Source: Eledone cirrhosa (lineage: Eukaryota). Taken from it: DNA of 64,000 nt. The DNA lies in NCBI GenBank assembly GCA_964016885.1, contig OZ024750.1:2790001-2854000 (forward strand), read 5' to 3'. Position 1 is the first letter of the stretch. Each line of letters opens with the position of its first letter. Below, piece after piece: positions 1 to 64,000 of the stretch. The notes below the pieces were generated by a model that did not search any database, was not told where the DNA came from, and saw nothing but the letters and a program-made list of their open reading frames with translations. The position numbers and the translations under genes were made by a program.

Positions 1-167
1 CATGAAAATACAATAGTATATATAGAGTAATGTAAATATTATGTGAGGTAAAGCCTTTATTGTGAAAATACAATAGTATATAGAGAGTAATGTAAATGTT
101 ATGTGAGATAATTATGTGAGGTAAAACTTTTACCATGAAAATACAATAGTAAATATAGAGTAAAGGG
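1..167. mobile_element. MITE family A, right part with internal tandem duplications
   Basis: Repeated gaaaatacaatagta...gagtaa blocks ending aaaggg-ttaa. Confidence 0.7.
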
Positions 168-189
168 TTAAACAATCATAAATACTTAC

Positions 190-275
190 AGCGATATTTT
201 TCCTCGAGATGGGCTCTCGACATTAAAATAACTCCAATTTTGAAAGACAAAACTCTTACTTTTCCAGTTCGGGAA
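190..275 (-). CDS. DMD: Dystrophin exon, equivalent to human exon 66 (EF-hand region)
   Basis: 86 bp, ttatag/gtaagt borders, phase 2 to 1. Encodes SRTGKVRVLSFKIGVILMSRAHLEEKYR (human [28 protein letters not shown]). The gene continues beyond both window edges. Confidence 0.97.
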
Positions 276-702
276 CTATAAATAAAGAATAAATGATTTG
301 TAATTATTTGCAAACAACAATTTCAGAAGAATATAACAACATTTATTGCCAATTTTTAACTTTAGATAATTCACTCTTGAGTTAACCAAAGCAAAAGAGA
401 TTTTTTTTGTTCTTAAAATTGTAACAAGTGAATCTGAAAGCTCCTTAACATTTAGTTTATATCATCATCATCATCTTATCTCAACCAATTGAACCAAAGA
501 AATATATCCATGCCAGATGTTTTGATCTATTATCACTATATTTCCAATACAGTCTTCAACCTGAGGTCTTTATGCAGTATCTCAATGAAGGCAGTGGACT
601 GTCTCCTACAGTAAATCAACTCAACTGTTGGTGGCCATAACAATGGATTTGAAGCAGTTGTTTTCACGAGATATCTCATACAGTGACACATCTGAGTCAA
701 TA

Positions 703-919
703 ATGGTTTCTGATTTAGGCACAAGGCCAACAATTTTGAGGTAGTGGAAAGTCGACTAAATCAGTCCCAGTGCATTACTGGTACTTTATTTCATTGACCC
801 TGTAAGGATGAAAGGCAAAGCTAACCTCAGCAGGATTTGAACTCAGATCGTAAAGAGCTGCAACTCTATGCCATAAAGCATGTAGTCCGACGCTCCACCG
901 ATACTGCTAATCCACCGCC
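703..919 (-). mobile_element. tRNA-derived SINE
   Basis: Minus strand has an A-box-like tagcagtatcgg and B-box gagttcaaatcc, then the conserved central gcctttcatccttac..ggtc.at.aaataaagtaccagt and the tail ggccttgtgcc. Confidence 0.8.
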
Positions 920-2228
920 CTTTTGAGTTAATATTGGCAGGTCATCGTTAAGTTTAGCAATATTCAAAACCATCTGTAATAAGCAAGACTAGATTCTCAT
1001 CTATCTGGTTGTCATACTTCTGTTTGAGAGTCCATATCTCACAATAAGACATATTCAACCATTGCTAGAACAAGTCTGGTCTTAATAATGTTTCTCAGAG
1101 GTGACTTTCAGATCTTTGATAATCTATGACATACGTGCCATGTGATATAGTTTTCTGAGTCGACTATCCAAGTCCTATTTAAAGTTTGTTTTTGAACTGG
1201 TTTCAATTTTGCCTTTCATCTATTCGAGGTCGATAAAAAGAGTTCTAGTCAAGTCCTGGGACCGATTCTTCCTCTGTATCTCTCTCTCACTCTCTCTCAC
1301 TCTCTCTAGCCTTCTCTCTCACTCTCTCTAGCCTTCTCTGGAAGAAATCTGTTGTTCTCAGACTTGGAGAGGAGATGGTCTCCACTAGGTTTTAAAAATA
1401 CCCTAGAAACACTGTATGTCAGTACAGCGCCAGTACGACTCCCTCTGGAGTTACAGGACCATGCATGCTCATTTACAATATATTTCATCAAGAAATCTGC
1501 TGTGTTTCTCATATTTAGCCAGTATTGTATAAATGCAGAGAAATGAAAGATTCTAGATTTGCCAGTCAACACAGCATAGACTAACTAAGAACAATCTGAA
1601 GAACATTACACATAGCTAAAATAAATCTATTCCAAAAAGGCAGATTTGCCTTTTGATACTTGAAATTAAATATGGAATGACAACTGCGATGACATAAGTT
1701 CTTTTAATATATTTTTCAATAAGAAAAAAGTTCACAAAAGGGAATATAAGAAAATAAAACAAAAAGAAGAAAAAATCTTAAGAGTAGACATCTGAAAAGT
1801 TGTCATCCATCAAACATTTAGCAGAAAGTGAAATTCATGAAAAAAACGGTTTGAAAGCCGTAGCCATCTTCTAGATTTTCATCAGGTAAAGGTTCATTCT
1901 TTTATCTTTTCATATATAATATATTAAATGGTTTCTTGGATTGACAAAGGAGGGGAAAAAGGGATAATTGATTTTATTTACCAAATACAATCTTTGCAAG
2001 CAGGAAAAACAACAGTTAAATGATGATGATGATGATAACATGAAGCTAATCTCTAGACATATTATTCTTAGTCATGTGTATATGTTTCTACTCTTTATTT
2101 CAATATTACACGCACCAGCTCCCTTATAATTCTTTCATTTACCACTAATAAATAAAAGCCAAGCCTTCCAATAAATAAGAGACCAAACAAAAGCAGAAGA
2201 CATAAATCACATTGAAAAGAAGAGAATG

Positions 2229-4420
2229 GAAGTGGGGAGGAGATATGGTCTGAAGTGGGGAGGAGATATGGTCTGAAGTGGGGAGGGGATATGGTCTGAA
2301 GTGGGGAGGGGATATGGTCTGAAGTGGGGAGGGGATATGGTCTGAAGTGGGGAGGGGATATGGTCTGAAGTGGGGAGGGGATATGGTCTGAAGTGGGGAG
2401 GGGATATGGTCTGAAGTGGGGAGGGGATATGGTCTGAAGTGGGGAGGGGATATGGTCTGAAGTGGGGAGGGGATATGGTCTGAAGTGGGGAGGGGATATG
2501 GTCTGAAGTGGGGAGGGGATATGGTCTGAAGTGGGGAGGGGATATGGTCTGAAGTGGGGAGGGGATATGGTCTGAAGTGGGGAGGGGATATGGTCTGAAG
2601 TGGGGAGGGGATATGGTCTGAAGTGGGGAGGGGATATGGTCTGAAGTGGGGAGGGGATATGGTCTGAAGTGGGGAGGGGATATGGTCTGAAGTGGGGAGG
2701 GGATATGGTCTGAAGTGGGGAGGGGATATGGTCTGAAGTGGGGAGGGGATATGGTCTGAAGTGGGGAGGGGATATGGTCTGAAGTGGGGAGGGGATATGG
2801 TCTGAAGTGGGGAGGGGATATGGTCTGAAGTGGGGAGGGGATATGGTCTGAAGTGGGGAGGGGATATGGTCTGAAGTGGGGAGGGGATATGGTCTGAAGT
2901 GGGGAGGGGATATGGTCTGAAGTGGGGAGGGGATATGGTCTGAAGTGGGGAGGGGATATGGTCTGAAGTGGGGAGGGGATATGGTCTGAAGTGGGGAGGG
3001 GATATGGTCTGAAGTGGGGAGGGGATATGGTCTGAAGTGGGGAGGGGATATGGTCTGAAGTGGGGAGGGGATATGGTCTGAAGTGGGGAGGGGATATGGT
3101 CTGAAGTGGGGAGGGGATATGGTCTGAAGTGGGGAGGGGATATGGTCTGAAGTGGGGAGGGGATATGGTCTGAAGTGGGGAGGGGATATGGTCTGAAGTG
3201 GGGAGGGGATATGGTCTGAAGTGGGGAGGGGATATGGTCTGAAGTGGGGAGGGGATATGGTCTGAAGTGGGGAGGGGATATGGTCTGAAGTGGGGAGGGG
3301 ATATGGTCTGAAGTGGGGAGGGGATATGGTCTGAAGTGGGGAGGGGATATGGTCTGAAGTGGGGAGGGGATATGGTCTGAAGTGGGGAGGGGATATGGTC
3401 TGAAGTGGGGAGGGGATATGGTCTGAAGTGGGGAGGGGATATGGTCTGAAGTGGGGAGGGGATATGGTCTGAAGTGGGGAGGGGATATGGTCTGAAGTGG
3501 GGAGGGGATATGGTCTGAAGTGGGGAGGGGATATGGTCTGAAGTGGGGAGGGATATGGTCTGAAGTGGGGAGGGGATATGGTCTGAAGTGGGGAGGGGAT
3601 ATGGTCTGAAGTGGGGAGGGGATATGGTCTGTAGTGGGGAGGAGATATGGTCTGAAGTGGGGAGGGGATATGGTCTGAAGTGGGGAGGAGATATGGTCTG
3701 AAGTGGGGAGGGGATATGGTCTGAAGTGGGGAGGGGATATGGTCTGAAGTGGGGAGGGGATATGGTCTGAAGTGGGGAGGGGATATGGTCTGAAGTGGGG
3801 AGGGGATATGGTCTGTAGTGGGGAGGGGATATGGTCTGTAGTGGGGAGGGGATATGGTCTGAAGTGGGGAGGGGATATGGTCTGAAGTGGGGAGGGGATA
3901 TGGTCTGAAGTGGGGAGGGGATATGGTCTGAAGTGGGGAGGAGATATGGTCTGAAGTGGGGAGGGGATATGGTCTGAAGTGGGGAGGGGATATGGTCTGA
4001 AGTGGGGAGGGGATATGGTCTGAAGTGGGGAGGGGATATGGTCTGAAGTGGGGAGGGGATATGGTCTGTAGTGGGGAGGGGATATGGTCTGTAGTGGGGA
4101 GGGGATATGGTCTGAAGTGGGGAGGGGATATGGTCTGTAGTGGGGAGGGGATATGGTCTGAAGTGGGGAGGGGATATGGTCTGTAGTGGGGAGGGGATAT
4201 GGTCTGAAGTGGGGAGGGGATATGGTCTGAAGTGGGGAGGGGATATGGTCTGAAGTGGGGAGGGGATATGGTCTGAAGTGGGGAGGGGATATGGTATGAA
4301 GTGGGGAGGGAATATGGTCTGAAGTGGGGAGGGAATATGGTCTGTAGTGGGGAGGGGATATGGTCTGAAGTGGGGAGGGGATATGGTCTGAAGTGGGGAG
4401 GGGATATGGTCTGAAGTGGG
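2229..4420. repeat. 23-bp G-rich minisatellite, ~95 copies
   Basis: Unit GAAGTGGGGAGGGGATATGGTCT. Confidence 0.98.
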
Positions 4421-4879
4421 AAGGACAAGTTCACCTTGTCAAGAAAGATAGAGAAAGAGATCAATAAGTTTATGGAGATTACATTGATATAAGTAATACA
4501 GGATAGAAAGAATTGGCACTGGATTGGGGAGGCTGAGGTCTTGTAGTAGGATGATGATGATGATGAAGGAGGTGATGATGGTGACGGAGGTGATGATGGT
4601 GACGGAGGTGATGGTGATGGAGAGGACGATGGAGGTAATGATAATGATGATGTTGATGATGATGATGATGGAGATGATGATGATTAAATACAACATTCTC
4701 TCTGGTTTTAATTTTTGCTCTTAAAAAGTCTAAGAATGGCTACGGTTAATAAGTTTTCTTCATAACCACGTGGTCAGGAAAGTGGAGTGTGGGTCGTGAT
4801 ATACACATAGACACATACATACACACACACATACAGACATACACACACATACACACAGACATACACACACATGTGTGCA

Positions 4880-5008
4880 TGTGTATGGAGGGGAATATCA
4901 GGTATAGTGTTGGCAAATTTCGGGAAGCATGGAGGTTTTGGAGGATGCAGGGTTCCAACAGCAAACAACTGATGCAGGTAGTTTGTTCCATGCTTCAGCA
5001 ACTCTGAG
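4880..5008 (-). mobile_element. CR1/L2-like LINE 3' fragment
   Basis: LRVAEAWNKLPASVV...; homologous to 47755-47880. Confidence 0.6.
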
Positions 5009-5143
5009 TTTTGTTTGTTTTGTGTCAACCGAGACCCCACTGCTCAGTGGTTAGGTGTGTAAAGATCTGTACCCTACTTAAAAACAAGCGAGGGGTTAGC
5101 ACACAAACATGGAGAAAAACTGATGATGGTGACTAGTTTTTAA

Positions 5144-5426
5144 CCCTTTAGTATTTAAACCAGCCATATCCAGCCAAAATTCTCTCACTTCAAACCAGCT
5201 GTAACCGGCTGCTCATAGTGATGTTAAGGTATTGTTCTCAAAATAGATAATATCAAAATCTCATAGATTTGATATTATGTGAGATATTATGTAAGGTAAA
5301 GCCTTTACCATGTAAATACAATAGTATATATAGAGTAATATAAATGTTATGTGAGATATTATGTGAGGTAAAGCCTTTACTGTGCAAATACAATAGTATA
5401 TAGAGAGTAATATAAATGGTAAAGTG
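5144..5426. mobile_element. MITE family A
   Basis: ttaa-ccctttagtattta ... taaatggtaaagtg-ttaa with an internal duplication. Confidence 0.75.
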
Positions 5427-5497
5427 TTAATAGTGCTAGAATTAGTTATCAAGGTTAAAATCATAGAGTCTAATCTAATTTGTTATGTTTATGTAGT

Positions 5498-7900
5498 CAT
5501 CATCATCATCATCATCACCGTTTTACGTCCGTTCTTCCACGCTAGCATGGGTTAGACGGGTTGTCCTGTTGTGGGCAGTGTCTGGTCGGCTGACCATGCC
5601 TTGCTCATACAGGAACTGATCTGGCTTGATTTCTACAGCTGGATGCCCTTCCTAACACCAACCTCATTTACAGTGAGTGCTGGGTGCTTTTTCGTGGCGC
5701 CTACATGTCCACTTTACAGTGTGGGCTGGGTGCTTTTTTGCCGTGGCACCTCCACGACCACCTTGCGGTGGGGGGGGGGGGGGGGGGGGGGCGTATTGTT
5801 TATATGCTTCAGCATGTACCCATGGGAGGTCGGGTACCCTGTATTACTGCGTGACGCCAGAAGTCACGGTCGTGTGTCATTGACTTTGAGAGGTGTAGTT
5901 GGGTAAGGTCGGCTTTTATCACCTCATCCCAAGTCATCTTGGGTCTCCCCACTCCGCGGTTTCCATCAACTTCTAGTGCTCTGCACCTTTTTATGCAGCT
6001 GTCATCCTTCATACACATCACATGTCCATACCAGCGTAACCGCCTCTCCTGCACGCAGCATTTGATTCCTCTTATGCTCAGTCTCTCTCTCAATTCATTT
6101 ATGCTTTGTCGTTCACGTATATTACTGTTACACATCCATCGGAGCATGCAGGCTTCGTTTCTCTCTAATCTACGTAAGTCTTCCACCTTCAGCGCCCAGG
6201 TCTCACTACCATGCAACATCGCTGTTCGGATACACGCATCATACAGTCTGCCTTTCATTCTGAGGGAGAAGCCTTTTGCAGCTAGCAGTGGTAGTAGTTC
6301 CCTAAACTTCTTCCATCCCGTTCTTACCCTAGTTATTGTACTTTCTGAGCACCCACCTCCGTTGCTAATTCGGTCACCTAGGTAGCAGAAGCTGTCTACT
6401 GTTTCTACAGGGCCCTCCCAGAGATTGGTGGTACTTGTTTCCTGTGGCTGTTTGCTTGCTGTTTCAGCACAGCTGCTGCATGTGAATCCTACATTCTTAA
6501 TTAAGCTTCCTGAGATCCCGCTACATCTCTTGTGTACCCATTGTTTGCATTTGGGGCAAAGAATGGAGTTCCTACCTACACCTTTCCTACATACTGAGCA
6601 AGGCCATTTCCCTGAGGGGATCTGGGTTCTGTTTTCTCGTCTACTTATAAGGACCTTAGTCTTTGTCATGTTGACTTTGAGGCCCTTTCTCTCTAGTCCC
6701 TGCTTCCAGGTTTGGAATTTATTCTCTAGTTCTACCATAGATTCAGCTATGAGTGCGAGGTCATCAGCATACAGGAGTTCCCATGGGCATCCGGTCTTAA
6801 ACTCCTCCGTTATTGCCTGCAGGACTATGATGAACAGGAGAGGGCTAAGAACAGAGCCCTGGTGGACCCCAACCTGTACGCTAAATTCCTCGCTATACTC
6901 ATTGCCAATCCTAACTTTGCTGACTGCTCCCCTATACATGGCTTGTACCGCTTTCACAAGCCATTCATCTACTCCTAGTTTTCTAAGAGCCCACCAGATT
7001 ACTGCACGTGGAACTCTGTCAAAGGCTTTCTCAAGGTCGACAAATGCCAAGTAGAGTGGCTTACTTTTAGCTAGGTACTTTTCCTGTAATTGCCTCACAA
7101 GGAAGAGCGCATCAGTGGTGCCTTTCCCTGGTACAAACCCAAATTGCATCTCGTCTATATTCACCCGGTCCCTAATCAGCTGTGCTATAACTCTTTCTGT
7201 TACTTTCATGACCTGGTCCATCAACTTTATACCTCTATAGTTTCCTCTATCTAGTGCATCGCCTTTACCTTTGTAGCAGTTGACAATGATGCTACTGCAC
7301 CAATCTTTTGGTATGGCCCCCTCTAGTATTACCTGGTTAACGATACGTGTGGTTATAGTGTGACCTACAGACCCAGATGCCTTCAGCATCTCGGCAGCTA
7401 TACCCGATGGACCGGTTGCCTTCCCTATCTTCATATCTCTGATTGCCTTACTTACTACGCTGCCGCTGACTTGTACTGCTGGTCCCTCTATAGGGTCTAC
7501 GTGGGGTAGGGTCTCTTCTTCCCATGCATTCTCCTCATTTAGTAATCTATCATAATGACTCTTCCATGCATCTTTCTTCTCAGCACTTGTGAGGGCAAGC
7601 TCACCTTTATCATTCCGGATACACTTCTCTCCAATGACATCACAACTATCTCTGACACACTGCCTCGCAATCTTGAATACCTCCTGTTTCTGGTCCTCAC
7701 GTTGTAAAACATGCTTGAATTTTCTATCCTCTGCTTCCCTCCTAGCTAAGTATACTTGTCGCCTAGCTTCCCTCTTGGTCTCTATGTAATGTACCCTGCT
7801 CCCCCCGTTCTTCCATTCTTTCCATGCCTGTCTCTTGGCCTTGACTGCTTCATCTACCTTATTGTTCCACCACCAAGTCACTCTCCTCCTGCTGAGGTAG
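5498..7900 (-). mobile_element. RTE-clade non-LTR retrotransposon (LINE), 5'-truncated, with (GAT)n tail
   Basis: RT ORF 5809-7923 has the motifs TWWWN, YKGKGD...NYRGIKL, QFGFVPG, FVDLEKAFDRV, GVHQGSVLSP, LLYADD, FCYLG and RLRWYGHV. No AP-endonuclease domain is present. The 3' region ends in ccatgctagcgtgg...gatgatgat. The 5' boundary is approximate and I found no clear TSD. Confidence 0.93.
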
Positions 7901-7923
7901 TATGTAAGGATTTCCCTACCCAA
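5809..7923 (-). CDS. LINE reverse transcriptase (truncated ORF) with internal C4HC3 PHD-like finger
   Basis: 704-codon stop-free frame. The first ~10 codons are probably flanking DNA and the start is not an ATG. Confidence 0.85.
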   Translation of the reverse strand: MGREILTYYLSRRRVTWWWNNKVDEAVKAKRQAWKEWKNGGSRVHYIETKREARRQVYLARREAEDRKFKHVLQREDQKQEVFKIARQCVRDSCDVIGEKCIRNDKGELALTSAEKKDAWKSHYDRLLNEENAWEEETLPHVDPIEGPAVQVSGSVVSKAIRDMKIGKATGPSGIAAEMLKASGSVGHTITTRIVNQVILEGAIPKDWCSSIIVNCYKGKGDALDRGNYRGIKLMDQVMKVTERVIAQLIRDRVNIDEMQFGFVPGKGTTDALFLVRQLQEKYLAKSKPLYLAFVDLEKAFDRVPRAVIWWALRKLGVDEWLVKAVQAMYRGAVSKVRIGNEYSEEFSVQVGVHQGSVLSPLLFIIVLQAITEEFKTGCPWELLYADDLALIAESMVELENKFQTWKQGLERKGLKVNMTKTKVLISRRENRTQIPSGKWPCSVCRKGVGRNSILCPKCKQWVHKRCSGISGSLIKNVGFTCSSCAETASKQPQETSTTNLWEGPVETVDSFCYLGDRISNGGGCSESTITRVRTGWKKFRELLPLLAAKGFSLRMKGRLYDACIRTAMLHGSETWALKVEDLRRLERNEACMLRWMCNSNIRERQSINELRERLSIRGIKCCVQERRLRWYGHVMCMKDDSCIKRCRALEVDGNRGVGRPKMTWDEVIKADLTQLHLSKSMTHDRDFWRHAVIQGTRPPMGTC

Positions 7924-8727
7924 CTTTTTATAGCTTTACTGTAATATATATGTCTTGGGTTGGATAAACATTAAACCTGGAGTTTATACAGCTGGCTTGG
8001 TTGCTCTTTCTATTCTTACAATCTAATCAAAGTTGACCTTACCCTTTCTCCAGTTGAAGTTAATAGAATATAAAGCAGTAAATTCTGTACAAACTTTGTT
8101 TTTCATGGGAAGGATACATGTGTAGTCTTAAGGGACAAATAAATGTTCAGCTAAGTATCTAATCTAGTAGATTCTTATGTCTGTTGCAAAACATTAGATA
8201 AATGTTGCTTTATGGTCCCAGCGGGCAGGACAGTCCGGATGATAGCAAGGGTAATGCAGTGAAAGAGCCAGTCCAGCTTGAGGGGCCTTGTTATATTTAC
8301 CAGTAATATTTTGGGGTTAATGAAATCAACAACATTCTTCCTATAATTTAACAGTTCAAATCCTGCCGAGGTTAACTTTGCCTTTCATCCTTACGGGGTC
8401 GATAAAATAAAGTACCAGTAATGCACTGGGATAATTGCTGGCCTTGTGCCAAAAGTAGAAACAGTTACTGTGAAAGGGTTAATCAGAACTGACCCAGGAT
8501 TAAACATCTATCTATATCATCCATGTCCATTCCTTCTACTAAATGATTCATTAATAAATTCATTAATTTTTAAAGCCTTTTTTTAATTTTATTTTGATAC
8601 ATCCTTTGTATATATGATGTCTCCCCTTTCAGCCTTACATGTTTGGTTTCTAAGTACATTTCTTTCAACTGTCCCCTTTATTCTCACTGATAGATTCTAT
8701 TTTCACATTCCTGTACTTAGTCACTGG

Positions 8728-8795
8728 AGAAGAAGAAGAAGAAGAAGAAGAAGAAGAAGAAGAAGAAGAAGAAGAAGAAGAAGAAGAAGAAGAAG
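8728..8795. repeat. (AAG)n microsatellite
   Basis: About 22 perfect units. Many other (TA)n, (CA)n, (GA)n, (CAA)n and (GAT)n tracts are not listed individually. Confidence 0.95.
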
Positions 8796-9208
8796 CCCTT
8801 GTCCCTCCTTAGAAAGCAGTCCATATTGTCTATACTACATGGACAACTGACATTTCAGTTTAACCAGGAGAGAGAGAGTGAGAGAGAGAGTTTAACTAAA
8901 GTAGAGTGAGAGAGAGAGAGTTTAACCAAGGTAGAGAGAGAGAGAATGATATGAAATAAAGCAGTATTATTAAGAAATGTTTATTTTTCCCCAGTAACCA
9001 GAGTACCCACCACCACCCACTCCTCATAAAAAACTGTTGCCATGGCATCTTTTTAAATGATTGCTAAGAAAAAATATTAAATAAAATACTCCATTATCTT
9101 AACAATTTGGTTTTGGTTAAATAAATTTAACCCTTTTGATACCAACCCACCCAAAATTACCCCAATTCTACGATAACAAACCTTTTATTTTACAGTATTC
9201 ATTTTTAA

Positions 9209-9414
9209 CCCTTTACCATTTACATTACTCTAGATATACTGTTGTATTTTTGTGATAAAGGCTTTAATCTCACATAATATCGAATCTATAAAATTTTGAT
9301 ATTTATTTTGAGAACAATACCTTAACATCAGTATGAGTGGCTAGTTATGGCCTGTTTGAACAAAAAGAGGTGAGAGAATTCTGGCCAGATACGACTGGTT
9401 TAAATGCTAAAGGG
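9209..9414. mobile_element. MITE family A (reverse orientation), nested in a family B remnant
   Basis: ttaa-ccctttaccattta ... taaatgctaaaggg-tta. Confidence 0.8.
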
Positions 9415-9662
9415 TTAGATAAAAATATAATATTATATAAGAATATTTTTAAAGCTATGTACTAAATGTCAGCTTATCAAAAATTCCTACAAATTCTTGA
9501 TTATTTACAAAATTAATTGAAATATGTTAATGAAATAGTTAAATTATCATTATATAATATCTAGGTGTTTTCTATATTTCTTTTGAAGATTTTTATCTAG
9601 AAAATCCCAGTGTGATGTGTAGTTTGAATAAAATAATACAAGTCAACTTTTTTTTTTCTTAA

Positions 9663-9863
9663 CCATTTTAGCATTTAAACATCCCGTATCTGGCCAGAAT
9701 TCTCTCACCTCTTTCTTTTCAAACTGGCTGTAACCAGCCGCTTATACTGACTGATGTTAAGGTATTGTTCTCAAAATAATTATGTGAGATATTACGTGAG
9801 GTAAAGAAAGCCTTTGCCATGAAAATATAATAGTAAATATAGAGTAATGTAAATGGTAAAGGG
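9663..9863. mobile_element. MITE family A
   Basis: ttaa-ccattttagcattta ... taaatggtaaaggg-ttaa. Confidence 0.8.
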
Positions 9864-11033
9864 TTAATAATATGAATAAGTTGTTTTTATTTTATTTTCA
9901 CACTCATTTTAAAACAACAACCAATCATTATAGAGAGTCAAAATAGTTACAGTTTATCTAGGGAATTCAGAGGTAAAGTTTAAAAGCAAATATTCCAGTT
10001 ATGGATGTCGAGGAGGAGTAATGGATGTTATAAAACTGAACCAATGACTAATACAACAGATAAAACATTAATAAAGGGAGGAGGGGTGACTCCTTGGTAT
10101 CAGAGCTACTGCTGCTGCACCATGTGGAAAATACCAAACAATTCTGTCTTTTCCAGAGTCAATATTTCTACAGAAGAAGAATTGTTGCTAACTTGAACAG
10201 TTTTGACAATTGCTTCTACAAAAATGATACAGAGCAGTACATAGAAATAAAATTAAAATAACATTTAAAAAAAGGCTAAAAAAATAAAAATAATTTTTCT
10301 AAGAGGTTCAATAAAGACAATTTTGGGCACATCTAAAAAAAATAAAATCCTAAGCCATTTCTAAAAAAAAAAATGTAATCAGTGAAACTTTTGATTAAGA
10401 ATAAAAACAGAAATAATAAAAAAAAACAAGAAAATAAAAACCCTTGATTAATTTTGAAAACATTTTTTAAAATTAAGATATAAATTAACCAAAGCTCCAT
10501 CTCTCTCTAGAAACACACACACACACACACACACGCACACACACACACACACACACAAACAACAACAACAACAACAGTCCTACAAATGAATTAAAAGAGA
10601 AATTGATGAAAACAGATATTTTAAAGGATGGTATTCATTGAGTGTACTAAGATCCGGTGAATTGTAATTAATTCTAAACGTTTATTAGTCACTGAATTAA
10701 TTGGAAGTTTAAGGCAGCTAATGGAATATAGCACAAATATTTACTGAGTTGAGTGGAAAACAAACCATAAAACTGATGAAGAACAAGAGAAAGGCATGGT
10801 CTTTGATGATGATAATAATAATAACAATACTAATAATAACAACAACAACATTAATAATAATAATTCCGTTATTATATAAACAAGGTGAATAGTAACAGAC
10901 ATCAGAAAAATAACCAATGAAATCACTTGAACCCCCCCCCCCCCCCCCCCAAAAAAAAAAATCTAATGTTAAATAAATAAATAAAAAATTCAAAGAAATG
11001 TAATGTTTATTCTTTGAGTCTCAGTCATTGATG

Positions 11034-11076
<43 letters not shown>

Positions 11077-11328
11077 TGCCTCAGGTAATTGCAGACTTGA
11101 TCAAGAAATCAAGTTTAGTATATTTGATTATTTATTTACTCTTCTTGCACCATATCAAGATTACATCATTAATACGGCACAAAGAAGTGAAGTTGTATCT
11201 AGACTATTATGTAATGAGAATATTTCAACAAAATATGTTGTAGGATTGCATTTCATTCAAGCTATCATAGATGTTGATTGATTGCTCTTCAAAAGTGTGT
11301 GTGTATATATATATATATACATATATAG

Positions 11329-11363
<35 letters not shown>

Positions 11364-11743
11364 ACGTCACAATTCTTAATAGGATATCTCAAAATGCGAA
11401 TGAAACCCAAGGGTAGGGAGATTATCCTGGTAGGTATATAAGCATTTCTAACTTCAATTTTATACCTAATTGTGCATGGTTGACCGTATATTTAATTGAT
11501 TTCCACGTGCTGTTGAAATGTTGGGTAAATATTCTATAGCGGTTGGCCGCGAAGAGATTGCTATCGTTTATTTATTTACTGTTTCTTCATAGGTGCCTTT
11601 TAATCTTATAGCCTGGTCTAATTGATTTTTTGTGTGGTTAATTATGCTAATTGGGAGAGGAAATGATGTATATATATTATCAAATGATTCTATGGACATA
11701 CTTTATAGTATATATATATATACATATATATATATACATATAT

Positions 11744-11774
<31 letters not shown>

Positions 11775-11822
11775 CACCATGATATTAAATAAATGGAAAC
11801 TATATTTATAAAACCATATTTA

Positions 11823-11883
11823 TTTTATTATATATATTTCAAGGGCAACCAAGACAACATTGGTGCGCTTTCATCAGATAAAA
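11823..11883 (-). ncRNA. Minimal type I hammerhead ribozyme motif (Penelope-like)
   Basis: Minus strand reads TTTTAT-CTGATGA-aagcgcaccaa tgttgtc ttggttgccctt-GAAA-TATATA-TA-ATAAAA. This gives a 6-bp stem I, ~10-bp stem II and palindromic short stem III, inside a ~175-bp island between (TA)n tracts. Confidence 0.7.
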
Positions 11884-11948
11884 GTGCTCTAAATCAGTTA
11901 TAAACATTTATGTTTGTCGGACTTCCAACAAATTAAATACAACTTCTA

Positions 11949-12021
<73 letters not shown>

Positions 12022-12286
12022 CAACATCCAGTCCGAAACAAATGAGATTGTGTAGGTGTCACGACAAAAAAACACACAGTCCACGCTGTAATGTGGCCGT
12101 GTAGGTAACACGGTAAAAACCTCCCAGTCCACACTGTAAACGTGGTTGGTGTTAGGAAGGGCATCCAGCCGTAGAAAACCCGCTAGATAGTCCTATATGA
12201 GCGAGACAACCAATCTTGCCTCAAGTGGGAAAACTCCCGTCCAAACCTATGCAAGCATGGAAGATGGACGTTAAACGATGATGATG

Positions 12287-12318
<32 letters not shown>

Positions 12319-12534
12319 TGTGTGTGTGAACACCTGCAAATGAACATTAATCAGGGGCAGTCTCTAACACCTTTCAACAGACATACGTGTTCATTTAGCA
12401 AAGGTAACTCAATAAGTTAGCACCAAAATGGAGAGATAACGGAACCTCACAGAACCAAAACCAGATTAGAATCATTTTAGTGATAAAGTATTTATTGCCA
12501 GCATGGAAAATGTACATGAAATGATACACATGTG

Positions 12535-12570
<36 letters not shown>

Positions 12571-12844
12571 TATGCACACACACTCACATATGCACACACA
12601 CACCAACACACAAAGCATTTATTGCCAGTGTGGAAAATGTACATAAAATGATCCCCCCCCCCCCCCACAGGTGTGGGTACAAATGAATGAAAAGAGCAAT
12701 CAACAGTATATACAAGCTAAGAATATTATTTGGATTAAGAGTTTTACCAATTCATGCATTACCAGAGGTTTCATACATGTAAATATGTCTAACTCCTTCT
12801 GAACACATCCACAGACATGCCTACGCCTACATACATGAAACCAC

Positions 12845-15800
12845 TATGTACAGACACACATAAACATACTCCACCCATATATATATGTACAGACACACAT
12901 AAACATACTCCACCCATATATATATATACAGACACACATAAACATACTCCACCCATATATATATGTACAGACACACATAAACATACTCCACTCATATATA
13001 TATATACAGATACACATAAACATACTCCACTCATATATATATATACAGATACACATAAACATACTCCACTCATATATATATATGTACAGATACACATAAA
13101 CATACTCCACTCATATATATATATACAGATACACATAAACATACTCCACTCATATATATATATGTACAGACACACATAAACATACTCCACCCATATATAT
13201 ATGTACAGACACACATAAACATACTCCACCCATATATATATGTACAGACACACATAAACATACTCCACCCATATATATATGTACAGACACACATAAACAT
13301 ACTCCACCCATATATATATGTACAGACACACATAAACATACTCCACCCATATATATATATATACAGATACACATAAACATACTTCACCCATATATATATG
13401 TACAGACACACATAAACATACTCCACCCATATATATATGTACAGACACACATAAACATACTTCACCCATATATATATATATACAGACACACATAAACATA
13501 CTCCACCCATATATATATATACAGACACACATAAACATACTTCACCCATATATATATGTACAGACACACATAAACATACTCCACCCATATATATATGTAC
13601 AGACACACATAAACATACTCCACCCATATATATATATACAGACACACATAAACATACTCCACCCATATATATATGTACAGATACACATAAACATACTTCA
13701 CCCATATATATATGTACAGACACACATAAACATACTCCACCCATATATATATGTACAGACACACATAAACATACTCCACCCATATATATATATACAGACA
13801 CACATAAACATACTCCACCCATATATATATATACAGACACACATAAACATACTTCACCCATATACATATATACAGACACACATAAACATACTCCACCCAT
13901 ATATATATGTACAGACACACATAAACATACTCCACCCATATATATATATACAGACACATATAAACATACTCCACCCATATATATATGTACAGATACACAT
14001 AAACATACTCCACCCATATATATATGTACAGACACACATAAACATACTCCACCCATATATATATATACAGACACATATAAACATACTCCACCCATATATA
14101 TATGTACAGATACACATAAACATACTCCACCCATATATATATGTACAGACACACATAAACATACTCCACCCATATATATATATACAGACACACATAAACA
14201 TACTCCACCCATATATATATGTACAGACACACATAAACATACTCCACCCATATATATATGTACAGACACACATAAACATACTCCACCCATATATATATGT
14301 ACAGACACACATAAACATACTTCACCCATATATATATGTACAGACACACATAAACATACTTCACCCATATATATATATACAGACACACATAAACATACTC
14401 CACCCATATATATATGTACAGATACACATAAACATACTCCACCCATATATATATATACAGACACACATAAACATACTTCACCCATATATATATGTACAGA
14501 CACACATAAACATACTTCACCCATATATATATATACAGACACACATAAACATACTCCACCCATATATATATGTACAGATACACATAAACATACTCCACCC
14601 ATATATATATATACAGACACACATAAACATACTTCACCCATATATATATGTACAGACACACATAAACATACTCCACCCATATATATATATATACAGACAC
14701 ACATAAACATACTTCACCCATATATATATATACAGACACACATAAACATACTCCACCCATATATATATGTACAGACACACATAAACATACTCCACTCATA
14801 TATATATGTACAGACACACATAAACATACTCCACCCATATATATATGTACAGACACACATAAACATACTCCACTCATATATATATGTACAGACACACATA
14901 AACATACTTCACCCATATATATATATACAGACACACATAAACATACTCCACCCATATATATATGTACAGATACACATAAACATACTCCACCCATATATAT
15001 ATGTACAGACACACATAAACATACTCCACCCATATATATATGTACAGACACACATAAACATACTTCACCCATATATATATGTACAGACACACATAAACAT
15101 ACTTCACCCATATATATATATACAGACACACATAAACATACTCCACCCATATATATATGTACAGATACACATAAACATACTCCACCCATATATATATATA
15201 CAGACACACATAAACATACTTCACCCATATATATATGTACAGACACACATAAACATACTCCACCCATATATATATATATACAGACACACATAAACATACT
15301 TCACCCATATATATATATACAGACACACATAAACATACTCCACCCATATATATATGTACAGACACACATAAACATACTCCACTCATATATATATGTACAG
15401 ACACACATAAACATACTCCACCCATATATATATGTACAGATACACATAAACATACTCCACCCATATATATATATACAGACACACATAAACATACTTCACC
15501 CATATATATATATACAGACACACATAAACATACTCCACCCATATATATATATGTACAGATACACATAAACATACTCCACCCATATATATATATACAGATA
15601 CACATAAACATACTCCACCCATATATATATGTACAGATACACATAAACATACTCCACCCATATATATATATACAGACACACATAAACATACTCCACCCAT
15701 ATATATATGTACAGACACACATAAACATACTCCACTCATATATATATGTACAGACACACATAAACATACTCCACCCATATATATATGTACAGATACACAT

Positions 15801-17109
15801 AAACATACTCCACCCATATATATATATACAGACACACATAAACATACTTCACCCATATATATATATACAGACACACATAAACATACTCCACCCATATATA
15901 TATATGTACAGATACACATAAACATACTCCACCCATATATATATATACAGATACACATAAACATACTCCACCCATATATATATGTACAGATACACATAAA
16001 CATACTCCACCCATATATATATATACAGACACACATAAACATACTCCACCCATATATATATGTACAGACACACATAAACATACTCCACCCATATATATAT
16101 GTACAGACACACATAAACATACTCCACCCATATATATATGTACAGATACACATAAACATACTCCACCCATATATATATATACAGATACACATAAACATAC
16201 TCCACCCATATATATATGTACAGATACACATAAACATACTCCACCCATATATATATATACAGACACACATAAACATACTCCACCCATATATATATGTACA
16301 GATACACATAAACATACTCCACCCATATATATATATATACAGATACACATAAACATACTTCACCCATATATATATGTACAGATACACATAAACATACTTC
16401 ACCCATATATATATGTACAGATACACATAAACATACTTCACCCATATATATATGTACAGATACACATAAACATACTTCACCCATATATATATGTACAGAT
16501 ACACATAAACATACTTCACCCATATATATATGTACAGACACACATAAACATACTTCACCCATATATATATGTACAGACACACATAAACATACTTCACCCA
16601 TATATATATATACAGACACACATAAACATACTTCACCCATATATATATATGTACAGATACACATAAACATACTCCACCCATATATATATGTACAGATACA
16701 CATAAACATACTCCACCCATATATATATATGTACAGACACACATAAACATACTCCACCCATATATATATATACAGACACACATAAACATACTCCACCCAT
16801 ATATATATATGTACAGACACACATAAACATACTTCACCCATATATATATATGTACAGACACACATAAACATACTCCACCCATATATATATGTACAGACAC
16901 ACATAAACATACTTCACCCATATATATATGTACAGACACACATAAACATACTCCACCCATATATATATGTACAGACACACATAAACATACTCCACCCATA
17001 TATATATGTACAGACACACATAAACATACTCCACCCATATATATATGTACAGACACACATAAACATACTCCACACATATATATATGTACAGACACACATA
17101 AACATACTC

Positions 17110-17115
<6 letters not shown>
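12845..17115. repeat. 39-bp (occasionally 41-bp) minisatellite, ~109 copies
   Basis: Unit TGTACAGACACACATAAACATACTCCACCCATATATATA. Confidence 0.98.
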
Positions 17116-17151
<36 letters not shown>

Positions 17152-17773
17152 AGTTTGAAATGTATCTTCCAAGCTTGCATGGGTTAGATGTGTTGTTATG
17201 TGCTGAGGTTTGACTAGTCAGCTCACCATGTCCTGCTTGTACATGTTGTTATGGCTTGGCTTTCTATGGCTGGATGCTTTTCCTTATCTGAGAAATGGGT
17301 AAAAGTATGTAGAATTTGAAGTTGGTGAAAACTGTCAAAATATTGACTCCGAAATATAATCCTCTGCCTTCTACCATCATTTTTTTTTCGGGGGGGGTTC
17401 ACATATTCCTTGGCTTATATTTGAGTATATATGGTAAATTTACTCAAATATATTCATACACGGAACTCAAAATGTTATAATCCAATTAAAATTACTCAGG
17501 TATACCACAGAAAATTATATATTCCAAGTTCAAGCAAAGATGAAAGGTAGAACACGCAGGTAACCGCAAGCATAAAAAAATATGAGTACTCTGCACATAA
17601 TCGCTTGAAACACGATTAGATTTGTAAATATTTATTAATGATATAAAACCTTAGGAACACGAAAGAATATAATCACATCAGTGTATTTGTAAATACCTAG
17701 ATTTACAATGCTTAAAAGTATATATGCATACCATGCATATGCATATATATATATATACATATAAGCATATATA

Positions 17774-17807
<34 letters not shown>

Positions 17808-18539
17808 ATCATATACCTACAAATACATTAAACACTAATAAATAGATATATAAAAATTATTCATCATAAATTGCATATATACCCAGAATAAGAGTACATC
17901 TAAGATAACATAACATTAATAAATTTAAAAAAAAAATTTTTATAAGTAATTTTTAGAACAAAAAATAGAATAAAAAGATGGAAGCTATGTGTGTATGTTA
18001 TATAGTTAAAACACAATCACACTCAGTAAAAATATATATAATATATAGATATATCACTAAACAAAACATTTACATTTTAATAGATACACATCTGCATGAA
18101 ATACAGGTAAATTTACACCCACTATATTCTTACAATTTATAATCTACAAGAATTTATATTCGTGATGTGCGAACGATACAAACTCATGCTCAGATATTTG
18201 ATTGAATAGCAACAAAGACTCCCCTACTCATTGACAAGAGAAATCAGTAGTATTATTATTGCTAGTGTGGCAATGGTGAAAATCACTGCAGCTTTCTTTT
18301 CAATTGAAATCGTTTGTTGACAGCATTCCACAATATTAATTTCAACCAGCCATCTTTTCAATTAAATGTTCTGTACTATTTCTGCTATGAAAAAGTAAAG
18401 ATTCTACAAGTAATGGACTGACCATGTGTTCTGGTGTATGTCAAGTTACAAACCAGCATGGCAGTGAGTAAGGCAAGTGAAGACCACACAATCCTTGAAA
18501 GCACAGCAGGGGTCACACACAGATGAAACCCTATCATGA

Positions 18540-18742
18540 TAATGGTTTCTGATTTAGGCACAAGGCCAGCAATTTTAGATGAGGGGAAAGTTGATTAAGT
18601 CAACTCCAGTACATTACTGGTACTTTATTTTATCGACCCCGTAAGAACGAAAGGTAAAGCTAACCTCGGCGGGATTTGAACTCAGAACGTAAATGCCACT
18701 AAGCATCTTGTCCAATGCTCAACTGATTCTGACAATCCACTG
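18540..18742 (-). mobile_element. tRNA-derived SINE (same family)
   Basis: Homologous to 703-919. Confidence 0.78.
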
Positions 18743-18893
18743 ACCTGAACCTGATCATGATAATGATTATTATTATGTTGATGATTGTGAAACTTATAAT
18801 TAAGAATAAATCATGGATTGCAATCCAACTATATAATTGTTTTTCACCAGACACCTCACTGTTGTCCATTGTTCCATATACTTTAAAACTGTT

Positions 18894-19183
18894 TAGTCAG
18901 GGAGTTGAAGGGCTGTGGCCATGATTCCAGGCCAGACTTGTCTCTCCATGTTAGTCAGGGAGTTGAAGGGCTGTGGCCATGATCCCAGGCCAGACTTGTC
19001 TCTCCATGTTAGTCAGGGAGTTGAAGGGCTGTGGCCATGATCCCAGGCCAGATTTGTCTCTCCATGTTAGTCAGGGAGTTGAAGGGCTGTGGCCATGATC
19101 CCAGGCCAGACTTGTCTCTCCATGCTAGTCAGGGAGTTGAAGGGCTGTGGCCATGATCCCAGGCCAGACTTGTCTCTCCATGC
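18894..19183. repeat. 58-bp tandem repeat, 5 copies
   Basis: Unit TAGTCAGGGAGTTGAAGGGCTGTGGCCATGATCCCAGGCCAGACTTGTCTCTCCATGT, running into an RTE/SINE tail. Confidence 0.95.
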
Positions 19184-19210
19184 AAGCATGGAAAATGGCT
19201 GCTAAATGAT

Positions 19211-19604
19211 GTTTATCCCGGGTTCAATCGGGGGTAACCACAGTAAGTAAGGTACTCAATACATAGAGTATATAATGTTTAACCCTTTAGCATTTAAGCC
19301 GGCCATATCCGCCCAAAATGCTTTCACCTCTTTCTGTTCTAACCGGCCTTAACTGGCTGCTCATACTTATGTTAAGGTATTGTTCTAAAAATAAATATCA
19401 AAATCTCATATATTCGATATTATGTGAGATAAAGCCTTTACCACAAAAATACAATAGTATGTATAGAGTACTGTAAATGTTAAAGGGTTAATATAGAAAT
19501 GGCTTCTACAAGACTAGAACTGTTTCCTTCGAAGGAAATCATCAAGGCTTTCCTGATGATTTTCTTCGAATGAAACAGTTCTAGTCCTGTAGAAGCCATT
19601 TCTA
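19211..19604. mobile_element. Fold-back element, family 1, with hammerhead motif (19546-19597, +), interrupted by a MITE
   Basis: Same tail (gggttcaatcgggggtaaccacagtaagtaaggtactcaa). Palindrome 19494-19604; CTGATGA at 19553-59. Confidence 0.75.
19283..19487. mobile_element. TTAA-targeting (piggyBac-like) MITE, family A
   Basis: TIRs CCCTTTAGCATTTA / TAAATGTTAAAGGG with TTAA on both sides. The empty site is visible in the paralog at 57256-57259. Confidence 0.85.
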
Positions 19605-20599
19605 CAAAAAAAAAAATATATATATATATATACAAATATTTGTTGGAGCTTTTTTTTTACATATATTATATTAATGGCTAGAGACTTTAATCAGATCCAC
19701 TCTTTTGACCAGCATTTCTACGACAAAGCAACAGTGACACAGGAAGAGTGGAATATATTTATATCAGTCAGATCAAGTAAGGCAAGACTTATGTGTTCCA
19801 TGCTGTAATGCAACATCAGAAAGATTTCAATTGCTGACTTGTCACACCTGTGTCACACCTGTGTCACACCTGTGTCACACATGTGTCACACATTTTCCTC
19901 TGTGCAGGTTTTTATTTATTTATTTATTTATTTATTTATTCATTCATTTATTTATTTTTATTAAACTACCAACTGTGTATTAATTATTCTTTTACTGGTT
20001 TCCGTTATTCAGTTGTGGCCATGCTGGGGCACTGCTTTCAAGGATTCTAGTTGATCATATCGGTCCCAGTAATTATTTTAATTTTGTCTGTTTTTGTATG
20101 AATGTGTGTGTGTGTGTGTGTGTGAAAGAGAGAGAGATAGTCTGTGTATGTGTGTGTGACTGTGTATATATATGTGTGTGTGTGTGACTGTATATATGTG
20201 TGTGTGACTATATATATATATATGTGTGTGTGTGTGACTATATATATGTGTGAGTGTGTGTGTGAGACTATATATATATGTGTGTGTGTGACTATATATA
20301 TGTGTGAGTGTGTGTGTGTGTGTGTGACTATATATATATGTGTGACTGTGTATATATATGTGTGTGTGTGACTGTATATATATATGTGTGTTTCCACATT
20401 CACATTTCTTCCTATTCTTTCCACCATTAATGGCGGCAGATTAGTTTTTTTCCCAGACAAAACATCTTTTCATTTGAGAGGTTCCAGTTCTTTCTGGAAG
20501 TTATTCCGGGCAACATTGCTTCTCGTTTCGAGAATTAGTCAAAACATGTTTTTCAGTACACTAAGATGTTTTTGTTAAATGTGACACACAAACAGAAAT

Positions 20600-20773
20600 A
20601 TATATATATATACATTATATAGATAGCATATATTATATATATATATTATATATATTATATATATATATATACATTATATAGATAGCATATATTATATATA
20701 TATATTATATATATATACATTATATAGATAGCATATATTATATATATGTATACATTATATAGATAGCATATAT

Positions 20774-20807
<34 letters not shown>

Positions 20808-20969
20808 ACATTATATAGATAGCATATATTATATATATATATTATATATATGTATACATTATATAGATAGCATATATTATATATATATATTATATATATT
20901 ATATATATATATACATTATATAGATACCATATATTATATATATGTATACATTATATAGATAGCATATAT

Positions 20970-21003
<34 letters not shown>

Positions 21004-21210
21004 ACATTATATAGATAGCATATATTATATATATATATAAATTATATAGATAGCATATATTATATATATATATACACATTATATAGATAGCATATATTAT
21101 ATATATATATATATACACATTATATAGATAGCATATAATATATATATATATATATACACATTATATAGATAGCATATATTATATATATAGATACACATTA
21201 TATAGATAGC

Positions 21211-21259
<49 letters not shown>

Positions 21260-21340
21260 TATACAGATAGACACACACACACATATATATATATAGGTAC
21301 ACATAGTATATAGATATATATATTATATAGATAGCATAGC
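20600..21340. repeat. AT-rich variable-length minisatellite
   Basis: Core ACATTATATAGATAGCATATATTA separated by variable (TA)n. Confidence 0.92.
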
Positions 21341-21447
21341 TTAGTAGTGATATCTGAATATGGCAATGTTTTCTCTGGTTTTGATCGATTGTAATACTTT
21401 TTTCATATACAATAAATAATAATGTATCAGCTATTCTAAAGGTAATG

Positions 21448-21481
<34 letters not shown>

Positions 21482-23271
21482 TTTATTGAACCATATGGAG
21501 TTACAAGTGAAGTAAGGACTGGCATAAAGGAAAACAGACAACTTGGAAACTTTCAAAATTGGAATATAGTTCCATTCCTCATAGAAAACATCTATTTCTA
21601 TTTTTTTTCTCTCAATTACATGTAAAAAAGAGAGAGTATTTAATACTCTTGATAAATATGGTTTGTTATCATGCAAAGAATCTGAAATAAACTGAAATGA
21701 GGATTTAGAGTCAGAATTTGCCAGAAGAAGAATGAAAAATGGCAAAAAACTCCCCCCAAAACCTACTAAAATAAAGCAAAAAAAAAAAAGCTATCACATG
21801 TAATAATGATAGTGTTTCACAAGTGTATCTTAAGAGAAATCCTCTTCAAAATAATTTGTAAGACATCAGCACTAAAAGCTCTGACCTACATTCCTGAGAG
21901 AGATAGCAACTGCCAATGTGAACCCAAGCAAAACCAAGAAAGGAAATATTCCAATTGCTTCCAACATGTAAATTGTGGTATACTAATCCATAATCAATAG
22001 CATTTGTGATAGTGGCAGTGGTTGTGTGTGTGGGGGAGGTAAATTAAGTTGTAGGGGGTAAAGAAAGAGATATATATGTGCACGTGCAGAAAAATACAGT
22101 ATACCTAGGGAAAAAAAACAAAACAAAATGAATTCTACCAAGAAAACAAATATATCATTGTACTGATTTTTCTTGTTTTGTCTTCCAAAATACATGAAAT
22201 TAGAAGATTACAGAAACTAAACATGTGGAAGATAGATGTTAAACGATGATGGTGGTGGTGGTGGTGGTGGTGGTGGTGATGATGATGATGAATATTTCTG
22301 ACAATGAAATGAAGAAGAAAGCAAAGACATTTCTTTTGTGGTTTTTCAGAAGTTTTTTTGTTTTGTTTTTTTTGGACAGCCAAAGTATTGGAAGTTAGTT
22401 ATGGGGGGGTCTGCAGGTAAAAATGTAAAAAACTGAAATGGAAGGTTTAGACAATTAGAGGACCGTATTGGTGTATTATTAGAAGTAGTTGGAATGGCAG
22501 TATTGGTAGAGTGTCGGACAATGATTTGTGGCATAGAGTTACGGCCCTTTATAGTTCAGGTTTGGTAAAAACTCATTTCATTTAGAATTGGTTTTATCAA
22601 AATAGTCTCGATTTTTATTTGTATTCAATTATGTAAAAAAAAACATTTTAACCAAATAAACACACAATACCTTTGAAAAACTGATTGAGGGCACATATTC
22701 CACACTTGATACTATATAACACAAGGAAGGCTGACATCCTAAAGTAACTCATGCACACTCTATGTAAGGTTACATGCATATTTCTATACACAAATGCACA
22801 CACACGCAAGTTGATACACAAGCATATATCTGCAGAAGGAGTTTATTTAACAACTTTCATACATTGATGAAGTCATATCCATGAATCTGTACCTTGCCAG
22901 CCCCCAAAATATAGAACATATGTAGTCTTGGCTTGGGACACAGATGGCAAAGCAAGAGGAATAAGCATGAATTGCTTTAAGTTCTTCCATTTTAAAGGCT
23001 ATTCAGTACAACAGATGTTTCTATATTGTTTACATGATATTAGATATCAATCAAGACACCTTTAAAATAGGAATATAGCTGCATTCTTCAAAGAAAGCTA
23101 AACAAACCATTTCTATTATTTTACTCAATTACTCAACAAAAAGTATTCAAAGCAATTGATAAATACGATTGGTTATCAAATAAAGAATCTGAAGTAAGGA
23201 TTTTTTGAGTAAGAATTTTCCAAAAGAAATAGTAAAATAAGCAACAAAAAAAAAAGCATATAAAGTGTAAT

Positions 23272-23533
23272 AAATGTTTCTACTTTTGGCACAAGGCCAG
23301 CAATAACCCCAGTGTATTACTGGTACTTTATTTTATCAATCCTGTAATAAATGTTTCTACTTTTGGCACAAGGCCAGCAATTATCCCAGTACATCACTGG
23401 TACTTTATTTTATTGACCCCGTAAGGATGAAAGGCAAAGTTAGCCTCGACGGGATTTGAACTCAGATTGTAAAGGGACGTAACTCTATGCTGCAAAGCAT
23501 GGCGTCAGATCCTCTTCCAATACTGCCAATCCA
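23272..23533 (-). mobile_element. tRNA-derived SINE with duplicated 3' tail
   Basis: The tail tgtttctacttttggcacaaggccagcaat occurs twice, with the B-box present. Confidence 0.8.
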
Positions 23534-26260
23534 TTGTAAAGTGTAATAATGAGAGTTTTACAAGTGTATCATAAGAAAAACTCTCTTTAAAATGATTTGT
23601 AAGACATCGGTACTAAAAAGCCTGACTTGCGGAGTTATGAGAAGATGTTAACCCAAGCAAAACCTATTAGCAAGAAAGGAAATATTCAAATTGCTGCCAA
23701 CTTGTGAATTATGGTATATTAATCCATAATCAATAGTAGAGGTGTGTGTGGGGAGGGGGGGGGGGGAATAAAGCAGTAGTAGTAGCAGTAGTGGTGGTGG
23801 TGGTAGTAGTAGTAGCAGCAGCAGCAGTAGTAGTAGTGGTAGTAGCAGCAGTAGAAGTAGCAGCAGTAGTAGAGAGGAATGGAAGGTTAGCTATGAGCTC
23901 AAACATGTAGATGGGAAAGTCTCTTCAGATTTCGGTATTAGTTAGTAACAAGGGTAAAAAAAAGGTAATAAGTTTCAGTGTGGTGCAAGGAGGAAGTAGA
24001 CAGGATCTCAGCAACCAACACAAGCAAACAGTATATAATACCGACATCCCTAGCTTAGATGGGTTGTGGTCGTTTTGGTGACAAAAAGCACCCAGTCCAC
24101 ACTGTAAAGTGGTCATGTAGGTGTCACAACAAAAAGCACCCAGTCCACACTGTAAAGTGTTTGGCATTAGGAAAGGCATCCAGATGTAGAAACCAAGCCA
24201 GAAACGGTTCTGTATGAGCAAGACACGGTCACCTGACCTGACTTTTCTCACAACAGGACAACTTGTCTAACCCATGCTAGCATGAAAAAAAATGAACATT
24301 AAATGATAATGATGATCAGTGTGCGGTAAAAACAAAAAAAAAAAAAATGTAAGGAAAGAAAAATGACTGGTTAAGCATGGAGGAGTCACATGAAGAAATG
24401 ATGTTTTCAGAGTGAGAACATGACAGGTTAGGGGTGGAAGTTACTTCCAATAGGGACAGGGAGGTGGCGGGGGTTAGTAGGCATTGATTAAACCTGAGAG
24501 TTGTTATCATCTGATAATACAGGACAGATATGAGTGGAAAGATACCATATAAGAGACACCTTCAATCCTTACCACTATGGGATAACATATGGTTTATAAT
24601 GAAGTAAAATGACATTCTGGAATGTCAGAATGACATACTCAACATTCAGTTATTGACAAGCATTAACTTATGTTCCAGTGCTCCATGGTAAATGTAAATC
24701 TGACAGAGAAGCCTAGAGAAATAAATCGACTGATATATATATAAATCACTGTCGTCATCGTCGTTTAAAATGGATGTTAAATGATGATGATGATTATATA
24801 TATATGTATGTATTAGTTTTGCAAGGTTTTTGATATGAAATCGTGTGCCGAAACAAATATAAACAGAAAAAAATGAATGGAATAACAACAACACCCAAAC
24901 AAACAACACTGACCTAAGAGAAGTATAAATAAATAAATAAATAAATAAATACATACACAAGCACAATAACAACAAACACATATAAACACACACTAGTAAA
25001 CTAAGATAGAATACATTAACCAATACACAGTCACCCAAACAAAACACTATACACACACACAAACGCATGTGCAGAGAAGACAAAAAAATAAACAAATAAA
25101 TAAATAAACAGACTAAATAAAGATGGCGTAGACATACAATGCAACGGGAGGAAACATAATAGCACCACTGACGATGTTGCAGATGTGCAACAAAAGAACT
25201 TTGATAGACTATATATATGTGTTTGTATCTGTATTTTTTACCGTTGGTCAGTCAATGGCAACATTGAGGACCGAATAAATTAAATTAACCGATATAAAAG
25301 ACACAGAAGCGAAAACCAACCAAACAGTGAGTGTGTTCTGTTATTAATTCTGGCAATATTATTACACAAATATGACCCTCCCCAAGTAAAACAATATATA
25401 TATGTACATATACACATACGTATATACATATATATTTTCCCTTTCAATCTCAAATACAAGCACATACTTTTAAAAGAGTTTTTTGTTGATAATCAATCAT
25501 ATTCTTTAGAGATTAGGCAAATAAAAATAAACAGTAAAATTCAAGAGCAAAGACTTTTATAACCCTCTTTCCTTTTCAAAGGCAACTTTGGCAAAATTTG
25601 GAGGGAAATCAAAATAATTATAGTTTCCATATTCTAACATCTGTTTCAAGAATTTGAAACCTGTTCTAATCTCTGAAATATTTAGTTGTGACTTGGACAG
25701 AATAGGTTAAGGAGAAGTTCAGAAAACATGAATATCCTTGAAAGTTCCAACTAATATCAAATGAGAAATAAGCTCAATAAAAATAGCAGATCATAGATTA
25801 AACTTGACACCCTTTTTATTTCGATAATTTACAGCTAAATTAAGTTGTATATTTCTAAGAAAAAGCTAAAAATTCAAAGATAGACATCAAAGAGAACTAA
25901 ATAACTACTTTATCTATGAGAGATCAATATACAATCCAACAGCAAGATTAACATTTACTCATATCTTCTGTAAATTTCCACGTTTAAATAGTCAGAAAAT
26001 TCAATTAATGTTCAAAAGAAAATTATTTCTAACAATCAGGCGAGCTGTGTAAATATACACTGACAATGTGTATACACAGACAAATGCAACAGCACATTAG
26101 AGCACACACATATTTTCAATATATCCTACTATACTCTGTGAGGTAAATACACACACTATGTAATATATCATCATCATCATCACATATATATATATATATA
26201 TATAAATATATATGTATATATGTATGTATATATATGTATATATGTATGTATATATATGTA

Positions 26261-26324
<64 letters not shown>

Positions 26325-26818
26325 TATATATATGTGTCCTTAAAAGCAATAAATAAAGTAATGGTCCATTAGCATTACATCAAAGAACAGATGATAGGAT
26401 TTTATTGTATGTTATTGGTAAATGACCAGCTCTTTTAAACATCTTGACACATTGATGTTTAAAACGATCTATTTGTAATTTGGAAGTGCAGATTGTTGGG
26501 ACTAGTTCTATATTCAATTTAGGTCTTCAGTATTTAGTTTTGAAAGTTATGGAATTAACATCTATAGAACATAATCATTCAAAGGACAGCTTATGAAAAA
26601 AAAAAAGGTAATTTTGACAATTTAATAAATGCATAAAGAACAGTATTGCTAAGTTCATATTAAAATAGAAAACACATTTTCTTCCTTTATGGCTTCAAGC
26701 ATGTAAAATAATCGGTTCAATGACTGTCTCATGTTTCATTGCTATATACAGGACAATATAATCTTCTTCTGCCACCACCCATGTTACATATTTAAATCTT
26801 CTGTTACCATATATTTAA

Positions 26819-27000
26819 CCCTTTACCATTTACATTACTCTATATTTACTATTGTATTTTCACAGTAAACACTTTATCTGATATAATATCGAATCTATGA
26901 GATTTTGATATAATTTATTTTGAGAATACCTTAATATAAGTGGCTGGTTATAGTCGATTTGAACAGAACGAGGTGAGAGAATGGCTAGTTTAAATGCAAA
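26819..27000. mobile_element. MITE family A (reverse orientation, right end eroded)
   Basis: ttaa-ccctttaccattta... followed by the family internal sequence. Confidence 0.7.
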
Positions 27001-27211
27001 ATCTCTAGTTTGTTTATAGTTTCAAAAGATTCACTGAAAAAAATGGCCATAGTTTGAACACATTACATATTAAAGGAAAGACATTTAAATACGATTTGAA
27101 ATTTGAAAACAAAATCAATAAATTATAAAAGGCATTCCATTTCTGAGAAGGTGGAGAACTCTAGATTCTGTCCTTCCAAATCAATGTAAAGATTATGTTT
27201 AAATAACTTAC

Positions 27212-27416
27212 ACATCATAGGCATTGAGCAGCCAGTTAAGACTTAAGTCAACACACAAAGGTACATTCACTAATGTAGGATGTAAGTCAGCGATTCCTTC
27301 ATACATTGAGTTCAAACAAATGATGATATCAATAACATCAATGAGTTTATCATTTTCATCTTTCAGGCCATGTTGGTCAAAAGAATCCACTGCCATACTC
27401 ATTTCCAAAAGATCCA
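27212..27416 (-). CDS. DMD: Dystrophin exon, equivalent to human exon 65 (EF-hand region)
   Basis: 205 bp, tttcag/gtaagt borders. Encodes (M)DLLEMSMAVDSFDQHGLKDENDKLIDVIDIIICLNSMYEGIADLHPTLVNVPLCVDLSLNWLLNAYD(V). Confidence 0.97.
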
Positions 27417-28669
27417 CTGAAAAAAACAAAACAAACAAAAAACAAATGTAATTTGGGGAAATGTTAAACATTTTTCTGATTTAAACATCATCATCATCAC
27501 CATTTGGTTTAATGTCTTCTTTACTTGTCGCAAGCATTGGATGTTTTGGTAACCTCTTTCAAAGCATGTCTCCAGATAGGTTTTTTAGTCCAGGTACAAG
27601 GCTTTCAGATCATCCCCTGGTTACCTCTTCCCAGGTCTTACATGGGTGCCCCCTCCCCCATCCACCAGGGGCCACAATCTTGGTACATCGAGGTATCCAC
27701 CCACCATTATGTCCCCAAAAAATGCAGTCTGAGTCCACGTGATCTTAAAACAAAGTTGAATGTTGGTATCTTTAATTTTTGGTAGAGAGATGCCATGTTT
27801 GAGATGTTTACACTACATATCCAGCAAACCATACCATTTTCACTTCTCTCCAATAATAGACAACTAAAATTTGGACTAGTTTTAATTACCGTTTAAAAAT
27901 ATCTTTTTATATGTAAAGTGTTAAGTCATAAAATATTCTCAAAGCCTAAAAAAATATCGAAATAAAATATAGGAAAATATAGTAGGAAAAAATGTTGTAA
28001 CACTTGGAGAATTTTATTAAATAATTTCTGGATGAACTTGGAATCATTATATTGCCAAAAATAACTTTTTTCATTCTTTATTGGAAAGTGATAAAACTAA
28101 ACCTTTGAAGGCAGTGCATTAACACAGTCAAATGAGTGAAACCAGTAAAAGAATAAAAGAAAACTATATATATAAAATTCTGCTAGCTGGTAATTCTCAT
28201 TTTCATTTGCACTGTTATTACCTTCATCAAGAGTTGTTGAGTTACATCCCAGCTGTCAAGATATTACTTTACAATAACTCATACGAGAGAAGCAATAATA
28301 CTAAAAAGCTGATAGTTTTGAAGCAAGCAGTAATTACAATTCAACTGACTCAGTGATGCTGTGCCATATACCTTCATTCCACATACTATCTATTAAAATG
28401 GTTCAAGTACTTGGTTGCTTCAGCACTTAAGAACAGAACAAACAGGAAAAAACTAGAAGCAATTATCATTTTCAGTACTTGAGCAGGGTTCCTAAACGGA
28501 ATGTGCCTTTTAAGCCTTTTAAATAAAGACGATATTAGGGATTAAGTTGGTTCAAGAAATCCCCCCCCCCCCTCCTCCTCATCATTATCATCTTCATTTT
28601 TACATCCACTTTTTCATGCTATCATGAATTGGATATGAGGCATTCTTTTGAAGCAGTAGACAGTCATTA

Positions 28670-28990
28670 AATGCTGAACTTTTTCTTCTTCTTCGTCCAC
28701 TTATTCCTGAGAGGGGGTGGAGGCAAAATCCTGAAACACTCCTCCCAGCGGGTCCTGTCAGAAGCAACTGTCTCCAACTCATCCAGCTGGATCTTCAAGC
28801 GTGACCAGCTCATGGATGTTATCCAACCATCTTGCTCGGGGTCTACTCCTGGGTCTCCTGCCGGCTGGTTTTGCCCGTAAAATCTCTCTAGTAATTCTTT
28901 CCTGAGACATTCTAACCACATGTCCTTAATATCAGGGCTGTAATCTCTCAATTTAGAGAAGTAGGGGCTATACCTGACCTCCAAACTCTA
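28670..28990 (-). mobile_element. Degenerate RTE-type LINE 3' fragment
   Basis: An alternate frame reads GHVVRMSQERITREILRAKPAGRRPRSRPRARWLDNIHEL, with stops and a frameshift. A second copy lies at 55690-55970. Confidence 0.7.
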
Positions 28991-29085
28991 CCTGGAGTGA
29001 CTCTACAAACATGCAGTGAAGACTTGAATTTTAAAAGTGGTGAAATCAGAGTTGTTTTCTATTTTTGAAGAATGTCTTGCTAATA

Positions 29086-29264
29086 ATTGTTTTTACTTTT
29101 GGCACAAGGCCAGCAATTATCCCAGTACATTACTGGTACTTTATTTTATCGACCCCGTAAGGATAAAAGGCAAAGTTAACCTCGGCGGGATCTGAACTCA
29201 GACCATAAAGGGCCGTAACTCAATGCTGCAAAGCATGGCGTCCGACCCTCTACCGATACTGCCA
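29086..29264 (-). mobile_element. tRNA-derived SINE (same family)
   Basis: Full-length homolog, about 60 bp from the exon-64 donor. Confidence 0.8.
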
Positions 29265-29321
29265 CTGTGGTTTTATATGGTACATAATATTAAGAGTTAA
29301 AATTATAAATGATTTACTTAC

Positions 29322-29396
29322 TACAAAGCTTCTTCTGTAATAATCGTAGTTTCATAGCTGTCCGATAGGCGGCAAAACGGATATTGTTGAAGTCAG
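29322..29396 (-). CDS. DMD: Dystrophin exon, equivalent to human exon 64 (EF-hand region)
   Basis: 75 bp, ttctag/gtaagt borders. Encodes (A)[24 protein letters not shown]. Confidence 0.97.
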
Positions 29397-29431
29397 CTAG
29401 AAGAAAACAACAGAATCAATAAAACTGTGTG

Positions 29432-29466
<35 letters not shown>

Positions 29467-29468
<2 letters not shown>

Positions 29469-29655
29469 CGAAGGAAATGTGGTAAGGAACCAGGTGGACC
29501 ATAACGCACCAAAGTACTCAATACTTGAGGTAGTAGAGTGGGTAATAGGAACCAGTAAGACCCCGACAGCTGAGCTCAAGCCGTTTCGACGGCTAATTCA
29601 GTCCAGAATTAGCCGTCGAAACGGCTTGAGCTCAGCTGTCGGGGTCTTACTGGTT

Positions 29656-29660
<5 letters not shown>
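29467..29660 (-). mobile_element. Fold-back element, family 2, opposite orientation, in (TA)n
   Basis: Perfect 55-bp arms (29545-29599 / 29606-29660) with a 6-nt loop. The tail is nearly identical to 58948-59025. Confidence 0.75.
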
Positions 29661-29728
<68 letters not shown>

Positions 29729-30239
29729 CTATATATATATATGTATATATATATATATCAAACACAAATTTAAATAATTTTGAAAACCATACAATGCACT
29801 AGAAAATTAAAATTGGCAAGATAACAATAGAATCTTACATTAGCAAATTTAACACTCTGTTATATATATATGTATATATATATATATATGTATATGTGTT
29901 ATATATATGTATATATACCCATGCAAGCATGGAAAAGCGGTCGTCAAAACAATGATGATGATATATATACATAAACATTGTGTATACATAACCAATCTCT
30001 CGGACTCTTACAAAACACTGAGAATATAAAGGTTGATGGGCTCATGTGTGGAGATGTTATAAAATACCTTATAAAATAGGGGGAAGACCCTAAAAAGAAG
30101 GTAACTTCTTTCTCCATCTTTTAAGGGTCTTTACGGTATTTTATAGCATCATGAGCACATCATTATCATTCTCTCTCTCTCTCTATATATATATAAAATC
30201 AGAAGTGGGAAAAGCAAAGATAGAATGTTACCTAATTTA

Positions 30240-30279
<40 letters not shown>

Positions 30280-30740
30280 TATATATACTTATATATATAT
30301 ATATGTGTGTGAGTGTGTGTGTGTATAAGCACACACATATAAAACATTATCACTGTAATTCATATTTAGGAAGTTCCTCAGTCCAAGGATTTAACCATTA
30401 TTCTGAATAATGCATATCATACTCTCAAGTAAAATTATTCAATTTTCCAGGAGGAATTTTTACAAAGCTAATGATGTGTTCGTAGTTGTTATCTTTTGTG
30501 GATATTCCTAAAAAATTTACTACCAACCAGGCAGGTAATCTTTTCAGCTGCATTAATATTACAGTATTAAAACATAAAATGTTTGGTGTATAAGCTAATA
30601 AGTTATAAATTTGTTGGTTGAAATCATAGCAATTTTTAGATACGAGAAGCTAACATGGAAAGACAATGAAAAAGAATGTAATAAAAACAATATTATCATT
30701 CATTTAGATCGGGATTATATAGAAAAAAACAACAACAAAC

Positions 30741-30802
30741 CTAGAATGTTCAACAGCTCTGTCATTTTAGGGTGGTCCCAATGAGTGGTTTCAGTAGCAT
30801 GG
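30741..30802 (-). CDS. DMD: Dystrophin exon, equivalent to human exon 63 (WW domain, second half)
   Basis: 62 bp, ttacag/gtttgt borders. Encodes [20 protein letters not shown] (human [20 protein letters not shown]). Confidence 0.96.
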
Positions 30803-31974
30803 CTGTAAAACAAAAATCACTGACTTTCAGCTTTCTTACAATTATCCCTTTTATATTTCAGGTTTTAGCGTGCAGCTGGTTTGCTATGGGGCTATGTAAT
30901 CAGCAATTACAATATCCCATCTTGAGATTCCTTAACAACAGCTTCTACTGAAGTGTACTGATCCGTGAACATAATTTGATAATTTCAGTAAAGATTAAAA
31001 AACAAAAAAAAAAAAAAATAAATAACCCACGAAAACGCCAGCAACAAATTAATCTTATTAAAAACGAACAGTAATGGATAATGTTTGATATAAAGAATTT
31101 TGAAATAATCATCTCAGTAAAATGATACACTGATGTATTCAGTATCCCTATATTGTAACCCTTATGATGAGATGTGCGGCTGATTGTCGCATGCGGGGGT
31201 AAATACCCACCGCTCTCTTCTTTTTTATGTTTTTTTTTCATTTTTATCTCTCTTTTATGCATTTATATTTGTATATATTATGTGTGCTTGTGTTTTCGTT
31301 CTGTAAGCTGTACATTATTATATTTTTATACAACTGTGAATAAAAGATTTTAAATATACTAATGAATTATTTTTCAGAAAATTCAACTTTGATTCTTATA
31401 TGAACTCCAGGAAAAAAATGTAGAAATAGAAGTTGATTGTTGTCATGTTTCTCAAAACTAGAATTGTTTTAGTTTGTAATAGTTGTAATGTTAAATAAAG
31501 AACGGTCCTCCCCCACCCCACACAACAAAGAAATATGGAAAAATACAAAAAAATACTTATTAATTTCTACAATAAATTGTATATTGAAATAACAACAATA
31601 TAAATAACAGAATAAACACTTAACCATGAATGTGTGTATACAAGATTAGTATTTTGTTTGTTATATATATACATACATCATCATCACACCATACATATAT
31701 ACATACACACACACACACACACATATGTACATACACACACATATATATACACACACACATATATATATATATGTATATATATCAGATTAATTCTTTGTTT
31801 GTTTATATCCTCTTTAAATTACTAATGATAATGTATCCTAGTTTACTGGATTAACATAGTTACAGCAAAGATAAAAATAATTATAGATTAAATACAAATA
31901 TTTACTTTTGGTTGTATTTATAAAACTGAACAAAGTCAACAGTTTTCAGTGCACACAAGACCTTTCTGATCACA

Positions 31975-32937
31975 AAACTATTGGTACACTAAACAATTGG
32001 TATACAGAACTATTGGTACACAAAACAGTTGGTACACAGAACTATTGGTATACAAAACTATTGGTACACAAAACAGTTGGTACACAAAACAGTTGGTACA
32101 CAAAACCACTGATACACAAAACGATTGGTACACAAAACGATTGGTACACAAAACAGTTGGTACACAAAACGATTGGTACACAAAACGATTGGTACACAAA
32201 ACAGTTGGTACACAAAACAGTTGGTACACAAAACGATTGGTACACAAAACGATTGGTACACAAAACAGTTGGTACACAAAACGATTGGTACACAAAACAG
32301 TTGGTACACAAAACGATTGGTACACAAAACAGTTGGTACACAAAACAGTTGGTACACAAAACAGTTGGTACACAAAACGATTGGTACACAAAACAGTTGG
32401 TACACAAAACAGTTGGTACACAAAACAGTTGGTACACAAAACGATTGGTACACAAAACAGTTGGTACACAAAACAGTTGGTACACAAAACAGTTGGTACA
32501 CAAAACGATTGGTACACAAAACAGTTGGTACACAAAACGATTGGTACACAAAACGATTGGTACACAAAACAGTTGGTACACAAAACAGTTGGTACACAAA
32601 ACGATTGGTACACAAAACGATTGGTACACAAAACAGTTGGTACACAAAACGATTGGTACACAAAACAGTTGGTACACAAAACGATTGGTACACAAAACGA
32701 TTGGTACACAAAACGATTGGTACACAAAACAGTTGGTACACAAAACGATTGGTACACAAAACAGTTGGTACACAAAACGATTGGTACACAAAACGATTGG
32801 TACACAAAACGATTGGTACACAAAACAGTTGGTACACAAAACGATTGGTACACAAAACAGTTGGTACACAAAACGATTGGTACACAAAACGATTAGTACA
32901 CAAAACAGTTGGTACACAAAACAGTTGGTACACAAAA
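31975..32937. repeat. 16-bp minisatellite, ~60 copies, two interspersed variants
   Basis: Unit TTGGTACACAAAAC(AG/GA). Confidence 0.97.
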
Positions 32938-34214
32938 CAAAAACAGTCACTAGGTACAAAATGGAAACTAATAAAAAGAAAACGACATTAAAAACAAAAT
33001 ATTGAAGGTCACCAAAAATAAAATAGTTTGGAATAAATATTTTATCAAAATAGATAAAAATAAAAATTTAAATTTCTAGAAATTTTGTTATAAACCTTCT
33101 AAAAGAGAATTTGAACTAAGTTAGGTATTTTAGTTAGATTGCTTCTAAATGGTGTGTGTGTGCGTGGGGGCACATGTGTGTTTGTGCACATATGTGTATG
33201 TACACGTGTGCATGTTGGTGTGTGTGTGTGTGTGTACACAAATGCATAATATTTATTGATAAGCATTATTTATAAATTTCAATTCTTAATATTAAGCTGA
33301 AATTTCCCCCAAGACTCTTCTTTTATATTCTAAATTTTATTCAAATCTTCAGATTGACTCTAGAGTAACCTTCTGAAAATAAGCCATTTAAATTAACACC
33401 ATTTTATAGAAGTTGTTACACTATAATAGAAGTTGTTACACTATAAAGAAGTTGTTACACTATAAACCAATTTCTTCTGTGGCCCTAGAGTCCTTGCTTT
33501 TTCTCTCATTTATGTCTTCTATAGTCTTTTCCTCTACTTTCGTAAATCCAACACCCTTACCACTAGGCCACACACTTCCACAGTTAAATCATTGGTCTTG
33601 TTAATTCTCATTAATAAAATACCATCTGCACTCTGGTTATTATACAACAACAACAACAACAGCAGCAGCAGCAGCAACAGCAACTATACAACAACAACAA
33701 CAACCACAATAACAACAACAATAACAACAACAGCAACTATACAACAACAATAACCACAATAACAACCACAACAACTATACAACAATAACAACCACAACAA
33801 CAACAACTATACAACAACAACAACAACCACTGCTGCCTTATTGCAACACCAATTTACTGTATGTTATTCTAATCAGATTACTGTTTTACTCTAGTTTTCA
33901 AAATTTCTGTTTCACTGACTTCACAGAAAGCTGAGCTGCTGTTGCTGATCAGTTGTGGACAATTGGACATTATCTGATGTAATCTCATAGAGTTGGTATT
34001 TAGTGAAAACATGCTGTGTGTATGTGAGTGACAGAGAGAGAGTGGGTGAGTGAGTGAGTGAGTGACGAGAGAGTGAGTGAGTGAGTGACGAGAGAGTGAG
34101 TGAGTGAGTGAGTGACGAGAGAGAGAGAGTGGGTGAGTGAGTGAGTGTGTGTGTGAATGAATGAGTGTGTATGTGTGAGAGAGAGAGAGAAGGAGAGAGA
34201 GAAGGAGAGAGAGA

Positions 34215-34289
<75 letters not shown>

Positions 34290-34625
34290 TGGGGTGGGGG
34301 GGGGGGGATTGAAAATACCCTAGATTTGTAAAATAAGTTCTGAATAAGATTGTGGGTAGAATTCTAAATTTGGAACCTTAAGGTATAGCATGTGTCAAGA
34401 TGATAAACTTGTATGGTTCTTTGAAATATTCAGTATTTTATCAGCAGCAGGGTTCCACTGCCATTAACTAAGAAATGGTCTAATCAAGATATATTAAAGT
34501 AAATTGCTGGTGATAAAGTTTTGTCTTGTATTTTCAGAAATCAACTGATTCCCAAAGGATGGGGGAAGGTGATACTTCCTCTTGGGAAGCTATGAGGATA
34601 GTAGGAGGGAAAAGGCAAAGAATAC

Positions 34626-34704
<79 letters not shown>

Positions 34705-34724
34705 GTATATATATCTATATATAC

Positions 34725-34832
<108 letters not shown>

Positions 34833-34841
34833 GTATATATA

Positions 34842-34884
<43 letters not shown>

Positions 34885-34887
34885 GTG

Positions 34888-34918
<31 letters not shown>

Positions 34919-34934
34919 ATATATATATATATGA

Positions 34935-35280
34935 ACATATGAGTTCAATTCTCAGACCGGGTGATGTGTTGTTTCCTTGAGCAAGACACTTTATTTCACA
35001 TTGCTCCAGTTTACTCAGCTGTTGCAGTGGAATGATAGGGACTGGTGTCCCTATCATTCCACTGCAAAGTGGTCGTGGAGGTGCCATGGCAAAAAAGCAC
35101 CCAGCACTCACTGTAAATGAGGTTGGTCTTAGGAAGGGCATCCAGCTGTAGAAATCAAGCCAGAATCAGTTCCCGTATGAGCAAGACAAGGTCAGCTGAC
35201 CGGACACTGCCCACTACAGGACAACCTGTCTAACCCATGCTAGCGTGGAAGATCGGACATAAAACGGTGATGATGATGAT
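34935..35280 (+). mobile_element. SINE with CORE-like head and RTE-type (GAT)n tail
   Basis: B-box gagttcaattc and ccttgagcaagacactt. The last ~210 bp closely match the reverse complement of 5505-5765. Related tails lie at ~12040-12290, 24075-24316, 44120-44380 and 50555-50990. Confidence 0.72.
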
Positions 35281-35669
35281 ACACACATGTATGTATATAT
35301 ATATATTTATGTCAAGTCGCTTTTCAGTGCTACTGGTAACATGTAACCCAGTACAACCTACGCATGGTTGGGTCATTGGTGATTAAACCAACAACCCCAC
35401 CAAACCTGCTTCATGAGGAGGGTGATTTTGGACATTCTGCAATGAAGTTCTTTTGTGGGAGCCTACACCAACATAATAATGCGAAAGTTAGTTATATTAT
35501 TAAATCCATCCAAATCTTTGATTATTTAAAAAAAATATTTGAAAACCATAGGCAATGTCTTCTTTCTTTAGAAATGGTGAAGAGATAATGTAGCATACAT
35601 TATCAAATTATGTCATATACTGAAATAACATTCCTTCTAGCAAGATCTCATATAAAATAAATTACTTAC

Positions 35670-35730
35670 TTGATGTAGTAAGGCACTTTATTAACTGCTA
35701 CAGATCGCTCCCATGGATTTTCCACTGAAA
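35670..35730 (-). CDS. DMD: Dystrophin exon, equivalent to human exon 62 (WW domain, first half)
   Basis: 61 bp, tttcag/gtaagt borders. Encodes (V)SVENPWERSVAVNKVPYYI(N). Confidence 0.96.
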
Positions 35731-36314
35731 CTGAAATAATATTAAATATAAATAAATATTTGGAGTCAATGAAGGATCTTTCACTGCTATTTAGTTTTAA
35801 TCCTTTTTACCCCAACCCACATCAAACTGTGGCTCTCTGATAAAACTGTCCATTTTAAAGTCTTCATATCTAAATTAAAACCTTGCATCCTATTTTATAT
35901 GAGAACTTTTTTTTATTATATTCTAAATGTCAGGAATTAGGGTTTTAATTGAAGTATTTATATTAAATGCATCTTTTTGATAACAAACAGCCAGAAACCA
36001 TCTCTGGTTCCTCAATAACTTTGATAGGTTTCTGCCAGTATTGGTCCAGACTATGTCTAACTTAATAGCACATGAAAAATATGGAAATGAAAGGGTTAAA
36101 CTAGTCAATTGGTAACTTTTAGGAATAGTAAAGGTAAAACACTGTTTGACCTAGCAATATTAATTATATTTATCTTAAAACTTTCCATCATAATTTTATG
36201 TATGAACCTTTAAGTTATGCTGCAACATGACCCTAATTATGTTATGTTACTAAATCCCCTCAAATTCTTGATTATTTTCCAAAATTATTTGAAAATCAAA
36301 TTAGTTTAACTTAC

Positions 36315-36409
36315 CAATAAGAAAATGTTGTGAATTAGGCCCAAAATCCCTCAAGGCATCTTGAAGTTGTTTCAAACGGTCCTCAATGGCTAACTGTAAG
36401 GCTTTCCAC
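36315..36409 (-). CDS. DMD: Dystrophin exon, about human exon 61
   Basis: 95 bp, ttttag/gtaagt borders, phase 2 to 1. Encodes [31 protein letters not shown] (human [30 protein letters not shown]). Confidence 0.96.
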
Positions 36410-36963
36410 CTAAAACAAAGCATTTATTAAAATAAACTGAATCAAATAACAGAACAGATAGGTGAATGTGTACTTAGATATACATATCACTTTATGGTTT
36501 AGACTTAAGTAACTAAATTAAAAAGTTCTTTTCTATGGCTGGATGCCATTCCTGATATCAACCGTATTTTTTAACTATAATATATTTGGATGAAGGTGTT
36601 GAATTGGCTGAGTCATCGATCGGATGGAATGCTTGGCAGTTTTTTTTATTTAATACCTGTATGTATAACTTATCAATTCCAATTACTTGCGCCAACCTAA
36701 CTTTGATATGTAAAATTGGGGGGTTTGCTGTGTATTCTAATGTTCTGCATATACTGCATAACTGGCTGCTCATATTGATGTTAAGGTATTCTTCTCAAAA
36801 TAAATAATATCAAAATCTCATAGATTTAGTAAAGCCTTTACCATGAAAATACAATAGTAAATATAGAGTAACGTAAATGGTAAAGGGTTGAGAAATGAAT
36901 GGTTACTAATGTATAAAACTATAAGAAATTCTTTATAAGAAACTAAGTAATCACAAAACCAAC

Positions 36964-37097
36964 CTAGTATTATAGTCTTCTAGTTGTTGAACGTTTTTTG
37001 GAGAAAGGACCACCTCAGAAGCTTGTTGTAGCTGATTAGCCTGGTCATTAACATTATCAACTTGTCCTTGGAGAGGTGCAATTCTTTGTTGGAACGC
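36964..37097 (-). CDS. DMD: Dystrophin exon, about human exon 60
   Basis: 134 bp, ttacag/gttggt borders, phase 0 to 2. Encodes AFQQRIAPLQGQVDNVNDQANQLQQASEVVLSPKNVQQLEDYNT(R) (human ALRGEIAPLKENVSHVNDLARQL...LSPYNLSTLEDLNTR). Confidence 0.94.
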
Positions 37098-38331
37098 CTG
37101 TAAACAATATAAACAAAATAGTAGCAATATTTTTTACATCAAAAACCTTGCATATCAAGGTCAGGCTGAAAAATTCATAAGCTGACTATGAAGAAGTGAT
37201 ATTAGAACTGTGAAATCTTACATTAATTTTCATACACTCAGATGGATTGTATCTGTGAATGACTCACACTATTGCAGATTTAAAAGCCTCGTCATTATCA
37301 TTAATAAAACAAGAACTTGAATTAATAGAAAACATAATATTTATTCAAATTGTTTAATTTCATATTCAAATTTTTCAATATGGGGAATATTTCTCCTATT
37401 AAAATGCTATTTTACGATTGTTGCTCCACAAAAAATTCATAAAATGTTTGATAATCTGTCTTGTTATAATTGTTATTTGACAGAATAATTGAAAGCAGGT
37501 TTTTAAAATATGCCAAAGCCAGGAAAAAACAAACAAACAATTCCCCCATTCCATAAAAAGGCTTTAAAGCTTGAATTTATTATAAAACCAAACTATACCA
37601 GTCATCTGTTAGCTATTATAGATATATTCCAAATAATCAAGATTTTGGAGGGATTTAGTAATATAACTTTCTCATTAATAAGCTACTTTTTGGAAGATAA
37701 TATAAAATTATGATGATTATATATCTCTGTAAAATCATCTTTACACCTTTCCTCATAGATTTACGCTTATTTTATTTTACAATGTTTCAAAATAGATTCA
37801 AACATTCTGCTCCATGCAGACATAAATATCTGATTTAAAAAGGAAATTTTTCTAAATGCAGCTCACAAGATTTACTTAGAGCTTAGAGTTGAACTTGTTT
37901 CTCTTCTTGAAGATAACAGTCAACGATGCTTTCATTCAGACCATCATTTCTTTTGAGACTATAATGAAGAAGTTCTTTGAGTAGCCATATTCTGTAAATT
38001 GGCAGGGTTGTTAGGGCATCAAATCAAATGTTTTGTGGTATTTCTTCCAGCTCTGTGTTTTGAGTTCAAATCTCACTGAGGTTAACTTTGCCTTTTGTTC
38101 TTTCTGGGGTTGATTAAATATTGTACCAGCCCCAGGTGGTGGTATGGCAGAATTGTTAAAGAATCAGATAAGATTCCTTGCAGTTTTTGTTCCAGCTCTT
38201 TGCATTCTGAGTTTCAATCTTGCTGTGGCCTACTTAGATGGTAGACGTCATCAGTGTCATGGTTTAGCAGCACCACCTGGTCTTTTGGTTCCACTCTTTA
38301 TGTCTGCTTTCCCTGCTAGCACCCTCTCTCT

Positions 38332-38414
<83 letters not shown>

Positions 38415-38421
38415 GTATATA

Positions 38422-38468
<47 letters not shown>

Positions 38469-38561
38469 AGTTGCGACCGATAGATAGTATTAGCAATTGG
38501 AAAGACCAACGGAAACATTGTTCCCTCGGTCCGATTTGACGAAAGTCGATCGTCTTTCTTT

Positions 38562-38631
<70 letters not shown>

Positions 38632-38708
38632 GTATATATATATGTATATATATATGTATATATATATATATGTATATATATATGTATGCAAATTAGGAGG
38701 TGTATTAT

Positions 38709-38897
38709 AATTGTTTCTACTTTTGGCACAAGGCCAGCAATTATCCCAGTGCATTACTGGTACTTTATTTTATCGACCCCGTAAGGATGAAAGGCAAAGT
38801 TAACCTCGATGGAATTTGAACTCAGACCATAAAGGGCCGTAACTCTATGCTCCATAGCATGGTGTCCGACCCTCTACCGATCCTGCCAATCCACCGC
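38709..38897 (-). mobile_element. tRNA-derived SINE (same family)
   Basis: Full-length homolog. Degenerate + strand copies lie at ~37995-38230. Confidence 0.8.
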
Positions 38898-40119
38898 TAG
38901 GAGGTGACCTATAATTAATGTCAAGGGTTTACTAACCATACACAACATCTTTCACTACATGGAGGCTCTAAAAACATTCAACTACAGAAATATTTAACTA
39001 CTTTATATCTGTCCATGTTTGTCCCCTTTTCTCTTATTTTTGTTTCTTTTGCACCCCCCCCCCCTCTTTCCTCTCTCTCTTTCTCTCTCGTTTTTTTGTT
39101 TCTTAATTACAAGGGGTTTCAAATACCTCTCCTAGTCTGCAATATCTTACTAGCTCTATACAGGCATTTAAACTGATTAAACAAATAAATAAACAGTATT
39201 ACATTTCCCTGCCCCGACTTGTAATATATACAAAAAACAACAAAAAACCATTTCATGACATTGACAATTACAAGTTATGGCTGTCGACTATTGTACTGTG
39301 AAAGAAACAGTTTAAAATAGTCTGTAGAATATATAGATAATAAATAATAAACTAAACAAACTATTTTAGTCACTGACTTATTCTAGGAGTATATTTCAGT
39401 TTTATCTTTATTCCCTGGAGTCATTCTTCTTTGATAAATTTCCTCAACTCTGTGGTTAGATTGTTTTTGTAAACCTATATAGTGAAGCAACTGAGTAAAT
39501 TTAGATATTCTTCTCACCAACTTGAAACTAGCTCCTGAATAAAGTTGGATGAAACCAAGCTATAAACTAACAAATAATATATGATAATGGAATACATTAT
39601 AACATGCGTACGACAATGAAATAGACAAGCTACACATTTAAAAACCCCTATAGTATAGTAAATGAATCTCAGAGTGTTCTACAGAGTGTAGTATATCCCA
39701 CAATATATTACACAGACACTATAGTGTATCCTATTGTATTATACAAACACTTGTACTCTTAAGTGAAGGTGCAAAGCTAAGTGGTTAGAGCATTGGATTT
39801 GCAATCATGAAGTTTCAAGTTCAATTCCTGGTCTGGGTTATACGTTATGTCCTTCAGCAAGATACTTTATTTCATGTTGCTCTTATTGCCAGAAGTTGCA
39901 ACCAGTAGATAGTATCAGTAATATAATCACCAACATTGTTTCATTGGTTCGACGAGTTCCAAAGTTAAGTGGTTAGCCCTTTTCTTACCATATTTCTAAT
40001 GAAATAAACTGTGTTTCAATTAATTTTGAAAATAATCAAATATTTGGAAGAATTTAATCCAATATCTAACTCTTTCATTAGCAAGCTGATATTTAGAACA
40101 TTACTTAAACATTTCTTAA

Positions 40120-40331
40120 CCCTTTAGCATTCAAACCAGCCATATCCGGTCAGAATTCTCTCACCTCTCTGTTCAAACTGGCTACTCACTCTGATGTTAA
40201 GGTATTGTTCTTAAAATAAATAACATCAATATCTCATAGATTCAATATTATGTGAGGTAATTATGTAAGACAATTATGCCTTTACCATGAAAATACAAGA
40301 GTATAAAGAGAGTAATGTAAATGATAACAGG
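40120..40331. mobile_element. MITE family A, nested in a family B remnant
   Basis: ttaa-ccctttagcattca ... taaatgataacagg-ttaa. Confidence 0.75.
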
Positions 40332-40624
40332 TTAAATAAAATCACGAGGAAGAACATTTTAAAATGATCATGGTGGTTTCAGGCAGTGTTCTATAAAATG
40401 GGTTGAATGAACATAAATATCGATTCCTACAAAATATTGAGTAACTGGAACTTAAAATTGTATTCTACATTAATTATTAACTAAAATTGATTTCTTTTGT
40501 GAGACTTTGTTCAGACAATTCCTTGGCATCAGTGCGATGACACAACATAGAAAATATAAGACAAACAAACAACAACAACAACAAACAAACTAAAAACTAA
40601 AATAAGAAAAAAGAGTGAACTCAC

Positions 40625-40759
40625 TTTAGTCAAGTCTATTTCTTCTTGAAGGTTCTCAATAATCACATCACCAACATGCTGCCACTTGGACTTCTCATCT
40701 TCAGATTCTTGTAGTTGTTCATTCAAATAATCCATTGCTTCATGGAAGACAGTCATTTT
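40625..40759 (-). CDS. DMD: Dystrophin exon, 3' part of human exon 59 equivalent (start of last spectrin repeat)
   Basis: 135 bp, ttccag/gtgagt borders, phase 0 to 0. Encodes KMTVFHEAMDYLNEQLQESEDEKSKWQHVGDVIIENLQEEIDLTK (human WQPVGDLLIDSLQDHLEKVK). Confidence 0.95.
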
Positions 40760-40796
40760 CTGGAAAAAGTAAAAAATATAAATAACAACAAACAAC

Positions 40797-41365
40797 AATT
40801 GTTTCTACTTCAAGCACAAGGCCAGCAATTTTGGGGTTGAGGAAGGGAAAAGTCGATCAAATTGACCCCAATGCATTGCTGGTACTTTATTTTATCGATC
40901 TTGTAAGGACGAGGCAAAGCTAACCTTGGCAGGATTTGAACTCAGAACGTAAAGGGCCGTAACTCTATACTGACTCTGCTAATCCACTGCCCTAACAACA
41001 ACTATTGCTACTTTTGGCACAAGGCCAGCAATTACCCCAGTGCATTACTGGTACTTTATTTTATCTACCCTGTAAGGATGAAAGGCAAAGTTAACCTCGG
41101 CGGAATAATAATAATAATAACAATAACAATAATAATGATAATAATTTTTTCCAACATTGGCACAAGGCCAGCAATTTTTCTGTGGAATGGGGGAGGGGTG
41201 AGGAAGAGAATGTTCATGACACCAACTCCCACCACTTAATTTTATTGACCCTGGAAGGGTGAAAAATCAAAGTTGACCTCAGCAGGATTTAAACTCAAAA
41301 TATAAAGAACTATAACAAACACTTGAAAGAATTTGTTGGAAGCATCTAACGATTCTACCATTCTA
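40797..41365 (-). mobile_element. Cluster of three tRNA-SINE copies or fragments
   Basis: gcacaaggccagcaatt tails near 40815, 41017 and 41160. Confidence 0.75.
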
Positions 41366-41843
41366 CAGGAACAACAGCCTTTGAAGACATTTTGAGAAGC
41401 AAATTATCTCAGGGAATATTTTATTCATTAACATTAACAAAGCAAGTGGAATATATGATATAACCTTGGCAAAACAGTTTGAATATTCATAAAGAAATCA
41501 TGATATTTTGTTAACTAAAAATAACAGCGATTATTTTCATAGTCTGCTGGTGTCATAAGAGAATATACATATGTTAATAATTGTTGAAATGAATTACTGC
41601 TGGTATATTTTGGTTTATAAAGATGCATGTACGAAACACGTACTCATCATATCCAATGGCTTCAGTTCTAGTAGTGTTGACATTTGTTGTTAACGATTTA
41701 CAATAACTAGAAAATAGGGGATCTCTACAAGCAGGGCTTTTCCGAGGAGGAGAGAGAGAGAGAGAGAAGGAGAGAAAGAAGGAGAGAGAGAGAGAAAGAA
41801 GGAGAGAGAGAGAGAGAGAAAGAAGGAGAGAGAGAGAGAAAGA

Positions 41844-41903
<60 letters not shown>

Positions 41904-42036
41904 GAGAGATTCTGCAAAAGAACAAGACTGTTTACTCAACCCACTCCCACTCTGCGGTGGGGAAAGGGTGGCATCACATCTCAACAGTAAGAGGTGTTTT
42001 TGTTTTTTAAAGGGGAGGGCATCAGATATCTCCAGC

Positions 42037-42073
42037 AACTGCCAAACCCACTGAACCCTTTCCCTATATATAG
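42037..42073 (-). promoter_or_regulatory. Candidate internal promoter (TATA/MEF2-like box plus Inr-like GCAGTT)
   Basis: CTATATATAG (42064-73) with GCAGTT about 30 nt downstream on the minus strand, in non-repetitive sequence. Motif-only evidence. Confidence 0.25.
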
Positions 42074-45000
42074 GTCCTGGGCTACAAGTAATGGTATCTA
42101 TAAACATCATTTTCTTTATTTTATTTTTGTAACTCTTAACGTCCTGTACCACACGAAACCACATTAGTAATACATTCTTGCTATAAAAGTAAAAAAGAGC
42201 AGTCTGACTGTATCACATTAAAAAGATTTGTATCTTTCATATTGCAACTTTTCACAACATTCTATCCACTAAATACCATAAACATTTAAATGATTAAACC
42301 TGACTTTAGATATTTTCTGCAGAATCATTAAAAGGATGTTAAAAGTTAAAGTAAAGTTTGTCTTTAGTTATATAGTGTCTTACATTGACAAGTAGCATAT
42401 TTATGTAAAGTTTATAGATTTAAAAAACAGGGTACACTTGCAATTACATGATATATTTATTGCGACAGTTATGAGAAATATATTGCAAATAAATCATTTC
42501 CTGTCATCCCGGCAATATAAACATTGTCAAATTAACGTGGAAAAAAACAACAAAAAAACATCATGTTCATATTAACATAGAAAACTAAATTAAAAACAAA
42601 CAACAAACAAAACCCCCATAAAAACCCAGTTGATTTAATGGTAGAATATGTACGGTATATATCCCAAACAATCACTGTGATAGGCAAGGAACAAGCCCTT
42701 ATAGTTCCTTGCTAGCCCTCATCAATCTTCATTTGAAAATAGCAAATAGCATATGTGAGAGATTAGTTTAATGAAAGTTAAGAGTAGCAGCTAAAAGTTT
42801 ATATTGCAGGTATAAAATATCATATATCTAAAAATAATGCTACTATTATATTACAAGCAAATATTTTTACATTTTAAATACATTTTACATTTTATGTTGA
42901 GAGACAAATATTTTATATAGTTAAATAAATAAAAAGCAGTACTTTACAGTTACAAAAGAAAAAAAAAACTATTACTACAACAACAACAATGATAAACCCT
43001 ATTTAAAAGGCTAAGCAAGAACGACAGAGAAACTATAGAAAGAATTAAAAAGTGAAAATGATACTTTGTTATGGACGTATATGATATAGCACTTCAAGAA
43101 ACTGTATACTGGAGCGTAAAATCCATTTAGTGGGCTGGGTACACACTGCTATTGCCAAACTGGAGTAAGAATTAATGAAAATAGTGAGGGAAGAGCTAGT
43201 TCTGATGTTGCTGCCAGTCCAATGGTATACCAGACAGCTGAGAAAGCTGGCACTAGTTATCTAGCTTTACTAACTCATGACAGTAAAAGCAACATTGTTA
43301 GTAGTGTTTCCAAATATAAAAAAAGCCTATATATGGCTTTCAATAACGCTGCAGGTATTAATTGTTTTCAGAAGATTTATAAGTATCTTACTCTAAGAAT
43401 ATTAGTTTTGAAACAGGTAAAATTTTGAGAAGCGTCAAATAATTCCATTTGTACATTTTATAAAAGAAAATTCCAGTATCATTTACCATTTTACTGTCTA
43501 TCATAAGGTGAACAAGAGAAATTTAATAAGAGAAAGGTGGAATCCAACAAAATTAAATCTCTTCTTTTAATTAACCCCTGCCACTTTCATTTTTATCTCA
43601 TCAAATTAAAATATATTCCTTTAATTGACTCCTTTGCTTCATCTTTATCTTACCCCCCCCCCCCATTAATTCCCCCCACATCTCATCTTTATCTTACCAA
43701 ATTAAAAATCTTTATCTATCTCTAGCAGTTCTCTAGTGACCTTTCTTCTATGTAAAAATAAATTTAAAAAGTTTATTGTGATTAACATATTAAGCCACAT
43801 AATATAAATCTGACATTAACCCTTTAGTTACCATTCAGCTCTGATTCTATGAAACAAACCACCCCCAAAACCAGCTCTGATTCTATGAAATAAAATCACC
43901 TGTTTTAAAGGTTTCCAATTTAAATTAAAATCTTTCAATATAATTTTATATAAGAACCTTACATTAATTTATTGGTTCTAATTTACTGAATTGATAATTT
44001 AATACAGGTGCAGACATGGGCTCTGTAAGCCATAGTGAAGGCCACTTGTCTAGGAGAGGAGACACTCAAATAAAAACTGATACAGGTTGGAGAGGACTCT
44101 TAAGTCTGGTAAGACAACCTCTCTAGTGCTGGTGGCAGGAACAATGCACTCAATCCACGCTGTAAAGTGGTTGGTGATAGGAAGGGAATCCAGCCAGTAA
44201 AACCCAGCCAAGATTATTAAAAGCACAGCCAATATGATTTCCATTAGTTGCGAACACAGGGCTAACACTAGTCATGTTAGTGCTGCACAGGGTAGTGGGG
44301 TGGCTAGAGTACCCATGTATGAGGATCCCTTGATCCAACCCATACAAGCATGGAAAAGTGGACATAATGATGATGAAGATGATTCGATAAGATTCTTACC
44401 TTTAAGAATTACAATTTTTAAGTTTTAAGTAGTCCAAATTTAAGAAAAATAGCATAATCCAGTACTTGTATTCCAATATCGAGTGGCTTTACTACTTCTG
44501 AGGGTACTAGCCCCAGGACTAGAATTCCTGTTGGTTTAGTATAACTTCAAAAGGAGACAATAAACAAACTGAAATGAAGTCCTCACAGCCAGGCTTAGAT
44601 CAAAACTCTGCAATTTATTCTTAGCACAAAGACAGTTGTATTCTTTATTTTAAAGTAATAGTCAAGGGAGGGAAAACTTTAACTAAAGCTAAAGCCAAGC
44701 ATTACTACATAAAGATTTTATCTACCAATTATATAAAAAGACTAATAACAGCTTTCCTCCTCTCCATGTGTCTCCTCTTTATATAGCCTGTAGCTTTATT
44801 AACTTAAAGAAATACATTGAAACAACATTTCACTCATTATACAATATTTTCTACATTCAAAACATGATATGGCCACAGATAGAACTAACATTTCCCCCCC
44901 AGTGATAAAATAAAAATGATGAGGCTAATGTTAAAATTCTATTATATTCAAAATGGTAATTAATCAGATGACCCTTAATTATAAAGAACTGAAACAAATA

Positions 45001-45190
45001 TAGCTTTTAATCAAACAACTTATTTCAATTTTTGTAGTTCAAAAGTTTATGCAGAAGAAGCAGCCATGAAACATGAAAGGAACTTGTGCAGTGAAAACCC
45101 TTATTTGTTATGATGATAATAATGAAAATTATTGTGTACAGTGCTCGGGTCACTACAACTCATCAAAAGTGCATGTATAGTACATAAAAT

Positions 45191-45376
45191 AATTGTTTCT
45201 ACTTTTGGCACAAGGCCAGCAATTACCCAGAACATTACTGGTACTTTATTTTATCAACCCCGTAAGGATGAAAGGCAAAGTTAACCTCGGAGGGATTTGA
45301 ACTCAGAATGGCAAGGGCCGTAACTCTATGCGTCAAAGCATGGCGTCCGACCCTCCACCGATACTGCCAATCCACC
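45191..45376 (-). mobile_element. tRNA-derived SINE (same family)
   Basis: Full-length homolog. Confidence 0.8.
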
Positions 45377-45829
45377 ATATAGTACATCAAATAATGTACA
45401 AATGTCAGGAAAGTGAACAATGTATCATGATAAGTGTAGTTCAACAGTTTATGTAGACGAAAAAACCACAAGAGCCAAAACAAATATAGCTTTTAATAAA
45501 ACAACTTTTTCAATTTTTAGGAGTTCAAAAGTTTTTGTAGAAGAAGCCGCCATGAAACATGAAAGGAACTTGTGCAGTGAAAACCCTTAACGAAAAATAA
45601 GAATATTTGTATTTGCTATGATGATAAAGTAAAAAGCTTATGAGTTAAGATACGAACTACTACTGATGAGGTAAGATGGCATTTATGAGTGTGGCAATAG
45701 TTCCAGCAAGAAAACATTATACAGAGTATAAGTTTACAGTGTTGCCTCTGTGTCAGACATGATACAACATATTTTACTATCAACTGTGTAGGATTTAGAC
45801 ACTCTACACAAACACATACACATATATAT

Positions 45830-46485
45830 ATATGTATACACACATTCATTTACATATACACATACACACACACATATATATATATGTATGTATACACACA
45901 TTCATTTACATATACATATACACACACATATATATACATATGTATACACACATTCATTTACATATACACACACTCATATATACATATGTATACACACTCT
46001 CATATATACATATGTATACACACTCATATATACATATGTATACGCACTCATATATACATATGTATACGCACTCATATATATTTATGTATACACACTCTCA
46101 TATATACATATGTATACACACTCTCATATATACATATGTATACACACTCTCATATATACATAAATGTATACACATACTCATATACACACCCATATACATA
46201 TATGTATACACACCCATATACACATATGTATACACACCCATATACACATATGTATACACACCCATATACACATATGTATACACACCCATATACACATATG
46301 TATACACACCCATATACACATATGTATACACACCCACCCATATACACATATGTATACACACCCACCCATATACACATATGTATACACACCCACCCATATA
46401 CATATGTATACACACCCACCCATATACATATGTATACACACCCACCCATATACACATATGTATACACACCCACCCATATACACAC
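45830..46485. repeat. Low-complexity TA/CA tandem array with drifting unit
   Basis: catatacacatatgtatacacac(ccac)c units of ~22-28 bp. Confidence 0.9.
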
Positions 46486-47029
46486 AACATAAGGGTTACA
46501 AAGCCATACTTTTTATTTCTTTTACAGAATTGTGAAATTCTTTAATTTAAAAATAAAAGAAATGTCCAAACCACCAACGTCTGCATATTACAATAAAGAA
46601 AACAAAAACCAAAAAAAGAAAGAGAAAAACTAAACAGCAAAAGTAGAGGGAAAGAGGAGGGGTGTGTGGGAGGAGGGGTGTGTGGGAGGAGGGGGGTGTG
46701 GGAGGAGGGTGTGGGAGGGTGGGGCAGATTATACACTTATGTTGTCTCAGCAGAATATCTCAGTTGTGACCCCCCAGAGGACTAAAATGATGAAGGCATT
46801 TCAGTGTAGAACAGCCAGTGCCACCCGCTGCATCAGTCACTCTCTAACTCACCCAGGGGGACCTCCTCCTTCTTCAGGCGGGATGTACACACCTCCTGAT
46901 TTTGTGGAGGAAAACATAAGTTTTTTAGGGAAAACGGGTGAGGAAAGCACACCAAGCAACCTGGGTACAAGACTTCCCCCTGGACAGAACACCAGTCCCT
47001 TGCAGGATTAAAGTCTGTCTTAAGTCAGA

Positions 47030-47285
47030 AGATTGGTTAGGGTGGTGCTTATCCCGGTTTCATGGTGTGAAGCAACTGAGGGTACAAGACTTCCCCCTGG
47101 ACAGGACACCAGTCCATCACATGGTTAACCCCCCAGCTATTACTGGTACTCATTTTCAGCTAAGTATACTGGAGCAATATGAAATGAAGTGCCTTGCTCA
47201 AGAACACAACAGACAACCGAGTCCAGGAATGGAACCCATGATATTATAATGTTAAGTCCAACAGCCTTACCACTAAGTCACATGT
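47030..47285 (-). mobile_element. tRNA/CORE-like SINE
   Basis: Minus strand has gtgacttagtggtaagg, gggttccattcc and tcttgagcaaggcactt. A related + copy lies at ~39770-39885. Confidence 0.65.
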
Positions 47286-47394
47286 ATAAATTAATTATCA
47301 GGTTCCAGTGACCAGGGAGAAATTAGGAAGAGGTTAGGTTAAGGCTCACTAAGTATGTTAATCTGTTGTGTATAAAAGATGAGAATGAAATATA

Positions 47395-47535
47395 CATGGT
47401 GGTGCAAAAGTCATGCACCAGTAAAACATAATATTTTGCTATAATATCTTTGTATTTGTTATTTCTGTAAGTAAATATGGTGAACATTCATAGAATAATG
47501 ATGACAGGGTGGTGCAGGACTTTTGCACCACCCTG
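47395..47535. mobile_element. Tc1/mariner-type MITE
   Basis: TA-catggtggtgcaaaagtcatgcacca ... tggtgcaggacttttgcaccaccctg-TA; ~26-bp TIRs with TA TSD. Confidence 0.8.
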
Positions 47536-47614
47536 TATAAAATGAATTCTGCACTGGATTATTATTAGATAAAAAGAAGCCAGATATGATAATGATGATG
47601 ATGATAATAATAAT

Positions 47615-47905
47615 AATAATGAAAATTCTTGTGTACAGTGCTCAGGTGCACTACAACTCATCAAAGGTGCATGTATAGTACATAGAGTAATGTACAAATA
47701 TCAGGAAAGTGAACAGTGTATGAGTCATGATATACACACAGACACACGTGTATGTCTGGAGGGAAATATCAGGTGTAGTGTTGTCGAATTTCGGGAAGCA
47801 TGGAAGTTTTAAAGGATGCAGTGTCCCGACAGCTAACAACTGATGCAGGTAGTTTGTTCCATGCTTCAGCAACTCTGAGCATGAAAAGATGTTTCCGAAA
47901 GTCAT
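47615..47905 (-). mobile_element. CR1/L2-like LINE 3' fragment
   Basis: Reads FRKHLFMLRVAEAWNKLPASVVSCRDTASFKTSML, a typical CR1/L2 ORF2 C-terminus (WNxLP), followed by UTR. Related pieces lie at 4880-5008 and 45120-45430. Confidence 0.65.
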
Positions 47906-50106
47906 AGGAGCTGTGCTGATATGAAAGATTTAGGGAGGAATTTTGAATAGGGACTAAGGTAAAAAAAGATAAAGGTTACTATTGACTGTAGAAAGTATTA
48001 TACAAGGAGAAAAGCCCAGAAAAGTGTGTGTGCGGGGGCGACAGAAAACTGTGAAGAGAAAGAATTTGAAGAAATCAAGTGAAAGAATTAGGTTCGGAGA
48101 TAAGGGGGGGGGGGGGGGGAGAAAGAAAGAGAGTGGTAAATGTGAAAGATAAAAATAGGGGAATAATATAGAGAGAATGAAATAGATATTAGGGCAGGAG
48201 GAGAAGGGAGAGTGGAGGGTAATAATGAGAGTGGGAGTGAGAGAGAGGAGTGATAGGGTGTAGGGGGTGATATAGAAGATGGAGACAGAGGAGGAGAGAG
48301 AAAATAGTAGGGGAGAGACACAAGATAAATATAGAGACAGTAAGATAGAAGTGATGAGAGAGAGAGAGAGAGATATTGAGGGAGGGAGAGAGGGGACGGA
48401 GGGGAGAGATATTGAGGGAGAGGGGGAGGGGTGGAGAGAAAGATATATGAAAAGAGGGTTGACAGAAAAGAAAATGGAATTATAATTGAATTTCAATGAA
48501 AACCAAAATGAAAATTGATATAATTTAGTTAAGTATTTTTTCTTTTCTAATTGCAGAGAAATTGCACCAGAATTGCATCCATTAAATCGATTGCAGAAGT
48601 TGCCTTAACGTTGCACTAGTCAATAAACTAATATAGAATAGAAAATATTTAAGCATTAAGAAATTTCTAAAAACAAATGAATTGTTTCGTGAATGAAAAT
48701 TATTGACAATATTAAAAAGGTGTGTGCTTAATGGGAAAGGTGTTTATGATCTTAAATGGAATACCTGTCTGACTCAGAAGATAGACTTGTTAATTAGCAC
48801 CATTTTTATTTTAATATCAATATGAGTGGCTGGTTATAGCCGGCTTGAACAAAAAGAAGTGAGAGAATTCTGGCCGGATATGGTCACTTTAAATGCTAAA
48901 GGGTTAATGTTAGGTTCTAAACACTAGTATGACAATGAGAAAGTTAGTTATATTACAAAATTCTTTGATTATTTAAAAATTATTTGAAAATCATAGGCAG
49001 TGTTTTCCCTAAGAAATAGGGTAACAAAAAGGTTAATAAACAACTGAGCCAGTTTATCAGTTCTCCATTATTGTTCTAGAAAGACGAGAGTTTCCATCTT
49101 CATAAATATACATGTATTATATAGACATTTCTATGTGTATTGAGCCTTAGATATTTTTATATACATACATAGAGTCCCCTAACTTCTGATGGAGTTGTAG
49201 GGACACTATATTGGCATACGGTGTCTCATTTGAAAACCTGGCAGAGGCCATCTTCTCTCCACGTCTGAATACAGCAGATTTCTTCCAAAGAAGGATGGAG
49301 AGAAGAAGTGAGAAAGAGATATAGAGGAAGAATCGTCACCAGTACTAGACTGGTACTTTTAGGATAGAGAGAGAGTGAGAGAGAAGAAGTGAGAAAGAGA
49401 TATAGAGGAAGAATCGTCACCAGTACTAGACTGGTACTTTTTTTTATCGACCTCGAATGGATGAAAAACAAAGTTGACTTTGCTGGGATCTGAACTCTAT
49501 CCAATGTTCTAAAGACTCTGCTAATTCGCCACCTTTGATATTTTTACAGAGTTTTAAATAACATTATCAATATCAGAGCCTTCATGTTGGCATGGATTGG
49601 ACAAGACATTTCAGAGGCAGAATTCTATGGCCAGATGCCCTTCCTGATGTTGTTTTTTTAAAACCAAGATATGGTTCTTCACATATCTAATTCCTGAGCT
49701 GCAGGAATTTAGTTTATGCCGGACATAAACAAAAATGACTATGCTAATAATGTCAAATGCAAAGCGAAGACATAGAATCAAACACACATACACACGTTTT
49801 CTAGCCATAACCATCCTATTTTGTTCTGTGGCTCAGTAAAAATTAATTTGAAGGAAGAGCTAGCTGCTATATGAGAAGATAGAGCAATTGGCATAAAAGG
49901 TTTCTGTTTAGTCTGAGAGGAAGTGTTGTACATATATGCAGGAGAGATACATTTAGTACCAGATTTTATTTCTTCCACTTATCATATGCACTAATGACAT
50001 GCAGCTATCAAAATACATTTCGTTGACATCTCAAATGTTCAATCTTCCTACACAATTTGACATTTATTTCAATGCTTTCAGAAGTTATATATTATTTCAT
50101 TATATA

Positions 50107-50197
50107 CATGGTGTCCCCCAAAAATGTATACATACTTTGATTACCAGTACAGGCAATATTTATTAGAATGGTGTAGACATTTTTCTGGGACACCCTG
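50107..50197. mobile_element. Tc1/mariner-type MITE
   Basis: TA-catggtgtcccccaaaaatgtatac ... gtagacatttttctgggacaccctg-TA. Confidence 0.72.
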
Positions 50198-51362
50198 TAT
50201 TTAAAGATTTAGGAGTGAACAATATATTTATGTAATATAGATACTCATCAATGCCACAAAGGCCATATCTATTAAGCAATTGCTTTTCTTTTTCCTCAAG
50301 AAAGCCTAGAAAATGCAATTCAGAGTTGGTTGTATAACAGAACTTCTATTTGAAATTCATCTGGTCTGCATTATCAATTTCGCAATGACAGTATTTTGAA
50401 ATCCATTAACATTTTGAATACCAACCTGCCTGAAACTGACTCTTGGTCTATCATGCCAGCTCATTTATCTTAAAGTGATCGTATTCCCATCATAATATCA
50501 TGTAAGACATTTTTATTAAGTTATGCCTACCCTAGTGATGTAATGAGGAAGTGCTGATGCCATGACAAAAGCACTCAGTCCACCCTGTAAGATGGTAATG
50601 CTGGTGCTGCAATGAAACACACCCAGTCCACCCTGTAAGGTTGTAGTATTAGAATCACGATAAAATACTCCTAGTACACACTTTAAAGTGGTTAATGTCA
50701 GGAAGGACATCCAGCTGTAGAAGCCTGCTCTCAGTACAGACTGTAAAGTTATACTTGGGACATGTCATCACCCTCATGTTCTCATAGCAATGGCTATCCA
50801 GTGGAGTCAATCAGCAACAACTTATTTAGTGCAGCCAGTATACTCTGTAAAGTGGTTGGCGCTCAAAACGGCCATTTGAGACGTCAGTAGCTCTGATTAA
50901 TTACTTGGTCACTGACGGCCAGTTTAACCCTCACTAGTATGACAAACAGACGTTAAATGATGATGATGATGATGATTGACGATGATGATGATGACGATGA
51001 TGATGACGACGATGATGATGAGAGAAACAACTGAGAGATGATATAGCAGACATGTCTAATCTAAGCTTCCATAAAAAAAAAATTTAAAACAGATGAAACT
51101 GATGATGATGATGATGGTTATTATGTAAAGTACTAGATCAAAATGGAAGCAAAGCAATATGAATATTCTTAATTAAATTCCTGAAATAGTAAATGTAACA
51201 GCCAAGAGATAGCCACGGTTCGGTCAGCATTTGCTGTGGTTTTGTTAGCATTCCAAATCAAAATTTAATATCCTGTTATTGTTAGTGGCCTTGTTCCAGG
51301 CTAATGAAATTGATCTAATCCTTAAATTTCAATAATTACATATTGTTGGTCTTAAATATGAT

Positions 51363-51397
<35 letters not shown>

Positions 51398-51446
51398 CTA
51401 CATGTGTGTTTATATATATATATATTTATACACATAAACATATGTG

Positions 51447-51488
<42 letters not shown>

Positions 51489-51502
51489 AACATATGTGTA
51501 TG

Positions 51503-51536
<34 letters not shown>

Positions 51537-51742
51537 TATATACATATGATGGCTGCAACTCATTTTTGAGTAATGCCATCGCTTGATACTTAAGCATGAA
51601 CATCAAGGACGTTATTTTTTATTCCTGCTAGGGACTTGCCTGTGGCCAGCAATAACATGCATCTCAAAAAAATGTCATATATCAAGCGATGCCTGTGCTT
51701 GAAGTTTTTTTAAGTGAGGAAAGTATGTATATATATATATAT

Positions 51743-51785
<43 letters not shown>

Positions 51786-51923
51786 AGAGAGAGAGAGGGA
51801 GGGAGAGAGACAGAAAGAAAAGATGAAGTTGGAAATAGCACGGAAAATATATTTAAGGGTCTGTTTTTCTTTTTTTATCCTTTCTAAGGATATCCACTGT
51901 TTTGTATAGAACCTCACTTCCCT

Positions 51924-51973
<50 letters not shown>

Positions 51974-52019
51974 TCATACGGATTGGACACTACCGTAAAC
52001 TCTTGGTAGATTTATCTAC

Positions 52020-52056
<37 letters not shown>

Positions 52057-52241
52057 TATGCCTATGGTAAAAACCTATATATGTACACGTAGAAATATGT
52101 GTTTATGTATCAATCAGGAATTGGTACAGAAACACAAAACAATCTTCAAATTGACTTCTCTGCTAAAAGCATCTCAATTGTTAGTAACAACAGTTGAAAA
52201 CAAAAGAGAAAGATTAGTGTTTACAATGGCGTTTCTCTTAC

Positions 52242-52399
52242 CTCAAGGACCTCATCAATTTGTGATTGCCATTCATTACAACTTTGATTAATTTCTGCCC
52301 ATTTGCGATTGACTAATCTCACTTGTTTTCGAATCTTCCGGATCAGGTAATGTGCCTCTCTTTCAGGGGACATATCTAATGCAGTTAATCCTTCGACAT
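52242..52399 (-). CDS. DMD: Dystrophin exon, 5' part of human exon 59 equivalent
   Basis: 158 bp, ttccag/gtaaga borders, phase 1 to 0. Encodes DVEGLTALDMSPEREAHYLIRKIRKQVRLVNRKWAEINQSCNEWQSQIDEVLE (human PPEERAQNVTRLLRKQAEEVNTEW...WQRKIDETLE). Confidence 0.93.
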
Positions 52400-52703
52400 C
52401 TGGAAAATAAAATAACTTATGTCAGTCTAATGATATATATATGCAATAGGAAATTGTTATCCCTTTGATATCTTTAAAGTACAACGTTTATATGATGTCT
52501 ATTTAAATAGAAAGGAGAAGATAAAGTTATAATGTAGGGAGATCCACTATAAGCTGCTATTCATGTGATTGATACAGAATTTCAATTATAGAGATGGACA
52601 GTGCCTTGTAGCAGATTGTGGGTGATATGCAAGTAGACCATTGTAGAAGACAATAAGGTTTTAAGTGTCAGGCAATGTGATAACCCAATTTCTGGCAGGT
52701 TAA

Positions 52704-52895
52704 CCCTTCAGCATTTATACATTACTCTATATTACACGGTAAACACTTTATCTCACACAATATGGAATCTACAAGATTTTGATATCTATTTTGAGAACAA
52801 TACCTTAACATATGTATGAGCAACCAGTTATGGCCAGTTTGAACAGAAAGAGGTGATAGTTCTGGTTAGATATGGCCAGTTTAAATGCTAAAGGG
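52704..52895. mobile_element. MITE family A
   Basis: ttaa-cccttcagcattta ... taaatgctaaaggg-ttaa. Confidence 0.78.
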
Positions 52896-55689
52896 TTAAA
52901 CTGCAACAAAGTTAGAGAGGATACACTGGAGAGGGTTATTACAGTAAAGTTAGTACAAGAGAGTGAAGTGGGATAAGTTATAGTTAGGCTTTGTATGAGA
53001 ATGGGGAGTCACAGATATCAGACAACTGTTCAGTTAAAAATAGCAGCTCTATTTTGCATTTGCTTAACAAGAAAAAAAAACATTGAACAGATCACCGTGC
53101 TCTGCAGCTAGGTGTGTGATAAGAATGTTAGGTGTAGATGAAAGGCTCATTAAAGTTCACACCATGAAGAGGTTACTGCAAATAAGATCTGTGTACAGAC
53201 TATGTGTTCAACAGGGATCTCTTCCTAGACCTTGTCTCTTCATTAAGTTAAATTCAGACTAAACTACTCATCTCATCAGTTGATTTATAGTGAGTGAACA
53301 GTTATTTTATTTTTTTTAAATGTGGTAAAATTTCTGCCAATTTAAATAATTGTTTCTACTTTTGGCACAAGGCCAGCAATCACCCAGTGTATTACTGGTA
53401 CTTTATTTAACACTTGCTCCTTATGATACAACTAAAAATATATTATTTAGTCTTAGATGTTACATACACATCACATTTTATTGATATTTTACATTCTAGA
53501 ATGTACATGTGGATAGCAAGGTTTAGATACTTCGAGACTTTTTTTGTATGATTCTTCAGAATGTGTGTTAATTACAATTTTATAACAACTTTTAGATATT
53601 AATTTAAACAAGCAATAAACAGACAAACATATACACCGATAGTTTCATGTACAAATATGATAATAATACTGTTATTAGCTGCAAGTTCTTTTATATTAAT
53701 AGATATAATTAAAAATTTAGTGAATGGGGGATAATTTGGAATTATGATAAAATTATTACTAAAGAAAAGATGAGATAAAGACATCTAGAATAAGAAGGTA
53801 TGAGAAACCCAGCAGGGCTTCTCATAAGATTCACTGGAACAAAACAGCTTAAGAACATGACAAATCTTTGTAAAGAATGGGGATGTTAATAGCTATAGAA
53901 GAGAAACAGGAGAGGTAAAACAACAACATAGGTGAATGGGTTGGTAAATATTGTAATAAAAGGGAGAGGGATAAAGAAAAAGACCTCTTCGCATGAGTCA
54001 TCAAAGTCAGGTTCAAAATAATTTTAACTTCTTTTTTTTTTTACTTTGAATTTTTCTGTTTTTCAATCAATCTTTTCTGGTTTACCTAATTCCTTTTTGA
54101 TCAATACTTTTGACTGTCTTACTACTCTTTTTCTAACCCACTTTCCATCTTTTTTCCTTTTAATCTTCCTCTCTTCATCTTACTATCTCATTTACTGCCT
54201 ATTAATTATATTTTTCCTTCCTCTCTATCAACTTACTCTTAACTTGACTTCTATTGCCCCCCCCCCCCCCTCCTCCTTACAGCTGTGTTCTTTTTATTTT
54301 TATTTCTCTAACTTCTAACCCTTTCCATAAATGTGTTCATCTTTCTGATTTTTCCCTTTTAAGACAGCCACCTGATGATCACGCCTATTGATTTGCTATT
54401 AAATAAATAAAACCGGCACAAACAGACAGTATTGAATAATTTCTGGCTTCAAACACTATTCTATTAATTACTGACCAGTGAACTGTCTGTCAGACAAACA
54501 GATACAAATACAACAAAGTCATCAACATTTCAATGTTTTGCTAGTTTTCCTGCTAACATACACTCTATTGTCGGTTGTCTCAAATATTCTGCCATTTTTT
54601 CCATGAGGTCTATTGTGCTGAGATCTGGTATAACGGAGGAGTCCACAGAAGAGGGAGACCATGGAAGATATGGCCAGAATTGATGAAAGCTGACCTCAAG
54701 AAACTACAGCTTATAAACAAGATTATAAAAGGAATGACACAAGTGCAGAGATTCTGTACTGGAAAAGGGTCGTCTAACCCATCCAAGCAGAGAAAAAATG
54801 TAAATGAATGAATGACGATAATACACCTTTTCGATAGGCCTCCTTCACTCATGGAACCTTTTCACCCAGCAATCATCATCCATTTGAATCGTATGTCCAT
54901 ACAGGTAAAATTGTCTTTCTTGCACAGCTGGGCTGAGACATTAAATATTGAGCTACTCTCTCAGTTTGCTTGTATGCTGTCGGACTGAAAGAGGTCCTTC
55001 CTTTTTTAAAGACTGTAGACCACGATATGATGGAAATTTGATTACTATTTCTTGCAAGTAGTGTGACCATGTAGAGGCTTCTTAATTAGCTTATAGCTAT
55101 TTTTACTAATGGCAATTAAAATTGAATGAATAAAAATCTCATATTAATATTCTCTCATACAATTCCATTTTCCATTCCTTGTAAACGAGTCCTTGATGTT
55201 ATATTACTTTTATAACAAGCTACTTAATAAACTCTTAAGTTGCCAGCAGATAATGAAATATTGTCAGTTCATTCATAATGATACTCATACATTTATCTCT
55301 TGTAGATCGATAGAGAGACTAAACTTGAAGAGATGGGGAAGAAGAAGAAGACCAGGTGAAAAAAAAAAAAAAGAGGAGAATAAATGTGAAGCATATTTAC
55401 TCTCGGTACCCATTTGGAATTATTATTGGCCGGAAGTCATAAGAAGTAATTCTGATCAATCTTGATTGATTGATGAAGAGAAATTTTAAACAGGAAATGA
55501 AATAGACTGATTAGAAAGAAAATTAATGATGTAATTATCCAGGCTTACATAGGTTAGTATATTCCGGAACAACACAAACTTGAACCTTTGGGGAGCGGGA
55601 ATATTTCATCTTAAACTTAAGATCTGTATAAATAACAAACATATTACTTCTAATATTGCTTATTCTATTTCTATATAAATATCTTCTTT

Positions 55690-55970
55690 GCTCATTTATT
55701 GCTGAGATGGGTCGTGGAGAAGAGTCATCAAACACTCATTCCAGTGGGTTGTGTCAGAAGCAACCGTCTCCAACAGATCCGGGTGGATCTCCAAGTGAGA
55801 CCAGCCAAGCTCATGGATGTTATCCAACCATCTTGTTCTGGTTCTTCTACCAGTTGGTTTGCCCATAAAATATGTCCAGAGATTCTTTCCTGAGACATTC
55901 TAACCACATGCCCATAGTATCATACCTGTAATTTCTCAATTCAGAGAAGTAGTGGCTATAAATATCTGAC
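55690..55970 (-). mobile_element. Degenerate RTE-type LINE 3' fragment
   Basis: Homologous to 28670-28990 (ctttcctgagacattctaaccacatg, gctcatggatgttatccaaccatcttg). Confidence 0.68.
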
Positions 55971-55996
55971 TTACACAATTCCCTGCCCCTCAAATT

Positions 55997-56550
55997 ACCG
56001 TATATACTCGAATATAAGCCAGTCCGAATATAAACCGACTCCCCTATTTTATGTCTGAGAAATGGTCAAAAATCCAAACCTCGTTTATAAGCCAAGCCAA
56101 CTAATTAACCCATTATGGTTAGATGATGTAGTTTTGAAGTTCTCATGAGTATAAAATATATTTATGAAGTTTTAATATTTTGATGTTTAAAATGTTTTAA
56201 ATGTTTAGAATTTAGAATATAGTTCTTGTTACTTGAGATTGAAAGAAAAAATAATATTGAGTCAGAGATAATCATGTATGTGTGTGTGCGTGCGTGTACA
56301 TGTGCATGTGGGATAGTCATGTATTGTGCATGTGGGATATTCATGTATTGTGCATGTGGGATTTTCATGCATTAAAAAGTTCAAATTATAAAAATTTGTT
56401 GAATATATTTTCCAGGAAATGCATAAGTAACACCAATGATGATGTAAAAGTAGAAAAACAGTTTTTCATTGTAAAATAATCACTCCAGATATTTCAACAC
56501 CATTATTACATAGAATTTGAAGTTGGTGAAAATCAGTAAAATATTGATCC
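55997..56550. mobile_element. Tc1/pogo-like non-autonomous DNA transposon remnant
   Basis: Left TIR taccgtatatactcgaatataagcc. Internal segments match 17286-17436, which carries the complementary end ggcttatatttgagtatatatggta. Confidence 0.55.
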
Positions 56551-56556
56551 CCCCCC

Positions 56557-56606
<50 letters not shown>

Positions 56607-56927
56607 GTAGTACTTAATTTAAATTTAAATGACTTTATTAATGGGTGGAGAAAAAATTAAACAAAAGTTTTAATTAGTTTTAATGCATTTTTTTTAAAAG
56701 AAAATTATGTTATCAAAAGTTTGCTTCATAGAAAAGAAAAGGCCAAATAAATGAAGGCATAGAACTGCGTCTTTCTGTTGGAAAAGAGGAATAGGAAACT
56801 AAGTTTAATACAATGTTTAGGAAATGTAATTTTGCTGTTGAAAGCTCAAGATTAGCAGCACACTCGCATTTTTGTTTTTAAGAGTTTAAATAAAACTAAA
56901 TACCTTAAGAAAAATCAATATATTTAC

Positions 56928-57057
56928 CTAGTTCCACACTTTCCGTACTATCTGTACTGAGTCGCCTTTCTTCACCCTCCTCACGTAGGTAATACCTCCC
57001 TGCTTCAAGATTCTGTTCAACTACAGGACGCTTCAAATCTAGCTGATCTCTTAATCT
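56928..57057 (-). CDS. DMD: Dystrophin exon, equivalent to human exon 58
   Basis: 130 bp, cag/gtaaa borders, phase 0 to 1. Encodes RLRDQLDLKRPVVEQNLEAGRYYLREEGEERRLSTDSTESVEL. In frame with both neighbours; not in the ORF track. Confidence 0.92.
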
Positions 57058-57189
57058 CTGGGGAAATTAATGGAATGTGATGCAGGTAAGATACGAGCTT
57101 TAAAAATGATACACAAACATAAAATGTTTGATATATTCAGAAGTTGTGAATAATTTAAAAAAAAGATATATATATATATATATATATAA

Positions 57190-57379
57190 GTTTATCCTGG
57201 GTTCAATCGGGGGGTAACCACAGTAAGTAAGGTACTCAAAGCAGAGTATAAACATTTAATATAGAAAAGGCTTCTACAGGACTAGAACTGTTTCATTTGG
57301 GAGAAATCATCAGGGCTTCCTGATGATTTCTCCTGAATGAAACAGTTCTAGTCCTGTAGAAGCTTTTTCTATATTAAAT
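57190..57379. mobile_element. Fold-back element, family 1, with hammerhead motif (57313-57365, +)
   Basis: ~61-bp inverted arms with 3 mismatches. Reads GGGCTTC-CTGATGA-tttctcctgaat-GAAA-CAG...CTG-TA-GAAGCTT. Flanked by (TA)n. Confidence 0.78.
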
Positions 57380-57502
57380 ATATATATATAGTAATAATAA
57401 TAATAATTGAGTTTCAGAAGATCCCGTTAACGGTGAAAGCAGCGATTCTTTGCTTAAACTTTAATCTGTTATTTTAATAAATATATATATTTATATATTT
57501 AC

Positions 57503-57659
57503 CTGGTTTTCTTCATTTTGTTGTTGAACCAATTGCAAATCTCCCCCAACAGGTTGTTGGGAGATGAGCAACCTTTGTTGTTGAGTGATCCAACTAGTAA
57601 GGTCTTGAAGTTGAAGTAACAAGTGTGTCCATTGTTCTGCATTACTCTCCAAACGACCC
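57503..57659 (-). CDS. DMD: Dystrophin exon, equivalent to human exon 57 (spectrin repeat)
   Basis: 157 bp between AG (57660-61) and GT (57501-02). Encodes GRLESNAEQWTHLLLQLQDLTSWITQQQRLLISQQPVGGDLQLVQQQNEENQ, which resembles human SHLEASSDQWKRLHLSLQELLVW...APIGGDFPAVQKQN. Same length as human exon 57 as I recall it. Confidence 0.95.
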
Positions 57660-58144
57660 CTAAAACAGAAGAAAATTATTGGCATCAGATAACATAGATA
57701 TTATAGTATTGTTTCAGATAATACTGAAATTTGAAATAGTTTTTATTCAGGATGGCTGCCTTCCTAGATGAGTGAGAGGACCATGTCTTTCTTGTTACTA
57801 TTTTCTAGTATGGGTTCTACAGCTGGATACCCTTTGTAACACCGACAGAGTGTATTGTGGCGCCAGGTCAAGGGAAGTTGTGTCCTATGTGAATAAGAGG
57901 AAGAAATACAACACAGCACAGATAATGAGTTTGGGAATAATCTTGTAAATTGAAAGTCAGTCCCTCTCTGTCTCTCTCTCTATATATATATATATATAAG
58001 ACACATCACCATATAGACACACATTTCTCCATCACACTCAACTTTTGAAAATCATCCAAATGTGAAACTGGTAACATTATTATTTATAAATCTTCTACAA
58101 AACTCCAATTGCATTTTCCCCCTTATTTTCCCTCTCTCTCTCTC

Positions 58145-58208
<64 letters not shown>

Positions 58209-58844
58209 AGCTAGGTTTTCTTAAAAAATAATTTGTATATCTCAAATTATATAATTTGTATATCTTATCCAAATTTAGTGTATCATACAGCATTCTGACA
58301 TAATTGAAATTCAGACTTATATTTGCATGTCATTCATGTCAACACTTATACTGTGTAAACCATGAAATATTCTTCTTTCCACAGTAACGAAAAAAACAGA
58401 AAAAGAGAGAACAAAAGGGAACATTCTACCCAACCCACCCCCATCATGAGAAATTCATGTAACTTCCTCCATTTGAGAACAATCACATTCAGTTTTTCAA
58501 AGTCAACTTGATTGAAGAGTTTAAATTCTGGGTGCTGCTACATCAAAACAAGAAACCTTTCCTTTTCCAAATATACCAAAACAACTGAATACATCGCACA
58601 GAATTTCTATTAAACATAAAGGAACAGCTGAAATATTCATAACAGCAGCCATAAGAGAAGAAGAAAAAATAGATTTGATAAAAAAAACAGAACTGAAAAT
58701 AGTGAAAACAGAAAAAGTGTGTAATTGTCAACTTCTACGTAATAAATCTGTGTCTATATGATATTTTATGAGAGAGGGGGAGAGAGAGAGAGAGGGATAT
58801 ATATATACATATATATATATATATACACAAATCTTTATATATAT

Positions 58845-59023
58845 ATAGGAACCAGTAAGACCCCGACGGCTGAGCTCAAGCCGTTTTGACGGCTAATAGC
58901 CGTCGAAACGGCTTGAGCTCAGCCGTCGGGGTCTTACTGGTTCCTATTACCCACTCTACTACCCTAAGTATTGAGTACTTTGGTGCGTCATGGTCCACCT
59001 GGTTCCTTACCACATTTCCTTCG

Positions 59024-59025
<2 letters not shown>
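58845..59025 (+). mobile_element. Fold-back element, family 2 (partial hammerhead), in (TA)n
   Basis: ~51-bp inverted arms (58845-58947, one mismatch) plus a ~78-bp tail. Contains GAAA-CGGC-ttgagctca-GCCG-TC. Confidence 0.75.
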
Positions 59026-59060
<35 letters not shown>

Positions 59061-59061
<1 letters not shown>

Positions 59062-59242
59062 GTTATTCCGGGTTGAATCAGAGGTAACCACAGTAAGTAA
59101 GGTACTCAATACATTGCAGAGTATAAAAGTTTTAATATAGATGAGATTCTACAGGACTAGAACTGTTTCATTCTTTAGAAATCATCAGGAGATTCCTGAT
59201 GATTTCTAAAGAATGAAACAGTTCTAGTCCTGTAGAATCTCA

Positions 59243-59249
<7 letters not shown>
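59061..59249. mobile_element. Fold-back element, family 1 (Penelope-like terminus), in (TA)n
   Basis: Perfect 56-bp inverted arms (59135-59190 / 59194-59249) plus a ~75-bp unpaired tail. Homologous to the copies at 57190 and 19211. Confidence 0.8.
59189..59241 (+). ncRNA. Type I hammerhead ribozyme motif
   Basis: Stem I GAGATTC/GAATCTC, CTGATGA (59196-59202), stem II TTC/GAA, GAAA (59215-18), stem III CAG/CTG, cleavage triplet GTA. Confidence 0.75.
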
Positions 59250-59313
<64 letters not shown>

Positions 59314-59420
59314 CTTTATATATATATATATACATATACATCTTTATATATATATATATACATATACATCTTTATATATATATATATATAATATATATAT
59401 ATATATATACACATCTTTAT

Positions 59421-59456
<36 letters not shown>

Positions 59457-59657
59457 CACATCTTTATATATATATATGTATATATGTATATATACACATC
59501 TTTATATATATATATATATATATATACATCTTTATATGTATATATAAAGTGTGGAAAATGGATGTTAAACGAAGATGATGATGATGATATAAATATATAT
59601 ATACATCTTTCATCATCTCCATCTATATATATACATATATATATATATAGAGAGAGA

Positions 59658-59697
<40 letters not shown>

Positions 59698-60506
59698 AGA
59701 GAGAGAGAGGGGAGAGAGAGAGAGGTTAAGATGAAATCAAAATGAAACTGAAAACAGAATTCTCCAAGGCAAATTTGGAAGGCAAAAGGAGTGAACAGGT
59801 ATTGTTTCCTTTGCTACCTTTTTACCAAGGAAATAACTGCGACATGCCAAGTTCACCATTGAAATTCTTCTCACACACACACACACCACAAATGTAAATC
59901 AATAGAAACTGTTGAATATTATTATTACTATTCTTTCTCCAAAGATAAAACAGCTGCCATACGTTTTCATTATTAAAAAAGAAAGCTGTGATCTTATGTT
60001 AGCCTTTAAGAATAATACAACTATAGAAATGAAAATTGTACACTTTCAGGGAATGTGGGAATATGGTAATAATTTTGTTTTTTTTCAAAATTCTCTTCTA
60101 AAAATCTAGAGTCAGACAATTAGGAACATTTTAATAGCAAGAATAAATAAATAAACAACAACAATAATAATAAATAAATAAATAGATAAATAATGAACAA
60201 ATATGAAAAAAATTAAAAATGAAACAACTTGGCTTAATGTTGCTTTTTTTTTTAAATTCTTTTTCATGAAACCTTTATGAATAAAAAACTGTATGATAAG
60301 AGACAGGTCAATAATCAATATTAATATTTTCACACATCAATTGACCAGATAAGGTTATTTTGATGTTAATTTCTCAAACTTTTCTGAAAAACATCAATAT
60401 CTATTTTGCTTTTATTATTCATTATTTTATTTTTTTTAATGTTTATGTTTCAGTGACAAGATTCTGAGTTCAAATGACTGCAACCGAGTCTCTGAGTCAT
60501 ATTTTA

Positions 60507-61090
60507 TCCCACAACACACTTCAATATACAGTCCACATGTGTTCTCTCCCACAACACACTTCTATATACAGTCCACATGTGTTCTCTCCCACAACACACT
60601 TCAATATACAGTCCACATGTGTTCTCTCCCACAACACACTTCAATATACAGTCCACATGTGTTCTCTCCCACAACACACTTCTATATACAGTCCACATGT
60701 GTTCTCTCCCACAACACACTTCTATATACAGTCCACATGTGTTCTCTCCCACAACACACTTCTATATACAGTCCACATGTGTTCTCTCCCACAACACACT
60801 TCTATATACAGTCCACATGTGTTCTCTCCCACAACACACGTCTATATACAGTCCACATGTGTTCTCTCCCACAACACACTTCTATATACAGTTCACATGT
60901 GTTCTCTCCCACAACACACTTCTATATACAGTCCACATGTGTTCTCTCCCACAACACACTTCTATATACAGTCCACATGTGTTCTCTCCCACAACACACT
61001 TCTATATACACAGTCCACATTTTCTTCCCACAACACACTTCTATATACAGTCCACATGTGTTCTCTCCCACAACACACTTCTATATACAC
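60507..61090. repeat. 40-bp minisatellite, ~14 copies
   Basis: Unit CCCACAACACACTTCTATATACAGTCCACATGTGTTCTCT. Confidence 0.97.
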
Positions 61091-61165
61091 AAGTCCAAGC
61101 TCAAACAACGATTTCTAATTTAGGCACAAGGCCAGCAATTTTGAATGGAAGGAGAGAAAAGTTGA

Positions 61166-62044
61166 TTTTATCAACAGAGCTCTCACCCGGTACTCTATTT
61201 TATCAACAGAGCTCTCGTCCAGTACTCTATTTTATCAACAGAGCTCTTGTCCAGTACTCTATTTTATCAACAGAGCTCTTGTCCAGTACTCTATTTTATC
61301 AACAGAGCTCTCGTCCAGTACTCTATTTTATCAACAGAGCTCTTGTCCAGTACTCTATTTTATCAACAGAGCTCTCGTCCAGTACTCTATTTTATCAACA
61401 GAGCTCTCGTCCAGTACTCTATTTTATCAACAGAGCTCTCGTCCAGTACTCTATTTTATCAACAGAGCTCTTGTCCAGTACTCTATTTTATCAACAGAGC
61501 TCTTGTCCAGTACTCTATTTTATCAACAGAGCTCTCGTCCAGTACTCTATTTTATCAACAGAGCTCTTGTCCAGTACTCTATTTTATCAACAGAGCTCTC
61601 GTCCAGTACTCTATTTTATCAACAGAGCTCTCGTCCAGTACTCTATTTTATCAACAGAGCTCTCGTCCAGTACTCTATTTTATCAACAGAGCTCTCGTCC
61701 AGTACTCTATTTTATCAACAGAACTCTCGTCCAGTACTCTATTTTATCAACAGAGCTCTCGTCCAGTACTCTATTTTATCAACAGAGCTCTCACCCGGTA
61801 CTCTATTTTATCAACAGAGCTCTCACCCGGTACTCTATTTTATCAACAGAGCTCTCACCCGGTACTCTATTTTATCAACAGAGCTCTCACCCGGTACTCT
61901 ATTTTATCAACAGAGCTCTCACCCGGTACTCTATTTTATCAACAGAGCTCTCACCCGGTACTCTATTTTATCAACAGAGCTCTCACCCGGTACTCTATTT
62001 TATCAACAGAGCTCTCACCCGGTACTCTATTTTATCAACAGAGC
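61166..62044. repeat. 32-bp minisatellite, ~27 copies, inside a SINE tail
   Basis: Unit TTTTATCAACAGAGCTCTCGTCCAGTACTCTA. Confidence 0.97.
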
Positions 62045-62066
62045 ATCTTTGTACAACTCCAGACAG

Positions 62067-62200
62067 CTCTACAACCACAGGCAACATATGTCTCTACAAC
62101 CACAGGCAGCATATGTCTCTACAACCACAGGCAGCATATGTCTCTACAACCACAGGCAGCATATGTCTCTACAACCACAGGCAGCATATGTCTCTATAAC
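62067..62200. repeat. 25-bp tandem repeat, ~5 copies
   Basis: Unit TCTACAACCACAGGCAGCATATGTC. Confidence 0.93.
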
Positions 62201-62400
62201 CAACAACTGCTTCATTGAATGGCTAATCAAGCATGTGATTAAGTTAGCCACTGTGTCAGCACTTTAATAAATATTCATAAAATTAAATAAGACAAGTTTG
62301 CATGCTCACAAATTTAATAGAATTTCTAAAATGAAATAAGTTAAGTAGCATAGAGTCAATTAATTAATAAAGTGAAAGTAGAAAGATGACTGTTGATGGC

Positions 62401-63219
62401 TCAATGGACAGTGATCTGTGGCACTCAATTGGCAGGGTGACACCATCATTATCAATGGACAGTGATCTGTGGCACTCAATTGGCAGGGTGACACCATCAT
62501 TATCAATGGACAGTGATCTGTGGCACTCAATTGGCAGGGTGACACCATCATTATCAATGGACAGTGATCTGTGGCACTCAATTGGCAGGGTGACACCATC
62601 ATTATCAATGGACAGTGATCTGTGGCACTCAATTGGCAGGGTGACACCATCATTATCAATGGACAGTGATCTGTGGCACTCAATTGGCAGGGTGACACCA
62701 TCATTATCAATGGACAGTGATCTGTGGCACTCAATTGGCAGGGTGACACCATCATTATCAATGGACAGTGATCTGTGGCACTCAATTGGCAGGGTGACAC
62801 CATCATTATCAATGGACAGTGATCTGTGGCACTCAATTGGCAGGGTGACACCATCATTATCAATGGACAGTGATCTGTGGCACTCAATTGGCAGGGTGAC
62901 ACCATCATTATCAATGGACAGTGATCTGTGGCACTCAATTGGCAGGGTGACACCATCATTATCAATGGACAGTGATCTGTGGCACTCAATTGGCAGGGTG
63001 ACACCATCATTATCAATGGACAGTGATCTGTGGCGCTCAATTGGCAGGGTGACACCATCATTATCAATGGACAGTGATCTGTGGCACTCAATTGGCAGGG
63101 TGACACCATCATTATCAATGGACAGTGATCTGTGGCACTCAATTGGCAGGGTGACACCATCATTATCAATGGACAGTGATCTGTGGCACTCAATTGGCAG
63201 GGTGACACCATCATTATCA
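62401..63219. repeat. 51-bp minisatellite, 16 copies
   Basis: Unit TCAATGGACAGTGATCTGTGGCACTCAATTGGCAGGGTGACACCATCATTA; I saw only one substitution (near 63035). Confidence 0.97.
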
Positions 63220-63224
63220 TTTAA

Positions 63225-63472
63225 CCCTTTTGTTACTGTATTTTTAATAAAATACACTGTCTATGTCTCAATTAATTTTGAAAAGCATCAAGAATTCGGA
63301 GGAATTTAATAAACTAATTAACCTTTTCAAGCTGATGTTTGGAATATTACTTTTCCTTAAAATAGTTTTGACGGACAGTTTTAATATAAATATGAATATT
63401 TTAAAAGGGGGAGTTTTGTATCATTATGATACAGAACGATGGCAGCTTCAGACAGTTTGGTATCAAAAGGGG
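63225..63472. mobile_element. TTAA-targeting MITE, family B
   Basis: ttaa-cccttttgttac ... gtatcaaaagggg-ttaa. Degenerate relatives lie near 9131, 35800, 39977, 43820 and 49030. Confidence 0.7.
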
Positions 63473-64000
63473 TTAATAGTTAAAAGTTAAGGGCTGAACA
63501 CTTGTTTGAGGCGGGGCTTCATCTCTGAAGACCTGCTGTTCAGCTCCCCTGAGAGTTTCTTACAACTGATGGATGGACAGTTTCAACATAAATATGAATA
63601 TTTAAAAGTCACGAGTGTTTTGTATCATAAAACCAGGGCAGTTTCAGACAGTTTGGCACCAAAAGGGGGATTAACAGGTTTCATTGCTTCAATAAAAAAT
63701 GCTGTATTTCTTTACATCTTCTAAATCACAGTTATTGCTTTCTAACAATGGCACATGGCCAAAATATTGCAAGGGGTATAAGTGGTTAAATTGACTCTGT
63801 ACTTGATTGTTAGTCAACTATTTATGAACCCAGGATTTGAACACAGATAAACAACAAAATCCTTCAAGGAGTTTTCTCTAATGCTATACCAATTCAGCTA
63901 CTCATTGCCTTCTATACTATATACTAGAGACAACTAGATAAATGGGTTGGTACCAGAAAGAAGATCTGGTTGTAAAACATTGCCTTTAAAAAAAAGGACC

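What the first reader, a model, noticed from the sequence alone, without database searches (positions are those of the whole stretch)
58845..59025. Second fold-back family whose symmetry axis is hammerhead stem II (half ribozyme)
Seen: two copies (58845-59025 and 29467-29660, opposite orientation), both in (TA)n. The palindrome centre is GACGGCTA...TAGCCGTC, followed directly by GAAA-CGGC-[palindromic TGAGCTCA loop]-GCCG-TC (GUC triplet). There is no CUGANGA box because the 5' side is an inverted copy of the 3' side. The tail shares GTATTGAGTAC with family 1. Inference: cDNA ending in the stem II hairpin snapped back and self-primed, deleting the catalytic 5' half. That would be a mechanistic footprint of how these inversions form.
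Basis: partly seen in the sequence, partly recalled or inferred. Interest (0 to 1): 0.75.

Follow-up and report, generated by a model that had tools for sequence, protein, structure and literature searches.

The report
Twin-copied starts of a Penelope RNA
This hairpin is one of tens of thousands of tiny head-to-head insertions of a Penelope-type jumping gene in TA repeats; its two arms were likely copied separately from the same RNA up to the RNA's likely start, which lies inside a predicted ribozyme, so the copies would be a large natural record of how these elements insert.

Summary
Both copies are real. They belong to a family of about 38,000 inserts in (TA)n. Each is two truncated ends of a Hydra-type Penelope-like element (PLE) joined head to head, one arm with a 77-nt tail and one without. 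The parent exists (5,326 arms), but its hammerhead core is UUGANAA, not CUGANGA. Junctions cluster in the 3' part of stem II, as predicted: 49 of 59 long and 57 of 58 short arms end in a 14-nt band. Snap-back on stem II is not the cause: its product occurs at most once and either arm can be the longer. The band lies about 29 nt behind a TATA-like box, and arms ending there often carry an extra G, as from a cap. Family 1 shows the same G upstream of its core. Best reading: both cut DNA strands prime on one RNA, run off its capped start and are end-joined. No RNA data were available. The inverted-plus-tail layout is known; I did not find the start-site explanation in print. The scan noted it before on other DNA of this genome (e1-10317274).

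The parts
58848..58897 (-). Copy 1, short (tail-less) arm: inverted copy of the PLE end, from the short end back to parent position -10 (0 = hammerhead G12)
   Evidence: position read off against read-through copies
58897..59024 (+). Copy 1, long arm: parent position -8 to the long end; overlaps the short arm by 1 nt
58897..58932 (+). 3' half of a predicted type I hammerhead: stem II 3' strand, G12 box, stem III with palindromic loop, GUC at 58925-58927, stem I 3' strand
   Evidence: sequence compared with 50 read-through arms; activity untested
58948..59024 (+). 77-nt tail between the short end and the long end; holds a small hairpin (58966-58980) whose core 11-mer is shared with family 1; in a tandem copy it runs on into the leader of the ORF
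58798..58847 (.). (TA)n-rich target, left flank of copy 1
59025..59060 (.). (TA)n target, right flank of copy 1, shared with the adjacent family 1 insert
   Evidence: 94 of 100 tail ends are followed by TA repeats
29468..29599 (-). Copy 2, long arm with tail, reaching parent position -12
29600..29657 (+). Copy 2, short arm; begins exactly at parent position -18, the predicted RNA start
59061..59244 (.). Adjacent family 1 insert with the same long-arm/short-arm layout; both arms keep the whole hammerhead core; the + arm begins at that family's predicted RNA start (59190)

Best explanation
The feature is a head-to-head pair of truncated ends of a Penelope-like retrotransposon in a TA repeat, likely made when both strands of a cut TA repeat each prime a separate DNA copy on the same element RNA, both copies run off the RNA's likely capped start, and the two free ends are likely end-joined. 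Shown: the layout, the parent with an RT plus GIY-YIG ORF, two fixed 3' ends 77 nt apart, one stop band for both arms, and the excess of G before -18. Inferred: the element's promoter sits inside hammerhead stem II (TATA-like box at -47, initiator-like sites at -18 and perhaps -22), so RNA from the upstream repeat lacks the catalytic 5' half, and priming in that repeat gives 60- and 140-nt run-off copies. Priming in the downstream repeat of a tandem transcript gives the rarer long arms with the whole ribozyme. The extra G is inferred to be the copied cap; ends inside -18 are inferred to be trimmed during joining.
For: (1) One stop band whatever the start: 49 of 59 long arms and 57 of 58 short arms at risk end between -23 and -10 (0.10-0.14 per nt) against 0.001-0.011 per nt downstream and 1 of 10 long arms in the next 106 nt upstream. 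Genome-wide, 36,354 arms reach -17 and 5,326 carry the 5' half. (2) Base before -18: T 17,065, C 4,576, G or A 6,310 with 87 G to 13 A in the first 100 rows; 0 of 52 read-through arms have G there; the control before -15 gave 22 G to 78 A. By hand, 14 of 26 G cases and 5 of 30 C cases are not explained by parent or partner arm, which scales to roughly 4 G per C. (3) 19 of the 64 inserts in the first 100 rows have the extra G on both arms (hand count). (4) Arms are coupled: the partner of a read-through arm also passes the band in 11 of 13 informative inserts, although only 10 of 59 long and 1 of 58 short arms pass it in the unbiased set; subfamily markers are identical on both arms in 26 of 32 pairs (shuffles: mean 10.6, max 17). 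(5) Family 1 has a canonical TATA box 30 nt before an A that is preceded by G in 76 of the first 100 non-parental rows (A 12, T 12), 13 of 19 G cases not explained by a partner; that site is upstream of the core, not in stem II. (6) In tandem copy L093 the tail runs on to an ATG 231 nt after -18. (7) In vitro, an anole PLE cuts and extends both strands from two internal RNA sites that bound the tail (PMC11167929); an untemplated 5' G is read as a copied cap in L1 (PMC9341517).
Against: No RNA start was measured. The stop is a band, not one base: 17,065 arms have the parental T at -19, and only about 13 of 30 examined were read-through, so many arms go 1-4 nt past -18; the test for a second start at -22 was inconclusive (G 16 of 100). 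In solo arms joined straight to (TA)n, G (36) exceeds A (about 5) but not C (about 44). The -15 control has its own bias from symmetric joints. 12 of 26 G cases could come from the partner arm. The family 2 TATA-like box is degenerate, and the TATA and initiator consensus are recalled. D. virilis Penelope has a TATA-less internal promoter (PMC2377424). Subfamily concordance could also come from subfamilies active at different times. The family 1 band was judged from 60 loci by eye, not mapped. All samples are the first rows on one contig.
Confidence: 0.7

Rival explanations
1. Both arms are separately primed, but they end because the RT stalls at the inner hairpin of stem II or at a protein bound there; the extra G is added without template during joining.
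For: An inner hairpin covering about -34 to -15 folds in most of the 14 read-through arms; the stop is a band, not a point; C is nearly as common as G before -18 and G is not above C in solo arms.
Against: A chance stall should hit each arm independently, but read-through arms pair with read-through arms in 11 of 13 inserts. Family 1 arms gain G at a site upstream of the core, 30 nt behind a TATA box. Most C cases are the partner's last base (21 of 30).
Confidence: 0.15
2. One reading: one cDNA ends in the stem II hairpin, snaps back and copies itself, which deletes the catalytic half.
For: Arms share subfamily markers (26 of 32); short templated inserts at some junctions show local re-priming; self-priming was proposed for palindromic PLE junctions (PMC3846280).
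Against: The predicted loop-retaining product is absent. The short arm extends further in 39 of 71 inserts; in 9 clear cases (of 14 flagged, 5 set aside as internal deletions or duplications) the long arm ends downstream of +10 while the short arm reaches -10 or beyond. Overlap is 0-1 nt in 24 of 35 direct joints and 36 of 71 joints carry inserts. Both arms can carry their own extra G.
Confidence: 0.07
3. Long inverted insertions lost their centres after insertion because palindromes are unstable, leaving short stable hairpins.
For: Long head-to-head inserts of 1-5 kb exist; some arms carry internal deletions.
Against: Deletion would not stop at one parent position on arms of different length, leave almost nothing between -24 and -130, or add a non-parental G.
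Confidence: 0.05
4. The hairpin is itself a mobile non-autonomous unit copied whole from a few master copies.
For: Very high copy number; some junction sequences recur.
Against: Junctions differ across nearly all of 71 inserts, and arm lengths vary independently.
Confidence: 0.03

Closest known systems
Hydra clade of C-terminal-endonuclease Penelope-like elements, e.g. Hydra-1_Obim (Craig et al. 2021, PMC8557442)
   Same: Single RT plus C-terminal GIY-YIG ORF with RW(K/R), DKT, CxCX5C, CxxC and CxH motifs; (TA)n target; hammerhead in the repeat; ORF visibly similar to the Hydra-1_Obim protein in the supplement (by eye).
   Different: A different family: the hammerhead listed for Hydra-1_Obim has a canonical core and short stem II; here the core is U3-A8 and stem II is about 55 nt long. 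Most copies here are under 200 nt.
Inverted pseudo-LTR plus optional tail of endonuclease-positive PLEs (Pen2a_Av, D. virilis Penelope; PMC3846280, PMC8557442)
   Same: Head-to-head inverted 5'-truncated copy; tail on one end only; palindrome at the junction.
   Different: Tail is 77 nt rather than 30-40 nt. In the passages read, the junction is put down to self-priming on an antisense template; here it maps to a predicted RNA start on both arms.
Poseidon_Ac in vitro mechanism (Frangieh et al. 2024, PMC11167929)
   Same: Two internal RT start sites bounding the tail; both target strands cut and extended; hammerhead cleavage not needed for insertion.
   Different: Other clade; in the parts read it does not treat how the two products end or join, or the inverted junction.
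U3-A8 minimal hammerheads of S. mansoni Cercyon PLEs (Cervera and De la Pena 2014, PMC4209133)
   Same: U3-A8 core variant, type I, palindromic loop III, dual motifs on opposite strands 100-700 bp apart.
   Different: Stem III here has 5 bp and stem II is long and overlaps the predicted promoter; most copies keep only the 3' half.
L1 twin priming and retroviral minus-strand strong-stop DNA (recalled; cap G per PMC9341517)
   Same: Two primers on one RNA; run-off at a capped 5' end with an extra G.
   Different: L1 twin priming inverts non-overlapping parts; here both copies cover the same stretch from fixed sites, and the run-off product is integrated instead of being transferred.

Membership tests
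Penelope-like element, endonuclease-positive | Single ORF with RT followed by a GIY-YIG endonuclease | tested here: met
   695- and 710-aa open frames in L241 and L248 with RT and GIY-YIG-type motifs read by eye; Pfam and PDB gave no match
Penelope-like element, endonuclease-positive | Pseudo-LTR in tandem: 3' repeat identical to the sequence before the ORF | tested here: met
   In L093 the repeat and tail run on into the leader and ATG; seen in one tandem copy
Penelope-like element, endonuclease-positive | Inverted 5'-truncated copy with an optional tail at one end | tested here: met
   71 of 100 tail-anchored copies have an inverted partner within 330 nt, a lower bound
Hydra clade | RWK-like, DKT, CxCX5C, CxxC and CxH motifs | tested here: met
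   All read in L241 against the definition in PMC8557442 section 11; RWK appears as RWR
Hydra clade | Insertion into (TA)n | tested here: met
   94 of 100 tail ends
Hydra clade | Canonical hammerhead core | tested here: not met
   Core is the U3-A8 variant or C3-A8; a known variant in other PLEs (PMC4209133)
Hydra clade | Placement in the clade by RT phylogeny; absence of the CCHH motif | not tested
   Reference sequences were seen in the supplement only and were not aligned
Type I hammerhead ribozyme (parent) | Core boxes, stems I-III and NUH site in type I order | tested here: met
   50 read-through arms parse this way
Type I hammerhead ribozyme (parent) | Three-way fold favoured and backed by covariation | tested here: inconclusive
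   Stem I forms in most of 14 arms, but the hammerhead fold is not the minimum-energy fold in most; no clear compensatory changes
Type I hammerhead ribozyme (parent) | Self-cleavage | not testable with these tools
   Needs an in vitro assay
Type I hammerhead ribozyme (window copies) | 5' core box and stem I 5' strand | tested here: not met
   Absent from both copies
Non-LTR retrozyme | Tandem head-to-tail units each with a complete type I hammerhead | tested here: not met
   Head-to-head pairs with half a ribozyme; definition from 10.64898/2026.07.22.740005

The most novel reading that the evidence does not exclude
The enigmatic inverted repeats of Penelope-like elements are twin run-off products: both target strands prime on one RNA at the two tail boundaries, copy to the cap and are joined. 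In this family the promoter is nested in hammerhead stem II, so the transcript's 5' repeat cannot self-cleave while its 3' repeat can. Junctions of tens of thousands of copies would then map PLE transcription starts from DNA alone.
Probability: 0.62. Interest if true: 0.72.

Novelty: new variant of a known kind. Interest (0 to 1): 0.52.

Why it matters
How PLEs form their tandem and inverted structures is named as open in PMC8557442 and PMC11167929. This family gives about 38,000 natural events with a sharp, testable signature: two fixed priming sites, one stop band, an extra G and coupled arms. If the reading holds it replaces self-priming on an antisense template as the source of the palindromic junction, explains why the tail sits on one arm, and suggests how an element keeps a self-cutting motif at its 3' end without cutting its own 5' end.

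Tried and rejected
Canonical-core parent within 30 nt of stem III: 39 hits; the 30 read by eye were junction accidents or decayed inverted arms, and the gap allowed was too short for the real stem II, so one search repeated the test at the true position (11 canonical of 59). Stem II snap-back product: 1 hit, not a snap-back. Second start at -22: inconclusive. Solo-arm G test: not above C. The first junction caller over-extended and was replaced; still misses some short or diverged partners and reads five internal deletions or duplications as long inserts. Pfam, PDB and Rfam gave nothing useful. Sequencing runs: no RNA holder listed; the four contig sets laid cannot show starts. Supplement search for the tail motif found it at the 3' end of one other Hydra record only (3 hits in all); one search gave nothing. 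One pairing script matched too few loci because of a pattern error and was replaced. Exact edges of side features in the window were not determined.

Full report
Observation. Both copies are present as described: 58848-59024 and 29468-29657, opposite in orientation and set in (TA)n. Copy 1 is a 50-bp hairpin followed by a 77-nt unpaired tail. The window lies in a 3.0-Gb animal genome; earlier scan notes call it an octopus, which I did not test. The family is very large: 57,811 exact hits of a stem III motif and 38,273 tail ends, with 0 hits for reversed controls.

What it is. Longer copies lead to the parent. Loci L091, L092, L241 and L248 hold an ORF of up to 710 open codons with RT and C-terminal GIY-YIG-type motifs. 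It carries the motifs that define the Hydra clade of Penelope-like elements, which insert in (TA)n (PMC8557442, section 11 read), and resembles Hydra-1_Obim by eye (supplement passages). Pfam and PDB gave no match, and no tree was built. Each short insert is two 5'-truncated ends of this element joined head to head. One arm begins at a short end and the other at a long end 77 nt further on. In a tandem copy the long end runs on to the ORF's ATG, so the repeat is also the element's leader. The inverted copy and the one-sided tail are known PLE traits (PMC8557442 passages; PMC3846280 passages).

The ribozyme. 5,326 arms keep the 5' half. They parse as a type I hammerhead with a 5-bp stem I, a long stem II and a core of UUGANAA (34 of 50) or CUGANAA (15 of 50), 1 other; this sample is biased by the search pattern. 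Canonical cores at that position are rare (11 of 59 G8 hits). The U3-A8 variant is known from schistosome PLEs (PMC4209133, parts 1-2 of 4 read). Folding support is modest and activity is untested.

Where the arms stop. I took the first 100 tail ends on the largest contig, chosen without regard to the centre, and called junctions against 14 natural read-through arms. With G12 as 0, 49 of 59 long arms and 57 of 58 short arms that reach -10 end by -23; the rate per base is 0.10-0.14 there and 0.001-0.011 downstream; of the 10 long arms that pass, 9 run beyond -130. Genome-wide counts agree: 36,354 arms reach -17 and 5,326 match the 5' half, the second an undercount because the pattern misses some subfamilies.

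Snap-back does not explain it. A cDNA folding on stem II would keep the loop; that product gave 1 hit, which holds an ORF fragment instead. The short arm reaches further in 39 inserts, the long arm in 25, 7 are equal. Neither arm can be a copy of the other when the short arm lacks the tail and the long arm lacks most of the hairpin (9 clear cases of 14 flagged). Of 71 joints, 36 carry inserts and 24 of the other 35 overlap by 0-1 nt, as expected of end joining.

Why the band is probably the RNA start. In the parent a TATA-like box begins at -47 and initiator-like sites put A at -18 and -22 (sequence; consensus recalled). The commonest arm ends are -17 and -18. The base before -18 is T in 17,065 arms (parental), C in 4,576 and G or A in 6,310, with 87 G to 13 A in the first 100 rows. 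No read-through arm has G there (0 of 52). Before -15 the ratio is 22 G to 78 A (Fisher p 3e-21, but that control has its own bias). After removing cases that the partner arm or parent explains, 14 of 26 G and 5 of 30 C remain (hand counts). Of 64 inserts in which both arms reach -18, 19 have the G on both arms (hand count). An untemplated 5' G is read as a copied cap in L1 (PMC9341517 passages). Family 1 is an independent test: its parent has a canonical TATA box 30 nt before an A just upstream of the core, and the non-parental base before that A is G in 76 of the first 100 rows, including four solo arms joined straight to host repeats. There both arms keep the whole core, which fits a start upstream of it; family 2 keeps half because its start lies in stem II. 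Arms are also coupled: a read-through arm has a read-through partner in 11 of 13 informative inserts among 30 rows, and 44 of the first 100 core hits sit in head-to-head pairs within about 5 kb (hand count). A chance stall would act on each arm alone. Subfamily markers match across arms in 26 of 32 readable pairs.

Results against. No RNA evidence could be obtained. Many arms go a few bases past -18 and a second start at -22 was not shown. In solo arms G is not above C. D. virilis Penelope uses a TATA-less promoter (PMC2377424 passages). Samples come from the start of one contig, and several counts are by hand.

Mechanism. Inferred steps: the protein binds the leader, perhaps at the tail hairpin shared by both families; it cuts both strands of (TA)n; each 3' end primes at one tail boundary; both cDNAs run to the cap; host end joining fuses them, often trimming up to about 10 nt (copy 1 stops at -10 and -8; copy 2's short arm starts exactly at -18). 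Cutting and extension of both strands from two internal sites is shown in vitro for another PLE (PMC11167929, parts 1-2 of 4 read). Whether one RNA or two sister RNAs in a dimer serve as template is not resolved.

Novelty. The element is a new family of a known clade and the layout is known. Seven searches of the held library did not turn up a paper that ties PLE inverted junctions to a capped start or to twin priming; most subscription papers are not in that library, and supplements other than that of PMC8557442 were not seen. The retrozyme preprint (10.64898/2026.07.22.740005, part 1 of 5 read) concerns tandem units, which this is not. An earlier unreviewed note of this scan reached a near-identical reading on other DNA of this genome (e1-10317274); I had formed mine before reading it and do not count it as support. 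Verdict: real, a new variant of a known kind, interest 0.52.

Noticed in passing
window 59061-59244, about 57190-57375, about 19220-19605: Three family 1 inserts; stem I changes together across the three copies, supporting a real type I hammerhead with a GUA site. 27,663 motif hits genome-wide.
   Followed up: partly
window about 19275-19490 and 9264-9417: A roughly 200-nt insert with short terminal inverted repeats splits one family 1 copy; a second, 86% similar copy lies at 9264. Its ends look like a piggyBac-type MITE (recalled pattern). Edges not determined.
   Followed up: no
window 58966-58980, 59102-59112; PMC8557442 supplement: The tail hairpin core shared by families 1 and 2 also appears near the 3' end of the Hydra record listed just before Hydra-1_Obim: a candidate conserved protein-binding site.
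   Followed up: partly
window 12682 to about 17000: Tandem array with a 39-nt unit, about 110 copies.
   Followed up: no
window 11807-11877 (- strand): A third hammerhead-like motif beside a TA repeat; similar sequence flanks several fetched loci, probably another PLE family.
   Followed up: no
window about 29100-29270; L098: A dispersed repeat that resembles cephalopod tRNA-derived SINEs (recalled), also seen in L098.
   Followed up: no
window 59024/59061; L002, L081, L096: Inserts of the same or different families often sit side by side in one (TA)n run.
   Followed up: no
L100: The two arms differ at several linked subfamily sites, hinting at two templates or later conversion in a minority of inserts.
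   Followed up: no
L341: A fragment of the element's own ORF is captured between the two arms.
   Followed up: no
read-through arms: 15 of 50 arms have a mismatched C3-A8 core, probably inactive, in a subfamily that still spread widely; fits the report that cleavage is not needed for insertion.
   Followed up: no
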